A stretch of 64,000 nucleotides of DNA. Source: Candidatus Micrarchaeota archaeon. GTDB taxonomy: Archaea > Iainarchaeota > Iainarchaeia > Iainarchaeales > JAGVWC01. This document shows, one piece after another, positions 1-64,000 of the stretch (position 1 is the first letter of the stretch; every line of letters starts with the position of its first letter). The stretch is taken from NCBI GenBank assembly GCA_043803815.1, contig JAZDJR010000018.1, forward strand, positions 55,730 through 119,729, given 5' to 3'. The notes under the pieces are model-generated. The model saw nothing but the letters and a program-made list of their open reading frames with translations. It searched no databases and was not told the DNA's origin. The translations under genes and the position numbers were made by a program.

Positions 1-312
1 ACCGACCAGATGCTGTCCGAAATGAAGGAAAAAATGAGCGGTCAAGAACTCGAGCAAATCAAAAAACAAAACGACGAATTAAAGGAACTGCTCAAAACCG
101 AACCCAAAGATGCGGACAAAATCAAATCAAAGCTGGATGAATTAAACCAAGTCGTGCAAAAAGCGGCCACCGAAGTATACAAAAAAGCAGGGGCAAGCGG
201 CGGCAAGGGAGCGGGCGGTTCGAGTTCCGGTGCGAACCAATCCGGTTCGCGTTCGGATAATAAACCAGATGACGATAACGTGGTAGACGCGGATTATAAG
301 GTGGAAAAATAG
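1..312 (+). CDS. dnaK: Chaperone DnaK (Hsp70), C-terminal part; gene begins upstream of the window
   Basis: Helical lid followed by a Gly/Ser-rich tail ending VVDADYKVEK; dnaJ lies downstream. Confidence 0.9.
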   Translation, partial: TDQMLSEMKEKMSGQELEQIKKQNDELKELLKTEPKDADKIKSKLDELNQVVQKAATEVYKKAGASGGKGAGGSSSGANQSGSRSDNKPDDDNVVDADYKVEK

Positions 313-352
313 CGTCGCAAGCGTTAAATCCAAGTAATTTCGTATTAAATTT

Positions 353-1033
353 ATGCCGCCAAAATCTGCTACGCACGTTTGGAAGTCAGTTGCTGACGTG
401 AAACGGGTTTGGTTTGTTCGCAAACAGGGCAAAGAAGTTACGTTAAATCAAGGCGGAGAAGCCCGAATCATTTTGGGAAGGGTGCTGTTTAAAGACGGCA
501 AAAGGCACCCTATCGCCATTAAATATTTTCACACCCCGATAAAAGATTCGGTCGCAGAAAGGTATACTGAGGTTATAGAAAAATTGCGCGCGGCCAAGGT
601 GCGAACGGCAAAAATGGCAATGATGAAAATTCCAACCGAACGCTCGCCCAATGGCGAGTGGGTTCAAATATCCGAAGCGTTCGGTTCTAATTTTAATAAA
701 ATAAAACTAAATCCCGCATTATGGGGCGATCTTCAAACTATTCAACAAAAAACAGCCGCCATGACAGAACTGTGTAAGATAGCAAAAGCCGGATTGTATC
801 CCGCAATCGATGCGATTGAAGGAATCCAAGGTAAAAACGAAGCAATAGTTGTCGATATAGGGAGTTTAATTAAATTGCGAACACCCGCAAGATGCGCTCA
901 AGGGCTGTTTTTTGCGATTTCAATGATGACCGCAGACATTCACGAGCGCAGCCAATTAATTCAATATGTAAGCCAGTCCATTAGAACTAATCCGGAATTA
1001 TTTGAACCATGGAAAACATTAATAGCAAAATAG
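353..1033 (+). CDS. Orphan protein with degenerate protein-kinase-like fold, inserted between dnaK and dnaJ
   Basis: LNQGGEARI (Gly-loop-like), IAIKYF (VAIK-like), EVIEKLRAAKVRT (resembles Bud32 EVNLLHKAKAAGVRT), IVVDIG (DFG-like); no canonical HxD. Confidence 0.6.
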   Translation: MPPKSATHVWKSVADVKRVWFVRKQGKEVTLNQGGEARIILGRVLFKDGKRHPIAIKYFHTPIKDSVAERYTEVIEKLRAAKVRTAKMAMMKIPTERSPNGEWVQISEAFGSNFNKIKLNPALWGDLQTIQQKTAAMTELCKIAKAGLYPAIDAIEGIQGKNEAIVVDIGSLIKLRTPARCAQGLFFAISMMTADIHERSQLIQYVSQSIRTNPELFEPWKTLIAK

Positions 1034-1048
1034 TGAAGTGAATATCAC

Positions 1049-2200
1049 ATGTCTGAAAAACGCGATTATTACGACGTGCTGGGCCTTTCCAAGAGCGCTG
1101 GCGCGGATGACGTGAAGTCGGCGTATAAACGTTTGGCCAAAGAATATCATCCCGATGTTTCCAAAGACCCGAAAGCCAAGGAAAAGTTCCAGGAAGTTTT
1201 GGAAGCGTATTCGGTTTTAAGCGACGGCCAAAAACGGCAGAATTACGACCAGTTCGGACATGCGGCGGAAGGATTCTCGGGTTATTCAGGCGGCGGATTC
1301 GGGGGATTTGGCGGAGCGGGAATGGATTTTGATTTTTCGGAATTGTTTGAAAACTTCGGCGGCTTTGAAGGGTTCGGTTCTTTTGCGGATATTTTTGGCG
1401 GCCAAAGCCGGCGTTCCCGCGGTTCCGCGGCGGGAGAAAACCTGCGGGTGGACTTAATGATAAGTTTGCGCGACGCCGCTAGCGGCGCTTCAAAAGAAAT
1501 TGAAGTGCACAGAACCGAAAAATGCGAATCGTGCAGCGGAAGCGGTTCGGAACAAGGAAGTTCCCGCGAAACCTGTTCCACGTGCCGCGGGCACGGAGTG
1601 GTGCAAAACAGCCAGCGCACGCCGTTCGGGATTTTCAGCGTTCAAACCACCTGTCCCAAGTGCAAAGGACAAGGAACAGTCATCAAAAACCCGTGCAAGA
1701 TTTGCAAGGGAAAAGGAATTCAAAAAAATTCGCGCAAAATCGAGGTCCGGATTCCCGCGGGAATCGAAACCGGAATGCACCTGCGCTTGAACGAGGAAGG
1801 AAATGCAAGCTCAAGCGGCGGAAAAAACGGGGACTTGTTTGTGGTTGTTTTTGTGGAAACCGACGAAGTGTTCAAGCGCGACGGAGTGGACTTATTCGTC
1901 GAATCGGCGTTGTCGTTTGCGGAAGCCGCTTTGGGAACCAACCTGCGTGTCCCGACTTTGAACGGCCATGCGTCCGTAAAAATTCCGGCTGGAACGCAAA
2001 CCGGAACGATTTTTCGCTTAAAAGGCGAAGGCGTCAAGGACCTGAAAACCGGGCGCAAAGGCGACGAGTTTGTCAAAGTCATGGTCGTGACGCCGTCCAA
2101 ATTGTCCAAAGAAGAGCGGGAGCTGTTTGAAAAACTCGGCAAAAACGGGGTTGCCCAAAAACGCGAAGGGATTTTTGACAAGCTGAAAAAAGGGCTGTGA
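1049..2200 (+). CDS. dnaJ: Chaperone DnaJ
   Basis: J domain with HPD, G/F-rich region, four CxxCxGxG zinc repeats, C-terminal domain. Confidence 0.98.
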   Translation: MSEKRDYYDVLGLSKSAGADDVKSAYKRLAKEYHPDVSKDPKAKEKFQEVLEAYSVLSDGQKRQNYDQFGHAAEGFSGYSGGGFGGFGGAGMDFDFSELFENFGGFEGFGSFADIFGGQSRRSRGSAAGENLRVDLMISLRDAASGASKEIEVHRTEKCESCSGSGSEQGSSRETCSTCRGHGVVQNSQRTPFGIFSVQTTCPKCKGQGTVIKNPCKICKGKGIQKNSRKIEVRIPAGIETGMHLRLNEEGNASSSGGKNGDLFVVVFVETDEVFKRDGVDLFVESALSFAEAALGTNLRVPTLNGHASVKIPAGTQTGTIFRLKGEGVKDLKTGRKGDEFVKVMVVTPSKLSKEERELFEKLGKNGVAQKREGIFDKLKKGL

Positions 2201-2254
2201 TTTGGAATGAAATTTTTGTAAGCCGCCGAAAAATGTGCCAGTCGGTAAATCGAT

Positions 2255-2725
2255 TCAGTTTTTTTGCAGTTCGTCCAGTATGAACCGAATCAGGTCGGTT
2301 GTAATGTAAAGCGTGGAATGAGTTTTGAGTTTTTGGACATATTCAACGGTTTGTTTTTTTGAAAATATTTTTTTTTTGTATGCTTTGAGTAAAATTCCAA
2401 CGGTTCCGTGAGGCTCCAAATCGAATTGTTCGGCAGTAGTGCGCGCATCCAAGTCGTCCGTCAAAAAAAGCGGGATTTTTTCGGTTTTGGCGAGCGCGAT
2501 GCATTCGCTTTCCCCAAGGCCCAGTGCAAACTCGTTTTGAAGAATTTGCACCAAATCGGTTTCAAAACCGGATTTAATTTTTACAAAATTGGGAATCTGC
2601 CGAACTTCTTCTTGGACCGCGGGCGGGCTGACGCAATCAAAAATAGAAAGTGCGGCTACAGCCCCGATTTCGTTAAGGTGAATCAACGGCCCCGAGTCCA
2701 CGACGGCTTTTATCTTAGGCCCCAT
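2255..2725 (-). CDS. PIN-domain toxin (VapC/DUF3368-like)
   Basis: AVVDSGPLIHL, LGLGESECIALA, LTDDLDAR and GTVGIL motifs; overlaps the upstream RHH gene. Confidence 0.85.
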   Translation of the reverse strand: MGPKIKAVVDSGPLIHLNEIGAVAALSIFDCVSPPAVQEEVRQIPNFVKIKSGFETDLVQILQNEFALGLGESECIALAKTEKIPLFLTDDLDARTTAEQFDLEPHGTVGILLKAYKKKIFSKKQTVEYVQKLKTHSTLYITTDLIRFILDELQKN

Positions 2726-2895
2726 GCAACATCCTCTTTAATGGCCGCGGCCAGCCGTTCGGATTTCATTTTTCGAACCAGTTCGCGCACGCCGTCGCGG
2801 ATGACTTCGCTTCGGTTGGCATACCATCCGCTTTCAATCAACTCATCGATTTCTTGCACGAGTTTAGGCGTTATTTTAGCGGGAATCGTATCCAT
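2710..2895 (-). CDS. Ribbon-helix-helix antitoxin (CopG/Arc/MetJ family)
   Basis: 61 aa, IPAKITPKLVQEIDELIESGWYANRSEVIRDGVR; directly upstream of the PIN gene. Confidence 0.85.
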   Translation of the reverse strand: MDTIPAKITPKLVQEIDELIESGWYANRSEVIRDGVRELVRKMKSERLAAAIKEDVAWGLR

Positions 2896-2910
2896 CGGTT
2901 CACCTCATAA

Positions 2911-2936
2911 GTATCACCAGGGTAATACTATAAAAG
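2911..2936 (-). promoter_or_regulatory. Candidate TATA box and operator of the RHH-PIN pair
   Basis: Imperfect inverted repeat GTATCACC-AG-GGTAATAC (2911-2928) next to a minus-strand TTTTATA. Confidence 0.5.
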
Positions 2937-3051
2937 AATATCGAATGGCAACACTTCGGCAGGCCAAAACGCGGCAGCCTCTTTGACAAATTAAAAAAAG
3001 GGTTTAACCGAAAAAACCTTTAAATAAACGATTTTCCTTTGTTTTGCGGTT

Positions 3052-3606
3052 ATGAAAGCCGTTTTCGGTCTGGTTTTAGTGCTTATTTTATTGACGGCGG
3101 GCTGCGTCCAAAGCGGCGGTTTTTCGGGAAATTACCGGGAGTTCAAGGCCGCGTTGGAGCGCAACGGGACAAACGAAACCGTTTTATTGCCCCCTACTTT
3201 GGAACAACTGCGCGGCCTTCAAATCGAATTATTCGGATTGCAATCCGCGGTTGAACAGCAGGCAAGCGGACAGGACAAGGAAGCCTCTTTGGCTTTGCTT
3301 GATTTGGAAGGCGATTTGGTGAACATGCAGGAAAATTATTTTTTGGGAACCGAACAGACCCAGTTTGTCAATTACGCTTTTTTGTCATGCGACTCCAAAA
3401 GCAACATTAAGCGCGCCACGGCATTTTTTGACAAGGCCGGGCAGCGGGCGGATTTGGCGGCCAAAAAAAGCGGCGCATTTGCGATTAATTACAAAAATTT
3501 TGCGGACCAGACTCCGATTGATTTTTCCAATCTTTCGGCTTTGGTCAACCGGTCCAAAGCCCTGTTTTCAAACCTGAAAGGCCAGGCGCAAAAGTTTTGC
3601 CAGTAG
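3052..3606 (+). CDS. Putative lipoprotein, helical, unknown function
   Basis: Hydrophobic signal ending in lipobox-like LTAG-C. Confidence 0.7.
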   Translation: MKAVFGLVLVLILLTAGCVQSGGFSGNYREFKAALERNGTNETVLLPPTLEQLRGLQIELFGLQSAVEQQASGQDKEASLALLDLEGDLVNMQENYFLGTEQTQFVNYAFLSCDSKSNIKRATAFFDKAGQRADLAAKKSGAFAINYKNFADQTPIDFSNLSALVNRSKALFSNLKGQAQKFCQ

Positions 3607-3613
3607 GGAAAAA

Positions 3614-4237
3614 ATGAAAGACGAATTGCTTTTCTTTGGTGCGGAAGCCGAAATTCACCAAACTGTTTTTTTAGGCTTGCCGGCGGCTTACAAAAAGCGC
3701 ATTTTGAAAAATTACCGCGAAAAAAAACTGGACGACAAAATCCGGTTTCAGCGGATGCAAACCGAAGTGAATCTGCTGCATAAAGCCAAAGCCGCGGGGG
3801 TGCGAACCCCGGTTGTATATGGGGTTGACAAAAAAAACGCGGGTTTTTGGATGGAATTTTTGGCAGGAAAGCGGCTCAAAGACGAACTAAATAAAAAAAA
3901 GCCGAGATTAAGCGGCTTTGCGTTGTGTTCACGAGCCGGTGAAATGATTGCGTTTTTGCATCAGAAAGGCTTGGTTCATGGGGATTTGACCACCAGCAAT
4001 TTTATGGCAAGCCAAAACGAACTGGTTTTGTTCGATTTTGGATTGGGTTTTTTTTCGGAAAAAACCGAGGATTTGGCAACCGACCTTTTGAACCTAAAAA
4101 AAACGTTTGGCGCCACGCACCCCGACCGCGAAAAAGAGTGGGAAAAACTGCTGGATTCCTACCAAAAAAATTTTGTTTCGGGAAAAAAAGTCGTCGGACA
4201 ACTGGCCAAAATCGAAAGCCGCGGCCGCTATTACTGA
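3614..4237 (+). CDS. bud32: KEOPS kinase Bud32
   Basis: GAEA loop, K..Y R motif, GVRTP, HGDLTTSN, FDFGLG, DLLNLKK, C-terminal RGRY. Confidence 0.93.
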   Translation: MKDELLFFGAEAEIHQTVFLGLPAAYKKRILKNYREKKLDDKIRFQRMQTEVNLLHKAKAAGVRTPVVYGVDKKNAGFWMEFLAGKRLKDELNKKKPRLSGFALCSRAGEMIAFLHQKGLVHGDLTTSNFMASQNELVLFDFGLGFFSEKTEDLATDLLNLKKTFGATHPDREKEWEKLLDSYQKNFVSGKKVVGQLAKIESRGRYY

Positions 4238-4258
4238 TTTGTTCGGTTTTGGTTTTTT

Positions 4259-4612
4259 TTATTTCAGGCACAGCAGGTGTTCGGCTCCGGGCAGTACGAT
4301 GACGCCTTTGGTCGCGAAAAAACCCGCGAGTATGAGCATAAGAACCAGCCAGACCCAAAACGAAATCGCGATTTCTTTTTGTTTTTCCCCGAAATCCAAA
4401 TGGGCTTGTTTGCTGACCAGTAACCGGACTAGTAGGACTACGAGCGGAAATCCAAGCAATCCCAGATAGGCGACAAAAGGAAGCAAAAACAGCAGATTTT
4501 GGGGGCAAACGCGGCCGCTGGCGGCCAGCCACAGCCAATAGGCCGACAAAACAAGGGAGAACAAAATCGGAATTAAAAGCAAAATGCGCAGTTTTAGGGA
4601 ACCTTTGGCCAT
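4259..4612 (-). CDS. Small membrane protein (about 3 TM segments)
   Basis: Three hydrophobic stretches; ORF fills the gap between bud32 and rps15. Confidence 0.6.
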   Translation of the reverse strand: MAKGSLKLRILLLIPILFSLVLSAYWLWLAASGRVCPQNLLFLLPFVAYLGLLGFPLVVLLVRLLVSKQAHLDFGEKQKEIAISFWVWLVLMLILAGFFATKGVIVLPGAEHLLCLK

Positions 4613-4740
4613 GGAATCACGAGTTTAAGCAATCTATTTAAACCTTTTTAGGGAATAATAACTCATCGTTTTGTAAAACTGGCTGTTTTGCACCTATTAG
4701 GGCAAATCGGCAAAAAAACTGTTGATTCTTTTTTGAGGAA

Positions 4741-5247
4741 TTGGTTGTGAAAAAAGCGGAAAGCGTAAACGCGGCGGCGGCGGAAACTCCGGTAAGCCAA
4801 GCGGCTGAAAAGCCGGCCAAAAAAGCCAAAAGCCCGAAGTCCGCGAAAGCCGCTTCAAAAAATGCTTCCGAATTTTCGGCCAGCGAAGTCCATGAAATGG
4901 TTTTGGCTTTGGCCAATCAGGGGTATTCGGGTTCGCAAATCGGCGCCTTGCTTCGCGACCAGCATCATATTTTTAGCGTTCGGGAAATAACCCAAAAGCC
5001 GATTGCGCAGATTTTGTCGGAAAACAAGCTTATCGGTGATGTGCCAGAGGATTTATTGGCTTTAATCCGAAGAGTTATCCACTTGGATAAGCATTTGGCG
5101 GAAAACAAAAAGGATTTTTCGGCCAAGCGCGGTTCCCAATTGACGGTTTCCAAAATCCGGCGCCTTGTCAAGTATTACCACAAAACAAAGCAGCTACCCA
5201 AAGACTGGCATTATAGCATTGAAACTGCGCGCTTATTGGTGAAGTAA
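4741..5247 (+). CDS. rps15: 30S ribosomal protein uS15 (archaeal S15/S13e type)
   Basis: GYSGSQIGALLRDQH, VPEDLLALIRR, KDFSAKRGSQLTVSKIRRLVKYY, LPKDWHY. Confidence 0.95.
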   Translation: MVVKKAESVNAAAAETPVSQAAEKPAKKAKSPKSAKAASKNASEFSASEVHEMVLALANQGYSGSQIGALLRDQHHIFSVREITQKPIAQILSENKLIGDVPEDLLALIRRVIHLDKHLAENKKDFSAKRGSQLTVSKIRRLVKYYHKTKQLPKDWHYSIETARLLVK

Positions 5248-5257
5248 AGGTGAAATT

Positions 5258-5908
5258 ATGCCCGCAATGATTGAAGAAGCCGGTGTTTCCAAGGACGCCA
5301 AGGAAAAGAAAGGCAAAAAAATTGTCAAGCGAAAAACCGTCGACAAGTGGAAGAAAAAAAAATGGTTCACGCTGATTGCCCCCGATTTTTTTGACAAGCA
5401 AATTTTGGGCGAAACTCCGGCTGAAGAAGACGAAATGGTCCGAAACCGCGTTATCCGCTTAAGCGCCGCGGAAGTAACCAAGCAGCCCAAATTCGGCCAC
5501 GTGAGCCTGAGTTTTAAGGTGAACGGCGTTTCAGGCCAAAAAGCGCAGACGATTTTTGTCGGCCACGAGATGCAGGAAGGGTATATACGGCGTTTGGTCC
5601 GGCGGCGCTCGAGCAAAATTACGGTTGTTCAAACCGTCACCACCAAAACCGGCGAAAAGCTTCGCGTGAAAGCCGTTGCTTTTACGAACCGAAAAGCGAC
5701 CGGCCCGCAGGAAACCGAAATCCGAAAGCGAATGGAAAAAGAAATGGCGGATGCCGCCCAAAAAAAAGAGTTCGGACAGTTTGTGCAGGAACTTATTTTC
5801 GGCAACGCTTCCAGCGGCTTATTCAAGGTCATCAAGCCGATTATTCCGATTAAGCGCGTGGAAATTCAAAAGTCGCAGCTTATCGAAGAAAAAAACAAAG
5901 CGGGTTAA
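5258..5908 (+). CDS. rps3ae: 30S ribosomal protein eS1 (S3Ae)
   Basis: DKWKKKKWFTLIAPDFF, YIRRLVRRRSSKI, PIKRVEIQK; follows rps15. Confidence 0.95.
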   Translation: MPAMIEEAGVSKDAKEKKGKKIVKRKTVDKWKKKKWFTLIAPDFFDKQILGETPAEEDEMVRNRVIRLSAAEVTKQPKFGHVSLSFKVNGVSGQKAQTIFVGHEMQEGYIRRLVRRRSSKITVVQTVTTKTGEKLRVKAVAFTNRKATGPQETEIRKRMEKEMADAAQKKEFGQFVQELIFGNASSGLFKVIKPIIPIKRVEIQKSQLIEEKNKAG

Positions 5909-5919
5909 ACGGTTTTGGA

Positions 5920-6594
5920 ATGACCTCTATTTGGGAAGCCGGGCTTGTTCTTATTTTTTTGGTCCTGTTTTCGTACGCTTCGTACAAAAAACGCTGGCTG
6001 GACAACGAAGGCATTCTCATCGGCTGGATTTTGGGGCTGAGCATTTTTTTGCTTGGCGACTCGCCGGCCTTTGTAACGCTTTTGGTTTTTTTTGCTGTGG
6101 GCGAAGCCGCAACGCATTTTGTCAAAAGCCACAAAAAATGGCACCCCCAGCGCTCGACGGTTAATATTTTGGGAAACGCGTTGGCCGCAATTGTCGCCTT
6201 GCTTTTGCAGTCGCCGCTTGGTTTTTTTGCCGCGATTTCGGCGTCTTTGGCGGACACCATGTCCAGCGAAATCGGCTGCACGTCAAGTGAAAAGCCGGTT
6301 TTGATTACGACGTTTAAGCCGGTGGAAACCGGAGTTGACGGCGCGGTCAGCAAAAAAGGATTGCTTGCGGCGGTGCTGGGCTCTTTGGTCATTGCGGCCT
6401 GCGCTTTGGTTTTTGGCCAGTCTTGGGGCCATATTTTGATTATTATTTTTGCGGGAATTTTCGGAAGCCTGTTGGATAGTTTGCTTGGCGCTACTGTTCA
6501 AAAGCGCGGCTGGATGGATAACAACGAAGTCAATTTTTTTTCCAGCGCAATGTCCGCATTGATCGCGGTAATGGTTTTAGCCCCGATTTTGTAA
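5920..6594 (+). CDS. DUF92 (TMEM19/COG1836) membrane protein
   Basis: RSTVNILGN, LADTMSSEIG, GVDGAVSKKG, GSLLDSLLGATVQ, NNEVNF. Confidence 0.9.
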   Translation: MTSIWEAGLVLIFLVLFSYASYKKRWLDNEGILIGWILGLSIFLLGDSPAFVTLLVFFAVGEAATHFVKSHKKWHPQRSTVNILGNALAAIVALLLQSPLGFFAAISASLADTMSSEIGCTSSEKPVLITTFKPVETGVDGAVSKKGLLAAVLGSLVIAACALVFGQSWGHILIIIFAGIFGSLLDSLLGATVQKRGWMDNNEVNFFSSAMSALIAVMVLAPIL

Positions 6595-6642
6595 CCCGCT
6601 TGGATTAAATGCGTTTTTGTATAAACAGATAAAAGTGAAACC

Positions 6643-7152
6643 ATGAATTGGTGGCTGGCTGCAGTCGTATTGGTTTTGCCGATGTATTTTGCCAATTCCA
6701 GCGCCATGATTTTTGGCGGAAAAACCCCGCTGGATTTGGGGTATAACGCATGGGATGGCCGGCGCTTTTTTGGCAAGGGAAAGACTTTCAAGGGAACTTT
6801 TTTCGGCATTTTTTTCGGGACTTTGTCCGCCGTGATTATTTCGTATTTGTTTCCCGAGACTACGCTAGAAATGACCAAAAATTATGTCTTCCTCGGCTTT
6901 GCGGTTTCGGTCGGCGCAATCGTCGGCGACCTCGCGGGCAGTTTTGCCAAGCGCAGGATGGGCTTTGAAAGCGGCTCCGAAGTTTTGGGTCTTGACCAGC
7001 TCAATTTTTTGGTCGGTGGAATCGCCTTGGGCTGGATTTTTTTTGTTCCTTCCATTGAACAGCTTGTTTTTTTGGCCGTTTTGACCGTGCTGGTTCACCG
7101 TTTGGCCAACTGGATTGCGTTTAAAACCAAACTCAAAAAAGTGCCGTGGTAA
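6643..7152 (+). CDS. carS: CDP-archaeol synthase
   Basis: PMYFANSSA, PLDLG..WDGRRFFGKGKTFKG, GDLAGSFAKRRMG, LDQLNF. Confidence 0.92.
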   Translation: MNWWLAAVVLVLPMYFANSSAMIFGGKTPLDLGYNAWDGRRFFGKGKTFKGTFFGIFFGTLSAVIISYLFPETTLEMTKNYVFLGFAVSVGAIVGDLAGSFAKRRMGFESGSEVLGLDQLNFLVGGIALGWIFFVPSIEQLVFLAVLTVLVHRLANWIAFKTKLKKVPW

Positions 7153-7156
7153 AAAC

Positions 7157-7600
7157 ATGCGCCGCTGGCTAAGACAAAAATGGGGTTCGTTTTTGGCCAA
7201 TCACCGCCAAAAAAAGCAGGAACGTGCACAACCGGCGCGGTTTGTCCCGACCGAGCGGTTTAATTTTTTGTTCAGAGAAATCGAGCGGCTGCATCTTCGG
7301 CTTCCCGAAAACGGACAAAGTGTGCTTTACCGGTTAAACGATAACGACTTGTCGCAGATTATTGCGGTTTGTTTTCCGGATAGCCATCCGTAGCAGCTTT
7401 CAAAGCCGCTGACCCCTAAAATTTTGGAAAACCGGCAATGGATGCTGGATGGGGCCCTCAGTTTTTTTGAGCGGCAATTGCAGGGGGAAGCGCCTGTGCC
7501 CCTGAATAAACCGGGTGTGTCTTACAGCGACCCGCTGCATTCGTATGTGCTGGAGTTTGCCAAACGACAACGGGTTTTGAAAAAAATGTCATTCGACTAG
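7157..7600 (+). pseudogene. Orphan ORF interrupted by a single in-frame TAG at 7391-7393 (pseudogene, sequence error or readthrough)
   Basis: 78 codons, then TAG, then 68 more open in-frame codons (QLSKPLTPKILENRQWMLDGALSFFERQ...KMSFD) ending at TAG 7598-7600, where it overlaps the end of the convergent gene. Confidence 0.55.
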
Positions 7601-8089
7601 TTCGCTTGGATTGCGGACCTTGGCTATTTTTTTGGTTAAAAAATACCAGACCGCGAGGATTAACACCGCGGTTGAAATCCAACTCGCGGTATGAACAATG
7701 TCCGCGGTTGCGATTCCATAGTGTTTTCCCATCCACAAGACAACATACAGGCGAAGCAGGTTCAGCACAAACAATACGAACCCGCAGGCAATCCACAGCT
7801 TGAGCTTGGTTTTCAAATCGGGTTTTTTTACTGCAAAAATGACGGCGGCCAGTATTGCTGCGCTGGCAAGGCCCGTGCACTGGTTGTCGATTTGAAAAAC
7901 GCCGCTTGGAACAAGGATTTGGTTTTGGGCAAACGGCAGGTTAAGCAGGCCGGCTTCAAAGGATGCAAGCGAATCGTTCAGCCGGGAAAAATCCGCGATT
8001 ACAATCAGGAATTGAAGCAAAAAATAAACCAAAAAGAATTTGGCTAAAAAAAGCAGGAGTATTTTTTGTTTTTTGGAAAAAAATTGCAT
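7589..8089 (-). CDS. Archaeosortase/exosortase family protein
   Basis: Multi-TM protein with the Cys-Arg-His triad: NQCTGL, NLLRLY, DIVHT. Confidence 0.85.
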   Translation of the reverse strand: MQFFSKKQKILLLFLAKFFLVYFLLQFLIVIADFSRLNDSLASFEAGLLNLPFAQNQILVPSGVFQIDNQCTGLASAAILAAVIFAVKKPDLKTKLKLWIACGFVLFVLNLLRLYVVLWMGKHYGIATADIVHTASWISTAVLILAVWYFLTKKIAKVRNPSELVE

Positions 8090-8128
8090 TACACACTATT
8101 GAACCCAAATTATAAAATTCTTTGGGTT

Positions 8129-9766
8129 TTAGTCTGCGGACTTGTTTTTTTTGCCGAAATAATACTGGGCAAAGTCGGAAAACGCGGGGCGTGTAATCAA
8201 TAATCCGACGGCAACGCCGGCAATCGTGGTTACCGCAAAGCCAACGAGTTTTCCAAGGCCGAATCCCAAAAATATGATTGGAAGCATGGTTGCCAGTACG
8301 GTTGAGGCGGACGCCAGGATAATGTAAAGAGCGCGTTTGGTTCGTGAAATGATGGATTCAGAATGATCGGTTTGGCTTCCGCGGCGGATTTCATCGGTAA
8401 TGATGATTTGCTGGTTGACTCCGGTTCCAATCGCGGCGATGATTCCGGCAATGGATGCCAGGTCCAGATTCCAATTCACAAACGATGCAAAGCCGAGTAC
8501 GACGATGACTTCGCAAAGCGATGTAAACCCGAGCGCTATTGCAACCGGAATTTCGCGGTAGCGCACAAAAATAATCAGCATGACCATGAGCAATGCCAAA
8601 ACACCCATCCAAACGGCATCCTGCAAAAATTCCTGTCCCAAAAACGGGGAAACCGTTTCTTTTCCGATGTCGCGGACCGCAATCGGCAGTGAACCGGATT
8701 GCAATAAAATCGTCAATGAATCAAGATTTTTTTGGGCGACTTCCGAAGTCGCGGCGCTTCCTTGGATTTGGAGTTCGGACAATACTTTAACGTCTTTGAC
8801 ATCCGATACGTACGGGTCAAGGCCGGTAACGCCGGGGTTTAAGCGGATGATTTCGCGCGTGCCAAGTGCGTTCCAGATAAACGGTGTGCTTGCTGGACCC
8901 GGAGTTTTAAGCACGCTAAAACCAAGCGATTCCAGGTGCTGCACCAGTCCGATGGATGCCGAGTCGGGAACCACGGCGTTCGGATGTTTGGCTCGCAATG
9001 CCAAAAGTTCGGCATCGGTATTTTGGTCGAAATTATTTTCGTCAACTGCGATTACGGGAATCCCTGCGTTTTCAATCAGGTCGTCAATCGTCAGGCCGGA
9101 CGGAACTTTGATGGCATGTTCGTCCGATGCCCACGTTTCTTCATCTTGGGTTCGCTGGTCATCGGTAAAAATTACAATGGCTTCGTCGGGACGGTCAATG
9201 AAAAAATACGTAAATTTGCATTCGTAATCGGGCTGTCCGGCTGAATTGGTTCCGATTAAGTCGCATTGATGAAACGTTAGTTCGGCAAACCGCTTGGCCG
9301 CGCTTGGTTTTAGTATAAACGGCAGGCTCCATTCGAAACCGCCGGCGGATGACGGACGGATGCCGTAACCGCTCGCGGCGTCCTTGGAAATTCTGACAAA
9401 ATCGCTACCGGTAAAGAGGACTTGGCCGTCCAAGGTAGCTTCGAATTTTCCTTGGCGCAGCAAAAGCGATTCAAGTTCCTTGACTTGTTCAGGATCGGTT
9501 TCGGCAATGTCCGCAAAAACGACGTCTTCGCCAGCAAACGACACGGTAGCATCGCGCAACCCCGTAAAGTTCAATCGCTGTTCGATAATCGAGCGGATTT
9601 GTTCTTTTTCTTGGGCATTGGCTGCGGGCTTGGCAAGCTTGACCTGAAAACTGGTTCCGCCCTTAAAATCAATTCCGTAGGACAGCCCCGAAAAGACAAT
9701 GCCGAAAACGGAAATCGCAAGCGCGATTATCAAAAGCCACACGCGCCATTTGGAAAACAGTTGCAT
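8129..9766 (-). CDS. secD: Protein translocase subunit SecD (archaeal type)
   Basis: YGIDFKGGT, LLQSGSLP, VSPFLGQEF, LDLASIAGIIAAIGTGV, LVGFAVTTIAGV; start set at ATG 9766. Confidence 0.9.
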   Translation of the reverse strand: MQLFSKWRVWLLIIALAISVFGIVFSGLSYGIDFKGGTSFQVKLAKPAANAQEKEQIRSIIEQRLNFTGLRDATVSFAGEDVVFADIAETDPEQVKELESLLLRQGKFEATLDGQVLFTGSDFVRISKDAASGYGIRPSSAGGFEWSLPFILKPSAAKRFAELTFHQCDLIGTNSAGQPDYECKFTYFFIDRPDEAIVIFTDDQRTQDEETWASDEHAIKVPSGLTIDDLIENAGIPVIAVDENNFDQNTDAELLALRAKHPNAVVPDSASIGLVQHLESLGFSVLKTPGPASTPFIWNALGTREIIRLNPGVTGLDPYVSDVKDVKVLSELQIQGSAATSEVAQKNLDSLTILLQSGSLPIAVRDIGKETVSPFLGQEFLQDAVWMGVLALLMVMLIIFVRYREIPVAIALGFTSLCEVIVVLGFASFVNWNLDLASIAGIIAAIGTGVNQQIIITDEIRRGSQTDHSESIISRTKRALYIILASASTVLATMLPIIFLGFGLGKLVGFAVTTIAGVAVGLLITRPAFSDFAQYYFGKKNKSAD

Positions 9767-9768
9767 CA

Positions 9769-10887
9769 CTATGCATACACCTTTTTTTTGTGGTTGGCAT
9801 GGTTTAAGAGCATGGGTGCGTTCAAAAGCCACGAGGTCACGACGTCGCCGACCAGGCCGAAAAACAACACTGCTGAAATTTCAAATATGACCATAATTTG
9901 GGTATAATAGGAAAACACCAGCATGACAAACAGCGTTCCAAGCGTGGTTGCCGTCATCGTCATTCCGGTTTTAAACGAGTCCCATGTGCGGTCTTCGTTG
10001 GAACCGCCGCTTTTGGTTTTAAATAATCGCACGCTGAGTAAAATTTCAGTATCCACCGCATATCCGATAAGCATCATTAATGCGGGCAGGGTGGTTAACG
10101 ACAAGGGAATTGCCAATAGCGCCATGCCCGCCAAAGCAACAATAATATCGATGACTACTGCAAGCAGGATTCCCAAAGTTGGATAAAATTCCCGGAAAAA
10201 CAAAAAAATCACCAAGGTGACCAAAGCCAGCCCGATGATGACCACGTTAACCGCGTTTTGCCAAAAAGCGTTTCCAAGGGCGCTTCCAACGGTGCGAAAC
10301 GAAAACCGCGCGTTTTCCTGCGAAACATTCAAAAAGGTCAATACGGCGTTCTGCAAATCCAAATTGAATTGGTTTTGCGCGTTTGTCAGGGATTCGCGGG
10401 CCAATGCAACGGTTTGGTTTTCGGATAGCGTTGAAAAATCCTGAATTTGCGTTTTGGAACGCAATAATTCCAGGGCTTGCACGGCTTTTTCCTTTGCGGC
10501 TTGCGGATCTTGTATCAGTTCGTTTTCAGCGTCGCCTACCAATTGACGCGCTTGCACAAATACGGAGTATTCCTTAAACTGGATGCGAACCCCCTGGCTT
10601 GTACCTGTGACTTTGAATTCTTCCAAACTGAATTCTTGGTCCAAAAAATCCGAAAGCGCATGGGCATCGACGGTTTGGCCGGTCTGGACAGTCAAGAGCG
10701 AACCGCCGACAATGTCCAAGCCGGTGGTCAAGCCGGGAGAAACAAACGCCAAAAAAGCGGCGATTACCGCCATGACCAGCGGAATAACAATGTAATACTT
10801 GTGGTTGCCCAAATAGATGTTTTCCAAGGTAAAAACCCGCAAAAAAAGCCGTTCTTTTGTATTAAAATAAGGTCGGGCAAAAACCAT
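9769..10887 (-). CDS. secF: Protein translocase subunit SecF (archaeal type)
   Basis: GLDIVGG, TVGSALG, ALMMLIGYAVDTEILLS, GMTMTATT, GLVGDVVTSWLLNA. Confidence 0.9.
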   Translation of the reverse strand: MVFARPYFNTKERLFLRVFTLENIYLGNHKYYIVIPLVMAVIAAFLAFVSPGLTTGLDIVGGSLLTVQTGQTVDAHALSDFLDQEFSLEEFKVTGTSQGVRIQFKEYSVFVQARQLVGDAENELIQDPQAAKEKAVQALELLRSKTQIQDFSTLSENQTVALARESLTNAQNQFNLDLQNAVLTFLNVSQENARFSFRTVGSALGNAFWQNAVNVVIIGLALVTLVIFLFFREFYPTLGILLAVVIDIIVALAGMALLAIPLSLTTLPALMMLIGYAVDTEILLSVRLFKTKSGGSNEDRTWDSFKTGMTMTATTLGTLFVMLVFSYYTQIMVIFEISAVLFFGLVGDVVTSWLLNAPMLLNHANHKKKVYA

Positions 10888-10912
10888 TTAAACCCGACGA
10901 ATGTGATAAAAA

Positions 10913-11908
10913 ATGCGATTCAAATTCCCGACAGTGCAACGTTCCCAGGAACTGCTCGATTTTGCGTTTAAAACCGCGCGCGAGCAGCAGCCCAAAACGA
11001 ACAAGAAAATGCGCTCAACCGAGCGCTATGCCAAGGACCTTGAAAAAACCCGGATTGAAAACGGCGCGGAGATTCTGGAGGACAAAATCAAAAAAATCGC
11101 GGACAGCTTTCCGGATTTTGAGCAATTGCCGCAGTTTTATCAGGAGCTTTGCGACGCCAGTTTCGGCTTGGACGAAACCAAGCGGCGGTTGGGCCATGTG
11201 CGTTCAAGTTCCAAGATTATTTCCAAGTTAAAGCGCGAAACCATCGGCAAGATTTTCAAAAGCCGTTCGGTGCACGAAATCCGAAAGCATTCGACCGCTT
11301 TTTACGGCCGCGTCTCTTCGGTTGTCAAAAAACTGGACAGGGATTTGGTGGAACTGGAAAAAAGCCGGCGATTACTGGTCGGTTTTCCCAATATCCAAAC
11401 GCAACTGCCGACGGTTGTGCTTGCGGGTTTTCCAAACGTCGGAAAAACGACTCTTTTGGCGGCCTTGACCGGAAGTGTGCCGGAAATCGCGCCGTATCCG
11501 TTCACCACCAAGGGGCTCAAACTGGGGTATATTCATGAAAAATACTGGACGATTCAAATCATCGACACGCCGGGATTACTGGACCGCCAGTTTGCCAAAA
11601 TGAACGCGATTGAAAAAAAAGCATTGGCCGCGATTTCAAAACTTGCGGACCGGATTATTTTTGTTTTTGACCCGACCTGGACCAGCGGCTTTTCGGTTGA
11701 ACAGCAAACCAAACTGCTTAACGACATGCGCCTTGAGTTCGAGCCGTCCAAAGTCTGGATTGCGTTTACCAAAACCGATTTGGCAACACCCGAGGAAATA
11801 AAAACCGCCCAGGAACAGGCGGGCAAGGGTTTTTTGGTCAATCCCCAAAACGTCGCACAACTCCGGCAAAAGCTGATTGAATGGGCCAAAGAAAAACCGC
11901 CGCAATAA
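10913..11908 (+). CDS. NOG1-family GTPase
   Basis: GFPNVGKTT (G1), PYPFTT (G2), DTPGLLDR (G3), TKTD (G4); helical N-terminal domain. Confidence 0.92.
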   Translation: MRFKFPTVQRSQELLDFAFKTAREQQPKTNKKMRSTERYAKDLEKTRIENGAEILEDKIKKIADSFPDFEQLPQFYQELCDASFGLDETKRRLGHVRSSSKIISKLKRETIGKIFKSRSVHEIRKHSTAFYGRVSSVVKKLDRDLVELEKSRRLLVGFPNIQTQLPTVVLAGFPNVGKTTLLAALTGSVPEIAPYPFTTKGLKLGYIHEKYWTIQIIDTPGLLDRQFAKMNAIEKKALAAISKLADRIIFVFDPTWTSGFSVEQQTKLLNDMRLEFEPSKVWIAFTKTDLATPEEIKTAQEQAGKGFLVNPQNVAQLRQKLIEWAKEKPPQ

Positions 11909-12032
11909 TCCGCTTAAAAATCGGGCAGTGCCAACAGCGGGTTTAAAACCGTTTTTGTGGAGTTATGGTAGTATCAGGCAAGTGGATAACGGAAAATTTT
12001 TCCGCTTGGCCTCTGTTTTGGAGTTGGGGAAA

Positions 12033-12311
12033 GTGAACAAAAAGGCGATGGATGAGCTCAAAGGCGTTGCGGATTTGATGCGCAATGTGGGAAAGGATTC
12101 GACCGTTCCGCGCAATATCCGTTCGACGGTTTTGATGGCTTCAGACAAAATAGGAAAGGGGGAGTGCGACATCGAAGTCGAAATCGGCTCCGCGATTTAT
12201 TCGATGGAAGACATTGCCAACGACATCAATATGCCGTCGCATACGCGCACCGAACTGTGGAACATTATCAGTTCCCTTGAGCGCATCAAAGAAACCCTCA
12301 ACAAAAAATAA
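12033..12311 (+). CDS. UPF0147 family protein
   Basis: DSTVPRNIR and DIANDINMPSHTRTELWNIISSLE; start uncertain (GTG 12033 or ATG 12048). Confidence 0.85.
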   Translation: MNKKAMDELKGVADLMRNVGKDSTVPRNIRSTVLMASDKIGKGECDIEVEIGSAIYSMEDIANDINMPSHTRTELWNIISSLERIKETLNKK

Positions 12312-12317
12312 GGCCGC

Positions 12318-13877
12318 TTGCCCTTCAGGAAAAAAGGGTTTTGGAATTTGGAAGAAACACAGGCGATTTCGGATAACCGCGAATTCATTGTTGGTCAGGC
12401 GCAGGCCAAAAATCTGGTGCTAAGCCCGGATGCGCTTGACTTATTGGAAAAAGCGACCAAAATTGAAATCGAAAAAACATTGGACAGCCTGTCCGAACAA
12501 AACCTGTTTATTATCAAGGGCTGCGATGTCGAGTCCAAATTGCTGCGCACCAAAATCGCGCCCGCGGAAGTCGAAGTCAAGTCCCGCACGGCTTGGACTC
12601 CGATTGCCAAAGAATATTCGGCTAATTTTCGGGTCCGAAGCGACCTGCAGGTTCCGCAGGATTCGATTTGCGAGGGAACCGTCAATGATTACGTGCAGAT
12701 GTTCCAAAGCCGGTTTGAATTTTTGTCGGCTTTGCTCAAAAACCGTTCGGGTTTTTCTCCGCGCCCCATCGGAAAACTGGGGGAAAACGCGGCAAAGCGC
12801 GACGTCGATTTTATCGGAATGGTTACGGACAAATGGGTCACCAAAAAGGGGCATCTGGCTTTTCGTTTCGAGGATTTGGAAAACCAGTGCATTGCCTTGG
12901 CGTTAAAAGACAAGCCTGAAATCGTCGAAAAATGCCAGCGCATTGCCTTGGACGAAGTGGTCGGGTTGCGGGGCTCCAAAGGATTCGGCGATTTGATTAT
13001 TATCAAGGAAGTTTTGCAGCCCGATTTGCCCATCATGCCCCCCAAAACCATTTCCGAACCCTTGTCCGTCTGCGTGATTTCGGATATTCATGCGGGTTCC
13101 AAATTGTTTTTGGAAAAAGAATTCAAGCGGTTTTTGTCCTGGATTAACGGCAAAGTCGGCGGAGAAAGCGAACGCGAAGCCGCGGGCAAAATCAAATACC
13201 TGTATATTTGCGGGGACAACGTGGACGGAATCGGGGTTTATCCAAACCAGGAAAAGGGCCTTTTGATTCCGACCATTGCCGGGCAATACGAAGAGCTAGA
13301 AGAATTATTGCTGCAAATTCCCGAGTACATTGAAATTGCGATGATTCCCGGCCAGCACGATGCCGTGCGCTGGGCCGACCCCCAGCCCGCTATTTCCAAA
13401 AAATATGTTCCGCGTTTGCATGCCTTGTCCAATTTTCACCTGATGCCGTCTCCCGGCTGGACCCAGATGGAAGACATGGCGGTTGTGCAGTATCACGGCG
13501 CGTCTTTGCACGAATTGTACGGCGTGGTCAAGAACCTGAGCATGACCAAACCCGAACTGGCCATGGTGGAAATTTTAAAGCGCCGGAGCTTTTTGACGAA
13601 TTTCGGAAGCAAGCAGCCCTATGCGCCTGAAAAAAAAGATTATTCCGTAATGCGCGAAGCACCCGACTTTTATCTTGGCGGCGACATGCATCATTACGGC
13701 ACGAGCCAGTACCGCGGCTGCACGGTCATTAACGGCGCGTGCTTTCAGTCGCAAACCGACTTTGAAGTGCGCATGGGACACGTCCCGACTCCGGGAATCG
13801 TTGCCGTAATCGACCTGCAAAACCGCCAGGTCAAAACCAAAAACATGACGGATGACACCTGGGAGACGATGCCGTGA
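12318..13877 (+). CDS. polB: DNA polymerase D small (exonuclease) subunit DP1
   Basis: OB fold plus calcineurin-like motifs SDIH, GDNVDGIGVYPNQ, PGQHD, YHG. Confidence 0.95.
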   Translation: MPFRKKGFWNLEETQAISDNREFIVGQAQAKNLVLSPDALDLLEKATKIEIEKTLDSLSEQNLFIIKGCDVESKLLRTKIAPAEVEVKSRTAWTPIAKEYSANFRVRSDLQVPQDSICEGTVNDYVQMFQSRFEFLSALLKNRSGFSPRPIGKLGENAAKRDVDFIGMVTDKWVTKKGHLAFRFEDLENQCIALALKDKPEIVEKCQRIALDEVVGLRGSKGFGDLIIIKEVLQPDLPIMPPKTISEPLSVCVISDIHAGSKLFLEKEFKRFLSWINGKVGGESEREAAGKIKYLYICGDNVDGIGVYPNQEKGLLIPTIAGQYEELEELLLQIPEYIEIAMIPGQHDAVRWADPQPAISKKYVPRLHALSNFHLMPSPGWTQMEDMAVVQYHGASLHELYGVVKNLSMTKPELAMVEILKRRSFLTNFGSKQPYAPEKKDYSVMREAPDFYLGGDMHHYGTSQYRGCTVINGACFQSQTDFEVRMGHVPTPGIVAVIDLQNRQVKTKNMTDDTWETMP

Positions 13878-13968
13878 GCCAAAAACAATTCGATTGGCAG
13901 AACCGCGGCATCCTGCTCAAGGACTTCTGCAACAAAAGAAAATGGATAGAGCACAACGAGGAATAAAA

Positions 13969-14697
13969 ATGGCGCATCTAAGCAGTTCAAGAAGAGGGCC
14001 GAGAAAAGAACCTCGACGTGGAGACAATATTTTGAATGTATTGGAACAGACACGTTGGGTTGGATGTAAGGGAACTACGCGGCGCGTCTATACCCACAAT
14101 CGTGGACGTGGCTATATTGCTGACGTTGGCAATAAGACCAAGCAAGTTACTGACCTGATTTTACACCTTCAAAGAAAGGGAATTTTTGTTCCACGCATTA
14201 CTAAAGTATACTCTGAAAATCATTTTGTGGAATTTGAAAAAGGGGGAAAAACATTCGCAAATTTTCTTGCAAAACTTTCCTCCGAATCAGAACGCGTGAA
14301 AAAAATGCCGGCCGCGGTCCGTCTAAGGCGGCTGCAACAGCAAAAACGAGCGAACTATCAAATATTAACAAAGATTTTCCGCATGATGGGAAGGGTGCAT
14401 TCATTAGGCATCCGTCACGGTCATCCGCACCCTGGAAATATTGTTCTTCAAGGAAATCGGGTCGGCTTGATTGATTTCAAATTTGCCCATTGGGTTTCAA
14501 AGGAATGCTGGAAATCCCATAATTCCCTCTTTTTGGGATTTTGGGATGACTATATGTGGTTGGGCAAAATCCTCAGTCGGTTAGCAATCCAACCCAAAAA
14601 AAGGACTGCTTTGTGGCGGGGACTCGTTAGTCGATATCCCTGTTCTGAAGAAATCAAACAACAATTAATGAAACGAATAGAACAATGGTCAGGATAA
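13969..14697 (+). CDS. Orphan Kdo/RIO/Bud32-like kinase-fold protein inserted between DP1 and DP2
   Basis: LQRKGIFVPRI, VHSLGIRHGHPHPGNIVL, GLIDFK; Arg-rich N-terminus; GAGGA upstream of ATG 13969. Confidence 0.7.
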   Translation: MAHLSSSRRGPRKEPRRGDNILNVLEQTRWVGCKGTTRRVYTHNRGRGYIADVGNKTKQVTDLILHLQRKGIFVPRITKVYSENHFVEFEKGGKTFANFLAKLSSESERVKKMPAAVRLRRLQQQKRANYQILTKIFRMMGRVHSLGIRHGHPHPGNIVLQGNRVGLIDFKFAHWVSKECWKSHNSLFLGFWDDYMWLGKILSRLAIQPKKRTALWRGLVSRYPCSEEIKQQLMKRIEQWSG

Positions 14698-14717
14698 CAA
14701 AAAAAGAAGTGAAAAAA

Positions 14718-17700
14718 ATGCCGCAAAAACAATTCGATTTGAGATTAAAGCTGATTTGCCATCCTCCTGTGCAGAAATATTACGAACGGCTGATGGCCAA
14801 GGCCACAAAAGAAATCGCTTTGGCGCAGTTGGCGCGCAAATCGGGAGTCGACTTGGAATCCGACATCGAGACTTTGCCGGCCTTGGACTTGGCGGACCGC
14901 TGCGAAAGCATCATCGGTCCCGCGGGAATCGCGAAGCGTTACCGCGAAGAATTTGTGAAAACCAACGACCGGATTAAAACGATTTTTTTGCTGTTCCGCG
15001 AAATGATGGAGCAAACCGGATGGTACCGCGAGGCCGACCCGCAAAAACGCCTGGACCAGTCGATTCGAACCGCCTTGGTGCTGGTAACCGAAGGCGCGGT
15101 TGTTGCTCCGCTGGACGGCGTTCCGCGGATATTGATTTCAAAGAATCCGGACGGTTCGCAGTACGTGGATATTTATTTTGCGGGGCCGATTCGCGCGGCC
15201 GGCGGAACCGCGACCGTGTTTCCCCTGATTTTGGGGGATTTTGCGCGCAAACTGCTGAATCTGGACCGATACAAGCCCACCGACGACGAGGTGGAGCGGT
15301 ATGTGGAAGAAACCGCGATTTATGACGAAATCGTTTCGCGGCAATACAAATTAAAGGAAGACGAAGTGCGGAAAATTATCCGCAATTGCACGGTGTGCAT
15401 TAACGGAGAGCCGACCGAAGACCGCGAAGTGTCCGTGCACCGCGACTTGGACCGCGTCCTTTCCAATCAGGTTCGCGGCGGCGCGTGCCTGGTCATCAGC
15501 GAAGGAGTCGCGTTAAAGGCGCGGAAAATCATTTCGTATGCCAAGCAGCTTGAACTGGACTGGAACTGGCTTGAACAAATAATTAAAGTCGAAAAAAGCG
15601 ACGGTTCGAAAAAAGGATTGAGCGTTAATGACAATTTTTTGGAGCGCATGGCCGCCGGACGTCCCATTTTTTCCTATCCCTTGCGAATCGGCGGTTTTCG
15701 CCTGCGCTACGGAAGAGGCCGCAATACCGCGGCCATGGGAAAAGCGATTCATCCGGCTACCATGTATGTTTTGGACGAATTTATCGCGGTTGGAACGCAG
15801 TTAAAAGTCGAGCGCCCGGGAAAAGCCGCGGAAGTGTTTCCCTGCGATTCGATTGAAGGGCCGATTGTGCGGTTGTTCAACGGCACGGTTTTGCAAATCG
15901 ATTCGGTTGCCATGGCTAATCAGTATCGCACCCAAATCGAACGGATACTGTTTTTGGGGGACCTGCTCGCAACGGTAGGGGACTTCCGGAAAAGCGGCCA
16001 TCCCTTGGTTCCGGTCGGATACTGCGAGGAATGGTGGCTTTGCGAACTTTCAAAAGCGCTAAGCGAAGGAAAAAAAACAGAGGTATCGCTTGAAGCGATT
16101 CTAAAAAAACCCAAAATAGTTTCGATTAAGCAATCCCTGCAATTAAACAGCGATTTGGGGGTGCCCTTGCATTCCAATTTTGTTTATTATTATAAGGCAT
16201 TGGATTCCAAATTATTCATCGAATTGTACAACGGGTTGTATGGCGCAAGGCAGCTGCAAGGCGAAAACGGAATCGGGTTGGAACTTTCAAACGAAGCCGA
16301 TGTCAAAAGCGCCTTTGAAAAAATCGGGGTTCCGCATTCGCTTGAAAACGACGCCAAAACCATCCGAATCGGCGAGCAAACCGGCTTGGCTTTGCTGAAA
16401 ACATTCGGCGTTTTGGACAACCGGACCATTGACCCGACCCAAATCACCAACGACAATATTTTGGAAGTATTGAACCTGACAAGCGGCTTAATCATCCGCG
16501 ACAAATGCGGCACTTTTATCGGCTGCCGCATGGGCCGACCCGAAGCAAGCCATCCGCGCAAAATGATTGGAAATCCCCACACTTTGTTTCCCATCGGAAC
16601 GTTTGGCGGCCCCACGCGCTCGATTAACAAAGCCGCGGTCACGAACGAAAAAAGCATTTCGCAAAAAAACGAAATCGAAGTCGAAATCGCCTTGTTTGAA
16701 TGCCCCGAGTGCCGCCAAATTTCGTCTTTTCCGCAATGCGGCCATTGCCGAGCCAAAACCATTCCGCGGTACTGGTGCAAAAAATGCGAAGCCCCCGCCG
16801 CTCCCGACCGTTGCCCGAAGTGCGCGGGAAAAACGAACCGGTATAGCTTGCGCAAAATTGAGCTGAACGAAATCGTCAGCCAGGCCGCCAAAAACGTGGG
16901 AATCAAAATGCCGCCTTTGGTCAAAGGGGTCAGGGGATTAATCAACGAAACCAAGGAAGTCGAGCCATTGGAAAAAGGGATTTTGCGCGCGAATTACGAC
17001 TTGCACGTGTTTCGCGACGCGACAATTCGCTATGAAATGCTTAATGCGGCCATCACGCATTTTAAGCCGGTTGAAATTCAGACTCCGGTTAGCCGGCTTC
17101 GCGAACTCGGATACGAATTTGACATGGATGGAAAACCGCTGGAGACCGAAGACCAAATGGTGGAATTGTTTCCGCAGGATGTCATCATTAACGAGGAAGC
17201 GGGGGATTTTTTTGTAAAAGTCGCCAAGTTTTTGGACGACGAGCTTTCGCGCCTGTACGGAGTGACGGAATATTTCAAAAAAAACAAGCGCGACGAAATG
17301 GTCGGCGAACTCGTACTCGGCCTTGCGCCGCACACTTCCGCAGCGGTGGTCGGAAGAATCATCGGCTACACCAAATCGCGCCTCGGCTGGGGGCACCCGT
17401 ATTTTCACCTGGCCAAGCGGCGCAACATCGACGGCGACCAGGATTCCATGATGCTTTTGATGGATGCCCTGCTGAATTTTTCGAATCATTACCTGCCGTC
17501 CAGCCGCGGCGGAAGAATGGACGCGCCTTTGGTGTTCACGATTGCGCTTACGCCAAACGAAGTGGACGACGAAGTGTACGATATGGATACCGGAACAAGC
17601 TATCCGCTGGAATTGTATGAAAAAGCGCAGGAATTTGCCAAAGCCGAAAGCGTTTCCATCGATATTATCCTAAAACGGCTTGGAAAACCCGAACAATATT

Positions 17701-18173
17701 CCGGAATCAAGTTTTCGCATTCCACCGGCCGCTTTGACGAAGGACCGCACACCACGCGCTACGTGCAATTGCAAAGCATGGAAGACAAGTTAAACGCGCA
17801 AATCCGGCTGCAGAAAAAAATCGCGGCTGTTGACCTCAAGAATTCCTTGGAACTGGTGCTGCAGTCCCATTTTTTGCCGGATATTGTCGGAAACATCCGC
17901 AGTTTTTCAAAGCAGCAGATGCGCTGCACCAAATGCAACGCCAAATACCGGCGCGTTCCGCTTAAAGGCCTTTGCACCAAATGCGGCGGCCATATTATCC
18001 TGACGATTGCGCAGGGTTCGGTACGCAAATATTTGGAACTGGCCAAAAACGTGGTGCACCAAAACAACCTGTCCAATTATCTAGCCCAGCGCCTGGACCT
18101 GATTGAAGACGAAATTAATTCCGTGTTCAAACCCGAAAAGACGACGCAAAAATCCTTGTTCGAATTCGCGTGA
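14718..18173 (+). CDS. polC: DNA polymerase D large subunit DP2, no intein
   Basis: YFAGPIRAAGGT, GGFRLRYGR, RMGRPE, KRRNIDGDQD, SRGGRMDAPLV, C-terminal CxxC zinc motifs; alternative start at 14685. Confidence 0.98.
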   Translation: MPQKQFDLRLKLICHPPVQKYYERLMAKATKEIALAQLARKSGVDLESDIETLPALDLADRCESIIGPAGIAKRYREEFVKTNDRIKTIFLLFREMMEQTGWYREADPQKRLDQSIRTALVLVTEGAVVAPLDGVPRILISKNPDGSQYVDIYFAGPIRAAGGTATVFPLILGDFARKLLNLDRYKPTDDEVERYVEETAIYDEIVSRQYKLKEDEVRKIIRNCTVCINGEPTEDREVSVHRDLDRVLSNQVRGGACLVISEGVALKARKIISYAKQLELDWNWLEQIIKVEKSDGSKKGLSVNDNFLERMAAGRPIFSYPLRIGGFRLRYGRGRNTAAMGKAIHPATMYVLDEFIAVGTQLKVERPGKAAEVFPCDSIEGPIVRLFNGTVLQIDSVAMANQYRTQIERILFLGDLLATVGDFRKSGHPLVPVGYCEEWWLCELSKALSEGKKTEVSLEAILKKPKIVSIKQSLQLNSDLGVPLHSNFVYYYKALDSKLFIELYNGLYGARQLQGENGIGLELSNEADVKSAFEKIGVPHSLENDAKTIRIGEQTGLALLKTFGVLDNRTIDPTQITNDNILEVLNLTSGLIIRDKCGTFIGCRMGRPEASHPRKMIGNPHTLFPIGTFGGPTRSINKAAVTNEKSISQKNEIEVEIALFECPECRQISSFPQCGHCRAKTIPRYWCKKCEAPAAPDRCPKCAGKTNRYSLRKIELNEIVSQAAKNVGIKMPPLVKGVRGLINETKEVEPLEKGILRANYDLHVFRDATIRYEMLNAAITHFKPVEIQTPVSRLRELGYEFDMDGKPLETEDQMVELFPQDVIINEEAGDFFVKVAKFLDDELSRLYGVTEYFKKNKRDEMVGELVLGLAPHTSAAVVGRIIGYTKSRLGWGHPYFHLAKRRNIDGDQDSMMLLMDALLNFSNHYLPSSRGGRMDAPLVFTIALTPNEVDDEVYDMDTGTSYPLELYEKAQEFAKAESVSIDIILKRLGKPEQYSGIKFSHSTGRFDEGPHTTRYVQLQSMEDKLNAQIRLQKKIAAVDLKNSLELVLQSHFLPDIVGNIRSFSKQQMRCTKCNAKYRRVPLKGLCTKCGGHIILTIAQGSVRKYLELAKNVVHQNNLSNYLAQRLDLIEDEINSVFKPEKTTQKSLFEFA

Positions 18174-18228
18174 ACGGCGATTGACGGAAAAAAACGCACA
18201 GATAAGTATTCTGAACCAAACAACAGTA

Positions 18229-18573
18229 ATGGCAGCCAAACAGGATAAGCAAGAAAACAAATTCTTGTATTTTCTTGATGATGAAGAACAAAACTATATT
18301 TTTGTCCGCATTCGCATTATGAATGACGGCGTTACTTTGGAGTCATTTGCCATGATGCAAGTTTCAATCATCAACCAAAAAAAACACGAAATCACGCGAT
18401 ATGATTCAAGCATCCGCGAAGCCATTAATGTCCATAAGTGGTACTGCAAAGGAAACCCAAAAGAGTTTATCCAAAAACCGTTAACCTGGGAAACCTTAAT
18501 CGGGTTTGAAGAAGAAATCTGGCAAAAATGGCGGCAGTATTTGTTTTTATACAAGGAAAAGAAAGGTTTATAA
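18229..18573 (+). CDS. Putative toxin, divergent TumE/DUF6516-like
   Basis: Small beta-rich protein with EITRYDS...NVHKW, immediately upstream of a TumA-like HTH gene. Confidence 0.5.
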   Translation: MAAKQDKQENKFLYFLDDEEQNYIFVRIRIMNDGVTLESFAMMQVSIINQKKHEITRYDSSIREAINVHKWYCKGNPKEFIQKPLTWETLIGFEEEIWQKWRQYLFLYKEKKGL

Positions 18574-18589
18574 CGACAAAAGTTATAAA
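18567..18589 (+). promoter_or_regulatory. Inverted repeat overlapping a TATA-like box; candidate operator or internal promoter of the HTH gene
   Basis: TTTATAAC-GACAAAA-GTTATAAA: perfect 8-bp arms, 7-nt spacer. Confidence 0.6.
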
Positions 18590-18603
18590 TAGTTTGTGGG
18601 AAC

Positions 18604-18966
18604 ATGAAAAAACTGGTATTTAAAATCGGCGGCACTTTTCGCCAGGATGCCGTGGCGTTTGCCAAAGGTTCAAAGAAACCCGAATCGGGAACCACTACGG
18701 TTTATTTGAGAGATTTCAAGCACCTTCGCGAAATGCTGACCCCGAAAAAATTGGCTTTGCTGGATGCCATGATTTCTTTTGCCGATGCAAAGCAAAACGT
18801 TTCCCAAATTGCCAAAAAACTGAAGCGAAAACAGGAAGCGGTCAGCCGCGACCTGGCGGTTCTGGAAAAAAACGGGTTAATACACAAAACCAAGCACAAA
18901 CAGCATGTACATCCTGCTCTTTCGTTTTCCATTATTCAAATCGAGCTGGGTAAAGCAATCGCATAG
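18604..18966 (+). CDS. HTH antitoxin/regulator (HVO_A0114/TumA-like)
   Basis: LREMLTPKKLALL...VSQIAKKLKRKQEAVSRDLAVLEKNGLI; visibly homologous to 25405-25854. Confidence 0.75.
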   Translation: MKKLVFKIGGTFRQDAVAFAKGSKKPESGTTTVYLRDFKHLREMLTPKKLALLDAMISFADAKQNVSQIAKKLKRKQEAVSRDLAVLEKNGLIHKTKHKQHVHPALSFSIIQIELGKAIA

Positions 18967-18984
18967 TTTACTTTAAATCTTGTT

Positions 18985-19797
18985 TTAGGATTGCGGCGTC
19001 CATTTTACCGGCGTCAGATAGGGAATGTGCAAAACGCCAGCCTGGGCAAGAATAAGGATTAAAACAATCAGCCCCAAAACCGCGATTCGAAAACGGTTGT
19101 CGGTGCCGAGTTTTTCCCGAAACCATTTTGAAGCCGGATTGTCCCACAAAAATCCGAGAATGCCTTTGATGATGTCGACTAAATAGCGAATCCAGTTGCC
19201 GGGGTTTCGCAAGTCGGAAACGGTTTCCCCGACCAGTTCATGCCCTGTTTTGGAGCGGTAGGGAACGTCGGTTTCGGAAACCAGTTCGCTGTTTACGGCA
19301 CTGAATTGGAATTCCAATTGCCGACCTTCGATTGAAGCGTCGCAAAGCCAGACCGGAACGTAAAGTGGCCGAAGGCCGGAAATGACAATGCTTTCTTTTC
19401 CCAAATTGTATTTGGCCGCGATTTTTAACTGGGACAATCGTTCGGCTTCTCTTCCGTTGATTCGAAAACGCACCACTTTGGTGTGGCTTTCGTCGGGACG
19501 AAGGACCAATTGGCTTTCGAATTCATCAAGCAAAGGCCCCAGTTCGTCCTCGATTTCCGCGGTCTGGCCGTTCATCGCGGTAACGCCGGTTTCCCCTTCG
19601 CTCGTGGAAACCGCTCCGCTTTCGTCCGCGGTTTCGACAAACGAGTGGTAGCCGAAAAACCAGTAGGGAAAAAACCATAATTCGGGGTGGTTTATTTCAT
19701 AATCGTCCCATTCTTTTTCTTCCAACAGTTCCTTGACTTGGGCTATGACTTCTTCTGAAGTCATGACAATGGGAAACGTCGAGTGGTTGAGGCGCAT
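18985..19797 (-). CDS. Hypothetical acidic protein with C-terminal membrane anchor
   Basis: Long ORF with typical host codon use; TM segment IAVLGLIVLILILAQAGVL. Confidence 0.75.
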   Translation of the reverse strand: MRLNHSTFPIVMTSEEVIAQVKELLEEKEWDDYEINHPELWFFPYWFFGYHSFVETADESGAVSTSEGETGVTAMNGQTAEIEDELGPLLDEFESQLVLRPDESHTKVVRFRINGREAERLSQLKIAAKYNLGKESIVISGLRPLYVPVWLCDASIEGRQLEFQFSAVNSELVSETDVPYRSKTGHELVGETVSDLRNPGNWIRYLVDIIKGILGFLWDNPASKWFREKLGTDNRFRIAVLGLIVLILILAQAGVLHIPYLTPVKWTPQS

Positions 19798-19919
19798 GCT
19801 AAACAAAAGAGTCCAAGAGGAATATTTAATCTTATTGAAAAAAACGAATTTTGGGGATTAAAAAAAGTAAAAAAAGGGGAGTCCCCGAAAGCTGGGGATT
19901 GTCCGAAAATTGCAAAAAT

Positions 19920-20276
19920 TTATGCCTTGCGCTTGACGATTTTAATCATGCTGGGCGTAACGAGCACTTTTTCGTTGGATACCATGGCCAAGTCGCCTTT
20001 CATGCCTTCGACCTGCATTCGCAGGCTTCCGACGAGTTCGCGAAGCCGGACAACGTTGCGTTTTTTCATTTCACCGATGTTCAAAAGGATAAAGTTCCCC
20101 ATTTGGAGTTCTTTAACCGCGTTTTCCACGTCTTTTTCCGTGGTGAGTTCGACCGGTTTGACGAGCGCTTTGGCGTCCGCGTACTGGTCTTCTTCGGTTT
20201 CGGTGTCCATGTTGTTAAGAAATTCATCCATGTCTACATCGTCTTGTCGACGAAAAACTTTTTCCAAAAAAGTCAT
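19920..20276 (-). CDS. sepF: Cell division protein SepF
   Basis: Acidic N-terminus, then KELQMGNFILLNI...GDLAMVSNEKVLVTP; SD GGGGAGTG. Confidence 0.88.
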   Translation of the reverse strand: MTFLEKVFRRQDDVDMDEFLNNMDTETEEDQYADAKALVKPVELTTEKDVENAVKELQMGNFILLNIGEMKKRNVVRLRELVGSLRMQVEGMKGDLAMVSNEKVLVTPSMIKIVKRKA

Positions 20277-20285
20277 TGTTTTCAC

Positions 20286-20494
20286 TCCCCTATAAAAAAA
20301 ACTATTCTATTTTACTATGCAAAGTATATTTTAAACTATTTGTTAATCAAACCGCCAAAAGAAGCCCGAAAATAGCAGAGTCTACATAAAAAAAATGTAA
20401 AAAAGATAGTTCGAAAAACCAACCTGCATTATCGGAAGTGGTTTTGTTCCACAACTCCAAGTTGTTTTTAATTGTTTGAATCATCAAACACTGG
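20286..20494. other. AT-rich intergenic region upstream of cdc6; candidate replication origin or cdc6 promoter
   Basis: AT-rich; two perfect inverted repeats ACAACT-CCA-AGTTGT (20451-20465) and TGTTTGA-ATCA-TCAAACA (20473-20490); no canonical ORB seen. Confidence 0.4.
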
Positions 20495-21724
20495 ATGACT
20501 TTTACTTCGGATTCTCCCAATTTGTTTGACCGCCTGTACAAGGACCAAAAAACGGTTTTTTTGGACAAAAACGCGATTTCGCCGCATTTTGTTCCCAGCC
20601 ATCTGCCGTTTCGCGAGAACCAATTAAACGAAATTTCGCAGATTTTTTCCGTTGCGTTAAGCGGAAAAAAACCCGGCAATCTTTTTTTGTACGGCAAGCC
20701 AGGCGCGGGAAAAACCGCGGTATGCAAGCGCGTTTTATCCCAATTATTGGAGTTTGGCAGGAACAAATCGCTTTCGGTAAGCGGAACCTACATCAATTGC
20801 CGGACGCACAATTCCAAGTACCGCGTGCTTTCCAAAATCGTCAAGGACCTGTTTTCCGAAGAAAGCTTTTTGGGCTATTCGGCGTCGTTTATGTACGACA
20901 AAATGCTGGACGGCATTTCCAAAAACAAATTTTCATACATTGTTATTTTGGATGAAATCGACAAAATCAAGGACTTAGACGAGCTTGTTTATTCGCTTAC
21001 GCGCTCAAACGACGAGCTTTCCGCGGGCAGCGTCGCGATTACGGGAATTTCAAACAATGTTTTTTTCAAGGACCGATTGGACCCGCGAAGCAAGTCAAGC
21101 CTGTGCGAGCACGAAATGGTTTTCAGCCCGTATAACGCCGAAGAGCTTCGCCAAATTTTAAACGAGCGCGTCAATGTCGCGTTCAAGCCCGATTGCATCG
21201 AGGAAAGCGCGGTTAATCTGGCCGCGGCAATGGCGGCCGGCGAAAGCGGCGATGCGCGCCAAGCCGTCATGCTTTTGCAAAAAGCCGGCGAACTGTGCGA
21301 TGCCAAAAAGCTTGCTAAAATAACGGATGTTGAAGTGCAGGCCGCGAAAAAAAAAGTCGAGGAAGAAATTATTTTGAACATGATTGCGACTTTGCCCAAG
21401 CATCAGCAATTATTGCTTTTGGCGATTGCCAATTTGTCCGTGCAAAAGCGTTCGCAGCAGCGCATCGCGGGGGATAGCCGGGAACAGCCCTTGTTTTCGG
21501 GGGAAGTATACGAGGAATACGCGAAAACCGCGAAAAGCCTTCGGGAATCGCCGGTGTCTTCGCGCTGGTACCGCCAGTACGTTTCCGAACTGGAAATGTT
21601 CGGCTTGTTGATTACCGCGGCGTCAGGCCAGGGCATCCGCGGAAACACGCGGCTGATTAAATTGAGCTTTGACCCCAAAAAAATAATGGACGCCGTGCAA
21701 AAAGAAATCGCGGCGAACAATTAG
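20495..21724 (+). CDS. cdc6: Orc1/Cdc6 replication initiator
   Basis: Walker A GKPGAGKT, YINC, Walker B ILDEID, SGDAR, C-terminal winged helix. Confidence 0.96.
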   Translation: MTFTSDSPNLFDRLYKDQKTVFLDKNAISPHFVPSHLPFRENQLNEISQIFSVALSGKKPGNLFLYGKPGAGKTAVCKRVLSQLLEFGRNKSLSVSGTYINCRTHNSKYRVLSKIVKDLFSEESFLGYSASFMYDKMLDGISKNKFSYIVILDEIDKIKDLDELVYSLTRSNDELSAGSVAITGISNNVFFKDRLDPRSKSSLCEHEMVFSPYNAEELRQILNERVNVAFKPDCIEESAVNLAAAMAAGESGDARQAVMLLQKAGELCDAKKLAKITDVEVQAAKKKVEEEIILNMIATLPKHQQLLLLAIANLSVQKRSQQRIAGDSREQPLFSGEVYEEYAKTAKSLRESPVSSRWYRQYVSELEMFGLLITAASGQGIRGNTRLIKLSFDPKKIMDAVQKEIAANN

Positions 21725-21744
21725 GAAAAGGATGTGATAAGAAA

Positions 21745-22056
21745 ATGGAAAAATTCTGCCAGGTTTTAATCAGCGCCACAAGCAAAAAAGAAGCCGACCG
21801 GATTTCGGACAATTTGGTCCAAAAACGGCTGGTGGCGGGTTCTTTGATTCTTAAAGGTCCTTCGCGTTACTGGTGGGAAGGAAAAATCGTTGAAAAGGAA
21901 TATTTCAATGTGCAGGCGTTTTCGGTTTTCAAAAACAAGGACAAAATTATTTCTGAAGCAAAAAAAGGCCACAGCGACGAGTGCCCCATCATCGCTTTTT
22001 TTGCCATGGACGGGAACGCGGATTTCCTGAAATGGATTCGAGAATCGGTCGAATAA
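21745..22056 (+). CDS. cutA: Divalent-cation tolerance protein CutA
   Basis: EADRISDNLVQKRLVAG, YWWEGKI, HSDECP. Confidence 0.88.
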   Translation: MEKFCQVLISATSKKEADRISDNLVQKRLVAGSLILKGPSRYWWEGKIVEKEYFNVQAFSVFKNKDKIISEAKKGHSDECPIIAFFAMDGNADFLKWIRESVE

Positions 22057-22096
22057 CTTCGGTTTTTCAGGTCCCGATTCGGTTCGGATAAGTGGT

Positions 22097-24244
22097 TTAG
22101 CCGTACCGCGAACCGCGACTTTCGCGCTTTTTTTGTCCCAGATTCTGCTTGATTTGTTCCGCGATTTTTTCTCCGCCCAAAAGGCGTCCCAGGTCCGCAA
22201 CGTCGATTTTTTGCAGGTCCAAGACCGTTCGCACGTTGTTTTGGAACAGGCGCCTGGCGCGTGACCGCCCGATGCCGCGCACTTCGCATAGCATCAAGAG
22301 TTCTTCTCGCACGCCGAACTGCAATCGCTTTCGCAGTTTGGCCAGTTTTTCGGGATGATTTTCCAGTTTTAGCAGCTGGCAGAGTTCAAAAGCCGCGTAT
22401 CCCAGCCAGTCGCAAACCAATAGTTTGGAGCGCAAAATGCCCGGCGCCACGTTAAACTCGTCCGCAAGGCGGCTGTCGGGGGTTTCGTTTATCCATTGCT
22501 CGAAAACTTTTGCTGTGAAAAACTTTTTGGCCAGATTCGGGTCGGCATAGAGTTCGACGTTGATGTTAACGGGAATTTCGTCCTGCGAGTTGACAAGTTC
22601 TTCCAAAAGCCGCGGTTCCATTTTTTTAGGGTAATTCAGCAAAGGCGAAAGTTCGCCGGTATTGGAAAACAAAAACAGGTAAGTCATCGCGGAAAACGGC
22701 CTTTTTTGCTTTAGCGCGGCAATCAGACCGGCCGCGGAAAGCGGGTCGAGGTACAGTTCGGATACGCGTTTTCCAAGTTCGGTGGCTTCGAATCTTTTTT
22801 CGCTGGATTTTACGAATCCGAGTTCTTCCAGTTCAACCAGTATCCCGCTTAGTTTGGACAAAAGTTCTGTGGTTTGCTTGAACTGGAACGCGTAAAATGT
22901 CTTGGAAAAAAAATCTTCCAAAGACTGCAAATCAAACACGAAATTGGTCGCAATCGCGGCCAGCAAGTGGGTTCGCAGCACGGGTTCAATCGACAGGCGC
23001 GACTCGACTTCTTCGATTTCGCCGCGGACATAATTTTCCATTAAATCGTCGATTTCGGATTCGCTGGACGCCAAAATCACGGCTTCGCCGGCAACGTCAA
23101 ACTTGGGCCTTCCCGCGCGACCCGCCATTTGCTTGTACTCGGAAACCGAAATGCGCGTGGAACCGCCCCAGGAGCCGTCGTAGCGGTGCAGAGAGGGAAT
23201 AATTACGCGAAACGCGGGTACGTTAATTCCGGCGGCCAAAGTAGGCGTTGAACTGATTAGTTTAATCCTGTTTTTTTTAAACGCGGATTCGACGATGCGA
23301 CGCTGTTTTTCAACGAGTCCCGCGTGGTGAAACGCCGCGCCGCGGAAAACCAACTGCGCGAGTTTTCGGCACTGGTCGGTCGGCTGTTCCAGCGCATTGA
23401 GAATGGCAACGGACGCTTTTTGGAGAATTTCGCGGTCCTGTTCCGAAAGTTTTTTTTCTGTAATCGCGGATAATTTTTCTGCGAAACTTTCGCTTTTTGG
23501 CCGGCTGTTGGCAAACACGAGGCATTGCTTGTTTTTTTGGTTTAATGTGTCTGCAACGATTTTGGCCACGCTTTCTTTTTCAGATGCGGCAATTTTTTCG
23601 ACGCGATTTTCAAATTTTATTTTGCCGTCAAAATAAACGCCTTCGTCAAGTGTGACGGGGCGATAATCGCTTTGCACCAAATCCGCGGACAGCCAGTCCG
23701 CAATCTGGCTGGAATTGGGAATAGTCGCGCTTAATGCCAATACGCGAAGCTGCGGATTGATTAGGCGCAGTTTGGTAATTGCCATTTCGACTGCGGGGCC
23801 GCGGTCGCTGCCCATGATATGCACTTCGTCCACAACCAGCAATCCGACTTGCGAAAGCCAGTCGGCTTTGTGGCGAAGCAAGGATTCCAGCTTTTCGGTC
23901 GTGGAAAAAATCAAATCGTAGTTTTTCAGGTACTGACTGCTGGAATCAAAGTCTCCGGTGGAAATCGCCATGCGGATTTTGAGTTGGCCAAACTTGGTTT
24001 TCCAGTCGGAATAATGCTCGCTGGCCAATGCTCGAAGCGGGCAGGTGTAAACGACTTTTTGTTTTTTGTTCAAAATCGAGTCAAGCGCGCAGAGTTCGGC
24101 AACCACGGTTTTGCCCGAAGCTGTGGGCGCGGCTACGACTACGCTTTGGTCAAACAGGCGGCTGGAAAGCGCCTTTTCCTGCATGGGATTAAACTTTTCA
24201 AAGCCGTTGGCTTGGCGAACCAACTCGGGAATGTCAAAGGTCAT
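22097..24244 (-). CDS. hel308: Ski2-like DNA helicase Hel308
   Basis: APTASGKT, VDEVH, LSAT, FHHAGL, TPTLAAGINVPA, QMAGRAGRP, C-terminal HhH; start set at ATG 24244. Confidence 0.95.
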   Translation of the reverse strand: MTFDIPELVRQANGFEKFNPMQEKALSSRLFDQSVVVAAPTASGKTVVAELCALDSILNKKQKVVYTCPLRALASEHYSDWKTKFGQLKIRMAISTGDFDSSSQYLKNYDLIFSTTEKLESLLRHKADWLSQVGLLVVDEVHIMGSDRGPAVEMAITKLRLINPQLRVLALSATIPNSSQIADWLSADLVQSDYRPVTLDEGVYFDGKIKFENRVEKIAASEKESVAKIVADTLNQKNKQCLVFANSRPKSESFAEKLSAITEKKLSEQDREILQKASVAILNALEQPTDQCRKLAQLVFRGAAFHHAGLVEKQRRIVESAFKKNRIKLISSTPTLAAGINVPAFRVIIPSLHRYDGSWGGSTRISVSEYKQMAGRAGRPKFDVAGEAVILASSESEIDDLMENYVRGEIEEVESRLSIEPVLRTHLLAAIATNFVFDLQSLEDFFSKTFYAFQFKQTTELLSKLSGILVELEELGFVKSSEKRFEATELGKRVSELYLDPLSAAGLIAALKQKRPFSAMTYLFLFSNTGELSPLLNYPKKMEPRLLEELVNSQDEIPVNINVELYADPNLAKKFFTAKVFEQWINETPDSRLADEFNVAPGILRSKLLVCDWLGYAAFELCQLLKLENHPEKLAKLRKRLQFGVREELLMLCEVRGIGRSRARRLFQNNVRTVLDLQKIDVADLGRLLGGEKIAEQIKQNLGQKKRESRGSRYG

Positions 24245-24317
24245 ACTATTATGGTTGACCGTTGCTTTTTTTGGGGGTTGGTCAAGCACCTGAATTTGGG
24301 AGTTTTGGGGCAAGGGA

Positions 24318-24563
24318 TTACAACTCGCTTTGGGTTTCGCTTGTGTTTTGAAGCATGACGAACTCGTAGGCTTTTTGCAGGGCAAGGACTGCTTTGGGCA
24401 GGTCTGCGGGTTTGAAGGAAGAGCTGGATTTCCATTCCCCGCTTTCGGTTTTGTATCGCTTTTCAATCGAAACCGAAAAATACGGCTTTCCTTCTTTGCC
24501 CGCGTTTTCCCAAATCGCGGCGGTTATGCCGGCCACCGAGATTTTTTGGATTGGGGCAGTCAT
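24318..24563 (-). CDS. Small protein, probable PC4/YdbC-like single-stranded nucleic-acid-binding fold
   Basis: ITAAIWEN...YFSVSIEKRYKTESGEWKSSSSF..DLPKAVLAL: aromatic-rich beta strands plus a C-terminal helix; SD GGAGGTG. Confidence 0.55.
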   Translation of the reverse strand: MTAPIQKISVAGITAAIWENAGKEGKPYFSVSIEKRYKTESGEWKSSSSFKPADLPKAVLALQKAYEFVMLQNTSETQSEL

Positions 24564-24962
24564 TTTTTCACCTCCTTTTAAAAAATAAAAAAAATTAGGC
24601 GGTGATCCTAATCAATCGCCCCAGCCGGCCTGTTTTTTGGAAGGGTTCGGTTTGGATGCTTTGCAGCAGGCGAAACACGTTAAAGTCCAGGTTTAATTCT
24701 TCGATAGTATTTTTCATTACATCACCGGAAACTAGTTCGCTTGGCTTGCTTTTAAATCGGCGGAGGCGGGTCATTGCCGGTGAAAACCGGTGCATTGGCA
24801 GGGTTTGCCGTGCAATGAATTCAGCGGCAATGACGCCCCAAAAAAGCTAAGAATCCAGGCATACAATAGTGGACTAAGAAATAGCCGAACCAATCGGACA
24901 AAGCGGCTATTAACCGGAAATCGGAAGCCGCCAAAAAACGTTCTTCAAAACCCCCTTTAAAT

Positions 24963-24983
24963 ATATATGCCTTAAACATATAT
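24963..24983 (+). promoter_or_regulatory. Candidate operator/promoter of the TumE-TumA pair
   Basis: ATATATG-CCTTAAA-CATATAT: perfect 7-bp arms, 7-nt spacer, adjacent to TTTAAATA. Confidence 0.6.
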
Positions 24984-25048
24984 GTGCGCTTTTCGGAGCG
25001 CTTGTAAGGGGTGATGGATAGTGACTAAAACGACAAGGGTTTTTGACA

Positions 25049-25363
25049 ATGAAAGCAAGACAAGTACTCAACGAGGTGTTCACCCCGAGCAAAAACTTCG
25101 CCTGCCGATTGCTGGCTTGGGAGGTTCGCGGTGACAAAAGATTTTCCGAAAACTTCAAGTACGCTTTTGTGCTGCTCCACGAAAACGAAAGGGTGCTTGC
25201 CTACGACAATTGCGAGGGAAAAGGCCACCACAGGCATTATGGCAAACAACAGGGACCAAACACCGGCACGCCCGAAATAAAATCGAAAAAAGACATTGAA
25301 AAACTCGCAAGAACTTTCATGACCGAAGTGACCGCAATAATAAAAAAAACCAAAAACGAATAA
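25049..25363 (+). CDS. TumE-family toxin (DUF6516)
   Basis: FKYAFVLL...RVLAYDNCEGKGHHRHY matches the KY..L..YDN..GK.HH.H signature. Confidence 0.8.
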   Translation: MKARQVLNEVFTPSKNFACRLLAWEVRGDKRFSENFKYAFVLLHENERVLAYDNCEGKGHHRHYGKQQGPNTGTPEIKSKKDIEKLARTFMTEVTAIIKKTKNE

Positions 25364-25404
25364 AAAAAATGAAGCCAAAAAAGAAATTATAATAAAACTC
25401 TATA

Positions 25405-25854
25405 ATGATGATTATGAAAGAAGAAATGAAATTCAATAAGGTCTTAATCCGAATAGCGTCTTTTGAACAAGTAATGCAAGAGACCGTTGAAACCCTGTGG
25501 AATGTCAAAAAAGGAAAAAAGGCCAAGGCCGCGCGGAAAACCCTCACTTTTCCGGACCTTGAAACCCTGCGGGAAATCCTTACGGATGAACGAATCCGCC
25601 TGCTCCAAACCCTGCACACCCAAAAACCCAAAAGCGTCTATGAACTCGCCAAAAAACTGGGCCGCAAATATCCCAACGTGTTCAACGACGTAAAAAAACT
25701 CGAGAACCTGGGACTCGTCACGCTAAACCTAGAAAAAAACAAGTCGGAACCCACGGCAACCTACAAAAGCCTCAAAATCGAAATACCCCTGACAATTCCC
25801 ATACTAAATCGCTTCAAGGTTCAACAAGCCAAACACAATCGCGTCATTCCTTGA
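25405..25854 (+). CDS. TumA-like HTH antitoxin (HVO_A0114 family)
   Basis: LTFPDLETLREILTDERIRLL...PKSVYELAKKLGRKYPNVFNDVKKLENLGLV. Confidence 0.8.
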   Translation: MMIMKEEMKFNKVLIRIASFEQVMQETVETLWNVKKGKKAKAARKTLTFPDLETLREILTDERIRLLQTLHTQKPKSVYELAKKLGRKYPNVFNDVKKLENLGLVTLNLEKNKSEPTATYKSLKIEIPLTIPILNRFKVQQAKHNRVIP

Positions 25855-26371
25855 TGCCATAATGGGCCAAAAGCTGTCCCGTATGCCAAGCCTTGGCGTC
25901 GGCTTTGGAAAAACCCAGTTTGGAAAATGTTACGAACAATTGTTTTTCGCTCGTGGCTTCGATTTCCAAAAATAAAGGGATTTTTTTGAAGGCACCTAAG
26001 AATTTGTCCAGTTCGATTCGGTTTTTTCCAAGGCGGTACGATTCGCGTTTTTTGGAATACGACAAAACCGGCCTGAATCCAAGGCGCCGGATAAATCTTT
26101 GGCAGTCGCTCCAGTCGGATACTTCAAATTCGATTTCTTCGGACGAAACCGACTTTTGGGTCGGCAGGCGCGTTTTGAACGTCAAAAAAGTTTTGGCGGT
26201 AGTTTGGCGCAGGCGCAGCACCTGGCCGTTTTTGGACAAGTGGCGGCCGGGAAAATCGAAATAAATCGTTTTTAGGACTCCTGAAAAAATCTTTTTGGCT
26301 TTGAGCTTTTTCAGGCGAGCCAAAACCTGCATTTTGTTTATTTCCAAAACCTTAACTTCGATTTCGTTCAT
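25844..26371 (-). CDS. CYTH-domain protein (class IV adenylate cyclase CyaB-like)
   Basis: N-terminal EIEVK (ExExK), LRLR, LTFK, EEIE, KKRESY, IELD, FLEIE. Confidence 0.9.
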   Translation of the reverse strand: MNEIEVKVLEINKMQVLARLKKLKAKKIFSGVLKTIYFDFPGRHLSKNGQVLRLRQTTAKTFLTFKTRLPTQKSVSSEEIEFEVSDWSDCQRFIRRLGFRPVLSYSKKRESYRLGKNRIELDKFLGAFKKIPLFLEIEATSEKQLFVTFSKLGFSKADAKAWHTGQLLAHYGIKE

Positions 26372-26552
26372 CTGAAAACCAGAAAATGCTTTGTCAAAAA
26401 ATAATTTCGCGAAGCGAATTTTCTTTTTTCCCGAAGGGCTTTTTTCGCAAACATTTTCCCAAAAGGTTTTCCGAGGTTCCCGTTTTTGCCAAAGGCAAAA
26501 AGGGCCCATTCAAGCGCGCTTGAATCGGGTTTCTTTTGCGAAAAGAAAAAAC
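26372..26552. other. Intergenic cluster of tandem hairpins (structured RNA or REP-like element)
   Basis: TTTTTGCC-AAA-GGCAAAAA (26483-26501), perfect palindrome ATTCAAGCGCGCTTGAAT (26508-26525), TTTCTTTT-GCG-AAAAGAAA (26530-26548). Confidence 0.5.
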
Positions 26553-27218
26553 TCACTTTTTGCTCCAGTTTTCTATTTCGCGCAGCATGGCGATTTCGTT
26601 TTTGGATTCTTCGAGCTGTTTTTGCAGGCTGGTCACGTTTTTTTGGCTTTGTTCGAGGCGGAATTTTTTTTGTTCGTCCGCGAGCTTTGCAACGCGCGGG
26701 TTGTCCTTGTAAACAATGCTGGTGGAAACGGTTTCGGTCAATTGTTTTCGGTATTCCAAGTCGTTGACAAAAGTATTAATCATGGGATGGTATTTGGGGT
26801 GCGAAACGAGGTGCACGGGAAGTTTTACCGCGTCGGCGTCTTTGCGGTAATCGGGATCGGTGAGGTATTTTTGGGTGTGCTGCCAGTATAATTTGTCGCC
26901 GAATTTTTTGACGTTGTTGGTGACATCCGACAGCTGCGCGGTGCGGTGCTGGCCTTTCCAGTCGTTGACGCGGCGTTCAATGTCGGTTTTTTGCTTTTCC
27001 AGTTTTTGGATTTCTTTGCGAAGCTTTAGCTTGGTGGGATAAATTACTTCGGGCCAGGCTCCGTTGGTTGGAATGCCTGCCAAGGAAATCACACCGCCGC
27101 GCTCAAAATAGCGCTTTATATGCTGTACACGATTGGAATCCTTGTTTTTTTCAACGAGTTCGCCGAATTTGGCGCTAAAGGATTCAAAGGAAGAAAAAAC
27201 GAGTTCTTTGTTTTGCAT
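26553..27218 (-). CDS. Hypothetical coiled-coil-rich protein
   Basis: 221 aa ORF with host-like codon use and two heptad-rich segments. Confidence 0.75.
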   Translation of the reverse strand: MQNKELVFSSFESFSAKFGELVEKNKDSNRVQHIKRYFERGGVISLAGIPTNGAWPEVIYPTKLKLRKEIQKLEKQKTDIERRVNDWKGQHRTAQLSDVTNNVKKFGDKLYWQHTQKYLTDPDYRKDADAVKLPVHLVSHPKYHPMINTFVNDLEYRKQLTETVSTSIVYKDNPRVAKLADEQKKFRLEQSQKNVTSLQKQLEESKNEIAMLREIENWSKK

Positions 27219-27310
27219 ACCATACAGTAACGCATTGGCGTTAAAAAAAACAACGGTTGGTCATGGCGATTAAAAAGCTGGTTTGCCTCGGAAAAACTCG
27301 TTTTTTGGGG

Positions 27311-29278
27311 TCATGGTTTTTGGCAGTATGCCAAAGCCGGGTGGTCCGCGCAGACGATTTGGGTCAAGGCATTGATTTGGGCTTGTTGTTGCTTGACCAG
27401 TTCGATGGTGTAAAAAGGCAGTTTGTCAGCGGCATATCCTTTGGTGGTGCCGTCGTCTCGGTAGAGTTCGGGCAATACCTGTTGGAGGTCTTCCGCAATA
27501 TAACCAAAGTCCTTTTGGCCGTTGGCTTTCCAAGTGAACGATTTGGGCTGAAGCAAAAGAATGCGTTTTGAATCCAATTGAACGGGTTGAATGTTGGTCT
27601 TGTAGTCGCGCGAGGAAGGATTGGTATTTGTCAGGACGCCGGCATTTGAATAAACCGGACCGTTGGTTGTCAGATTGAATATTTTCACGCCGCCACCGGC
27701 TTGTAACCTCATTCTTTCGGTTCCTCCAGCACTGGGATTTCTATCCTCATAGAAAATCAGCGCGCCTGTGCCATCAGAAACCCCGAATCCCCAATCCTTT
27801 GAACCGGCATCGGTTAGTTGAATAAAAGCCCCGCCAGCATTGGCGATGCGAAGGCCGATTTGATTACGCGTGACGGGGGCCAGAATATCAAGGGGTACGG
27901 AAGGACTTGTGGCACCGATTCCCACGTTGCCGCCATAGGATTGCAGTACCAGCGATCCTGCCAAAGTTCCATCATTGACGTCAATGTCCGCGTAGCGCTG
28001 AGCAGGGTCGGAACTGGTTTTGAGACCCATGCGAAGTACCATCGCATCGCCAGCCAGGGGCTCACTGGTCGCCAAATAAAGAAGGTGCATGAGTGGGCTA
28101 TTTTGGGTTTTGAGAGTACTGGTTCGGATATCCAAGTTTACACCCGGATTGTTGGTATTGATTCCGACGCCGCCCCATTGCGCAAAGGTCATAATGGGAG
28201 TAGGGGTTTCGCCCGCGTTCGCATTTCCATTATAAACCCGCAATCCCCCCATGGTCGCAGGGATGGCTTTGGTGGTGATGTAAAAGTTGCTGGTTGGAGT
28301 AACACTGCTTCCGATTTGGATTTCTTTTGAAACTTCTAGGAACGTGTGGGGTGTCGTTGTTCCAATGCCCACGTTGCCACCTGCTGCTATTCTCATAACT
28401 TCTGTTCCTGCTGCGCCAGAAGCTCTATTTTCAACAAAAGTTAATGCGTTTGAGCCGTCAGCTACACCTAACGCCCAATCTTTGGTTCCACCATCAACTA
28501 ATTGGATAAATGCACCGGCCGTATTTGCAATTCTAAGCCCTATTTGATTTGACCCAATTGGAGAAACAATATCAAGAGGAACAGTTGGTCCCGCCGTCCC
28601 AATTCCGACTTTGCCGGTTTGTGTTATTCTAACCGCATCATCAATGTTGCCCGCCCGAACACTAACAGCACCAGCTCCAGGATCATAAAATCCGGCGGAA
28701 CGGGCATTGTTTAAGAAAATCCCCTGCCCAGTAATTGCTCCCGCTACTTCTAATTTATTACCGCTTAGCGGACTCGCCGTCCCAATTCCGACATTTCCGT
28801 TTCCAACAATGGTTAATCTGTTACCTGCCGCAGTATTATCTCTTATACTGAAGTTCCCGTCAGGAGCCACGCGCAACTGCCAGCTTCTCAAAGTATTGTC
28901 GATATCAATATGCGGAACAGCATTTGTAGAAGAGCTGACTCTCAACTTAGTATTGCCCGAGCTTGCCACTTCCAACACTCCGACAGGACTCGTGGTTCCA
29001 ATGCCGACGTTGCCGTCGTTATAATACAGGTTTTTGTCGGGTGTCTGAATCCAATAACCGCTTCCACCGCTTCCGCCCAAGTTTTGAAAAATATAGTTGA
29101 TGGTTTCTTGAAGCGTGTGAGTCGCATTGGGAGACGGATTCGGCAGTATGCTCATGCTGGAAGGAGTCAATACGTTGACTTGGATTCCGATGTGCCCCGG
29201 ATTGGGTGCGGTTTGAGCGGCAACTAAAACGGTTAAAAGAACCGCAAAAAAAACAATTAAAAATACTGAGTTTCGCAT
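27311..29278 (-). CDS. Secreted tail-fibre-like protein with GNVGIG repeats and a C-terminal peptidase S74 intramolecular chaperone
   Basis: N-terminal signal peptide, six G(N/K/G)VGIG/N repeats, SSRDYKTNI...LQPKSFTW...GYIAED...PEL, terminal coiled coil. Confidence 0.85.
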   Translation of the reverse strand: MRNSVFLIVFFAVLLTVLVAAQTAPNPGHIGIQVNVLTPSSMSILPNPSPNATHTLQETINYIFQNLGGSGGSGYWIQTPDKNLYYNDGNVGIGTTSPVGVLEVASSGNTKLRVSSSTNAVPHIDIDNTLRSWQLRVAPDGNFSIRDNTAAGNRLTIVGNGNVGIGTASPLSGNKLEVAGAITGQGIFLNNARSAGFYDPGAGAVSVRAGNIDDAVRITQTGKVGIGTAGPTVPLDIVSPIGSNQIGLRIANTAGAFIQLVDGGTKDWALGVADGSNALTFVENRASGAAGTEVMRIAAGGNVGIGTTTPHTFLEVSKEIQIGSSVTPTSNFYITTKAIPATMGGLRVYNGNANAGETPTPIMTFAQWGGVGINTNNPGVNLDIRTSTLKTQNSPLMHLLYLATSEPLAGDAMVLRMGLKTSSDPAQRYADIDVNDGTLAGSLVLQSYGGNVGIGATSPSVPLDILAPVTRNQIGLRIANAGGAFIQLTDAGSKDWGFGVSDGTGALIFYEDRNPSAGGTERMRLQAGGGVKIFNLTTNGPVYSNAGVLTNTNPSSRDYKTNIQPVQLDSKRILLLQPKSFTWKANGQKDFGYIAEDLQQVLPELYRDDGTTKGYAADKLPFYTIELVKQQQAQINALTQIVCADHPALAYCQKP

Positions 29279-29331
29279 GGTTTCGCTTTAACAAACGGGA
29301 TTTTGGTATTTATTCGTTTCTATGCAATTAA

Positions 29332-29682
29332 ATGACCCTGAAACCGATTGAAACCGGCCAAAAATGGATTTTGGCAATCGTCATTTTGGCACTGGTATTG
29401 CTGGCGGTTGGCTGGTTTGGTTTTGACCAGTACTCCAAAAACCAGGCTTTGCAGGCCGAAGCGGAATTGCAAAACATGTACCGACAAGGCGTTGTAGACG
29501 GACAAAACCTGGCGTTGCAAGCGGTGCAAGAACGCATTTTGAGTTCATTGCAGCAAAACGGTTATTTGGATGTTTCGTTTACGGACGACCAAAACCAAAC
29601 GCGCTCGGAACGGTTATGGTCCCAATCCGTGATTCAAAACCAGCTAAACGACCAACGCGCGGATGCCAATTCGAAATCGTGA
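29332..29682 (+). CDS. Hypothetical protein with N-terminal TM segment
   Basis: WILAIVILALVLLAVGWFGF followed by a polar helical region. Confidence 0.7.
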   Translation: MTLKPIETGQKWILAIVILALVLLAVGWFGFDQYSKNQALQAEAELQNMYRQGVVDGQNLALQAVQERILSSLQQNGYLDVSFTDDQNQTRSERLWSQSVIQNQLNDQRADANSKS

Positions 29683-29732
29683 CCAAAGCCAAAATTTTAA
29701 TAGTCAAAACGCGCAAATCTTATGGCGAACAA

Positions 29733-30881
29733 ATGGAAAAACATTGTTTAATTCCGCTTTTTTTATTGGGCTTTTTTTTGGCTTCGGTTCACGCGCAAAC
29801 CCCGAATACGCTGCAGTGTTATACGGGCATGATAAGTTCGTGCAATCCGGGTTTTACGCCCGTCATTTTTATTTCCGGCCAAGACAACGCGCACGCATCC
29901 GAAACCGCGGACCAAGGTTATGTTCCGGTGTGCTGCAAAAACATGGCGGGTTCTTTAAGCGTTTCAACCAATTCCACCAATCCCGCGTGCGCAACTCCGG
30001 ACAACAACGTTTTTTTGGGATTGTATTCAACCAATTCAAGCACGCCGGCAACGAATTCCCACGGAGAATTCAACGCGGAAGCGGACGGTTCGTACGATTG
30101 GGCCAATTCCGCCAACGCGAACCGGCAATTGTGCTTGAATGCGGGCAGCCAACCGATGTCATGCTGGCGAAGCAGCCAAGAATGCGATTTGCAAAACTCG
30201 GCCTGCGTGCTGGCCATTGCCAATGTTTCCGGCGGGGAAAGTGGGCATGTGGCGGCCTGCGAAACGTACGCTATTCCCGGAGCATATGATTATGTTTGTT
30301 GTTCCACCAGTCCACTGATGCCCACACAGCCGGGCATTCATTTAGTTATTGATTCGCTTTCATTGATTCAGCAGCCCGCGGGCGGCGGGCCGAGTGTTGA
30401 AGTGCCTTTGGCTTCCATTCCGGCAATTTCGGTTCAGCAAACCCCCATTGCCGGAATCAAAGCACGGATAAAAAATTTGGGAATGGCGACTTGCCCGAAC
30501 GCCACGCTGCGTTTTTGGTTTGCCAACGACGACGGCCAAACCATTTTGCCCACTACGGCAACGGGTGCAACTGATTATACTGAAATCACGCCAGTTTCAA
30601 TTAGTGCGGGCGATTCGGTACTGCTAACACTGTTGGATAATCAAAATCCAGTCCAGTTCGCACCAGAAAACGATTTGGCCATGAATTCGCAGAACTTGGC
30701 TCCCAATGTCTACTTGCTGAGCGTGGACGCGTATTGCGATACGGTGCGCCATAATTCCAAACGCGCGTTTTTTTCCGTGTTTAACACATTTTCAATTCCC
30801 GTTCCCGAACTTCCATTTTGGTTGGTTTTATTGATTGCACTGGCTTTTGCAGGAGTGCTGACCGCCAAAAACCAAAAATAA
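29733..30881 (+). CDS. Secreted Cys-rich surface protein with a PEF-CTERM-like (VPEL) sorting signal
   Basis: Signal peptide; Cys-rich domain with three His motifs (NAHA, NSHG, GHVAAC); CARDB-like segment; ends PVPELPFWLVLLIALAFAGVLTAKNQK. Confidence 0.7.
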   Translation: MEKHCLIPLFLLGFFLASVHAQTPNTLQCYTGMISSCNPGFTPVIFISGQDNAHASETADQGYVPVCCKNMAGSLSVSTNSTNPACATPDNNVFLGLYSTNSSTPATNSHGEFNAEADGSYDWANSANANRQLCLNAGSQPMSCWRSSQECDLQNSACVLAIANVSGGESGHVAACETYAIPGAYDYVCCSTSPLMPTQPGIHLVIDSLSLIQQPAGGGPSVEVPLASIPAISVQQTPIAGIKARIKNLGMATCPNATLRFWFANDDGQTILPTTATGATDYTEITPVSISAGDSVLLTLLDNQNPVQFAPENDLAMNSQNLAPNVYLLSVDAYCDTVRHNSKRAFFSVFNTFSIPVPELPFWLVLLIALAFAGVLTAKNQK

Positions 30882-30897
30882 TACCATTAAAAAATGG

Positions 30898-31248
30898 TTG
30901 AATGGCAAGATGGATATGGCTTCGTTGACATATGAAAAACCAAACGAAAGAAAAACGCTTTTGCTTGGTATCGCCTTGATTATTTTAATTGCATTTATCA
31001 CAGCTGGATTTCCTTTGATTGGACAGGCACTGTCCAAAACAACGCAAGCCGCACTATCCGAACGCACCGCTTGTTATTCGCAAAACTGCGCCATCGGACT
31101 GGAAAACTGCCTGAACAATTCCGCGGCTATATTTAGCGCTTGCCAAAACCGGCACCAAACCAGCTGTTTTAACGCGCAGCAAAACGCCGATGCCGCGTGC
31201 GAGCAACAATTCCGGCAATGCATTCAAAACTGCAAAAACGGCTCATGA
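30898..31248 (+). CDS. Membrane-anchored small Cys-rich protein
   Basis: One TM segment, then 8 Cys in a Gln/Asn-rich helical domain. Confidence 0.65.
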   Translation: MNGKMDMASLTYEKPNERKTLLLGIALIILIAFITAGFPLIGQALSKTTQAALSERTACYSQNCAIGLENCLNNSAAIFSACQNRHQTSCFNAQQNADAACEQQFRQCIQNCKNGS

Positions 31249-31303
31249 AAACTTTACAACCCAATTTTAAGCCTTGTGCAAATAAAATTATAGCGGTGAA
31301 TTT

Positions 31304-31636
31304 ATGTTTCCCGGCATGGGCAATCCTGCCCAAATGAAGCAGATGTTAAAGCAGTTCGGAATCAAGACCGACGAGCTCAAAGTCAAGCGCGTGGTTTTTG
31401 AAACCGATGCCAAAAAAATCGTTTTTGACAGCCCGCAGGTTACGGTTATGGATACGCGGGGCCAAAAAATTTATTCTGTCATCGGCGAGAGCCGCGAGGA
31501 AAACGCGGGGGTTTCGCAGGAAGACGCCGAACTCGTGGCAAGCCAAGCCAAGGTAAGCAGCGCGGTTGCCAAAAAAGCATTGGAAGAAAGCGACGGCGAC
31601 ATCGCGCAGGCCATAGTCAAACTCAAAAAAGAATAA
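31304..31636 (+). CDS. nac: Nascent polypeptide-associated complex protein (aeNAC)
   Basis: MGNPAQMKQMLKQFGI, NAC beta-barrel, UBA tail EDAELVASQA...AKKALEESDGDIAQAI. Confidence 0.93.
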   Translation: MFPGMGNPAQMKQMLKQFGIKTDELKVKRVVFETDAKKIVFDSPQVTVMDTRGQKIYSVIGESREENAGVSQEDAELVASQAKVSSAVAKKALEESDGDIAQAIVKLKKE

Positions 31637-31664
31637 ACAAGAAAAAAGAATTTGAAAAACTTTT

Positions 31665-32147
31665 TTATTGGACCAAATCGCCGATGTAAAACCGGTTAAG
31701 CATTCCGGACGGCGGTACTTGAGAATTGGTTCCGCCGGTTGGCAGGTTGTCGAACACGGTGGTCGCGTCGGTTCCGCAGCTTGGAACCATTGATTGTCCG
31801 TTGGGAATAAACGAGACAAAACGCGCCATGGAATAGACTTTGCCGTGAATAATCATCCAGCAATCCGAAGCCGAATGGTGGACGGCAACTTCGGCAGCGG
31901 TTCGGTTTTGAGGCGGCCCGAAATTTAAGTCTTCGAATCCGCCTGGCGGTCCGCGAACCGTTCCGTTGCGGTCTCTTCCGAATCCGCGGTTTTGGTCAAA
32001 GCCGCGGTTAAAGTCGCGGTTGCCGCGAAAGCGGTTTTGGTCCGCGGAATTGTTGGGGTTGGTGGACGAACTTGGAGCGGTGCAGCCCGCCAATACCAAA
32101 ACTGTTGCAAGCGCCAACGCCAAAAAAATTTTTTGTTTTACTCGCAA
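31665..32147 (-). CDS. Lipoprotein with a cytochrome b5-like fold lacking the heme-ligand histidines
   Basis: Lipobox LAG-C; HHSASDCWMIIHGKVY, CGTDAT..F, YIGDL; FIPNG in place of HPGG. Confidence 0.8.
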   Translation of the reverse strand: MRVKQKIFLALALATVLVLAGCTAPSSSTNPNNSADQNRFRGNRDFNRGFDQNRGFGRDRNGTVRGPPGGFEDLNFGPPQNRTAAEVAVHHSASDCWMIIHGKVYSMARFVSFIPNGQSMVPSCGTDATTVFDNLPTGGTNSQVPPSGMLNRFYIGDLVQ

Positions 32148-32197
32148 TTTGGTTTTCGCCTTTATTTTTTATTTTTTTTCTTTATTTTTTGTTTTTT

Positions 32198-33493
32198 TTA
32201 TTCGTAGCGCAAAGCGTCGATGGGTTTGAGCCTGGACGCGGTTCGCGCGGGAACGATTCCGGCCAAGACTCCGATGACTGTGGACAATACAATGGCTTCA
32301 ACCAACAGGATTGGCGTGACGAGAGTGGTGATACCGCCGCCTCCTGCGATTCCGCCGGCAATGCGAAGCCCCGCTTCGGTCAGGCCGTAAGAAATTAATG
32401 TTCCCAAAATTGCGCCGATTACTCCGCCGACCAGGCCGAATAAGGCGGATTCAATGACAAAGAGGCGCAATACTTCATAGTTGGATGCACCCAAGGCTTT
32501 CAGGATTCCGATTTCGTGCGTTTTTTCAAGAACCGAAGTAAACATGCTGTTGGCAACTCCGATGGCGCCCACCAATAGGGAAACCGCGGCGATTGCGCCC
32601 AAAAACAGGGTTAGGGTATCGGTAACGCTGCTGACTTGCTGCTGAATCGCCTGCGCGGAAGTAATCGTAAAGTCCTGGTTTTGGCTGGTTACTTTTCGCG
32701 AAATCAATAAAGACTGGGTCAATTGCGAAACCGTGTTGTCCGCTTGGCTTACGTCCGCCACTTTTAATTGGATGGAAGAATAGGTATCCTTGTTGATGTC
32801 CGTGAGAACATTCCAGGCCGAAGTGTAAGGGATATAAACGCTGTTGTCCCCGCCTCCGCCGCCGAATCCGCCTCCGCTGGAAGCAAGTATTCCGACAACT
32901 GTGAAAGGCTTGTCGTTTAAGATAATTGGGCGACCCAAGGTAATGGGCAATTTGAAAGTGGAATTGGCTACGCGGCTTCCGATAACAACCGCCTGCGAAT
33001 CGCTCGGGGTCAAAAATCGGCCGCTGGCCAAAGTAAGGTTGGTCATTTGTTTCCAGGGCAAGGGGTCGATTCCCTGTACGCTGACGTCGGCTTTTTCGGA
33101 AAGGAAAACCAGGTCGCTTCGGCCCGAAACAATTCTATTTAGTAGCAGCACCTGCGGGTTTTGCTGGATAACCTGAAAATCTTTTTTGGTCAGTTCGGGA
33201 GTCGTGCTGTTGGAAGTGGAAGTCGCAGTCCTGCCGCCACTTGTGCCTTCTCCGCCGCCGCGAACGTTTCCAAAAAATCCGCCCGCGCGGTTAAATCCGG
33301 GAGAAATCGTGACTTGGTCCGCGCCGAATCCGGATAACCGCGCACTGATGCTTGCTTGCGCGCCTTCGCCGATGGAAATAATGGATACTACCGCGGCTAC
33401 ACCGATAATGATTCCGAGTAACGTCAGCCAGGCGCGCAGCCTGCGATGCAGAATGCTGTTGACGGACAGCTCGAACGAGTCGGCGAATCGCAC
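32198..33493 (-). CDS. MacB/FtsX-like ABC transporter permease
   Basis: LTLLGIIIGVAAVV, SLLVGAIGVANSMFTSVLEKTHEIGILKALGA, PARTASRLKPIDALRYE. Confidence 0.95.
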   Translation of the reverse strand: MRFADSFELSVNSILHRRLRAWLTLLGIIIGVAAVVSIISIGEGAQASISARLSGFGADQVTISPGFNRAGGFFGNVRGGGEGTSGGRTATSTSNSTTPELTKKDFQVIQQNPQVLLLNRIVSGRSDLVFLSEKADVSVQGIDPLPWKQMTNLTLASGRFLTPSDSQAVVIGSRVANSTFKLPITLGRPIILNDKPFTVVGILASSGGGFGGGGGDNSVYIPYTSAWNVLTDINKDTYSSIQLKVADVSQADNTVSQLTQSLLISRKVTSQNQDFTITSAQAIQQQVSSVTDTLTLFLGAIAAVSLLVGAIGVANSMFTSVLEKTHEIGILKALGASNYEVLRLFVIESALFGLVGGVIGAILGTLISYGLTEAGLRIAGGIAGGGGITTLVTPILLVEAIVLSTVIGVLAGIVPARTASRLKPIDALRYE

Positions 33494-33496
33494 GAT

Positions 33497-34960
33497 CTAT
33501 CCTCCGTTCTGCTTTCGCTTGAAAAACCAAATGAGAATTCCAAAGGACAGGATTCCAGCGACTGCCGCGCTGATAAGGCTTGCAGCGAACAGGTAAACGC
33601 TGGCTAAAAACAGCGCGATGACTATGATGAGAAACAGGCCGAACTTTTTCCAGTCTTTTTTGGAACGAAAATAGTTATAGGCGATTCCTCCAAGGCCGAT
33701 GACAGCCAACAAGGCCCAGGGCAGCCAGGACAAATTGTTTCGCTGCTGGAACTGGGTTGCGGCAATGTTTGCGTTTCCAGTGGTCGCATTTAACGCGACT
33801 TCTTTGACTACGCTTTGGCGCTGGCCGGTCGTATCCGTATAATCGATGGTTACTTTTAAGGTCTGCGAAGCTGGTGAAAATCCTGTTCCGCCTGTGCCTG
33901 TTCCACCGGTTCCGCTGGTGCCGCCGGTTCCAGTAGTTCCACCGGCTCTGCGTCCTGCACCAAAACCGCTTCCTTGGTTCTGGTCGATGCTAACGGTCGG
34001 CACTTGAAAATTGGCGAGCGTAAAATCGCCTTTGTTCAGGTTTCCCAAAATGGCCACGTTGCTTCCGACTATTCGGATGCCGTCTTGGGGAAGAATTTTG
34101 ACGACTACGGCTCCGGCGTTGTTGGAGCCGATATTGGCAATGCTGACGGATAATTGCCCCGAGGTCTGGTTATCGATGCTGGCTTCAAAATCGGTAGTTC
34201 CGCCTACGACAAGCCCCACTTGCGAAGTTTGGATTTGGGTTCCGTTGTTGTCGACAAAGGAAACCGTGACATCCAGCGAATACACTCCGGTTGCTATGTT
34301 AGGGTCGGCTACAACCGTGTATGAAACGGGAACGTTTGAGTCGGCTTCCAATTGGTCGATGTAGCGCTTGTTGTCGGTTCCCAAGGGCAGCACCAAATTG
34401 TTTTTTTCCTGCCAGGAAAGCGAAATATTGGAAATGGAAGTTTCGCTCAGGTTTTGAAGCGAAAAAACAATCGTGGTCGGCGATGACGGACTGATGACGT
34501 TGGGCGAAACCGAAACATCGATGTTTTTTTGGGTTTTGAAAACAGGAATCGCGAGCGTTTCTTTTTGGCTGACCGGCTGATTGTCCCGCAAATAAATAAG
34601 GTTTACAAAAAGAGGATAATATCCCGCGATGGTTCCTGGCTTGACCCGAAACGAAAACACCAAAGTTTTGGTTGAATCGGGAGAAATAAGCGAAATAAAA
34701 TCGCTTGGCTTTACGGGTTCAAACTGGTTTCCCAGCTCCAGCTGGGCGTTCAAATCGATTACCGGCAAAAGCGTGGCACGGTTATGAACAGCCAAGGCCA
34801 GGCTGACCGTATCGCCCGAACGAATCGATGCGGGTAAATAGGTGGTTTGGGAAATTTCAATCAGGTTGGAATACTCCGCGGTCGCGGCGTGCACAAACGG
34901 AATAATTGCCGCCAATGCAAAAACGAGGCTTATCGCCAGTGCGAATTTTTTTTCGTTCAT
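33497..34960 (-). CDS. COG1361 S-layer-family protein
   Basis: Signal peptide, Ig-like repeats, SIANIGSNNAG, LGNLNKGDFT, Gly/Thr linker, C-terminal TM segments; sits between ABC ATPase and permease. Confidence 0.8.
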   Translation of the reverse strand: MNEKKFALAISLVFALAAIIPFVHAATAEYSNLIEISQTTYLPASIRSGDTVSLALAVHNRATLLPVIDLNAQLELGNQFEPVKPSDFISLISPDSTKTLVFSFRVKPGTIAGYYPLFVNLIYLRDNQPVSQKETLAIPVFKTQKNIDVSVSPNVISPSSPTTIVFSLQNLSETSISNISLSWQEKNNLVLPLGTDNKRYIDQLEADSNVPVSYTVVADPNIATGVYSLDVTVSFVDNNGTQIQTSQVGLVVGGTTDFEASIDNQTSGQLSVSIANIGSNNAGAVVVKILPQDGIRIVGSNVAILGNLNKGDFTLANFQVPTVSIDQNQGSGFGAGRRAGGTTGTGGTSGTGGTGTGGTGFSPASQTLKVTIDYTDTTGQRQSVVKEVALNATTGNANIAATQFQQRNNLSWLPWALLAVIGLGGIAYNYFRSKKDWKKFGLFLIIVIALFLASVYLFAASLISAAVAGILSFGILIWFFKRKQNGG

Positions 34961-35667
34961 TTTCTTTTCTCCTTTTTTTTGTTTTTTACATCGGAAACGA
35001 TTTTGCCGTCCCGCATCGTGACAATCCGGTCGGCGACTGCGGCAATATCGTTTTCGTGGGTAACCAGCACGATTGTTTTGGATTCTTTTTTGTTCAGGTT
35101 CTCAAACAAAGACATTATTTCCACACTTGTTTTGGTGTCCAGATTTCCCGTGGGTTCGTCCGCCAGCATCAGTGAAGGCGTTGTGGACAATGCGCGCGCA
35201 ACGGCGATGCGCTGGCGCTCCCCGCCGGACAGCTGTCCGGGCAGGTGGTTTTTCCGGTTTTCCAGCCCCACAAGCCGAACCAGCTCGTTTACTTTTTTCG
35301 TGATTTCAGCGGGATTAAACTCGTGGATTTTCATGGGGAGCGCGATGTTTTCCGACACGTTTAAGGTGGGATACAAATTAAAATTCTGGAAAACAAAACC
35401 GATTTTTTTTCCGCGAATCCTGGCCACTTGGTTTTCGGACAGGCTCGTAATATCGGTTCCGTCAATCAATACCTTTCCGCCGGTCGGCGAGTCCAAGGCG
35501 CCAATCAGGTTTAACATTGTCGATTTTCCGGAGCCAGACGCTCCCATAATCGCCACAAACTCGCCATCGTAAATTTTCAGGTCAATGTTGCGAACCGCGG
35601 TGACTTCCACCAAATCCAAATGATACACTTTGGAGACATTCTGCAGTTCCAAAACGAGTTTAGCCAT
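34957..35667 (-). CDS. ABC transporter ATP-binding protein (LolD/MacB type)
   Basis: GASGSGKST, FVFQNFNL, LSGGERQRIAVARAL, LADEPTGNLD, VTHE. Confidence 0.96.
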   Translation of the reverse strand: MAKLVLELQNVSKVYHLDLVEVTAVRNIDLKIYDGEFVAIMGASGSGKSTMLNLIGALDSPTGGKVLIDGTDITSLSENQVARIRGKKIGFVFQNFNLYPTLNVSENIALPMKIHEFNPAEITKKVNELVRLVGLENRKNHLPGQLSGGERQRIAVARALSTTPSLMLADEPTGNLDTKTSVEIMSLFENLNKKESKTIVLVTHENDIAAVADRIVTMRDGKIVSDVKNKKKEKRK

Positions 35668-35820
35668 ATAAAACCATTTCCTTGTCCTTTTGCCGGCTTT
35701 TTCGTTCGCCCTTAAAAGGGCTCGGGATTTGCCCCTGTTTTAAATGGGATTGTACGCGTTAATAATACGAAGTGAAATCACCTGAAACGCAACGTTAACC
35801 CTTTTGAAAAAGGTTGAAAT

Positions 35821-36414
35821 ATGAAACAAGCCGAAACGGGATTTAAAACCAAGAAAAAATATGTTTTGATAATGGTGCTGTGCTTTTTGTACGGCGGTTT
35901 TGCGCTTTTTTTGTTTGCAACCGAAGCATACACTGCCTATTGGAGAGCCGACATTTTGAACACTTCGCGCTTTGGCCCTCCCGATGATTTTAACCGGGGC
36001 CAGCCTCCCGATTTTAACCGGCTGGCGGATAACAATCAAAACTCGGTTGCCGGCCGCTTTCCCCGCGACCCCGTTGCCGCCTTGACTTCTCCCGCGGCAC
36101 TGATTGAACTTTTTGGCGGAATTATATCTTTATTGGCGGGACTTGGAATTTGGAACCTGATTCGCGAAAAAGAAATCAAAAAAATAAAGGAAGAAACCGC
36201 CAACCATTTGCTTTTGCCTGAAGAACGCGCCATTATCGAAGCCGTCAAAAAATCCGGGCTGGAATCCACCCAAGCAAGGCTTGCCAAGGAAACTGGGCTT
36301 TCGCGCGTGCAGATTCACCGCACCCTTAACCGCCTGGAAGCCAAAGGGCTTTTGGAAAAGCACAAGTACGGCTTGACCAATAAAATTATTTTGAAAAAAG
36401 AAATATTTGAATAA
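35821..36414 (+). CDS. Membrane-anchored MarR-like winged-helix regulator
   Basis: Two TM segments, then LLPEERAII...TQARLAKETGLSRVQIHRTLNRLEAKGLLEK...GLTNKI; divergent from the ABC operon. Confidence 0.8.
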   Translation: MKQAETGFKTKKKYVLIMVLCFLYGGFALFLFATEAYTAYWRADILNTSRFGPPDDFNRGQPPDFNRLADNNQNSVAGRFPRDPVAALTSPAALIELFGGIISLLAGLGIWNLIREKEIKKIKEETANHLLLPEERAIIEAVKKSGLESTQARLAKETGLSRVQIHRTLNRLEAKGLLEKHKYGLTNKIILKKEIFE

Positions 36415-36483
36415 ATAATTGCTCAACAAAAAAGCCAATCGTTTGGAATTAGGAATTTGCATTCAGAAAAAGTGCGGGACTTT

Positions 36484-37917
36484 TTATTGGTTGGGCGAAA
36501 GCACGGAATCCAGTTCGGTTTGGATTGCAACCGCATCCGTTACCGCTGTTCTGCGCGTGGTAAACTGCACCACGACATGCACCGAATTGTTCACATCGGT
36601 TCCGGGAACCACGCGGCCGTCAATTGTTCCGCCGGGAACGCTGAACACGGCGTTGGAATCGGATAATTCGGTTGCGTTAAACGTTGCCTGCTGAAACACG
36701 GTCACGGTTTGCGCGTCGTGCCACAAAGCCGCTTTGAGTTGGTCTGCGGTTTGCTTTGAAACCAACGGCAAATCCGAATTCAGCTTGAGGGCGCCTTGGA
36801 TTTGCACGCCGGGCAAAAATACCGCCTTGTCCAAAGCCACAGAAACGCTTTGCAAATAATCCAAGACTTTTTCCCGGTATGACAGCCATTCCGCCTTATT
36901 GGAGTGAACATCAATCGTGGCTTGGTAGGGCAACTGGTTTGTATACGCCTGCACGGGATTAGTTGGGTTAATCGTTGCCAAAAACGCGAGGAACGCGGGG
37001 ACATCCAGCTGCGCGTTCACGGAAAAACGCAGATGCGAATCCGGCCGAACCGAAACGGGAAACAACTGAATTCCGGGAACCGTGCTGAGTTTTTCTTCCC
37101 AAAACGCGGCATTGGCGTCTTGGTTTGAATCCGGCAAATAATCCGCCTGAATAATCAGTCCCAAGTTAGGGGCCAGTTCGGCAACAGCCAGATCAACGGA
37201 AGCCAAACGGCTCACGGATTTGGTGTTTTCGTTCGAGTTTTGAATTTCAAACGCCTGCACGGACTGCAGATTCGAACCGGTCAAGGAAACCTGCAATTGA
37301 ACCTGCAAAGAATCGTTGGTCAGAGTCAAAAAATCCAGCTTGGCCGGAACCAGCTGGGTGTCAAACGTGTAATCCCTTGAAACATTAAGGTCCTGATTGG
37401 CCAGATTCACGGTTTTGGGAATCTCGACAAAACCGTTTTTTACAAACGAAAATGAACCCAATACTCCCGCAGTCTTTTCGGTTAATGCGGAAGTAAGCGC
37501 TTCAAAAGTGGTTTTTTTGCCGTCAAACGAAATCTCGGCATAATAAACAAAACCTTGTCCTTGCATCTGAACACGCGAGCTCAACTGGCGAATACCCGAA
37601 ACCGCCGAAACCAAGGCATCAATTTTTTGGATGTCAACTTCGCTTGTTTGTGCAACCAAAGTAAACGACGGCAGCAGGCTTTTTACTTTCGCGGGCACTA
37701 CCGCGGTATAGGTTAGCGGCGTTCCTTCGGTATTGGACAGCGGCGCAGTCGAACCGTTCGGATTCGAGGAGCCGTTATCGCTATTGGATAACAAAGCAAA
37801 CGCAATCGTGGAACCCACCATAATGACGACAATGGCCAGGGCGAAAATCTGGGTGCCGCTGAGTTTTTTGGACCAAACGGATTCCTTAGAATTTTTTTTG
37901 ACTGTATTTTTGGCCAT
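36484..37917 (-). CDS. Membrane-anchored extracellular hypothetical protein
   Basis: Basic N-terminus, TM segment IFALAIVVIMVGSTIAFALL, large beta-rich domain. Confidence 0.75.
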   Translation of the reverse strand: MAKNTVKKNSKESVWSKKLSGTQIFALAIVVIMVGSTIAFALLSNSDNGSSNPNGSTAPLSNTEGTPLTYTAVVPAKVKSLLPSFTLVAQTSEVDIQKIDALVSAVSGIRQLSSRVQMQGQGFVYYAEISFDGKKTTFEALTSALTEKTAGVLGSFSFVKNGFVEIPKTVNLANQDLNVSRDYTFDTQLVPAKLDFLTLTNDSLQVQLQVSLTGSNLQSVQAFEIQNSNENTKSVSRLASVDLAVAELAPNLGLIIQADYLPDSNQDANAAFWEEKLSTVPGIQLFPVSVRPDSHLRFSVNAQLDVPAFLAFLATINPTNPVQAYTNQLPYQATIDVHSNKAEWLSYREKVLDYLQSVSVALDKAVFLPGVQIQGALKLNSDLPLVSKQTADQLKAALWHDAQTVTVFQQATFNATELSDSNAVFSVPGGTIDGRVVPGTDVNNSVHVVVQFTTRRTAVTDAVAIQTELDSVLSPNQ

Positions 37918-38102
37918 AGAGCATCCCGACAAAAATTGGCTTCCGAAAAAAAACTGATACCAAGTTCTTTTTACTTTAAACTATTGAAAACAAAATTGAA
38001 TAAAAAAGGGTGGTTTTGGTTAGGACAAGGCCTTAAAAATGCTTTCGGACGAAAAGTGCATAATACGGTTTTTGAACTTATTAATCATTAAAGGACGTTA
38101 AA

Positions 38103-38870
38103 ATGACTTCCAGCGAATCCGACACCAAACCAAGCCAAGCGACTGCCAAACCAAAAGTACTGCCCGTTGTTCTCGTGGATTACACTGGAACCGACCTGGT
38201 CAGCGGACAATTGTTTGAATCGACCAATGCCAAACACGCGCAGGAAGGAAATATTTTTAATCCGCGGATTACCTACAAACCCGTGCCGATTATTTTAGGC
38301 ATGCACGAACTGATTCCGGCTTTGGAAAAAGAACTCGAACAGATGAACGAAGGCGAAACCAAAACCGTCCAATTGGAGCCCAAAGAGGGGTACGGCGAAC
38401 GAAACCCGGACAAAATCCGGATTTTGTCCCTCAAGGATTTTCGCGAACAAAAAATGAATCCCGTACCTGGGCTCATCATCGAAGCCGACGGAATGCAGGG
38501 CAAAGTCCAGTCTGTTTCCGGCGGGCGCGTGCGATGCGATTTTAACCATCCGCTGGCAGGAAAAAAAATCCGGTACGAAATTACCATGAGAAAAAAAATA
38601 ACCGAGCCGAAAGAAAAAGTCTCCATGCTACTAGCCAAATTTTTTCCCACCACGCCGGTTGAAAACATAACGGTCAAGGATAACGAAGCCGTCATTGAAC
38701 TGCCAAGCGAACTGGACTCAAAGCCAGAAGCCGAAATCCTAAAAAAAGTTTTTGAAAGAATGCTCAAAGAGCATGTCGGGTTTTCCAAAGTCGAATTCGC
38801 AAAACCCAAAACCGAAAAAAAGGACACGGCAGAAAAGGATTCCAAAGACGAAAAAACCGATTCGGAATAA
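38103..38870 (+). CDS. FKBP-type peptidyl-prolyl isomerase (long archaeal type)
   Basis: VDYTG, LIPALEKEL, PKEGYGER, GGRVRCDFNHPLAGK. Confidence 0.93.
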   Translation: MTSSESDTKPSQATAKPKVLPVVLVDYTGTDLVSGQLFESTNAKHAQEGNIFNPRITYKPVPIILGMHELIPALEKELEQMNEGETKTVQLEPKEGYGERNPDKIRILSLKDFREQKMNPVPGLIIEADGMQGKVQSVSGGRVRCDFNHPLAGKKIRYEITMRKKITEPKEKVSMLLAKFFPTTPVENITVKDNEAVIELPSELDSKPEAEILKKVFERMLKEHVGFSKVEFAKPKTEKKDTAEKDSKDEKTDSE

Positions 38871-38901
38871 TTCAGCGATTTTTTAACCGTTTTTTTGCAG
38901 G

Positions 38902-38953
38902 CGCCGAAAAATAAACTTTGGGTTTTTGATTTCAAAAAAGCGATTTTTCGGCG
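38902..38953. other. Intergenic stem-loop upstream of psmB
   Basis: CGCCGAAAAAT (38902-38912) and ATTTTTCGGCG (38943-38953) are perfect 11-bp inverted repeats enclosing TTTTTGA-TT-TCAAAAA. Confidence 0.45.
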
Positions 38954-39044
38954 ACAGGCCGCTTTTGGCCCTTAAAAACAAGGCTTTTAAAAGGTTTGGG
39001 GTTTATTGGTTATTGAACTTTTACTGTTTTTACAGGTTTTTTTG

Positions 39045-39680
39045 ATGACAGCCAATACACCCGAACTCAAAACCGGCACCACTACGGTCGGCGTAATCGC
39101 AAACGACGCCGTGATTTTGGCCGCGGATATGCGGGCTTCTTTGGGCCACATCGCCTATGACGAAGAAAACGACAAATTAAGCGAAATTACCAAGCATATC
39201 GGCCTGACCAACGCGGGAAGCGTCGGCGACACCATGACCATTGTGCGGTTTTTGCGCTCGCACACCAAAATGTACGAATTGGAACGCGAACACGAAATCT
39301 CGCCCAAAGCCCTGGTCACTTACCTTGCTAATGTTTTAAGCAGCCGGTATTGGGAAGTCCAATATCTGGTCGGCGGATTCGGCGACAAGCCCCAATTGTT
39401 TGAAGTCGCGCCCGGCGGAGCCATTCTGGAAAGAAACAAATACGCGGTCTCGGGCTCGGGAACCGAATTTGCGCTTACCACCCTTGATGTCGGATACAAG
39501 GAAAATCTGTCCCGCGAAGACGCGATTACCCTTGCCATCGCGGCGATTTCAAGCGGCAAAAGACGCGACATTTTTTCCGGCGGACAATCGGTCTCGGTCA
39601 TGATTATCGACCAGAACGGCACCGCCCGCCTGCCCCAAAAACAGGTTGAAAAATACCTGAAAACCAGCAAAAATATATAA
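39045..39680 (+). CDS. psmB: Proteasome beta subunit
   Basis: Propeptide ending KTG/TTTVG, AADMRAS, AGSVGD, GSG, RDIFSG. Confidence 0.95.
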   Translation: MTANTPELKTGTTTVGVIANDAVILAADMRASLGHIAYDEENDKLSEITKHIGLTNAGSVGDTMTIVRFLRSHTKMYELEREHEISPKALVTYLANVLSSRYWEVQYLVGGFGDKPQLFEVAPGGAILERNKYAVSGSGTEFALTTLDVGYKENLSREDAITLAIAAISSGKRRDIFSGGQSVSVMIIDQNGTARLPQKQVEKYLKTSKNI

Positions 39681-39824
39681 CCCATTTTTGCGGCAGCTGA
39701 AAATTATTTTTTTGCCAATTGCCTTCCACTTTTAAAATTATTAGAGAATAGACCGGCTTAAAAAAATTATTTTTGGTTTTTGCCGAACAAAAACCGAAAC
39801 GAATCCGAAAACGGGAAATCGCTT

Positions 39825-41720
39825 ATGGATATCCAAAAAGAAGTCGAATCAATCGTCAATACGGTCCTGCCGCCGCAAACGCAGGTGTCCAAAGTCGAAA
39901 TGGAAGGCCCCGAAGTCGCGATTTACACCAAAAATCCCGGCGCTTTTTTCGAAAACGAAAACCTGGTCGCGCGAATCGCGTTTGAACTCAAAAAACGGGT
40001 GAATATCCGGACCGACAAAAGCCTTTTGGCAGACCCCGAAGCCGCCAGGCAAAAAATACTGGAAATTGTTCCCAAAGACGCGGGCATTGTTGAAATCATG
40101 TTCAACACCCCGTTTTCCGAAGTCATGATTGAAAGTGTGAAGCCCGGCCTGGTCATCGGAAAAGGCGGCGAAACTTCCAAGCGAATTATCATTGAAACCG
40201 GCTGGACGCCGAACATTATCCGCGCTCCGACTTCTCCCAGCGAAATTCTGAAAGGAATCCGCCATCACCAGGTCAAAAACGCCACGGAACGCAAAAAAAT
40301 CCTCCACGAAATCAGCCAAAAAATTTACCGGACCATTGAAAAAAAATCGGATTTCTGGGTGCGCTTGACCGCCCTTGGAAGCTTTCAGGAAATCGGGCGC
40401 TCGTGCATCCTGCTTGAAACCCCGCACTCCAAAATTTTGCTCGACTGCGGAATCAACGTCGCAGTAACCGATTCTCCCTATCCCTATCTTGATTCCGTAA
40501 ATTTTCCCTTGTCCGAACTGGACGCGGTTGTAATCAGCCACGCGCACACCGACCACTCGGGATTTTTGCCTTACCTGTTCCGCATGGGCTACCACGGGCC
40601 GGTGTACTGCACCCTGCCCACGCGCGACCTGATGACCTTATTGCAGTTTGACGCCATCGACATCTGGAGCAAAGAAGGAAAAGAGCCGATTTTCAGCGAA
40701 AAAGACGTCAAGGAAATGCTCAAGTACTGCATTGTGCGCGATTACCGCGAAGTAACGGACATCGCACCCGACATCCGCATGACCTTTCACAACGCCGCCC
40801 ACATTTTAGGCTCCGCGTCGGTTCACCTGCACATCGGCGAAGGCCAGCATAATTTGGTGTACTCCGCGGACATTAAAAACGGGTTTACCCGTTTATTCAA
40901 CAATCTGGATTTGAATTATCCCCGGCTTGAAACGCTTTTAATCGAAGGAACCTACTGCGGCAAGGACGATGTCCAGCCCGACCGCATTTTGCAGGAACAG
41001 GAACTGGTCAGTGCCATCCGCGAAACCGCCAAAATCGGCGGCAATATTTTAATCCCGGTTTTTGCCGTCGGCCGCGCACAGGAAGTCATGCTCACCCTGG
41101 AAGAAGCGTATCGCCGCGGAGAACTGGACGGAATCAAAGTGTACATCGACGGCATGACCAAGGAAGCCAGCGCAATCCACACGGCCTACCCCGAGTTTTT
41201 GCGCCGCGGCGTGCAGCGCAGGATTTTAACCAACGATTCGCCGTTTACCAGCGACTTGTTCCAGATGGTGCAGCACGGCCAGCGCGAAGAAATCCTGAGC
41301 CAAAGCGGAGTCGTCATCATGGCTTCCAGCGGAATGCTCACCGGCGGCGCGTCACTTCATTATTTCAACAAAATGGCGGCGAATGAAAAAAACCTTTTGA
41401 TTTTTGTAGGATACCAAGGGGAAGGCTCCTTGGGAAGAAAACTCCAAAACGGCGTTCAGGACATTCCGATTACCAACGACAAGGGAAAAACCGAAGCATT
41501 GCCGCTTCGCATTCGCCTGGAAAATTTGGACGGGTTTTCGGGACACTCGGATAGAGTTCAACTCGTCAATTACCTGCGCAACTTAAAACCCAAACCCAAA
41601 ATGGTTCTGGTGCATCACGGCAACAAAAACAAGGTCAACCTGTTTGCCCAATTTATCACCCAAAAATTCCAAATCCAATCCAGCGCGCCGCACAACCTGG
41701 ACTCGATTCGCCTGCGTTAG
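39825..41720 (+). CDS. fttA: KH-domain beta-CASP ribonuclease aCPSF1 / termination factor FttA
   Basis: Two KH domains, KPGLVIGKGG, LLDCG, ISHAHTDH, HNAAHILGS, FSGHSD; follows psmB. Confidence 0.96.
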   Translation: MDIQKEVESIVNTVLPPQTQVSKVEMEGPEVAIYTKNPGAFFENENLVARIAFELKKRVNIRTDKSLLADPEAARQKILEIVPKDAGIVEIMFNTPFSEVMIESVKPGLVIGKGGETSKRIIIETGWTPNIIRAPTSPSEILKGIRHHQVKNATERKKILHEISQKIYRTIEKKSDFWVRLTALGSFQEIGRSCILLETPHSKILLDCGINVAVTDSPYPYLDSVNFPLSELDAVVISHAHTDHSGFLPYLFRMGYHGPVYCTLPTRDLMTLLQFDAIDIWSKEGKEPIFSEKDVKEMLKYCIVRDYREVTDIAPDIRMTFHNAAHILGSASVHLHIGEGQHNLVYSADIKNGFTRLFNNLDLNYPRLETLLIEGTYCGKDDVQPDRILQEQELVSAIRETAKIGGNILIPVFAVGRAQEVMLTLEEAYRRGELDGIKVYIDGMTKEASAIHTAYPEFLRRGVQRRILTNDSPFTSDLFQMVQHGQREEILSQSGVVIMASSGMLTGGASLHYFNKMAANEKNLLIFVGYQGEGSLGRKLQNGVQDIPITNDKGKTEALPLRIRLENLDGFSGHSDRVQLVNYLRNLKPKPKMVLVHHGNKNKVNLFAQFITQKFQIQSSAPHNLDSIRLR

Positions 41721-41787
41721 TTTTTGGTCAAGCTTTTGCTTGCAAAAGGTTGCCGTTCACAACCTGGACTCGATACGGCTACGCTAA
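41691..41787 (+). repeat. 30-bp imperfect direct repeat of the fttA 3' end, separated by 37 nt containing a hairpin
   Basis: CACAACCTGGACTCGATTCGCCTGCGTTAG (41691-41720) vs CACAACCTGGACTCGATACGGCTACGCTAA (41758-41787); both encode HNLDSIRLR-stop. Confidence 0.9.
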
Positions 41788-42214
41788 TTCTTGGCTTTGT
41801 TTTTTCCTAAAAAAAACAACCCACCGATTCAACAGGCAAAATTAAACGCATTTTTCAGCGGTAGTTTGCCGATTGCGACTGTTTTAAACCGCGTTCTTTT
41901 CAGGGAAAGAACTTGGAATTCGCGGAGTTTTAAGGTTCACTTTGTTACAGAACAAAAAAAACCGCGATAACTATTTAAGCGGGTTTTGCAATAAACCTAT
42001 CGTCTTTTCGAGGCAAAAAAGTGACGGACGAACACTCCTTTTCGGCAAATTTAGCACAGAACCACCGCATCATTCAATTATGCGAAGCCCTAAAAAAAGG
42101 CGGAACCAAATTGTCGGACCACGAACAAGCCTGCGGAAAACAGCCCTCGAATTCCTAAATTCTCTTTTTCTTTCCAACTTGGCTGCTTTTTAATTCCAAA
42201 CGCCTGAATTGAAT

Positions 42215-42730
42215 ATGCGAATCGTAATAACCGGAACTCCCGCAACCGGCAAAACAAAACTGGCCAAAGAACTCGGAAAAAAACTGAAACTGCCGGTAAT
42301 CAACGAACTTGCGTTCTGCCAAAAAAACCATGTCGGAAAACTGAATCCCAAGACAGGCGAACGCGAAATTCCGGTTCCCGCTTTAACCCGAAAATTGAAC
42401 CGGCTGCTAAAAACAAAAACCCGCTGCATTATCGAAGGCCACGTTGTTTGCGAGTGCAAATTACGGCCGATTGATGCGGTAATCGTCATTCAAAGCCCCC
42501 TAAAAAAACTGGAAAAACGCCTCAAAAAACGCGGTTATTCGGACATCAAGATTTTGGACAATTTGTGGAGCGAAAAAAACGGGTACTGCCTGAAAAAAGC
42601 CCGCCAAAACTACCCGACGGCCTTGGTTTGGCCCCTGTCCGGTCGCAAAGCGTTTAAAACGATTTGCAAACTAATACTAGCAAAAATCAACCGATTAAAA
42701 CAAAAAAGAGGAACCCTTCGTGCAAAGTAA
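42215..42730 (+). CDS. Adenylate kinase 6/Fap7-like nucleoside kinase
   Basis: ITGTPATGKT, IIEGH, LEKRLKKRGYS..KI.DN..SE. Confidence 0.88.
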   Translation: MRIVITGTPATGKTKLAKELGKKLKLPVINELAFCQKNHVGKLNPKTGEREIPVPALTRKLNRLLKTKTRCIIEGHVVCECKLRPIDAVIVIQSPLKKLEKRLKKRGYSDIKILDNLWSEKNGYCLKKARQNYPTALVWPLSGRKAFKTICKLILAKINRLKQKRGTLRAK

Positions 42731-43940
42731 ACAAGCGATTTTAATCAGCCTACTGATGGTACTGGTATTATCAGCGGCGCAGTCTAAAACCATTGCCGAA
42801 CAAACATTTTCAGAACTTGGATTCGCCCAGTTTCAAAACGAAGCCGCTTTGACAACCGCTTGCAATGATTTCGCATTGATTTCCAACGCCAACCAGATTC
42901 AGCCGGGATTTTATTCCGTTCTGTCCCTGCACGTGCAGGCGCTTCCCTTGGCATCGGACGATTCCAGCATCGATGTTTTTTTGAATGATAACCAAACGGT
43001 TTTGGAAACCGCAAAAGCAACGGATTTCAAAAACGGCTGGTGGCGGTTATACCTGCCCAATGAAAAACTCCAGCAAAGCAATGCTGTTCGCGTCTGCCTG
43101 AACACGTCCGCAACGACGACGAAACTGGTTTTGCTTTCGGATTCTTTGTACGGCGTTTACCAACTGCCCGAATTCAAGTCGGGCGATTTTGTCAAAATCG
43201 TTTCCAATACAAACCCGTTAGTCGGACAGGAATTTGACAGCACCGTGACCCTGCACAATTCCGGTTCGGAAGGCGTAGACGTTAATGTATTGTACAAAAA
43301 GCCCGACGTCGAGTTTCGTTATCTTGCGTTTGTCCGCGGCCAAAGCGGATTCTTTGGAAGAATCGAACCCGACCAGACCATTTCGTTTGCGTATACCACC
43401 AAAGCAACCCAGCAGATTCCCGCAACCCTTCCCGCGGCGGTCCTGTTTTACACCAATGAGTGGGGCGAAACCGTGCAATTGGTTTCCAATTATCCCGTAA
43501 TGCGGGTGGAAAACCCGCTAAGCCAAATCGACGCCATTGTGCTGAACAAAAGCAACCAAAAACAATTTGTGGAAAACCAATCGATTCCGTTTCAAATCGC
43601 GGTAACCAACACCGGAATCACGGACGTATCCAATATTTCGATTGTTTTGGACAGCTCCCAAATCCTTAACGAGTGGACCGGCCAGCCATCCGAATTCAAC
43701 GTGGAAATACTCAAAGCGGGAGAAACCAAATACCTCGATTTTTCGGTTACTCCAAACCGCAACGGAAACTTTCAAATCGGCTGCTTGACGCGCTACTTAA
43801 GCGTTCCGATTGTCCAAACATCCTGCCAATCCGCGGAACTTACCGTTGAACCCAAGCCGTTTCCGATCGAATTCATCGCAGGAATCGTTTTGGCCGTGCT
43901 TGCAGTGCTTATTTTTTTGTTTTACCAATACCGAAAGTGA
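42720..43940 (+). CDS. Secreted surface protein with Ig-like (BatD/DUF11/CARDB-like) domains and a C-terminal TM anchor
   Basis: Signal peptide, VTLHNSGS and AVTNTG Ig-type motifs, terminal TM plus YQYRK. Confidence 0.7.
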   Translation: MQSKQAILISLLMVLVLSAAQSKTIAEQTFSELGFAQFQNEAALTTACNDFALISNANQIQPGFYSVLSLHVQALPLASDDSSIDVFLNDNQTVLETAKATDFKNGWWRLYLPNEKLQQSNAVRVCLNTSATTTKLVLLSDSLYGVYQLPEFKSGDFVKIVSNTNPLVGQEFDSTVTLHNSGSEGVDVNVLYKKPDVEFRYLAFVRGQSGFFGRIEPDQTISFAYTTKATQQIPATLPAAVLFYTNEWGETVQLVSNYPVMRVENPLSQIDAIVLNKSNQKQFVENQSIPFQIAVTNTGITDVSNISIVLDSSQILNEWTGQPSEFNVEILKAGETKYLDFSVTPNRNGNFQIGCLTRYLSVPIVQTSCQSAELTVEPKPFPIEFIAGIVLAVLAVLIFLFYQYRK

Positions 43941-43944
43941 CTGC

Positions 43945-44586
43945 ATGGCCGACGACGACACCAGCCTGGAAAAAGCCAATCGAAAAGGAAAAGGATTTTC
44001 CGCAAACCAAATTATTATGGGGTTTCTTTTTATTGTCGGAGTATTGGCCGGCGGAGCGGCCGCGCATTATCTCATCGAGCCGTTTTTGAACAGCCAGTTA
44101 TTGCAAAATTATTCCGCCTGCAACGCGACCAACCAGCGGTTAAACGCGGAAATAAGCGAGTGCCTGCAACAGAACAATACGATTTCAAACCCGACCGGCA
44201 TTTATCGTGTCATCCTAAGCAAATATGAAACCGTTGCAGGAATCGAACTAGCCAGAAAAAATTACTATTCCCTTACGTTGTATTCGTCCGGCAGCATGCA
44301 ATTGAAAATCTATGAAAATAATAGCATTCAAACGCGGGATAAGCCGTTATCAAACCAAACATTTTTGGGTCTTGCCGGCAAAATCAATGAAAACGGGTTT
44401 CTAAACGTGCCTTATCGAGTGGACAACGGCGAACCGATTTATGCAATCACAGTAGAAAATCAGAACGGTTCAAGCGAAAAAACCCTTGAATGCGGCACAC
44501 CGATTGACTCCAATTGCCCAATGGCATTCACCGAAATTCAAAACGAACTCCAAACAATCTGGGGCGAATCGCTTCCCACCGACTAA
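43945..44586 (+). CDS. Membrane-anchored hypothetical protein
   Basis: TM segment IIMGFLFIVGVLAGGAAAHYLI, short coiled coil, beta domain with a Cys pair. Confidence 0.7.
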   Translation: MADDDTSLEKANRKGKGFSANQIIMGFLFIVGVLAGGAAAHYLIEPFLNSQLLQNYSACNATNQRLNAEISECLQQNNTISNPTGIYRVILSKYETVAGIELARKNYYSLTLYSSGSMQLKIYENNSIQTRDKPLSNQTFLGLAGKINENGFLNVPYRVDNGEPIYAITVENQNGSSEKTLECGTPIDSNCPMAFTEIQNELQTIWGESLPTD

Positions 44587-44651
44587 AAAACGACTTCGCT
44601 TTTTGACGAAAATTTTCTGGATTATTACGATTTTTGCGGCACTATCCGTTA

Positions 44652-47600
44652 ATGCTCCCGAAAAGCAAAAACGGGATTGAAACCTTTTTGATTCTGCTTT
44701 TGATTATTTTTTTCAGCGGCTGCCTGTTTTCTTCCGAAGACCAGATCCAGGCGCGGTTTGCCTGCCTTGGATTGTCCAGCCAGGCGTTTGCCTGGGTTCC
44801 GGACTGCGGCAATCAATTCCAGTGCTTTCAAAAAGCGCACGGCCAATTGTTCGATTTTGAGTATTCGGTTTTGTCTTTGGAAAGCCGCCAAGCCATTGAC
44901 CGCTACCAAAATAGCCTCGCCAAAAGCTGGCTTTTTTTCAACAAAAGCCGGGACGATTTGAAAAAATTGCAGGAAGCCTGCGGCTCGTTAGAGGACTTTT
45001 CGCAGTGGCCTTCCTTGGTCAACCAAATCAACCAAGACCTTGCCAACGCGTTTTTGGCTTCCGACGAATCAGGCCAAAACGCGTTTGCCGTTGTTTTGGT
45101 TCTCAAAAACGAATTGCAGGAAGACCAAATCGGCCAAATCAAGGAAGAAAAAATATTTGCCGACTGGATTGAACTGCAGGAAAACGCGAACGCGTTTCAG
45201 AGCCATTCCGCTTCCAACCCGCAGTCCTTGGCGGGAAGGCTTTTTTCAGCCCAGCAGCGCATGGCTAATATGACCGAACAATACGGCATCGGCCCAAAAC
45301 TGGTTTCCTCGCAAAACCTGATGGGTGTTTTGCCCCAGCACAAAAAAGAGATTTTAGACCAATTGCCCAAGACAAACCCGTTTTTTCCCGTAATCGGAAG
45401 TATGGCAATCGACCTTGCCCGGACCATTTCGCAAGGACAATTGGCAGGCAACAGCATTGCTTCCCTGCAAACTTTTCCGGTTTACTCGTTTTTTGAAGTG
45501 TTTTCCGAAATCAACGGAACCGACCACTCGATTGCAAAGGAATTATCGGGAATGGTTTCAGATACCGTCCAAAACAAGTCCGAATTAATCGGCCAAAACC
45601 AAAAAACAAAAAACCGGATTGAAAAAGCCCTTGGCGAAACCGAACAACGGCTAAGCGAATTGCAGTCCCGGCAAAACGGGTTCGAATCCAAAACCGATTT
45701 TTTTGCCTTGCTAAAACAATTGCCCCTGCAAACCGGTTTTGCGCCACAAGGTTTTTCCGTTAACGATGTTTCCAACGCGATTCCAAAACTGTCGGAAAAA
45801 CGGGGGGAACTGTACCGCGATTTTATCCGATTGCAACTCGACGCCGCCACGGGCAAAATAACGCTTGGCCGGCAAACCAAAACCCTCAAAGAAATGGAGC
45901 AACGACAAGCGAGCCTTAACGACAACATCGATTTTATCCAAAACCGCCTTGGAAACGGACTTAGCGCGCTTTGCGCGGAGCGCTTGCAGGCGATTACCGC
46001 AAGCCTAAAAAAAATAAACCCGGATTCCGACACCAAAATCGAACTGGTTGCCAAAACGCGTTTTTTTATCGGCGAATTCAAAAAAAGTACAGCCGTACTG
46101 GAGCAATTGTCCGACTGCAGTCAGGCAATCAAATCGTTTAACAGCCTGCAGTTGTTTGACCAAAACCAGGCGGCGTTTGTTGCCAAGCAAAACAGCGAAC
46201 TTGGGGGCTGCCGGTCTTTTTTGAAAACCGTTTTTGAAAAAAACCCGCCCGAACTTTCCGATTTGCAAATCCAATGGGACCAATTCGTTCAAAACCAAGC
46301 GAATATGTCAATCGAGGACGCACGGAACCGGTGCAATCAGCTTCAAAGCGCAACCGCTCAGCGGGTTATGCAAAGCCCCGATTTTGTGCAGTTGGTTCAG
46401 GCGTTCGGTTCCGCGAGGACGTATTATTCAGGAATCCAAAAACTCAATTTTTACCTGAAAACGCAGGTGCCAACCGCGGAAATCCAAAACCGGTTGGAAA
46501 AACTGTCCGAGTTTTTCCCGAACAACGTTGCCGCGGTTGAAAAAATCGCGGGAAACGAAACGGATATTCTACATAACGCCGACTTGTTTTTGAGCTTGTC
46601 CAAACAACGGTTTTCAGAAGCCTTAAGCGACGCATTAGCCGAAACTGTTGAAATCCAATCCGCCAGCGAACAAGTTGTAATCGCCAACCAAGCCCAAAAT
46701 ACCCTGCACCAAATCGTATTTTTCAACCCGACCACAATAGCATGGAACGAACCAATACTGGTTGAAATTCCGGGAGAGTTTTTGAATTCCGTTTTGCTTG
46801 AAAAATCCCCGAACATCGAAGGGGTGCAATCGCAGGACAAAAAATTGCGAATACGGTTTTCAGCCGTTCCGCCGGGAGTTTCGCAGGCAACAGTCCAATC
46901 CGAATTCTGGCCAACCACCACAGAAGAAGACGAATTTTTCCGGCCGGCCGAATATTTTGTCTGGAGCCAAAAAAAGATTTTCATACAATTACCATCGCAA
47001 ATCGGGCGCCTTCAAATCCAAACCAATCTTGGCCAACTGCCGGTCAATTCCGTTGTGGTACTGTTTCACAGGACCGAAATTCCGTTTGACCTGCAGGGAC
47101 AATCTATCCGTTTTGAACTGCAAAATGTCTCGCCAAACGAATTTGCGACGGTTTTTTTTGGCGTCCAAAACCCGGTTTTGGTCCAGCTGGAAACAACCGC
47201 GGACGAGACAGGAATCCGCATGCGGGGAACAGTCCAAAACCGGTTAGCGGCAAAACTTGAAAAAATCCAAATCAACATTCCGATGCCCGGCGGGTTTTTC
47301 GAGAACATAACAGCTGAACTGGACGGAAAAAAGATTTCCGTGCAGGACTTTTCCGGACAATCGCAAATCGAAATCCCCGCATTGGAACCCAAACAAACCG
47401 CAACGCTTCAGGTGGCCGCGGCAACCGACAACGCGGCTTTGGCGGTGGAAGCGGTTTTTAACCAGACCAAACAAACACTTGAACAAATCGCACTCGACCC
47501 CAATCCCAAAATCAAAAACCAGGCAGAGGAATTGCTGGTTCAATTGCTGAAAATTTCGGATTTTTCAAATTCAACGGCGGCCAAAACGATTTTTGAAATC

Positions 47601-48830
47601 AGCCGCAAAACGCAGGATATGCTGGCTTTGCAAAAGCAAAACGGTTTCTCGTCCGACCAATACCTGCAGGCGGCCGAAAACGCGCAAAATCGCATCGGCG
47701 AACTGCAAAACCGGACGGTTTCGGAACTAAAAAAAGAAGGGTATGCCAATGCCGCCAAAATGATTGAAGCCCAAATCCGCGAAGCCCAAAGCTGGCTTGT
47801 CCAGGGAGAACTTGCGTTTGAAAGCCACAATTACAATTCCGCCGTCGTATTAGCGCTCAAAGCGGTAAACGCGCTTAACACGGCAAACGCCAAAATATCC
47901 GCCGAATTTGACGCATCACTCAAAGAACTGCAAAAAAAAGCCGACCAAGCGCTGGTTCAATTACAAAAAAAACCAAGTGCGGAAACGGTCCAAACACAAA
48001 AAACGGTTTCCGATTCGTTAAGCCGCCTAAAGCTTGCGATGAACGCGGGCAATCCAAGTGAAATTTTAGCCGCATTAAACGAAACCAAACAAGCTATCGC
48101 AAATGCCGAACAGCAGGCAAGCGAACAAATCGCCCTGCAAGTACAGGACCAAAAAAAACTCGCCGCAGATATTCTAAAACAATTGGACTCTGCTACTCTC
48201 CAAAACAGGATTCAAAAACTGGCCAAAGAAGCCGGGCAATTCGACTCGGCTGAGCTGGTCAAAACCGGAATCTGGCTGACTTTATCCAAAACCGAACTGG
48301 AAAAACTCCAAGCCGACCTTGAAAAACTTTTTTCGAAAAAAGACCAAAGCCAATTAAAACTTTTTTTGGATTCCAATAACCTCGACTCGAATACGAACAA
48401 AATAATCGAGGCATTCCAAGCCCAGTTTTCCAAAAAACTGGGGCAGTTCGGCCAAATCAAAAGCCAAATCGACGATTTCGAATCAAACCTAAAGCAAAAC
48501 GCGGGAATCGAACTGGAAAAAGCCAAAGCCCTTGCCGAACAAAACGGATTGAACAGCAGCCAAACCAAGTCCCTGTTTGAAGCCGACCAGGCATTCCAAA
48601 ACGAGGAATACCTGACCGGTTGGTATTACGCCAAAAAAATCACGTTGGCAGGCAAAAACAACGCCACGGGCTTTTTCAGCCTTCCAGCCGGAATTCCCGC
48701 GGTGATATACCCAATTATCGGCGTTATCCTAATCGGCGGAATCCTAAAGCTCCGCAAAAAAAAGAATTCCGAAGAGGAAACCAAAAAGCCGGCCAAAATC
48801 AAAATCGAGCGCGTCAAAACGGATATCTGA
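44652..48830 (+). CDS. Giant (~1390 aa) coiled-coil/beta surface lipoprotein with a C-terminal TM segment
   Basis: Lipobox-like FFSG-C, Cys-paired helical N-terminal half, beta-rich middle, Ala/Gln-rich coiled coil, TM followed by LRKKK. Confidence 0.8.
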   Translation: MLPKSKNGIETFLILLLIIFFSGCLFSSEDQIQARFACLGLSSQAFAWVPDCGNQFQCFQKAHGQLFDFEYSVLSLESRQAIDRYQNSLAKSWLFFNKSRDDLKKLQEACGSLEDFSQWPSLVNQINQDLANAFLASDESGQNAFAVVLVLKNELQEDQIGQIKEEKIFADWIELQENANAFQSHSASNPQSLAGRLFSAQQRMANMTEQYGIGPKLVSSQNLMGVLPQHKKEILDQLPKTNPFFPVIGSMAIDLARTISQGQLAGNSIASLQTFPVYSFFEVFSEINGTDHSIAKELSGMVSDTVQNKSELIGQNQKTKNRIEKALGETEQRLSELQSRQNGFESKTDFFALLKQLPLQTGFAPQGFSVNDVSNAIPKLSEKRGELYRDFIRLQLDAATGKITLGRQTKTLKEMEQRQASLNDNIDFIQNRLGNGLSALCAERLQAITASLKKINPDSDTKIELVAKTRFFIGEFKKSTAVLEQLSDCSQAIKSFNSLQLFDQNQAAFVAKQNSELGGCRSFLKTVFEKNPPELSDLQIQWDQFVQNQANMSIEDARNRCNQLQSATAQRVMQSPDFVQLVQAFGSARTYYSGIQKLNFYLKTQVPTAEIQNRLEKLSEFFPNNVAAVEKIAGNETDILHNADLFLSLSKQRFSEALSDALAETVEIQSASEQVVIANQAQNTLHQIVFFNPTTIAWNEPILVEIPGEFLNSVLLEKSPNIEGVQSQDKKLRIRFSAVPPGVSQATVQSEFWPTTTEEDEFFRPAEYFVWSQKKIFIQLPSQIGRLQIQTNLGQLPVNSVVVLFHRTEIPFDLQGQSIRFELQNVSPNEFATVFFGVQNPVLVQLETTADETGIRMRGTVQNRLAAKLEKIQINIPMPGGFFENITAELDGKKISVQDFSGQSQIEIPALEPKQTATLQVAAATDNAALAVEAVFNQTKQTLEQIALDPNPKIKNQAEELLVQLLKISDFSNSTAAKTIFEISRKTQDMLALQKQNGFSSDQYLQAAENAQNRIGELQNRTVSELKKEGYANAAKMIEAQIREAQSWLVQGELAFESHNYNSAVVLALKAVNALNTANAKISAEFDASLKELQKKADQALVQLQKKPSAETVQTQKTVSDSLSRLKLAMNAGNPSEILAALNETKQAIANAEQQASEQIALQVQDQKKLAADILKQLDSATLQNRIQKLAKEAGQFDSAELVKTGIWLTLSKTELEKLQADLEKLFSKKDQSQLKLFLDSNNLDSNTNKIIEAFQAQFSKKLGQFGQIKSQIDDFESNLKQNAGIELEKAKALAEQNGLNSSQTKSLFEADQAFQNEEYLTGWYYAKKITLAGKNNATGFFSLPAGIPAVIYPIIGVILIGGILKLRKKKNSEEETKKPAKIKIERVKTDI

Positions 48831-48854
48831 CGCCTATTTTTTCAAAACTGGACT

Positions 48855-48880
48855 GTAGTGAAAAAGTAGTGAAATTTAAA
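48855..48880 (+). promoter_or_regulatory. Tandem direct repeat abutting a TATA-like box; candidate operator of the DUF4258/YgiT-AbrB pair
   Basis: GTAGTGAAA at 48855 and 48866 (11-bp period), followed by TTTAAA. Confidence 0.45.
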
Positions 48881-48891
48881 AGGGGTTTGAT

Positions 48892-49188
48892 ATGGAAATT
48901 GAATGGAAGTATCACGCCAGAACGCGGTTCTGGGAAAGAATCGCCTGTTTTGACATCGACAAAGCAGAAGCCGAATTTGAAATCAAAAAGCAAACGGTTC
49001 GTTTCATACAGCCCGAAACCAATACCATTAAAACAATCTTTGAAGTCAGGGGAAAGATTTTAACAGTTATCAAAAAAGAAACAAGAAATCGTATCGAAAT
49101 TGTTTCCGTTTGGGAAGCCAACCCGGAGGAAGTGAAAATATGGACACAAAAACGAGGAAATGCATGTGCGGCGGAACCGCGGTGTTAA
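48892..49188 (+). CDS. DUF4258-like (RelE/BrnT-fold) putative toxin
   Basis: WKYHARTRFWER...ILTVI...IEIVSVW; upstream of a YgiT-type zinc-finger gene. Confidence 0.65.
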   Translation: MEIEWKYHARTRFWERIACFDIDKAEAEFEIKKQTVRFIQPETNTIKTIFEVRGKILTVIKKETRNRIEIVSVWEANPEEVKIWTQKRGNACAAEPRC

Positions 49189-49472
49189 AGTTCAATGATC
49201 TCAAACTGTTTGACGGGAAACTCGTTCTCAAGGACCAGCCATATTACCAATGTACCCGTTGCGGCGAAGAATATGTTACCTCGGAACAAATGGGAAAGCA
49301 AGAACCCAAGGTCCGCGCTTTTTTAGGGCTTGAACGAAAATTCATTTCCACCGGCGGTTCGGTCGGACTGACATTTCCGCCGCTTATCGCCAAGCAGCAG
49401 GGAATCAAAAAAGGCGGAAAATTCCGCCTCGTCATAGAAAGCCCGAAAAAAGTCGCCATCGTACTGGAGTGA
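49140..49472 (+). CDS. Putative antitoxin: YgiT/MqsA-type zinc finger fused to an AbrB/MazE DNA-binding domain
   Basis: KCMCGG...LKDQPYYQCTRCGEEY, then RKFISTGGSVGLTFPPLIAKQQGIKKG; SD GGAGG. Confidence 0.8.
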   Translation: MDTKTRKCMCGGTAVLKFNDLKLFDGKLVLKDQPYYQCTRCGEEYVTSEQMGKQEPKVRAFLGLERKFISTGGSVGLTFPPLIAKQQGIKKGGKFRLVIESPKKVAIVLE

Positions 49473-49524
49473 AAGAAAAAGCTTTTCCCCCAACGCGAGG
49501 AACCTAATTGACCAAAAGTGCAAA

Positions 49525-49779
49525 TCAGGATGGGGAATATCTTTGTTTTAAAGCGAGTATCATCCTAACGAGCGCTGTTTCATCAACATTTCGACGGCCG
49601 TGTGCAAATTTTTCTCTTAATGGTTCTATTTTAGCATTCCAAACGCCTTCAGGTATTTCATGGAAGAAATCTTACCTCAGGCTACGATGCAATGCATATT
49701 GGTTGATTAAATGACGGACGCTTAGCCGTCTCGCGGAATCAGGAAACCTTCTTAGTGAGAGTGATATTCGCTTGCGCAT
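49525..49779 (-). pseudogene. Possible orphan ORF broken by one in-frame TAA (49672-49674)
   Basis: MRKRISLSLRRFPDSARRLSVRHLINQYALHRSLR*DFFHEIPEGVWNAKIEPLREKFAHGRRNVDETALVRMILALKQRYSPS* fills an otherwise empty AT-richer gap. Confidence 0.35.
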
Positions 49780-49916
49780 ATCTCAAGTATGCCAACCCAA
49801 AATATAAAACTTCGCATTGACTTGAATGCCATGCATTCCATTGTAGACAAAAGGGGCTAATTGGCAACAACAAAGAAAAACAAAATCTTATGAATCTATC
49901 CAGCCAAAAATAGGGT

Positions 49917-50465
49917 ATGCCTTCACGCCCGCCATTTGGAAAAATGATTTCAAATCCGGCTTACGCTGGCCCGGACCGCCGGATTGGACGCCAAAGAAAA
50001 AAAGAACGGCGAGGACAAGGTTTTCGGAAACGATGGCTAAACAGAGTTTGGGTTTTCCGGCCGGTTACCCCAAAGGATTTGGGACGAATGCAACCGATTG
50101 CAGCCCTTATGGACTGGCAAAGGCGACCCGCGTTTTTGGGGCTTGAACAGCATGTGCAGCAAGCCAAGGCGCTCTTTGAAAAAGACGTATGGAACAAAAT
50201 GAAAGAATTCGGAATTCGCAGGGAACAAGCCATTCAACGGCTTGTCAAAGGGAAAGGATACTATTTTCACTATTTTTCATTGCCAACGGATTTGCCAATC
50301 ACAAACCGGAGTTTGCTTGAGCCAAGCATCACCCACTTTCTGCTGGCATACGAACCAAAAAAAGACCAATTCTTTTGGGCATCCAGCCGCCGGCAACCCA
50401 CGGGAAGAGAACGCCGGAAACCCGCGGGCAAAATACTGGTTCGAAACCTTGCAAAACCCCACTGA
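49917..50465 (+). CDS. Basic orphan protein with Pro/Arg-rich N-terminus
   Basis: MPSRPP...GPDRRIGRQRKKERRG and C-terminal RRQPTGRERRK; no recognisable family. Confidence 0.6.
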   Translation: MPSRPPFGKMISNPAYAGPDRRIGRQRKKERRGQGFRKRWLNRVWVFRPVTPKDLGRMQPIAALMDWQRRPAFLGLEQHVQQAKALFEKDVWNKMKEFGIRREQAIQRLVKGKGYYFHYFSLPTDLPITNRSLLEPSITHFLLAYEPKKDQFFWASSRRQPTGRERRKPAGKILVRNLAKPH

Positions 50466-50470
50466 AGATT

Positions 50471-51619
50471 TTACTTTTCTTTTTTCGGCTTTTTTTGTTT
50501 TAGTTTTTCTTTTCGCGCGTTCCATTTCGCCATGTGTTTGTCCTGTTCGGCGTAAGCTGTGGGAAACAATTCGCGAAAAGGAATAATCGTAGATTTGTTT
50601 TTCCATTCGGGGGAAACCAACAGGCAAACGAAGCTGTCCTTGTCTTCGGTTTTGTAAGTGTATCCCAAGTGTTCGGCGATTTGTTTGGCAAAGGTTTGCA
50701 CTTCTTCAAAAGTCGGCATTGCGGTTTCAGGCAATCGGTACTGGGAAAACCCGACGTGGACATAGCCTTTGACTTCGACAAAATCGGGCTTTCCTTTGGC
50801 GATTAATTCGGCAAATTCTTCGGGGTGATTCATATTTTTTCCCTTCACGCACGTAATTCGGATTACTTTTCGCGTTTTTATTTTGGGCAACAGTTCAATC
50901 GAGCGGTTTAACCGTTCCCACGAGTCCGCAAAGTCGGGCTTGTTCAATTCCAAATGCGATTCTTTTTTCGAGGTGTCAACGGAAAGGTAAAGCTGCGTTG
51001 GCGGGGATTGGATTAATTTTTCAATTGTCTCCGGATGCAGGCCGTTGGAAACGACAAACGTGGAAATTCCTTTGGAATGGTACTCAAAAATCAGTTCGGC
51101 AAGGAGCGGATACAGGGTAGGTTCTCCGGTTAGGGAAATGGCCACGTGCTTGGGCAGTTTGGACTGTTCGAGTTTGACTAAGTCGATGTTGGGAAAACCG
51201 CCGAATCCCGATAACTGGACGAGTTGACCGCGAATGCTTTCAGAAACGATTTCGTCCGGCTTGTCAAAGATTTCTTTGGAGGATAAACCGGGGGTTACTG
51301 TTCCTTTTTTGGAGCCGCTTTGAATCAAGCATTCCCCGTTGGGCTGGTTTTTGAGGGAATCCATTTTTGGAATAAAGGTATGCGTTGGGCGCCAGCAGTA
51401 CACGCATTTTTGGTCGCAAAAAGTCGAGGCGGGACTCATTTGGATGCATTGGTGGCTTTGGATGCCGTAAAATTTCTGCTTGTAGCATACCTTTTGGCTG
51501 CGCAGGGCCTGTTTGGTGTAATGGCAGGTCTTGACACAGGAGTGGCCGAACAAAAAATAGCCCTGTTTTTTGAGCAATTCGATTGTCTTTTCCGGCACGA
51601 ATTCTTCAACGGAATGCAT
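50471..51619 (-). CDS. taw1: Radical SAM 4-demethylwyosine synthase (tRNA modification)
   Basis: HSCVKTCHYT, CYKQKFYGIQSHQCIQMSP, CDQKCVYCWR, AISLTGEPTLYP, FVEVKGYVHVG. Confidence 0.95.
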   Translation of the reverse strand: MHSVEEFVPEKTIELLKKQGYFLFGHSCVKTCHYTKQALRSQKVCYKQKFYGIQSHQCIQMSPASTFCDQKCVYCWRPTHTFIPKMDSLKNQPNGECLIQSGSKKGTVTPGLSSKEIFDKPDEIVSESIRGQLVQLSGFGGFPNIDLVKLEQSKLPKHVAISLTGEPTLYPLLAELIFEYHSKGISTFVVSNGLHPETIEKLIQSPPTQLYLSVDTSKKESHLELNKPDFADSWERLNRSIELLPKIKTRKVIRITCVKGKNMNHPEEFAELIAKGKPDFVEVKGYVHVGFSQYRLPETAMPTFEEVQTFAKQIAEHLGYTYKTEDKDSFVCLLVSPEWKNKSTIIPFRELFPTAYAEQDKHMAKWNARKEKLKQKKPKKEK

Positions 51620-51818
51620 GAAATAAGTCCCTTAAAAAGAGTTAAAAAATCGGTTCTCCCAAAACCCAAAAACAACGCCTTTGCTTTGTTATATAGAAGT
51701 GCTATTCAGGGACAAAATTAATTTTCCAAGGGGGTTTGGGATTTCTTCAGTTATGTAGGGTAGGCCAAGGAATAGGTTTAAATAGCCGTTTTGATGTTAT
51801 TGAATCGGTGATTTTTTC

Positions 51819-52091
51819 ATGTACAAGTATACGATTGCCCGACAGTTGGCTACCAAACGCGTTATAACAAACCGCGGAGACGAAGTAGGAAAACTCAGCG
51901 ATTTGTTGGTGAACGAAGTTACCGGCGAAATCGAGTCTTTGGTCGTTGAAATTGACCGCGAAAGCAAAGTCATTCGACGCATTAACCCCAAAGAACGCGT
52001 CATGCAGATTCCATATTCTGCCGTTACCGCCGTCAGCGACGTGTTCATTGTCGACGAACGCGAACTAGCCGCCGCCGCAGGCGTTGAGTAA
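51819..52091 (+). CDS. PRC-barrel domain protein (CdpB-like cell division factor)
   Basis: KRVITNRGDEVGKLSDLLVNEVTGEIESLVV...IPYSAVTAVSDVFIV. Confidence 0.85.
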   Translation: MYKYTIARQLATKRVITNRGDEVGKLSDLLVNEVTGEIESLVVEIDRESKVIRRINPKERVMQIPYSAVTAVSDVFIVDERELAAAAGVE

Positions 52092-52103
52092 AAAAAAAAT
52101 CGG

Positions 52104-53237
52104 TTATAATAATTCTACTACAAGCCGGTTTTTTTTAAAGTCAAGGCTTACGACTTTTTGAGCGCTGTTCGAACCCTGCTTAGCCGCACGGCTGAATTTT
52201 TCCATCGCGTCTTTTTCGGAAAAACCGTTTTGTTTGGCGGTTTTGGCCGCGGCCAAGATTTCTTTTACTTGCGCGTAATGCGAAAAAATCGCTTCTCCGA
52301 TTTGGGTGTGTTCTGCTGCTTTTTGTTCGAGTTCACTTCTCGTTTTTTGCTGTTCAATCAGCGATTTTTCCAGCTGCAGGACGCGCTTGGAAACGGGTTT
52401 TGTTTCCGCTGGTTTTTCAAAGCGGCTGCAATAGTCGTCGTCAAGTGCCTTGGAAAACGACTCGACGGATTCAAATTCCGCTTTTTTTTCCGCGGCAATC
52501 AAAGGCAGTTCGAAGGGGAGCAGTACGTTGGGTTCGGTTTTGAGCAGTACGGGTTCGGCTTTCATTTTTTCCGAGAAAAAATTTTTTAGATTTTCCAATA
52601 CACTTTTTATTTCGACTTGGCCAAGTTCTTTGGCGTTTTTTTCCTTGGGGACTTTGGATTGCAACACTGCTTCTTCGGCAAGCAGGGCATACACATTTAG
52701 TTTTTCAACTAATGCGGGAACGATTTTTTTTTCGGATTCGGAAAACAGTTTTTCCAGTTTTATTGCGGTTATTTCCTGCAAAACGCTTTGCGAGGAAGGC
52801 GGCTTGTAGGTTTCGCCTTTGGAAATTTTGCGGTCTTTCCATTCTTCCTTGGCAAGCGAGGTTTCGATTATGCCATCAGAGTTTACCAGAATAATATTTC
52901 CTTTGGCGAACATTTCGCAGACCACGGAAAAATGTTCGAATTGGATTTGCAATATGCGGTCAGAGTTGACCTGCTTTATGGTTGCTATTTTTTTTCCTTC
53001 GAGATGTTTTTTCAAAAACTCGACTAAAAACTGGATGTCTTCGGTTGAGGGATAGCGATGGTTTGTGATAAAAACCGCAGCCGTAGAAACGACGAGTTCA
53101 GCAGAGCCGGAGTTGGTGAGCAGCTTGAACTTGAGTTCCTGCGGACCGATGGCCTGTATTTTGGTTACTCTGGCACCTGCAATCGAGGCGTTGAGTTCGT
53201 CAACTAAAAACTTAAGGGTTACGTTGGGAACTTGCAT
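52104..53237 (-). CDS. NFACT/Rqc2 (RqcH) family protein, C-terminally shortened
   Basis: LVDELN..I.GARVTKI, DRILQI, CEMFAKGNIILVN, R.I..GETYKPP, SFSKALDDY, coiled coil; no NFACT-R motif seen. Confidence 0.85.
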   Translation of the reverse strand: MQVPNVTLKFLVDELNASIAGARVTKIQAIGPQELKFKLLTNSGSAELVVSTAAVFITNHRYPSTEDIQFLVEFLKKHLEGKKIATIKQVNSDRILQIQFEHFSVVCEMFAKGNIILVNSDGIIETSLAKEEWKDRKISKGETYKPPSSQSVLQEITAIKLEKLFSESEKKIVPALVEKLNVYALLAEEAVLQSKVPKEKNAKELGQVEIKSVLENLKNFFSEKMKAEPVLLKTEPNVLLPFELPLIAAEKKAEFESVESFSKALDDDYCSRFEKPAETKPVSKRVLQLEKSLIEQQKTRSELEQKAAEHTQIGEAIFSHYAQVKEILAAAKTAKQNGFSEKDAMEKFSRAAKQGSNSAQKVVSLDFKKNRLVVELL

Positions 53238-53288
53238 GCTAAAATAAGCGAATGAGCCCAATTAAATCCGACCCAACTGCTACATAAT

Positions 53289-53900
53289 TTAATCTTGGCT
53301 TTTGGGTTTATCCAAAAGCGCCTGAAAAATTGTCAGAACCTGTTTTTTGGTTTGGCCGATGTCGCTGTCATTGTCCACTAAAAAATCCGCTTTTTCTTTT
53401 TTAAAACTCAGGGGCAGCTGGTTTTGGATGCGCTGGTTGATTTCAATAGCGGATAAGTGGCGGTTTTTCCCGATTCGATTGAGCACGTTTTTTTCGGAAG
53501 CGGTCACCACGACGATTTTGTCAAAGTATTTTTGCCAGTTTACTTCAAACAAAAGCGGAATATCCACCACGACTAAACCGTCAAAGTTTCTTTTGGCGGA
53601 CTGAATTCTTTTTTGGGTTTCAACCAATACTTCGGGGTGAACGCATTCGTTGAGTTTGTACAGGGCTGCTTTGTCCTTGAACACGAGCGCGGCAAGCTTT
53701 GAGCGGTTTAAGGAGCGGTCCGCGTTTAAGACGGTTTTTCCGAATTCCGCGACGATTTTTTGCCACGCCGGCTGGCCTGGCTCTTCCAGTTCGTAAACGA
53801 TTTCGTCAACGTCGATTACTTTGACCCCGCAATCGGCCAATAAGTGGGACACCGTTGTTTTGCCGGTTCCGAATCCGCCGGTTACTGCAATCACAGGCAT
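53289..53900 (-). CDS. coaE: Dephospho-CoA kinase, bacterial CoaE type
   Basis: AVTGGFGTGKTTV, IDVDEIV, LNRSKLAALVF, LNECVHP, VDIPLLFE, RIQNQLP, ADFLVDN. Confidence 0.9.
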   Translation of the reverse strand: MPVIAVTGGFGTGKTTVSHLLADCGVKVIDVDEIVYELEEPGQPAWQKIVAEFGKTVLNADRSLNRSKLAALVFKDKAALYKLNECVHPEVLVETQKRIQSAKRNFDGLVVVDIPLLFEVNWQKYFDKIVVVTASEKNVLNRIGKNRHLSAIEINQRIQNQLPLSFKKEKADFLVDNDSDIGQTKKQVLTIFQALLDKPKSQD

Positions 53901-53942
53901 AGCAATCATTTACCAAAAAAACCCCATATTAATCTTTGGTCT

Positions 53943-54203
53943 TCAAAAAAGGGTTATTTTCGAATCGGTTCCAAAACCCCGGGTTTTTTTTTCGCCCGGT
54001 TCTTTGGAATCGGCTTTTAGATTCAACCGAAGCGGAGTTCGGTGTTGGAGAGGCCACGTTAAACCGCCAGTCCGCAAATTCAAGGAGATGTCGTCGGTCC
54101 AGTCCTTTTGCTTGGCGGTTTTTTTGCAGTATTATTCGAGTTGTTTTGGGTATATTCCGCGAATGCCATGGGCTTTGAGAATGGAGGAATCGATTTTGAG
54201 CAT
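53943..54203 (-). pseudogene. Collapsed phosphomannomutase/phosphoglucomutase (ManB/CpsG-like) relic
   Basis: N-terminal MLKIDSSILKAHGIRGIYPKQLE* joined to C-terminal DDIS[fs]EFADWRFNV[fs]LSNTE[fs]PLRLNLKADSKE. Confidence 0.8.
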
Positions 54204-54323
54204 TAAAATAACGCTTTTTTTGGGGAAGTAAAGAATTGCGGTGGAATGCCGTTATTTTTTTCGGGAAAAAGCCAAAACAAACCTTTAAAATACTAAATTT
54301 CGATTTAATAAGGGTGAATCAGT

Positions 54324-54743
54324 TTGGTGGAAGATAAAATTCAGGTTCAGGAACCAATCGACGATGTTTCGTCGATGTGGACAAAAATGGTTGCTTTTTT
54401 CAGGGATTTATTCAAGGACCGCAGCCACCGCGATTTGAAGCGGACATACGGCTCGGAGTGCGCGCGCGTAATGCTTCGCGAAGTGAATCATCCCGATTTG
54501 TATTTTCAGCTCAAAAACGGCGTGGTGCTGAAAAGCCTGTGCGATTTAAGCGATACCCTGCCTCACGTGGACAATGAAACGTTTTTGTATCACATGCGCG
54601 AAAAGCAAAACGATTTTTCGGTCTGGGTGCGCGATGTAATCGGCGACGCGACTCTGGCCAACAAGCTGGAATTGCTGGACGACAGGGAAGACATGGGCCG
54701 CGCTGTCGGTGTCCGCGTGGACTGGTTTAAGCGGCGCTTGTAA
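54324..54743 (+). CDS. DUF5752-like domain protein
   Basis: YFQLKNGVVLKSLCDL...DNETFLYHM..KQNDFSVWVRDVIGDATLA. Confidence 0.7.
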   Translation: MVEDKIQVQEPIDDVSSMWTKMVAFFRDLFKDRSHRDLKRTYGSECARVMLREVNHPDLYFQLKNGVVLKSLCDLSDTLPHVDNETFLYHMREKQNDFSVWVRDVIGDATLANKLELLDDREDMGRAVGVRVDWFKRRL

Positions 54744-54769
54744 AAAAAGAATTTTTTTTGGTTTAACCT

Positions 54770-55096
54770 ATGTCGCAAAAACTTACGGCTCTTCAGGAAA
54801 TGGTGCTCGTTCATCTTGTGGGCGGCGCCAAGACCATCGAAGAGTTGCGCGGGGTAACCAACGCGAATTATGCGGACCTGGTTTCGTGCATGCGTTCCTT
54901 GGTGATTGAAAAAGTTTTGGACAAAAAAAAAGGGTTTCCGACCAAATACCGCATCGCTGAAGATTCCCTGTTTTTGGCCAAAAAACTGCGCGCAAAACTG
55001 GACATGAGCGATTTATTGACCGACCCGTGTTCGGTTCAGGGAGCGCCTTTGGTGATGACCAAAACCGCGGCGAATTCCAGGGCATATTCGAAATAA
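54770..55096 (+). CDS. Small winged-helix-like hypothetical protein
   Basis: GAKTIEELRGVT...LVSCMRSLVIEKVLDKKKGFPTKYRI. Confidence 0.55.
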   Translation: MSQKLTALQEMVLVHLVGGAKTIEELRGVTNANYADLVSCMRSLVIEKVLDKKKGFPTKYRIAEDSLFLAKKLRAKLDMSDLLTDPCSVQGAPLVMTKTAANSRAYSK

Positions 55097-55232
55097 AAAC
55101 CAAAATTTGCACCCTGTTTTAGTTTTCAATTTTTTGAATTCAAATTTTGCCTTTTTGATTCGATTAAGACTGTTTTTACCCGCTTTTGGCAATGCCAAAA
55201 GTTAATAAAAAAGACTTTTCTTATTCTTGTGG

Positions 55233-64000: not shown

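Follow-up and report, generated by a model that had tools for sequence, protein, structure and literature searches.

Duplicated gene and tRNA ends flank a small hairpin element family in an Iainarchaeota genome, including the end of the termination factor gene fttA

Introduction

Some integrative elements restore the 3′ end of the gene into which they insert, as is familiar from tRNA and tmRNA islands and from e14 and phage 21 in icd of E. coli. Restriction-modification units can insert with long target duplication (Furuta et al. 2010, PMC2853133), and the small palindromic repeats of prokaryotes, of MITE or REP type, have been reviewed (PMC3184786, PMC10969869). In Thermoproteales, transposed tRNA introns have been described as near-identical short inserts at various tRNA positions (Fujishima et al. 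2010, reviewed in PMC4090602). According to that review, these introns are excised via a bulge-helix-bulge-type motif, and their gain is placed at the DNA level, by a mechanism given as unknown (PMC4090602).

Here, we analyse a window (the whole stretch of DNA under study, 64,000 nucleotides) from a 1.08-Mb metagenome-assembled genome (MAG) of 36 contigs assigned to Iainarchaeota (DPANN), in which the end of fttA is followed by a hairpin element, termed E, and then by a second version of the gene's end. As in elements that rebuild 3′ ends, a complete variant end lies beside the insert with the displaced original behind it, and the two show silent, allele-like differences; unlike those elements, E has no integrase or common att core, measures ~35 nt and has dozens of targets per genome. 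With restriction-modification units E shares a long direct target repeat, an empty site in a close relative and the lack of an encoded recombinase, but E is a hairpin, and the units are bacterial gene cassettes of kilobase size. Like MITE and REP sequences, E is multi-copy, protein-less, hairpin-forming, mostly intergenic, patchily distributed and nested; it differs from them in its target repeat of 6–41 nt, in the allele-like divergence of the repeats and in that Y1 transposases do not co-occur with it. Finally, E resembles the transposed tRNA introns in occupying different tRNA genes, where it appears intron-like, and departs from them in also following protein genes (fttA), flanked by gene-end repeats of 11–41 nt, in occurring in DPANN, in its clear terminal inverted repeats and in that no splice motif is possible at fttA.

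Results

The fttA gene (aCPSF1; KH, metallo-beta-lactamase and beta-CASP domains) occupies an open reading frame on the forward strand at 39780..41720 that ends in TAG, with the ATG at 39825 as its likely start; its homologs are named beta-CASP ribonuclease aCPSF1, and the Pfam assignments are KH_TffA, Lactamase_B, Beta-Casp and RMMBL. Direct reading bore out the original prediction that a second end of the gene lies 37 nt past this stop, on the same strand. The first copy (L, 41691..41720, or 41687-41720 with the upstream GCCG) holds the working last nine codons and stop, CAC AAC CTG GAC TCG ATT CGC CTG CGT TAG, and codes for APHNLDSIRLR*, as do the sister species and genome G003. The second, displaced copy (R, 41758..41787) reads CAC AAC CTG GAC TCG ATA CGG CTA CGC TAA, an allele-like fttA end (HNLDSIRLR plus TAA) that the repeat period of 67 places in the +1 frame; this frame extends back to 41752 (A-V-H-N...), so that R has AV in place of the AP found in L, in the sister species and in G003. 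The copies are identical at 25 of 30 bases, and all five differences (ATT/ATA, CGC/CGG, CTG/CTA, CGT/CGC, TAG/TAA) are third-position and synonymous, forming a mosaic in which 17 identical bases are followed by 13 that hold every difference. A palindromic TCGA is present in both copies, and similarity continues beyond the stops (TTTTTGG against TTCTTGG) and, given a 2-nt indel, reaches 4 nt upstream (GCCG--CAC against GCCGTTCAC). The duplicate is beyond chance: local alignment of the fttA flanks scored 38-44 against a shuffle maximum of 22-24 (200 shuffles), and only two of the genome's 5234 ORFs, fttA and an M18 aminopeptidase, have their last residues and stop repeated downstream.

Between the copies, the hairpin core described earlier at 41733-41748 was correct, and the full hairpin, CAAGCTTTTGC-TT-GCAAAAGGTTG, spans 41729-41752; no ORF was found in the 37-nt spacer. 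R abuts the 3′ foot of E and is itself followed by a second A/T hairpin on the forward strand, read from the sequence as TTGTTTTTT-CCTAA-AAAAAACAA at 41797..41819. This hairpin differs from E (8.1 bits with covariance model R1 at an E-value of 6, not a significant family member), and it is probably a terminator belonging with R. Further downstream, the reported gap of ~420 nt lacking a confident gene exists in smaller form: a 45-codon ORF at 42021..42158 (forward strand) has a conserved counterpart of 51% identity in the sister species and marks the point where synteny with that species resumes. The region directly after fttA differs between the host genome and the sister, whose 112-codon ORF in the equivalent spot left no trace in the window. 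At gathering level, Rfam matched no family anywhere in the window, and none matched at E<=1 in 41600-42250; a tRNA scan of the whole window found none, and the spacer and the 300 nt downstream of it do not recur as longer blocks elsewhere in the genome.

Element E lies at 41720..41754 on the forward strand, located with covariance models R1 and R2, and its subtype reads TTTTTGG-TCAAGC-TTTTGC-TT-GCAAAAG-GTTG, a T5 run followed by an 11-bp stem with a conserved G.G mismatch. The family consensus is TTTTT(CC/GG)-CARG-T-run-GC-loop-GC-A-run-(G)YTG, and the stem pairs covary across the family. The fttA spacer scored 30.6 bits with R1 (E-value 1.5e-5), and it was also the window's top match (24.8 bits, E-value about 0.002) to R2, a leave-out model built from 75 copies in other genomes only, with the fttA copy excluded. 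Genome-wide, there are 26 instances of the motif TTTTGC-N2-8-GCAAAA, where shuffled sequence gives about 0.7, and covariance-model matches at an E-value below 1e-3 number 24, giving at least 24 copies. E is a small inverted-repeat element of ~35-40 nt that encodes no protein. The three other genera of the host's family hold 8, 14 and 19 copies, with a patchy distribution elsewhere in the order, and the family occurs in 66 of 215 genomes of the phylum. Near-identical copies of the fttA subtype are found in two genomes (G008 and G013) and at 40 other MAG loci, nested E copies are also seen, and viral contigs held no copy of this subtype. In Iainarchaeota and other small archaea, the family is probably still mobile or was so until recently.

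E copies in the host genome are commonly bordered by direct repeats, with 12 of 25 copies reaching a flank score of at least 24, compared with 1.4% of random positions (n=2970). These repeats, of 11-41 nt, duplicate the neighbouring boundary of a gene or tRNA (tRNA 3′ ends, a tRNA 5′ end, gene starts and gene ends), and similar ones occur in other genomes (G001, G002, G003, G011 and G027) and in two MAGs from the subtype scan (L144 and L148). Across E sites, repeat length ranges from 6-7 nt at a tRNA-Leu to 41 nt, with no fixed length of target-site duplication; some sites show perfect repeats of 11-17 nt, and the L side of E carries a non-conserved linker of 0-27 nt. On contig C29, two E-type junctions bracket a 2.6-kb two-gene insert. 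At the M18 aminopeptidase, a second KVFLESK* end lies 40 nt downstream, beyond an E copy, and shows five silent differences from the first; both here and at fttA the first copy ends in TAG, a rare stop, and the second in TAA, offset by +1. Since each repeat pair copies its own target sequence, E sites in this genome have no common core.

This lack of a core bears on the original prediction of an attL/attR-like scar, taken here to mean that an integrase-driven element (virus or plasmid) targeted the 3′ end of fttA, brought a replacement end with it and afterwards lost nearly all of its DNA. The succession of complete end, insert and displaced end is indeed that of elements residing in gene and tRNA 3′ ends; moreover, a 17-nt identical core is present, the genome has two tyrosine recombinase genes, and the spot after fttA differs between host and sister. 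Against this, the supposed 37-nt remnant is a full-length member of the E family, the genome's repeat pairs, at least 12 of them, are each target-specific and share no core with the fttA pair, and no integrase lies near the site on its contig, the two tyrosine recombinase genes being on other contigs (C7:6896 and C29:58225). Furthermore, the fttA end was read in 29 relatives, comprising the sister species and 28 further members of the order; in each it is single (most flanks covering 1.5 kb), and none has an insert enclosed by two fttA ends, contrary to the larger inserts anticipated there. Exact scans of metagenome and genome collections found no repeated fttA end elsewhere. The scar reading is thus largely refuted, and we consider it very improbable. 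What survives of it is the footprint of an insertion that spared an essential gene, with a complete end on one side and a displaced end on the other; the insert has not collapsed, as the spacer is a complete copy of the hairpin element.

The sister species, whose FttA is 93% identical, has a single fttA end and a single aminopeptidase end, both lacking E, so that a direct target repeat on both sides is matched by an empty site in a close relative, as in insertion with long target duplication. At the five differing third positions of fttA, L matches the sister at three and R at one, and at the aminopeptidase R is closer (20/23 against 17/23 for L); as to which copy is resident, these are opposite and weak signals from very few sites.

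Divergence within the repeats carries a coding signature. Over ten protein-coding repeat pairs, 25 codon changes are silent or preserve a start or stop and 7 are replacements, 25 of 35 base differences fall at third positions, and a neutral simulation predicts about 19% silent changes, making the observed excess significant (P<5e-5). This departure from neutral decay indicates that one member of each pair derives from a working allele, and the earlier reasoning that silent-only differences mark both fttA copies as shaped by coding holds. Were the second copy instead the product of in-place target-site or tandem duplication, followed by neutral decay of the unused copy, the silent-only pattern would be chance. 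On-the-spot duplication does happen, as the perfect 11-17-nt repeats elsewhere show, and at one site alone five silent differences out of five have a probability of roughly 0.004-0.015; however, the silent-only pattern appears again at the aminopeptidase end, the excess is strong over the ten coding pairs taken together, the fttA differences are all confined to the final five of the ten third positions (1/252), and change has nearly saturated the silent sites but left the replacement sites intact. The present pairs thus reject this account, which is very improbable. Overall, mismatches are not significantly concentrated on either side of the repeats (P=0.10), so the 17+13 mosaic may be peculiar to fttA.

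Allele-like differences could also arise if two strain variants of the fttA end had been joined in tandem during assembly, for which the 36-contig MAG and the resemblance of the copy differences to strain variation speak. Yet the layout and the element family recur at about 12 sites here and in MAGs of unrelated studies, the exact shared stretch of 17 nt is below assembler k-mers, and the spacer is a bona fide family member rather than a strain's downstream sequence; an artefact is thus extremely unlikely. Several other origins of the silent differences were rejected. Indirect selection on the spare copy via gene conversion is incompatible with near-saturated silent sites. For a diversity-generating retroelement, the differences (T/A, C/G, G/A, T/C, G/A) are all silent and not confined to adenine, and no reverse transcriptase is adjacent. 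The suggestion that the end was recoded to escape a nuclease found no support.

In MAGs of other DPANN and in methanogen-labelled ones, the fttA subtype of E also lies within tRNA genes and within a C/D sRNA. Deleting E restored a tRNA call across the junction for 14 of 20 insertions tested, two of them in the host genome, where ARAGORN reports 17 tRNAs only. In tRNA-Leu, a relaxed bulge-helix-bulge is predicted to form from the inverted ends of E together with a target repeat of 6 nt (GGCCAA/GGCUAA). A hand reading of the fold resolves it into a 4-bp GGCC/GGCU helix, bulges AAU and AAA, and an outer helix formed by the inverted ends; cutting this predicted motif would restore a canonical D-loop. 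On these folds and tRNA calls, the E copies in tRNAs appear to be intron-like. At fttA, E follows the stop codon, so no RNA gene is interrupted there, and bulge-helix-bulge splicing was rejected as the flanks of TCGA are not complementary: they cannot pair, leaving no splice motif, and E is predicted not to be spliced at this site. At this gene, E most likely acts simply as a T-run/hairpin 3′ end of the fttA transcript.

Another idea is that the cell uses both fttA ends and thereby keeps both under selection at the protein level, through splicing from a point in L to the matching point in R, translational hopping over the hairpin or a +1 shift at TAG. In keeping with it, E appears intron-like in tRNAs, fttA and the aminopeptidase share the TAG-first, TAA-second arrangement and the +1 offset, the +1 frame of fttA is open from TAG through E into the second copy, and the palindromic TCGA recurs in both copies. 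Set against these are the missing complementarity around TCGA, which denies fttA a bulge-helix-bulge, a TAA in the hairpin loop within the aminopeptidase copy-2 frame, the disabling changes carried by tRNA-end duplicates (such as T-loop C to G), and a product protein that would be unchanged, so that nothing would be gained. We consider use of both copies highly unlikely, and the in-frame TAA at the aminopeptidase rejects TAG read-through or a +1 shift as a general mechanism.

As a mobiliser, an IS200/RAYT-type Y1 transposase was rejected, since it does not co-occur with E across 41 genomes: G002, G003 and G011, all rich in E, lack PF01797 (Y1), which occurs five times in G004, a genome free of E. 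One Y1 gene lies 2.2 kb from two E copies on contig C21. No partner transposase tracking E was found, Y1 being the enzyme checked. A search for a donor lineage carrying ...ATTCGCCTGCGTTAG followed by E found none, the metagenome scan for gene end, stop and element giving 11 chance matches that lacked the hairpin.

Discussion

Our analysis favours, with reasonable confidence, the explanation that the spacer after fttA is a complete E, a member of a mobile family that survives at gene and tRNA ends because the target end is duplicated. E would insert with target duplication, and the filled site would then spread between diverged lineages through homologous recombination. Because the intergenic DNA beside E is not conserved between lineages, the crossover would fall inside the duplicated gene end, leaving one repeat of donor type and the other of resident type. 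At fttA, such a crossover would yield 17 identical bases and then a stretch in which every silent site differs, with one complete end staying on the gene (L) and the other pushed behind E (R). Several observations count against the proposal: the 6-41-nt spread of repeat length is unlike a transposase with a fixed stagger, the 0-27-nt linker on the L side is unexpected for a simple cut-and-paste element, the metagenome scan yielded no donor lineage, Y1 does not track E, mismatches lack a significant one-sided skew, and fttA and the aminopeptidase point to different copies as the resident one.

A bolder version, which we put forward tentatively and regard as possible though rather doubtful, is that E is a protein-less, MITE-like DNA element whose inverted repeats, together with the target duplication, build a bulge-helix-bulge for the tRNA splicing endonuclease, the duplicated end serving as a portable homology arm. 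If so, an E copy landing in a tRNA or small RNA would behave as a harmless intron from the outset, and at gene ends it is the duplicated end that would allow an insertion to persist. The homology arm would let E and adjoining DNA, such as the two-gene insert on C29, cross between diverged lineages, and a concrete route would be at hand for the arrival of archaeal tRNA introns, a long-open question.

Should the favoured explanation of a mobile family surviving through duplicated target ends hold, a single family would be found in two states, as an intron of tRNA genes and as a free insertion flanked by target repeats, and this would make the gain of archaeal tRNA introns testable. It would also mean that a selfish insertion can settle within or beside an essential single-copy gene, here that of a transcription termination factor, at no cost through the retained gene end. 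For genome annotation, E would account for some of the tRNAs that seem to be missing from such genomes. The allele-like spare ends would directly record recombination among diverged DPANN lineages, and with their help gene flow could be mapped in organisms beyond the reach of cultivation.

A silently recoded duplicate of the fttA end

The window derives from a 1.08-Mb genome in 36 contigs, that of a DPANN archaeon of Iainarchaeota/Diapherotrites type according to the names of its protein homologs, with a relative recorded as Candidatus Iainarchaeum. ORF calling and homolog names place the fttA (aCPSF1) reading frame at 39780–41720 on the plus strand. Direct reading shows its last nine codons with TAG at 41691–41720 (+), repeated with TAA at 41758–41787 (+). 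The original prediction of a silently recoded duplicate holds, as the copies are identical at 25 of 30 positions and all five differences are silent, third-position changes. The repeat period is 67 nt, placing the second copy in the +1 frame. Likeness goes on for 7 nt beyond the stops, each copy has its own hairpin on its 3′ side, and the repeat score lies far beyond chance when flanks are aligned against shuffles and random genome positions. The first 17 bases are identical and all silent sites after that differ, a mosaic that suggests a recombination joint within the repeat; the mismatch skew within repeats is not significant over all pairs.

The duplicate had been read as the scar of an integrative element, with larger inserts to be sought between the copies in relatives. 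Instead, we found a single fttA end in the sister species, the closest relative available, and in 28 other genomes of the same order with a readable end.

Several other features were observed around fttA. Some relatives (G011:C36, G028:C44 and G034:C1; proteins P0053, P0080 and P0117) encode FttA proteins of 1046–1142 residues, with intein/LAGLIDADG domains (PF14528, PF14890) inserted at residue ~372 or ~588. The motif (T)ATACATAA, probably the TATA-box region of Iainarchaeota promoters, occurs one to three times in intergenic DNA 3′ of fttA in many Iainarchaeota genomes. Between fttA and a gene for an adenylate-kinase-like P-loop protein lies the coding sequence of a conserved 45-residue protein (..RI.QLC..L.KGG.K..DHE.A.GKQ; window 42021–42158, and 10068–10205 of locus L033).

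A dispersed family of hairpin elements

The motif TTTTGC-N2-8-GCAAAA, found between the fttA ends, occurs 26 times in the genome versus ~0.7 times in shuffles. The family consensus reads TTTTTCCCAGG, T-run, GC, loop, GC, A-run and (G)CTG, with a conserved G.G mismatch as the fourth stem pair. Home-made covariance models, whose E-values are rough, detected 24 copies in this genome (E<1e-3) and 8, 14 and 19 in the three other genera of its family. Elsewhere in the order the distribution is patchy; across the phylum, 66 of the 215 genomes have matches, per-genome counts reaching at least ~30. When the model was built from 75 copies of other genomes only, its best match in the window was the fttA spacer (41720–41754; 24.8 bits, E ~0.002). 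Covariation is seen in the stem pairs (CG/AU, AU/GC, UA/CG); 96% of cells are paired, a value reached in 0 of 500 shuffles. The exact fttA subtype (TTTTTGG-TCAAGC...GGTTG) is also present in the related genomes G008 and G013, so TTTTTGG is part of the element and not of its target. Contig C29 makes up 7% of the genome, yet holds 8 of 25 element copies.

A second family of hairpin repeats (GGGCCCATTCGAgc..gcTCGAATCGGG, often including TTTTGCC-loop-GGCAAAA) lies at window 26423–26560 (C18:82152–82290) and also at C18:38475, C14:45790, C17:1294–1355 and C36:10435, nested within or adjoining copies of the first family and once in the loop of a first-family element. The 4.8-kb contig C21, which carries two element copies, has a single gene for an IS200/IS605-type Y1 transposase (1362–1856, minus strand; 164 aa, HUH = HCH) with different end hairpins of its own, and a fragment of another Y1 transposase gene stands at the start of C8. 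Across genomes, Y1 transposases and the element showed no correlation.

Many elements are flanked by repeats of adjoining gene and tRNA ends

A search through every one of the genome's 5234 ORFs for a C-terminus and stop that are repeated revealed exactly one further case, an M18 aminopeptidase on C29. This gene ends in KVFLESK-TAG, and KVFLESK-TAA follows 40 nt further on; the two ends show five silent differences and have a hairpin between them, in a spacer similar to that of fttA. Flanking direct repeats with an alignment score of at least 24 accompany 12 of 25 element copies, compared with 1.4% of random positions, and are copies of whatever adjoins the element, as judged from longest-ORF gene calls, which are crude. 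Besides the gene ends of fttA and the aminopeptidase, they comprise tRNA 3′ ends (C14:53897, 22 nt; C23:13437, 17/17), a tRNA 5′ end (C29:62393), gene starts (C29:70689, MIEIRFHG/MLEIRFHG; C14:22174) and the overlapping stop and start of two coupled genes (C36:9645, 16/16). Similar repeats occur in five related genomes (G001, G002, G003, G011, G027) and in two MAGs from a scan for the fttA subtype (L144, L148). The order is constant: an L copy joined to the working gene, a non-conserved linker of 0–27 nt, the element, and an R copy beginning 0–12 nt past the element's 3′ foot. By analogy, these many independent sites of the same layout support the join at fttA. Counted from the inner boundary of the repeat, 8 of 17 pairs have two matches and then a mismatch at the third base; in several pairs this base is a silent codon position.

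Spare copies diverge like alleles

In ten protein-coding pairs, hand-curated from repeats detected at the nucleotide level, 25 codon changes are silent or keep the start or stop, while 7 replace a residue, mostly conservatively (I/L, V/I, S/T, F/Y); 25 of 35 base differences fall at third positions. When these sequences were substituted at random, 19% of changes were silent, and replacements were as few as observed in 0 of 20,000 trials. This excess bears out the idea that silent-only divergence marks a coding past, and rules out in-place decay of unused DNA. Gene conversion is ruled out because silent sites are near saturation. As both fail, one copy of each pair must, from its pattern of substitution, have evolved as a functional gene end in a different lineage.

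Empty sites and a bracketed insert

The sister species, represented by two contigs of a single sequencing run (FttA 93% and aminopeptidase 85% identical), has one fttA end without the element, with a 112-codon ORF on the opposite strand in the intergenic spot, and one aminopeptidase end without the element, the POR subunit gene (MFEIRFHGR...) beginning 153 nt on. No element was found in the 27 kb examined. As to which copy is resident, comparison with the sister gives opposite, weak answers for fttA and the aminopeptidase. In the window's genome, the aminopeptidase and POR genes lie 3 kb apart, in the order aminopeptidase-L, element, R, two FtsX/MacB-like permease genes, R′, element, element, L′-POR. 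Thus, a two-gene insert of 2.6 kb lies between two element/duplicate junctions of inverted orientation (C29:70689–73774, L162 890–3975, outside the window). The displaced POR start (ATG CTA GAA...) opens a 46-codon frame (C29:70660–70790, L162 ~860–990, minus strand) that runs through both element copies and ends at a TGA 3 nt past the real ATG, possibly a relay uORF keeping translation coupled across the insert.

Intron-like copies in RNA genes

A scan for the fttA subtype, with each species represented by one genome, yielded 40 loci, in MAGs recorded as Woesearchaeota, Micrarchaeota, Parvarchaeota, Nanoarchaeia, Iainarchaeum, Methanocellales, Methanosarcinales and Methanoperedens. Many copies lie within RNA genes: the D-loop of tRNA-Leu (one site shared by six MAGs, with the element in either orientation), other tRNAs, the D′-C′ loop of a C/D box sRNA, and a structured RNA of Woesearchaeota. 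The sRNA copies (L127, L136 and L119, from G008:C75, G013:C2 and another MAG) show the layout gATGATGA-agttaacaccta-CTGA, element, TGAAGA-aacaactaaca-CTGA.

For 14 of 20 insertions tested, two of them in the window's genome, ARAGORN recognises a tRNA spanning the junction only with the element deleted. Folding and direct reading of the interrupted tRNA-Leu reveal a relaxed splice motif, in which exon GGCC pairs with GGCU at the intron 3′ end, bulges AAU and AAA lie beside the helix, and the outer helix comes from the element's inverted ends (AACCUUUUU/AAAAAGGUU); cuts after GGCCAA and GGCUAA would restore a canonical D-loop, AAGUCUGGCCAAA. In our reading, the short target repeat and the inverted ends would together mimic the splicing endonuclease's target motif. 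At fttA, both copies contain palindromic TCGA and the flanks are unable to pair, and splicing is not expected there. Elements lie inside tRNA genes at C29:19791–19829 and C29:62489–62528, one of which reads as tRNA-Ser(GGA). ARAGORN finds only 17 tRNAs in this genome, so several are probably hidden by such interruptions.

Discussion

Of the phenomena already described, intron transposition among Thermoproteales tRNAs comes closest, by a mechanism that the source calls unknown (PMC4090602). No route by which introns arrive emerged from a 2026 preprint on Asgard tRNAs (doi 10.64898/2026.10.13.758758). Direct repeats close to intron borders were reported by Rogers and Bendich, with four archaeal introns only (PMC11782384), and Sugahara et al. 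tied a 1.8-kb recombinase-bearing element to tRNA intron gain plus a tRNA fragment (PMC3293823). The fttA element also resembles the 'insertion with long target duplication' known from restriction-modification units (PMC2853133). Our limited literature search found no account of an element of ~35 nt that occurs as an intron in tRNAs and also as a free insertion whose adjoining gene ends are duplicated in allele-like form, which does not disprove that one has been described.

The fttA duplicate is most likely the footprint of one insertion of the element. We favour a two-step history, in which the element would first insert with target duplication, an event that the perfect 11–17-nt repeats indicate does happen, and the filled site would then spread laterally by homologous recombination. 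The crossover would fall within the duplicated end, because nothing else beside the element is conserved between lineages. This history accounts for the perfect repeats, the allele-like repeats and the fttA mosaic, but not for the variation in repeat length, the L-side linker or the first-step enzyme. In one orientation the element has two T-runs, in the other a single one; it would probably mark the 3′ end of the fttA transcript. More broadly, element junctions may be the borders of imported gene cassettes.
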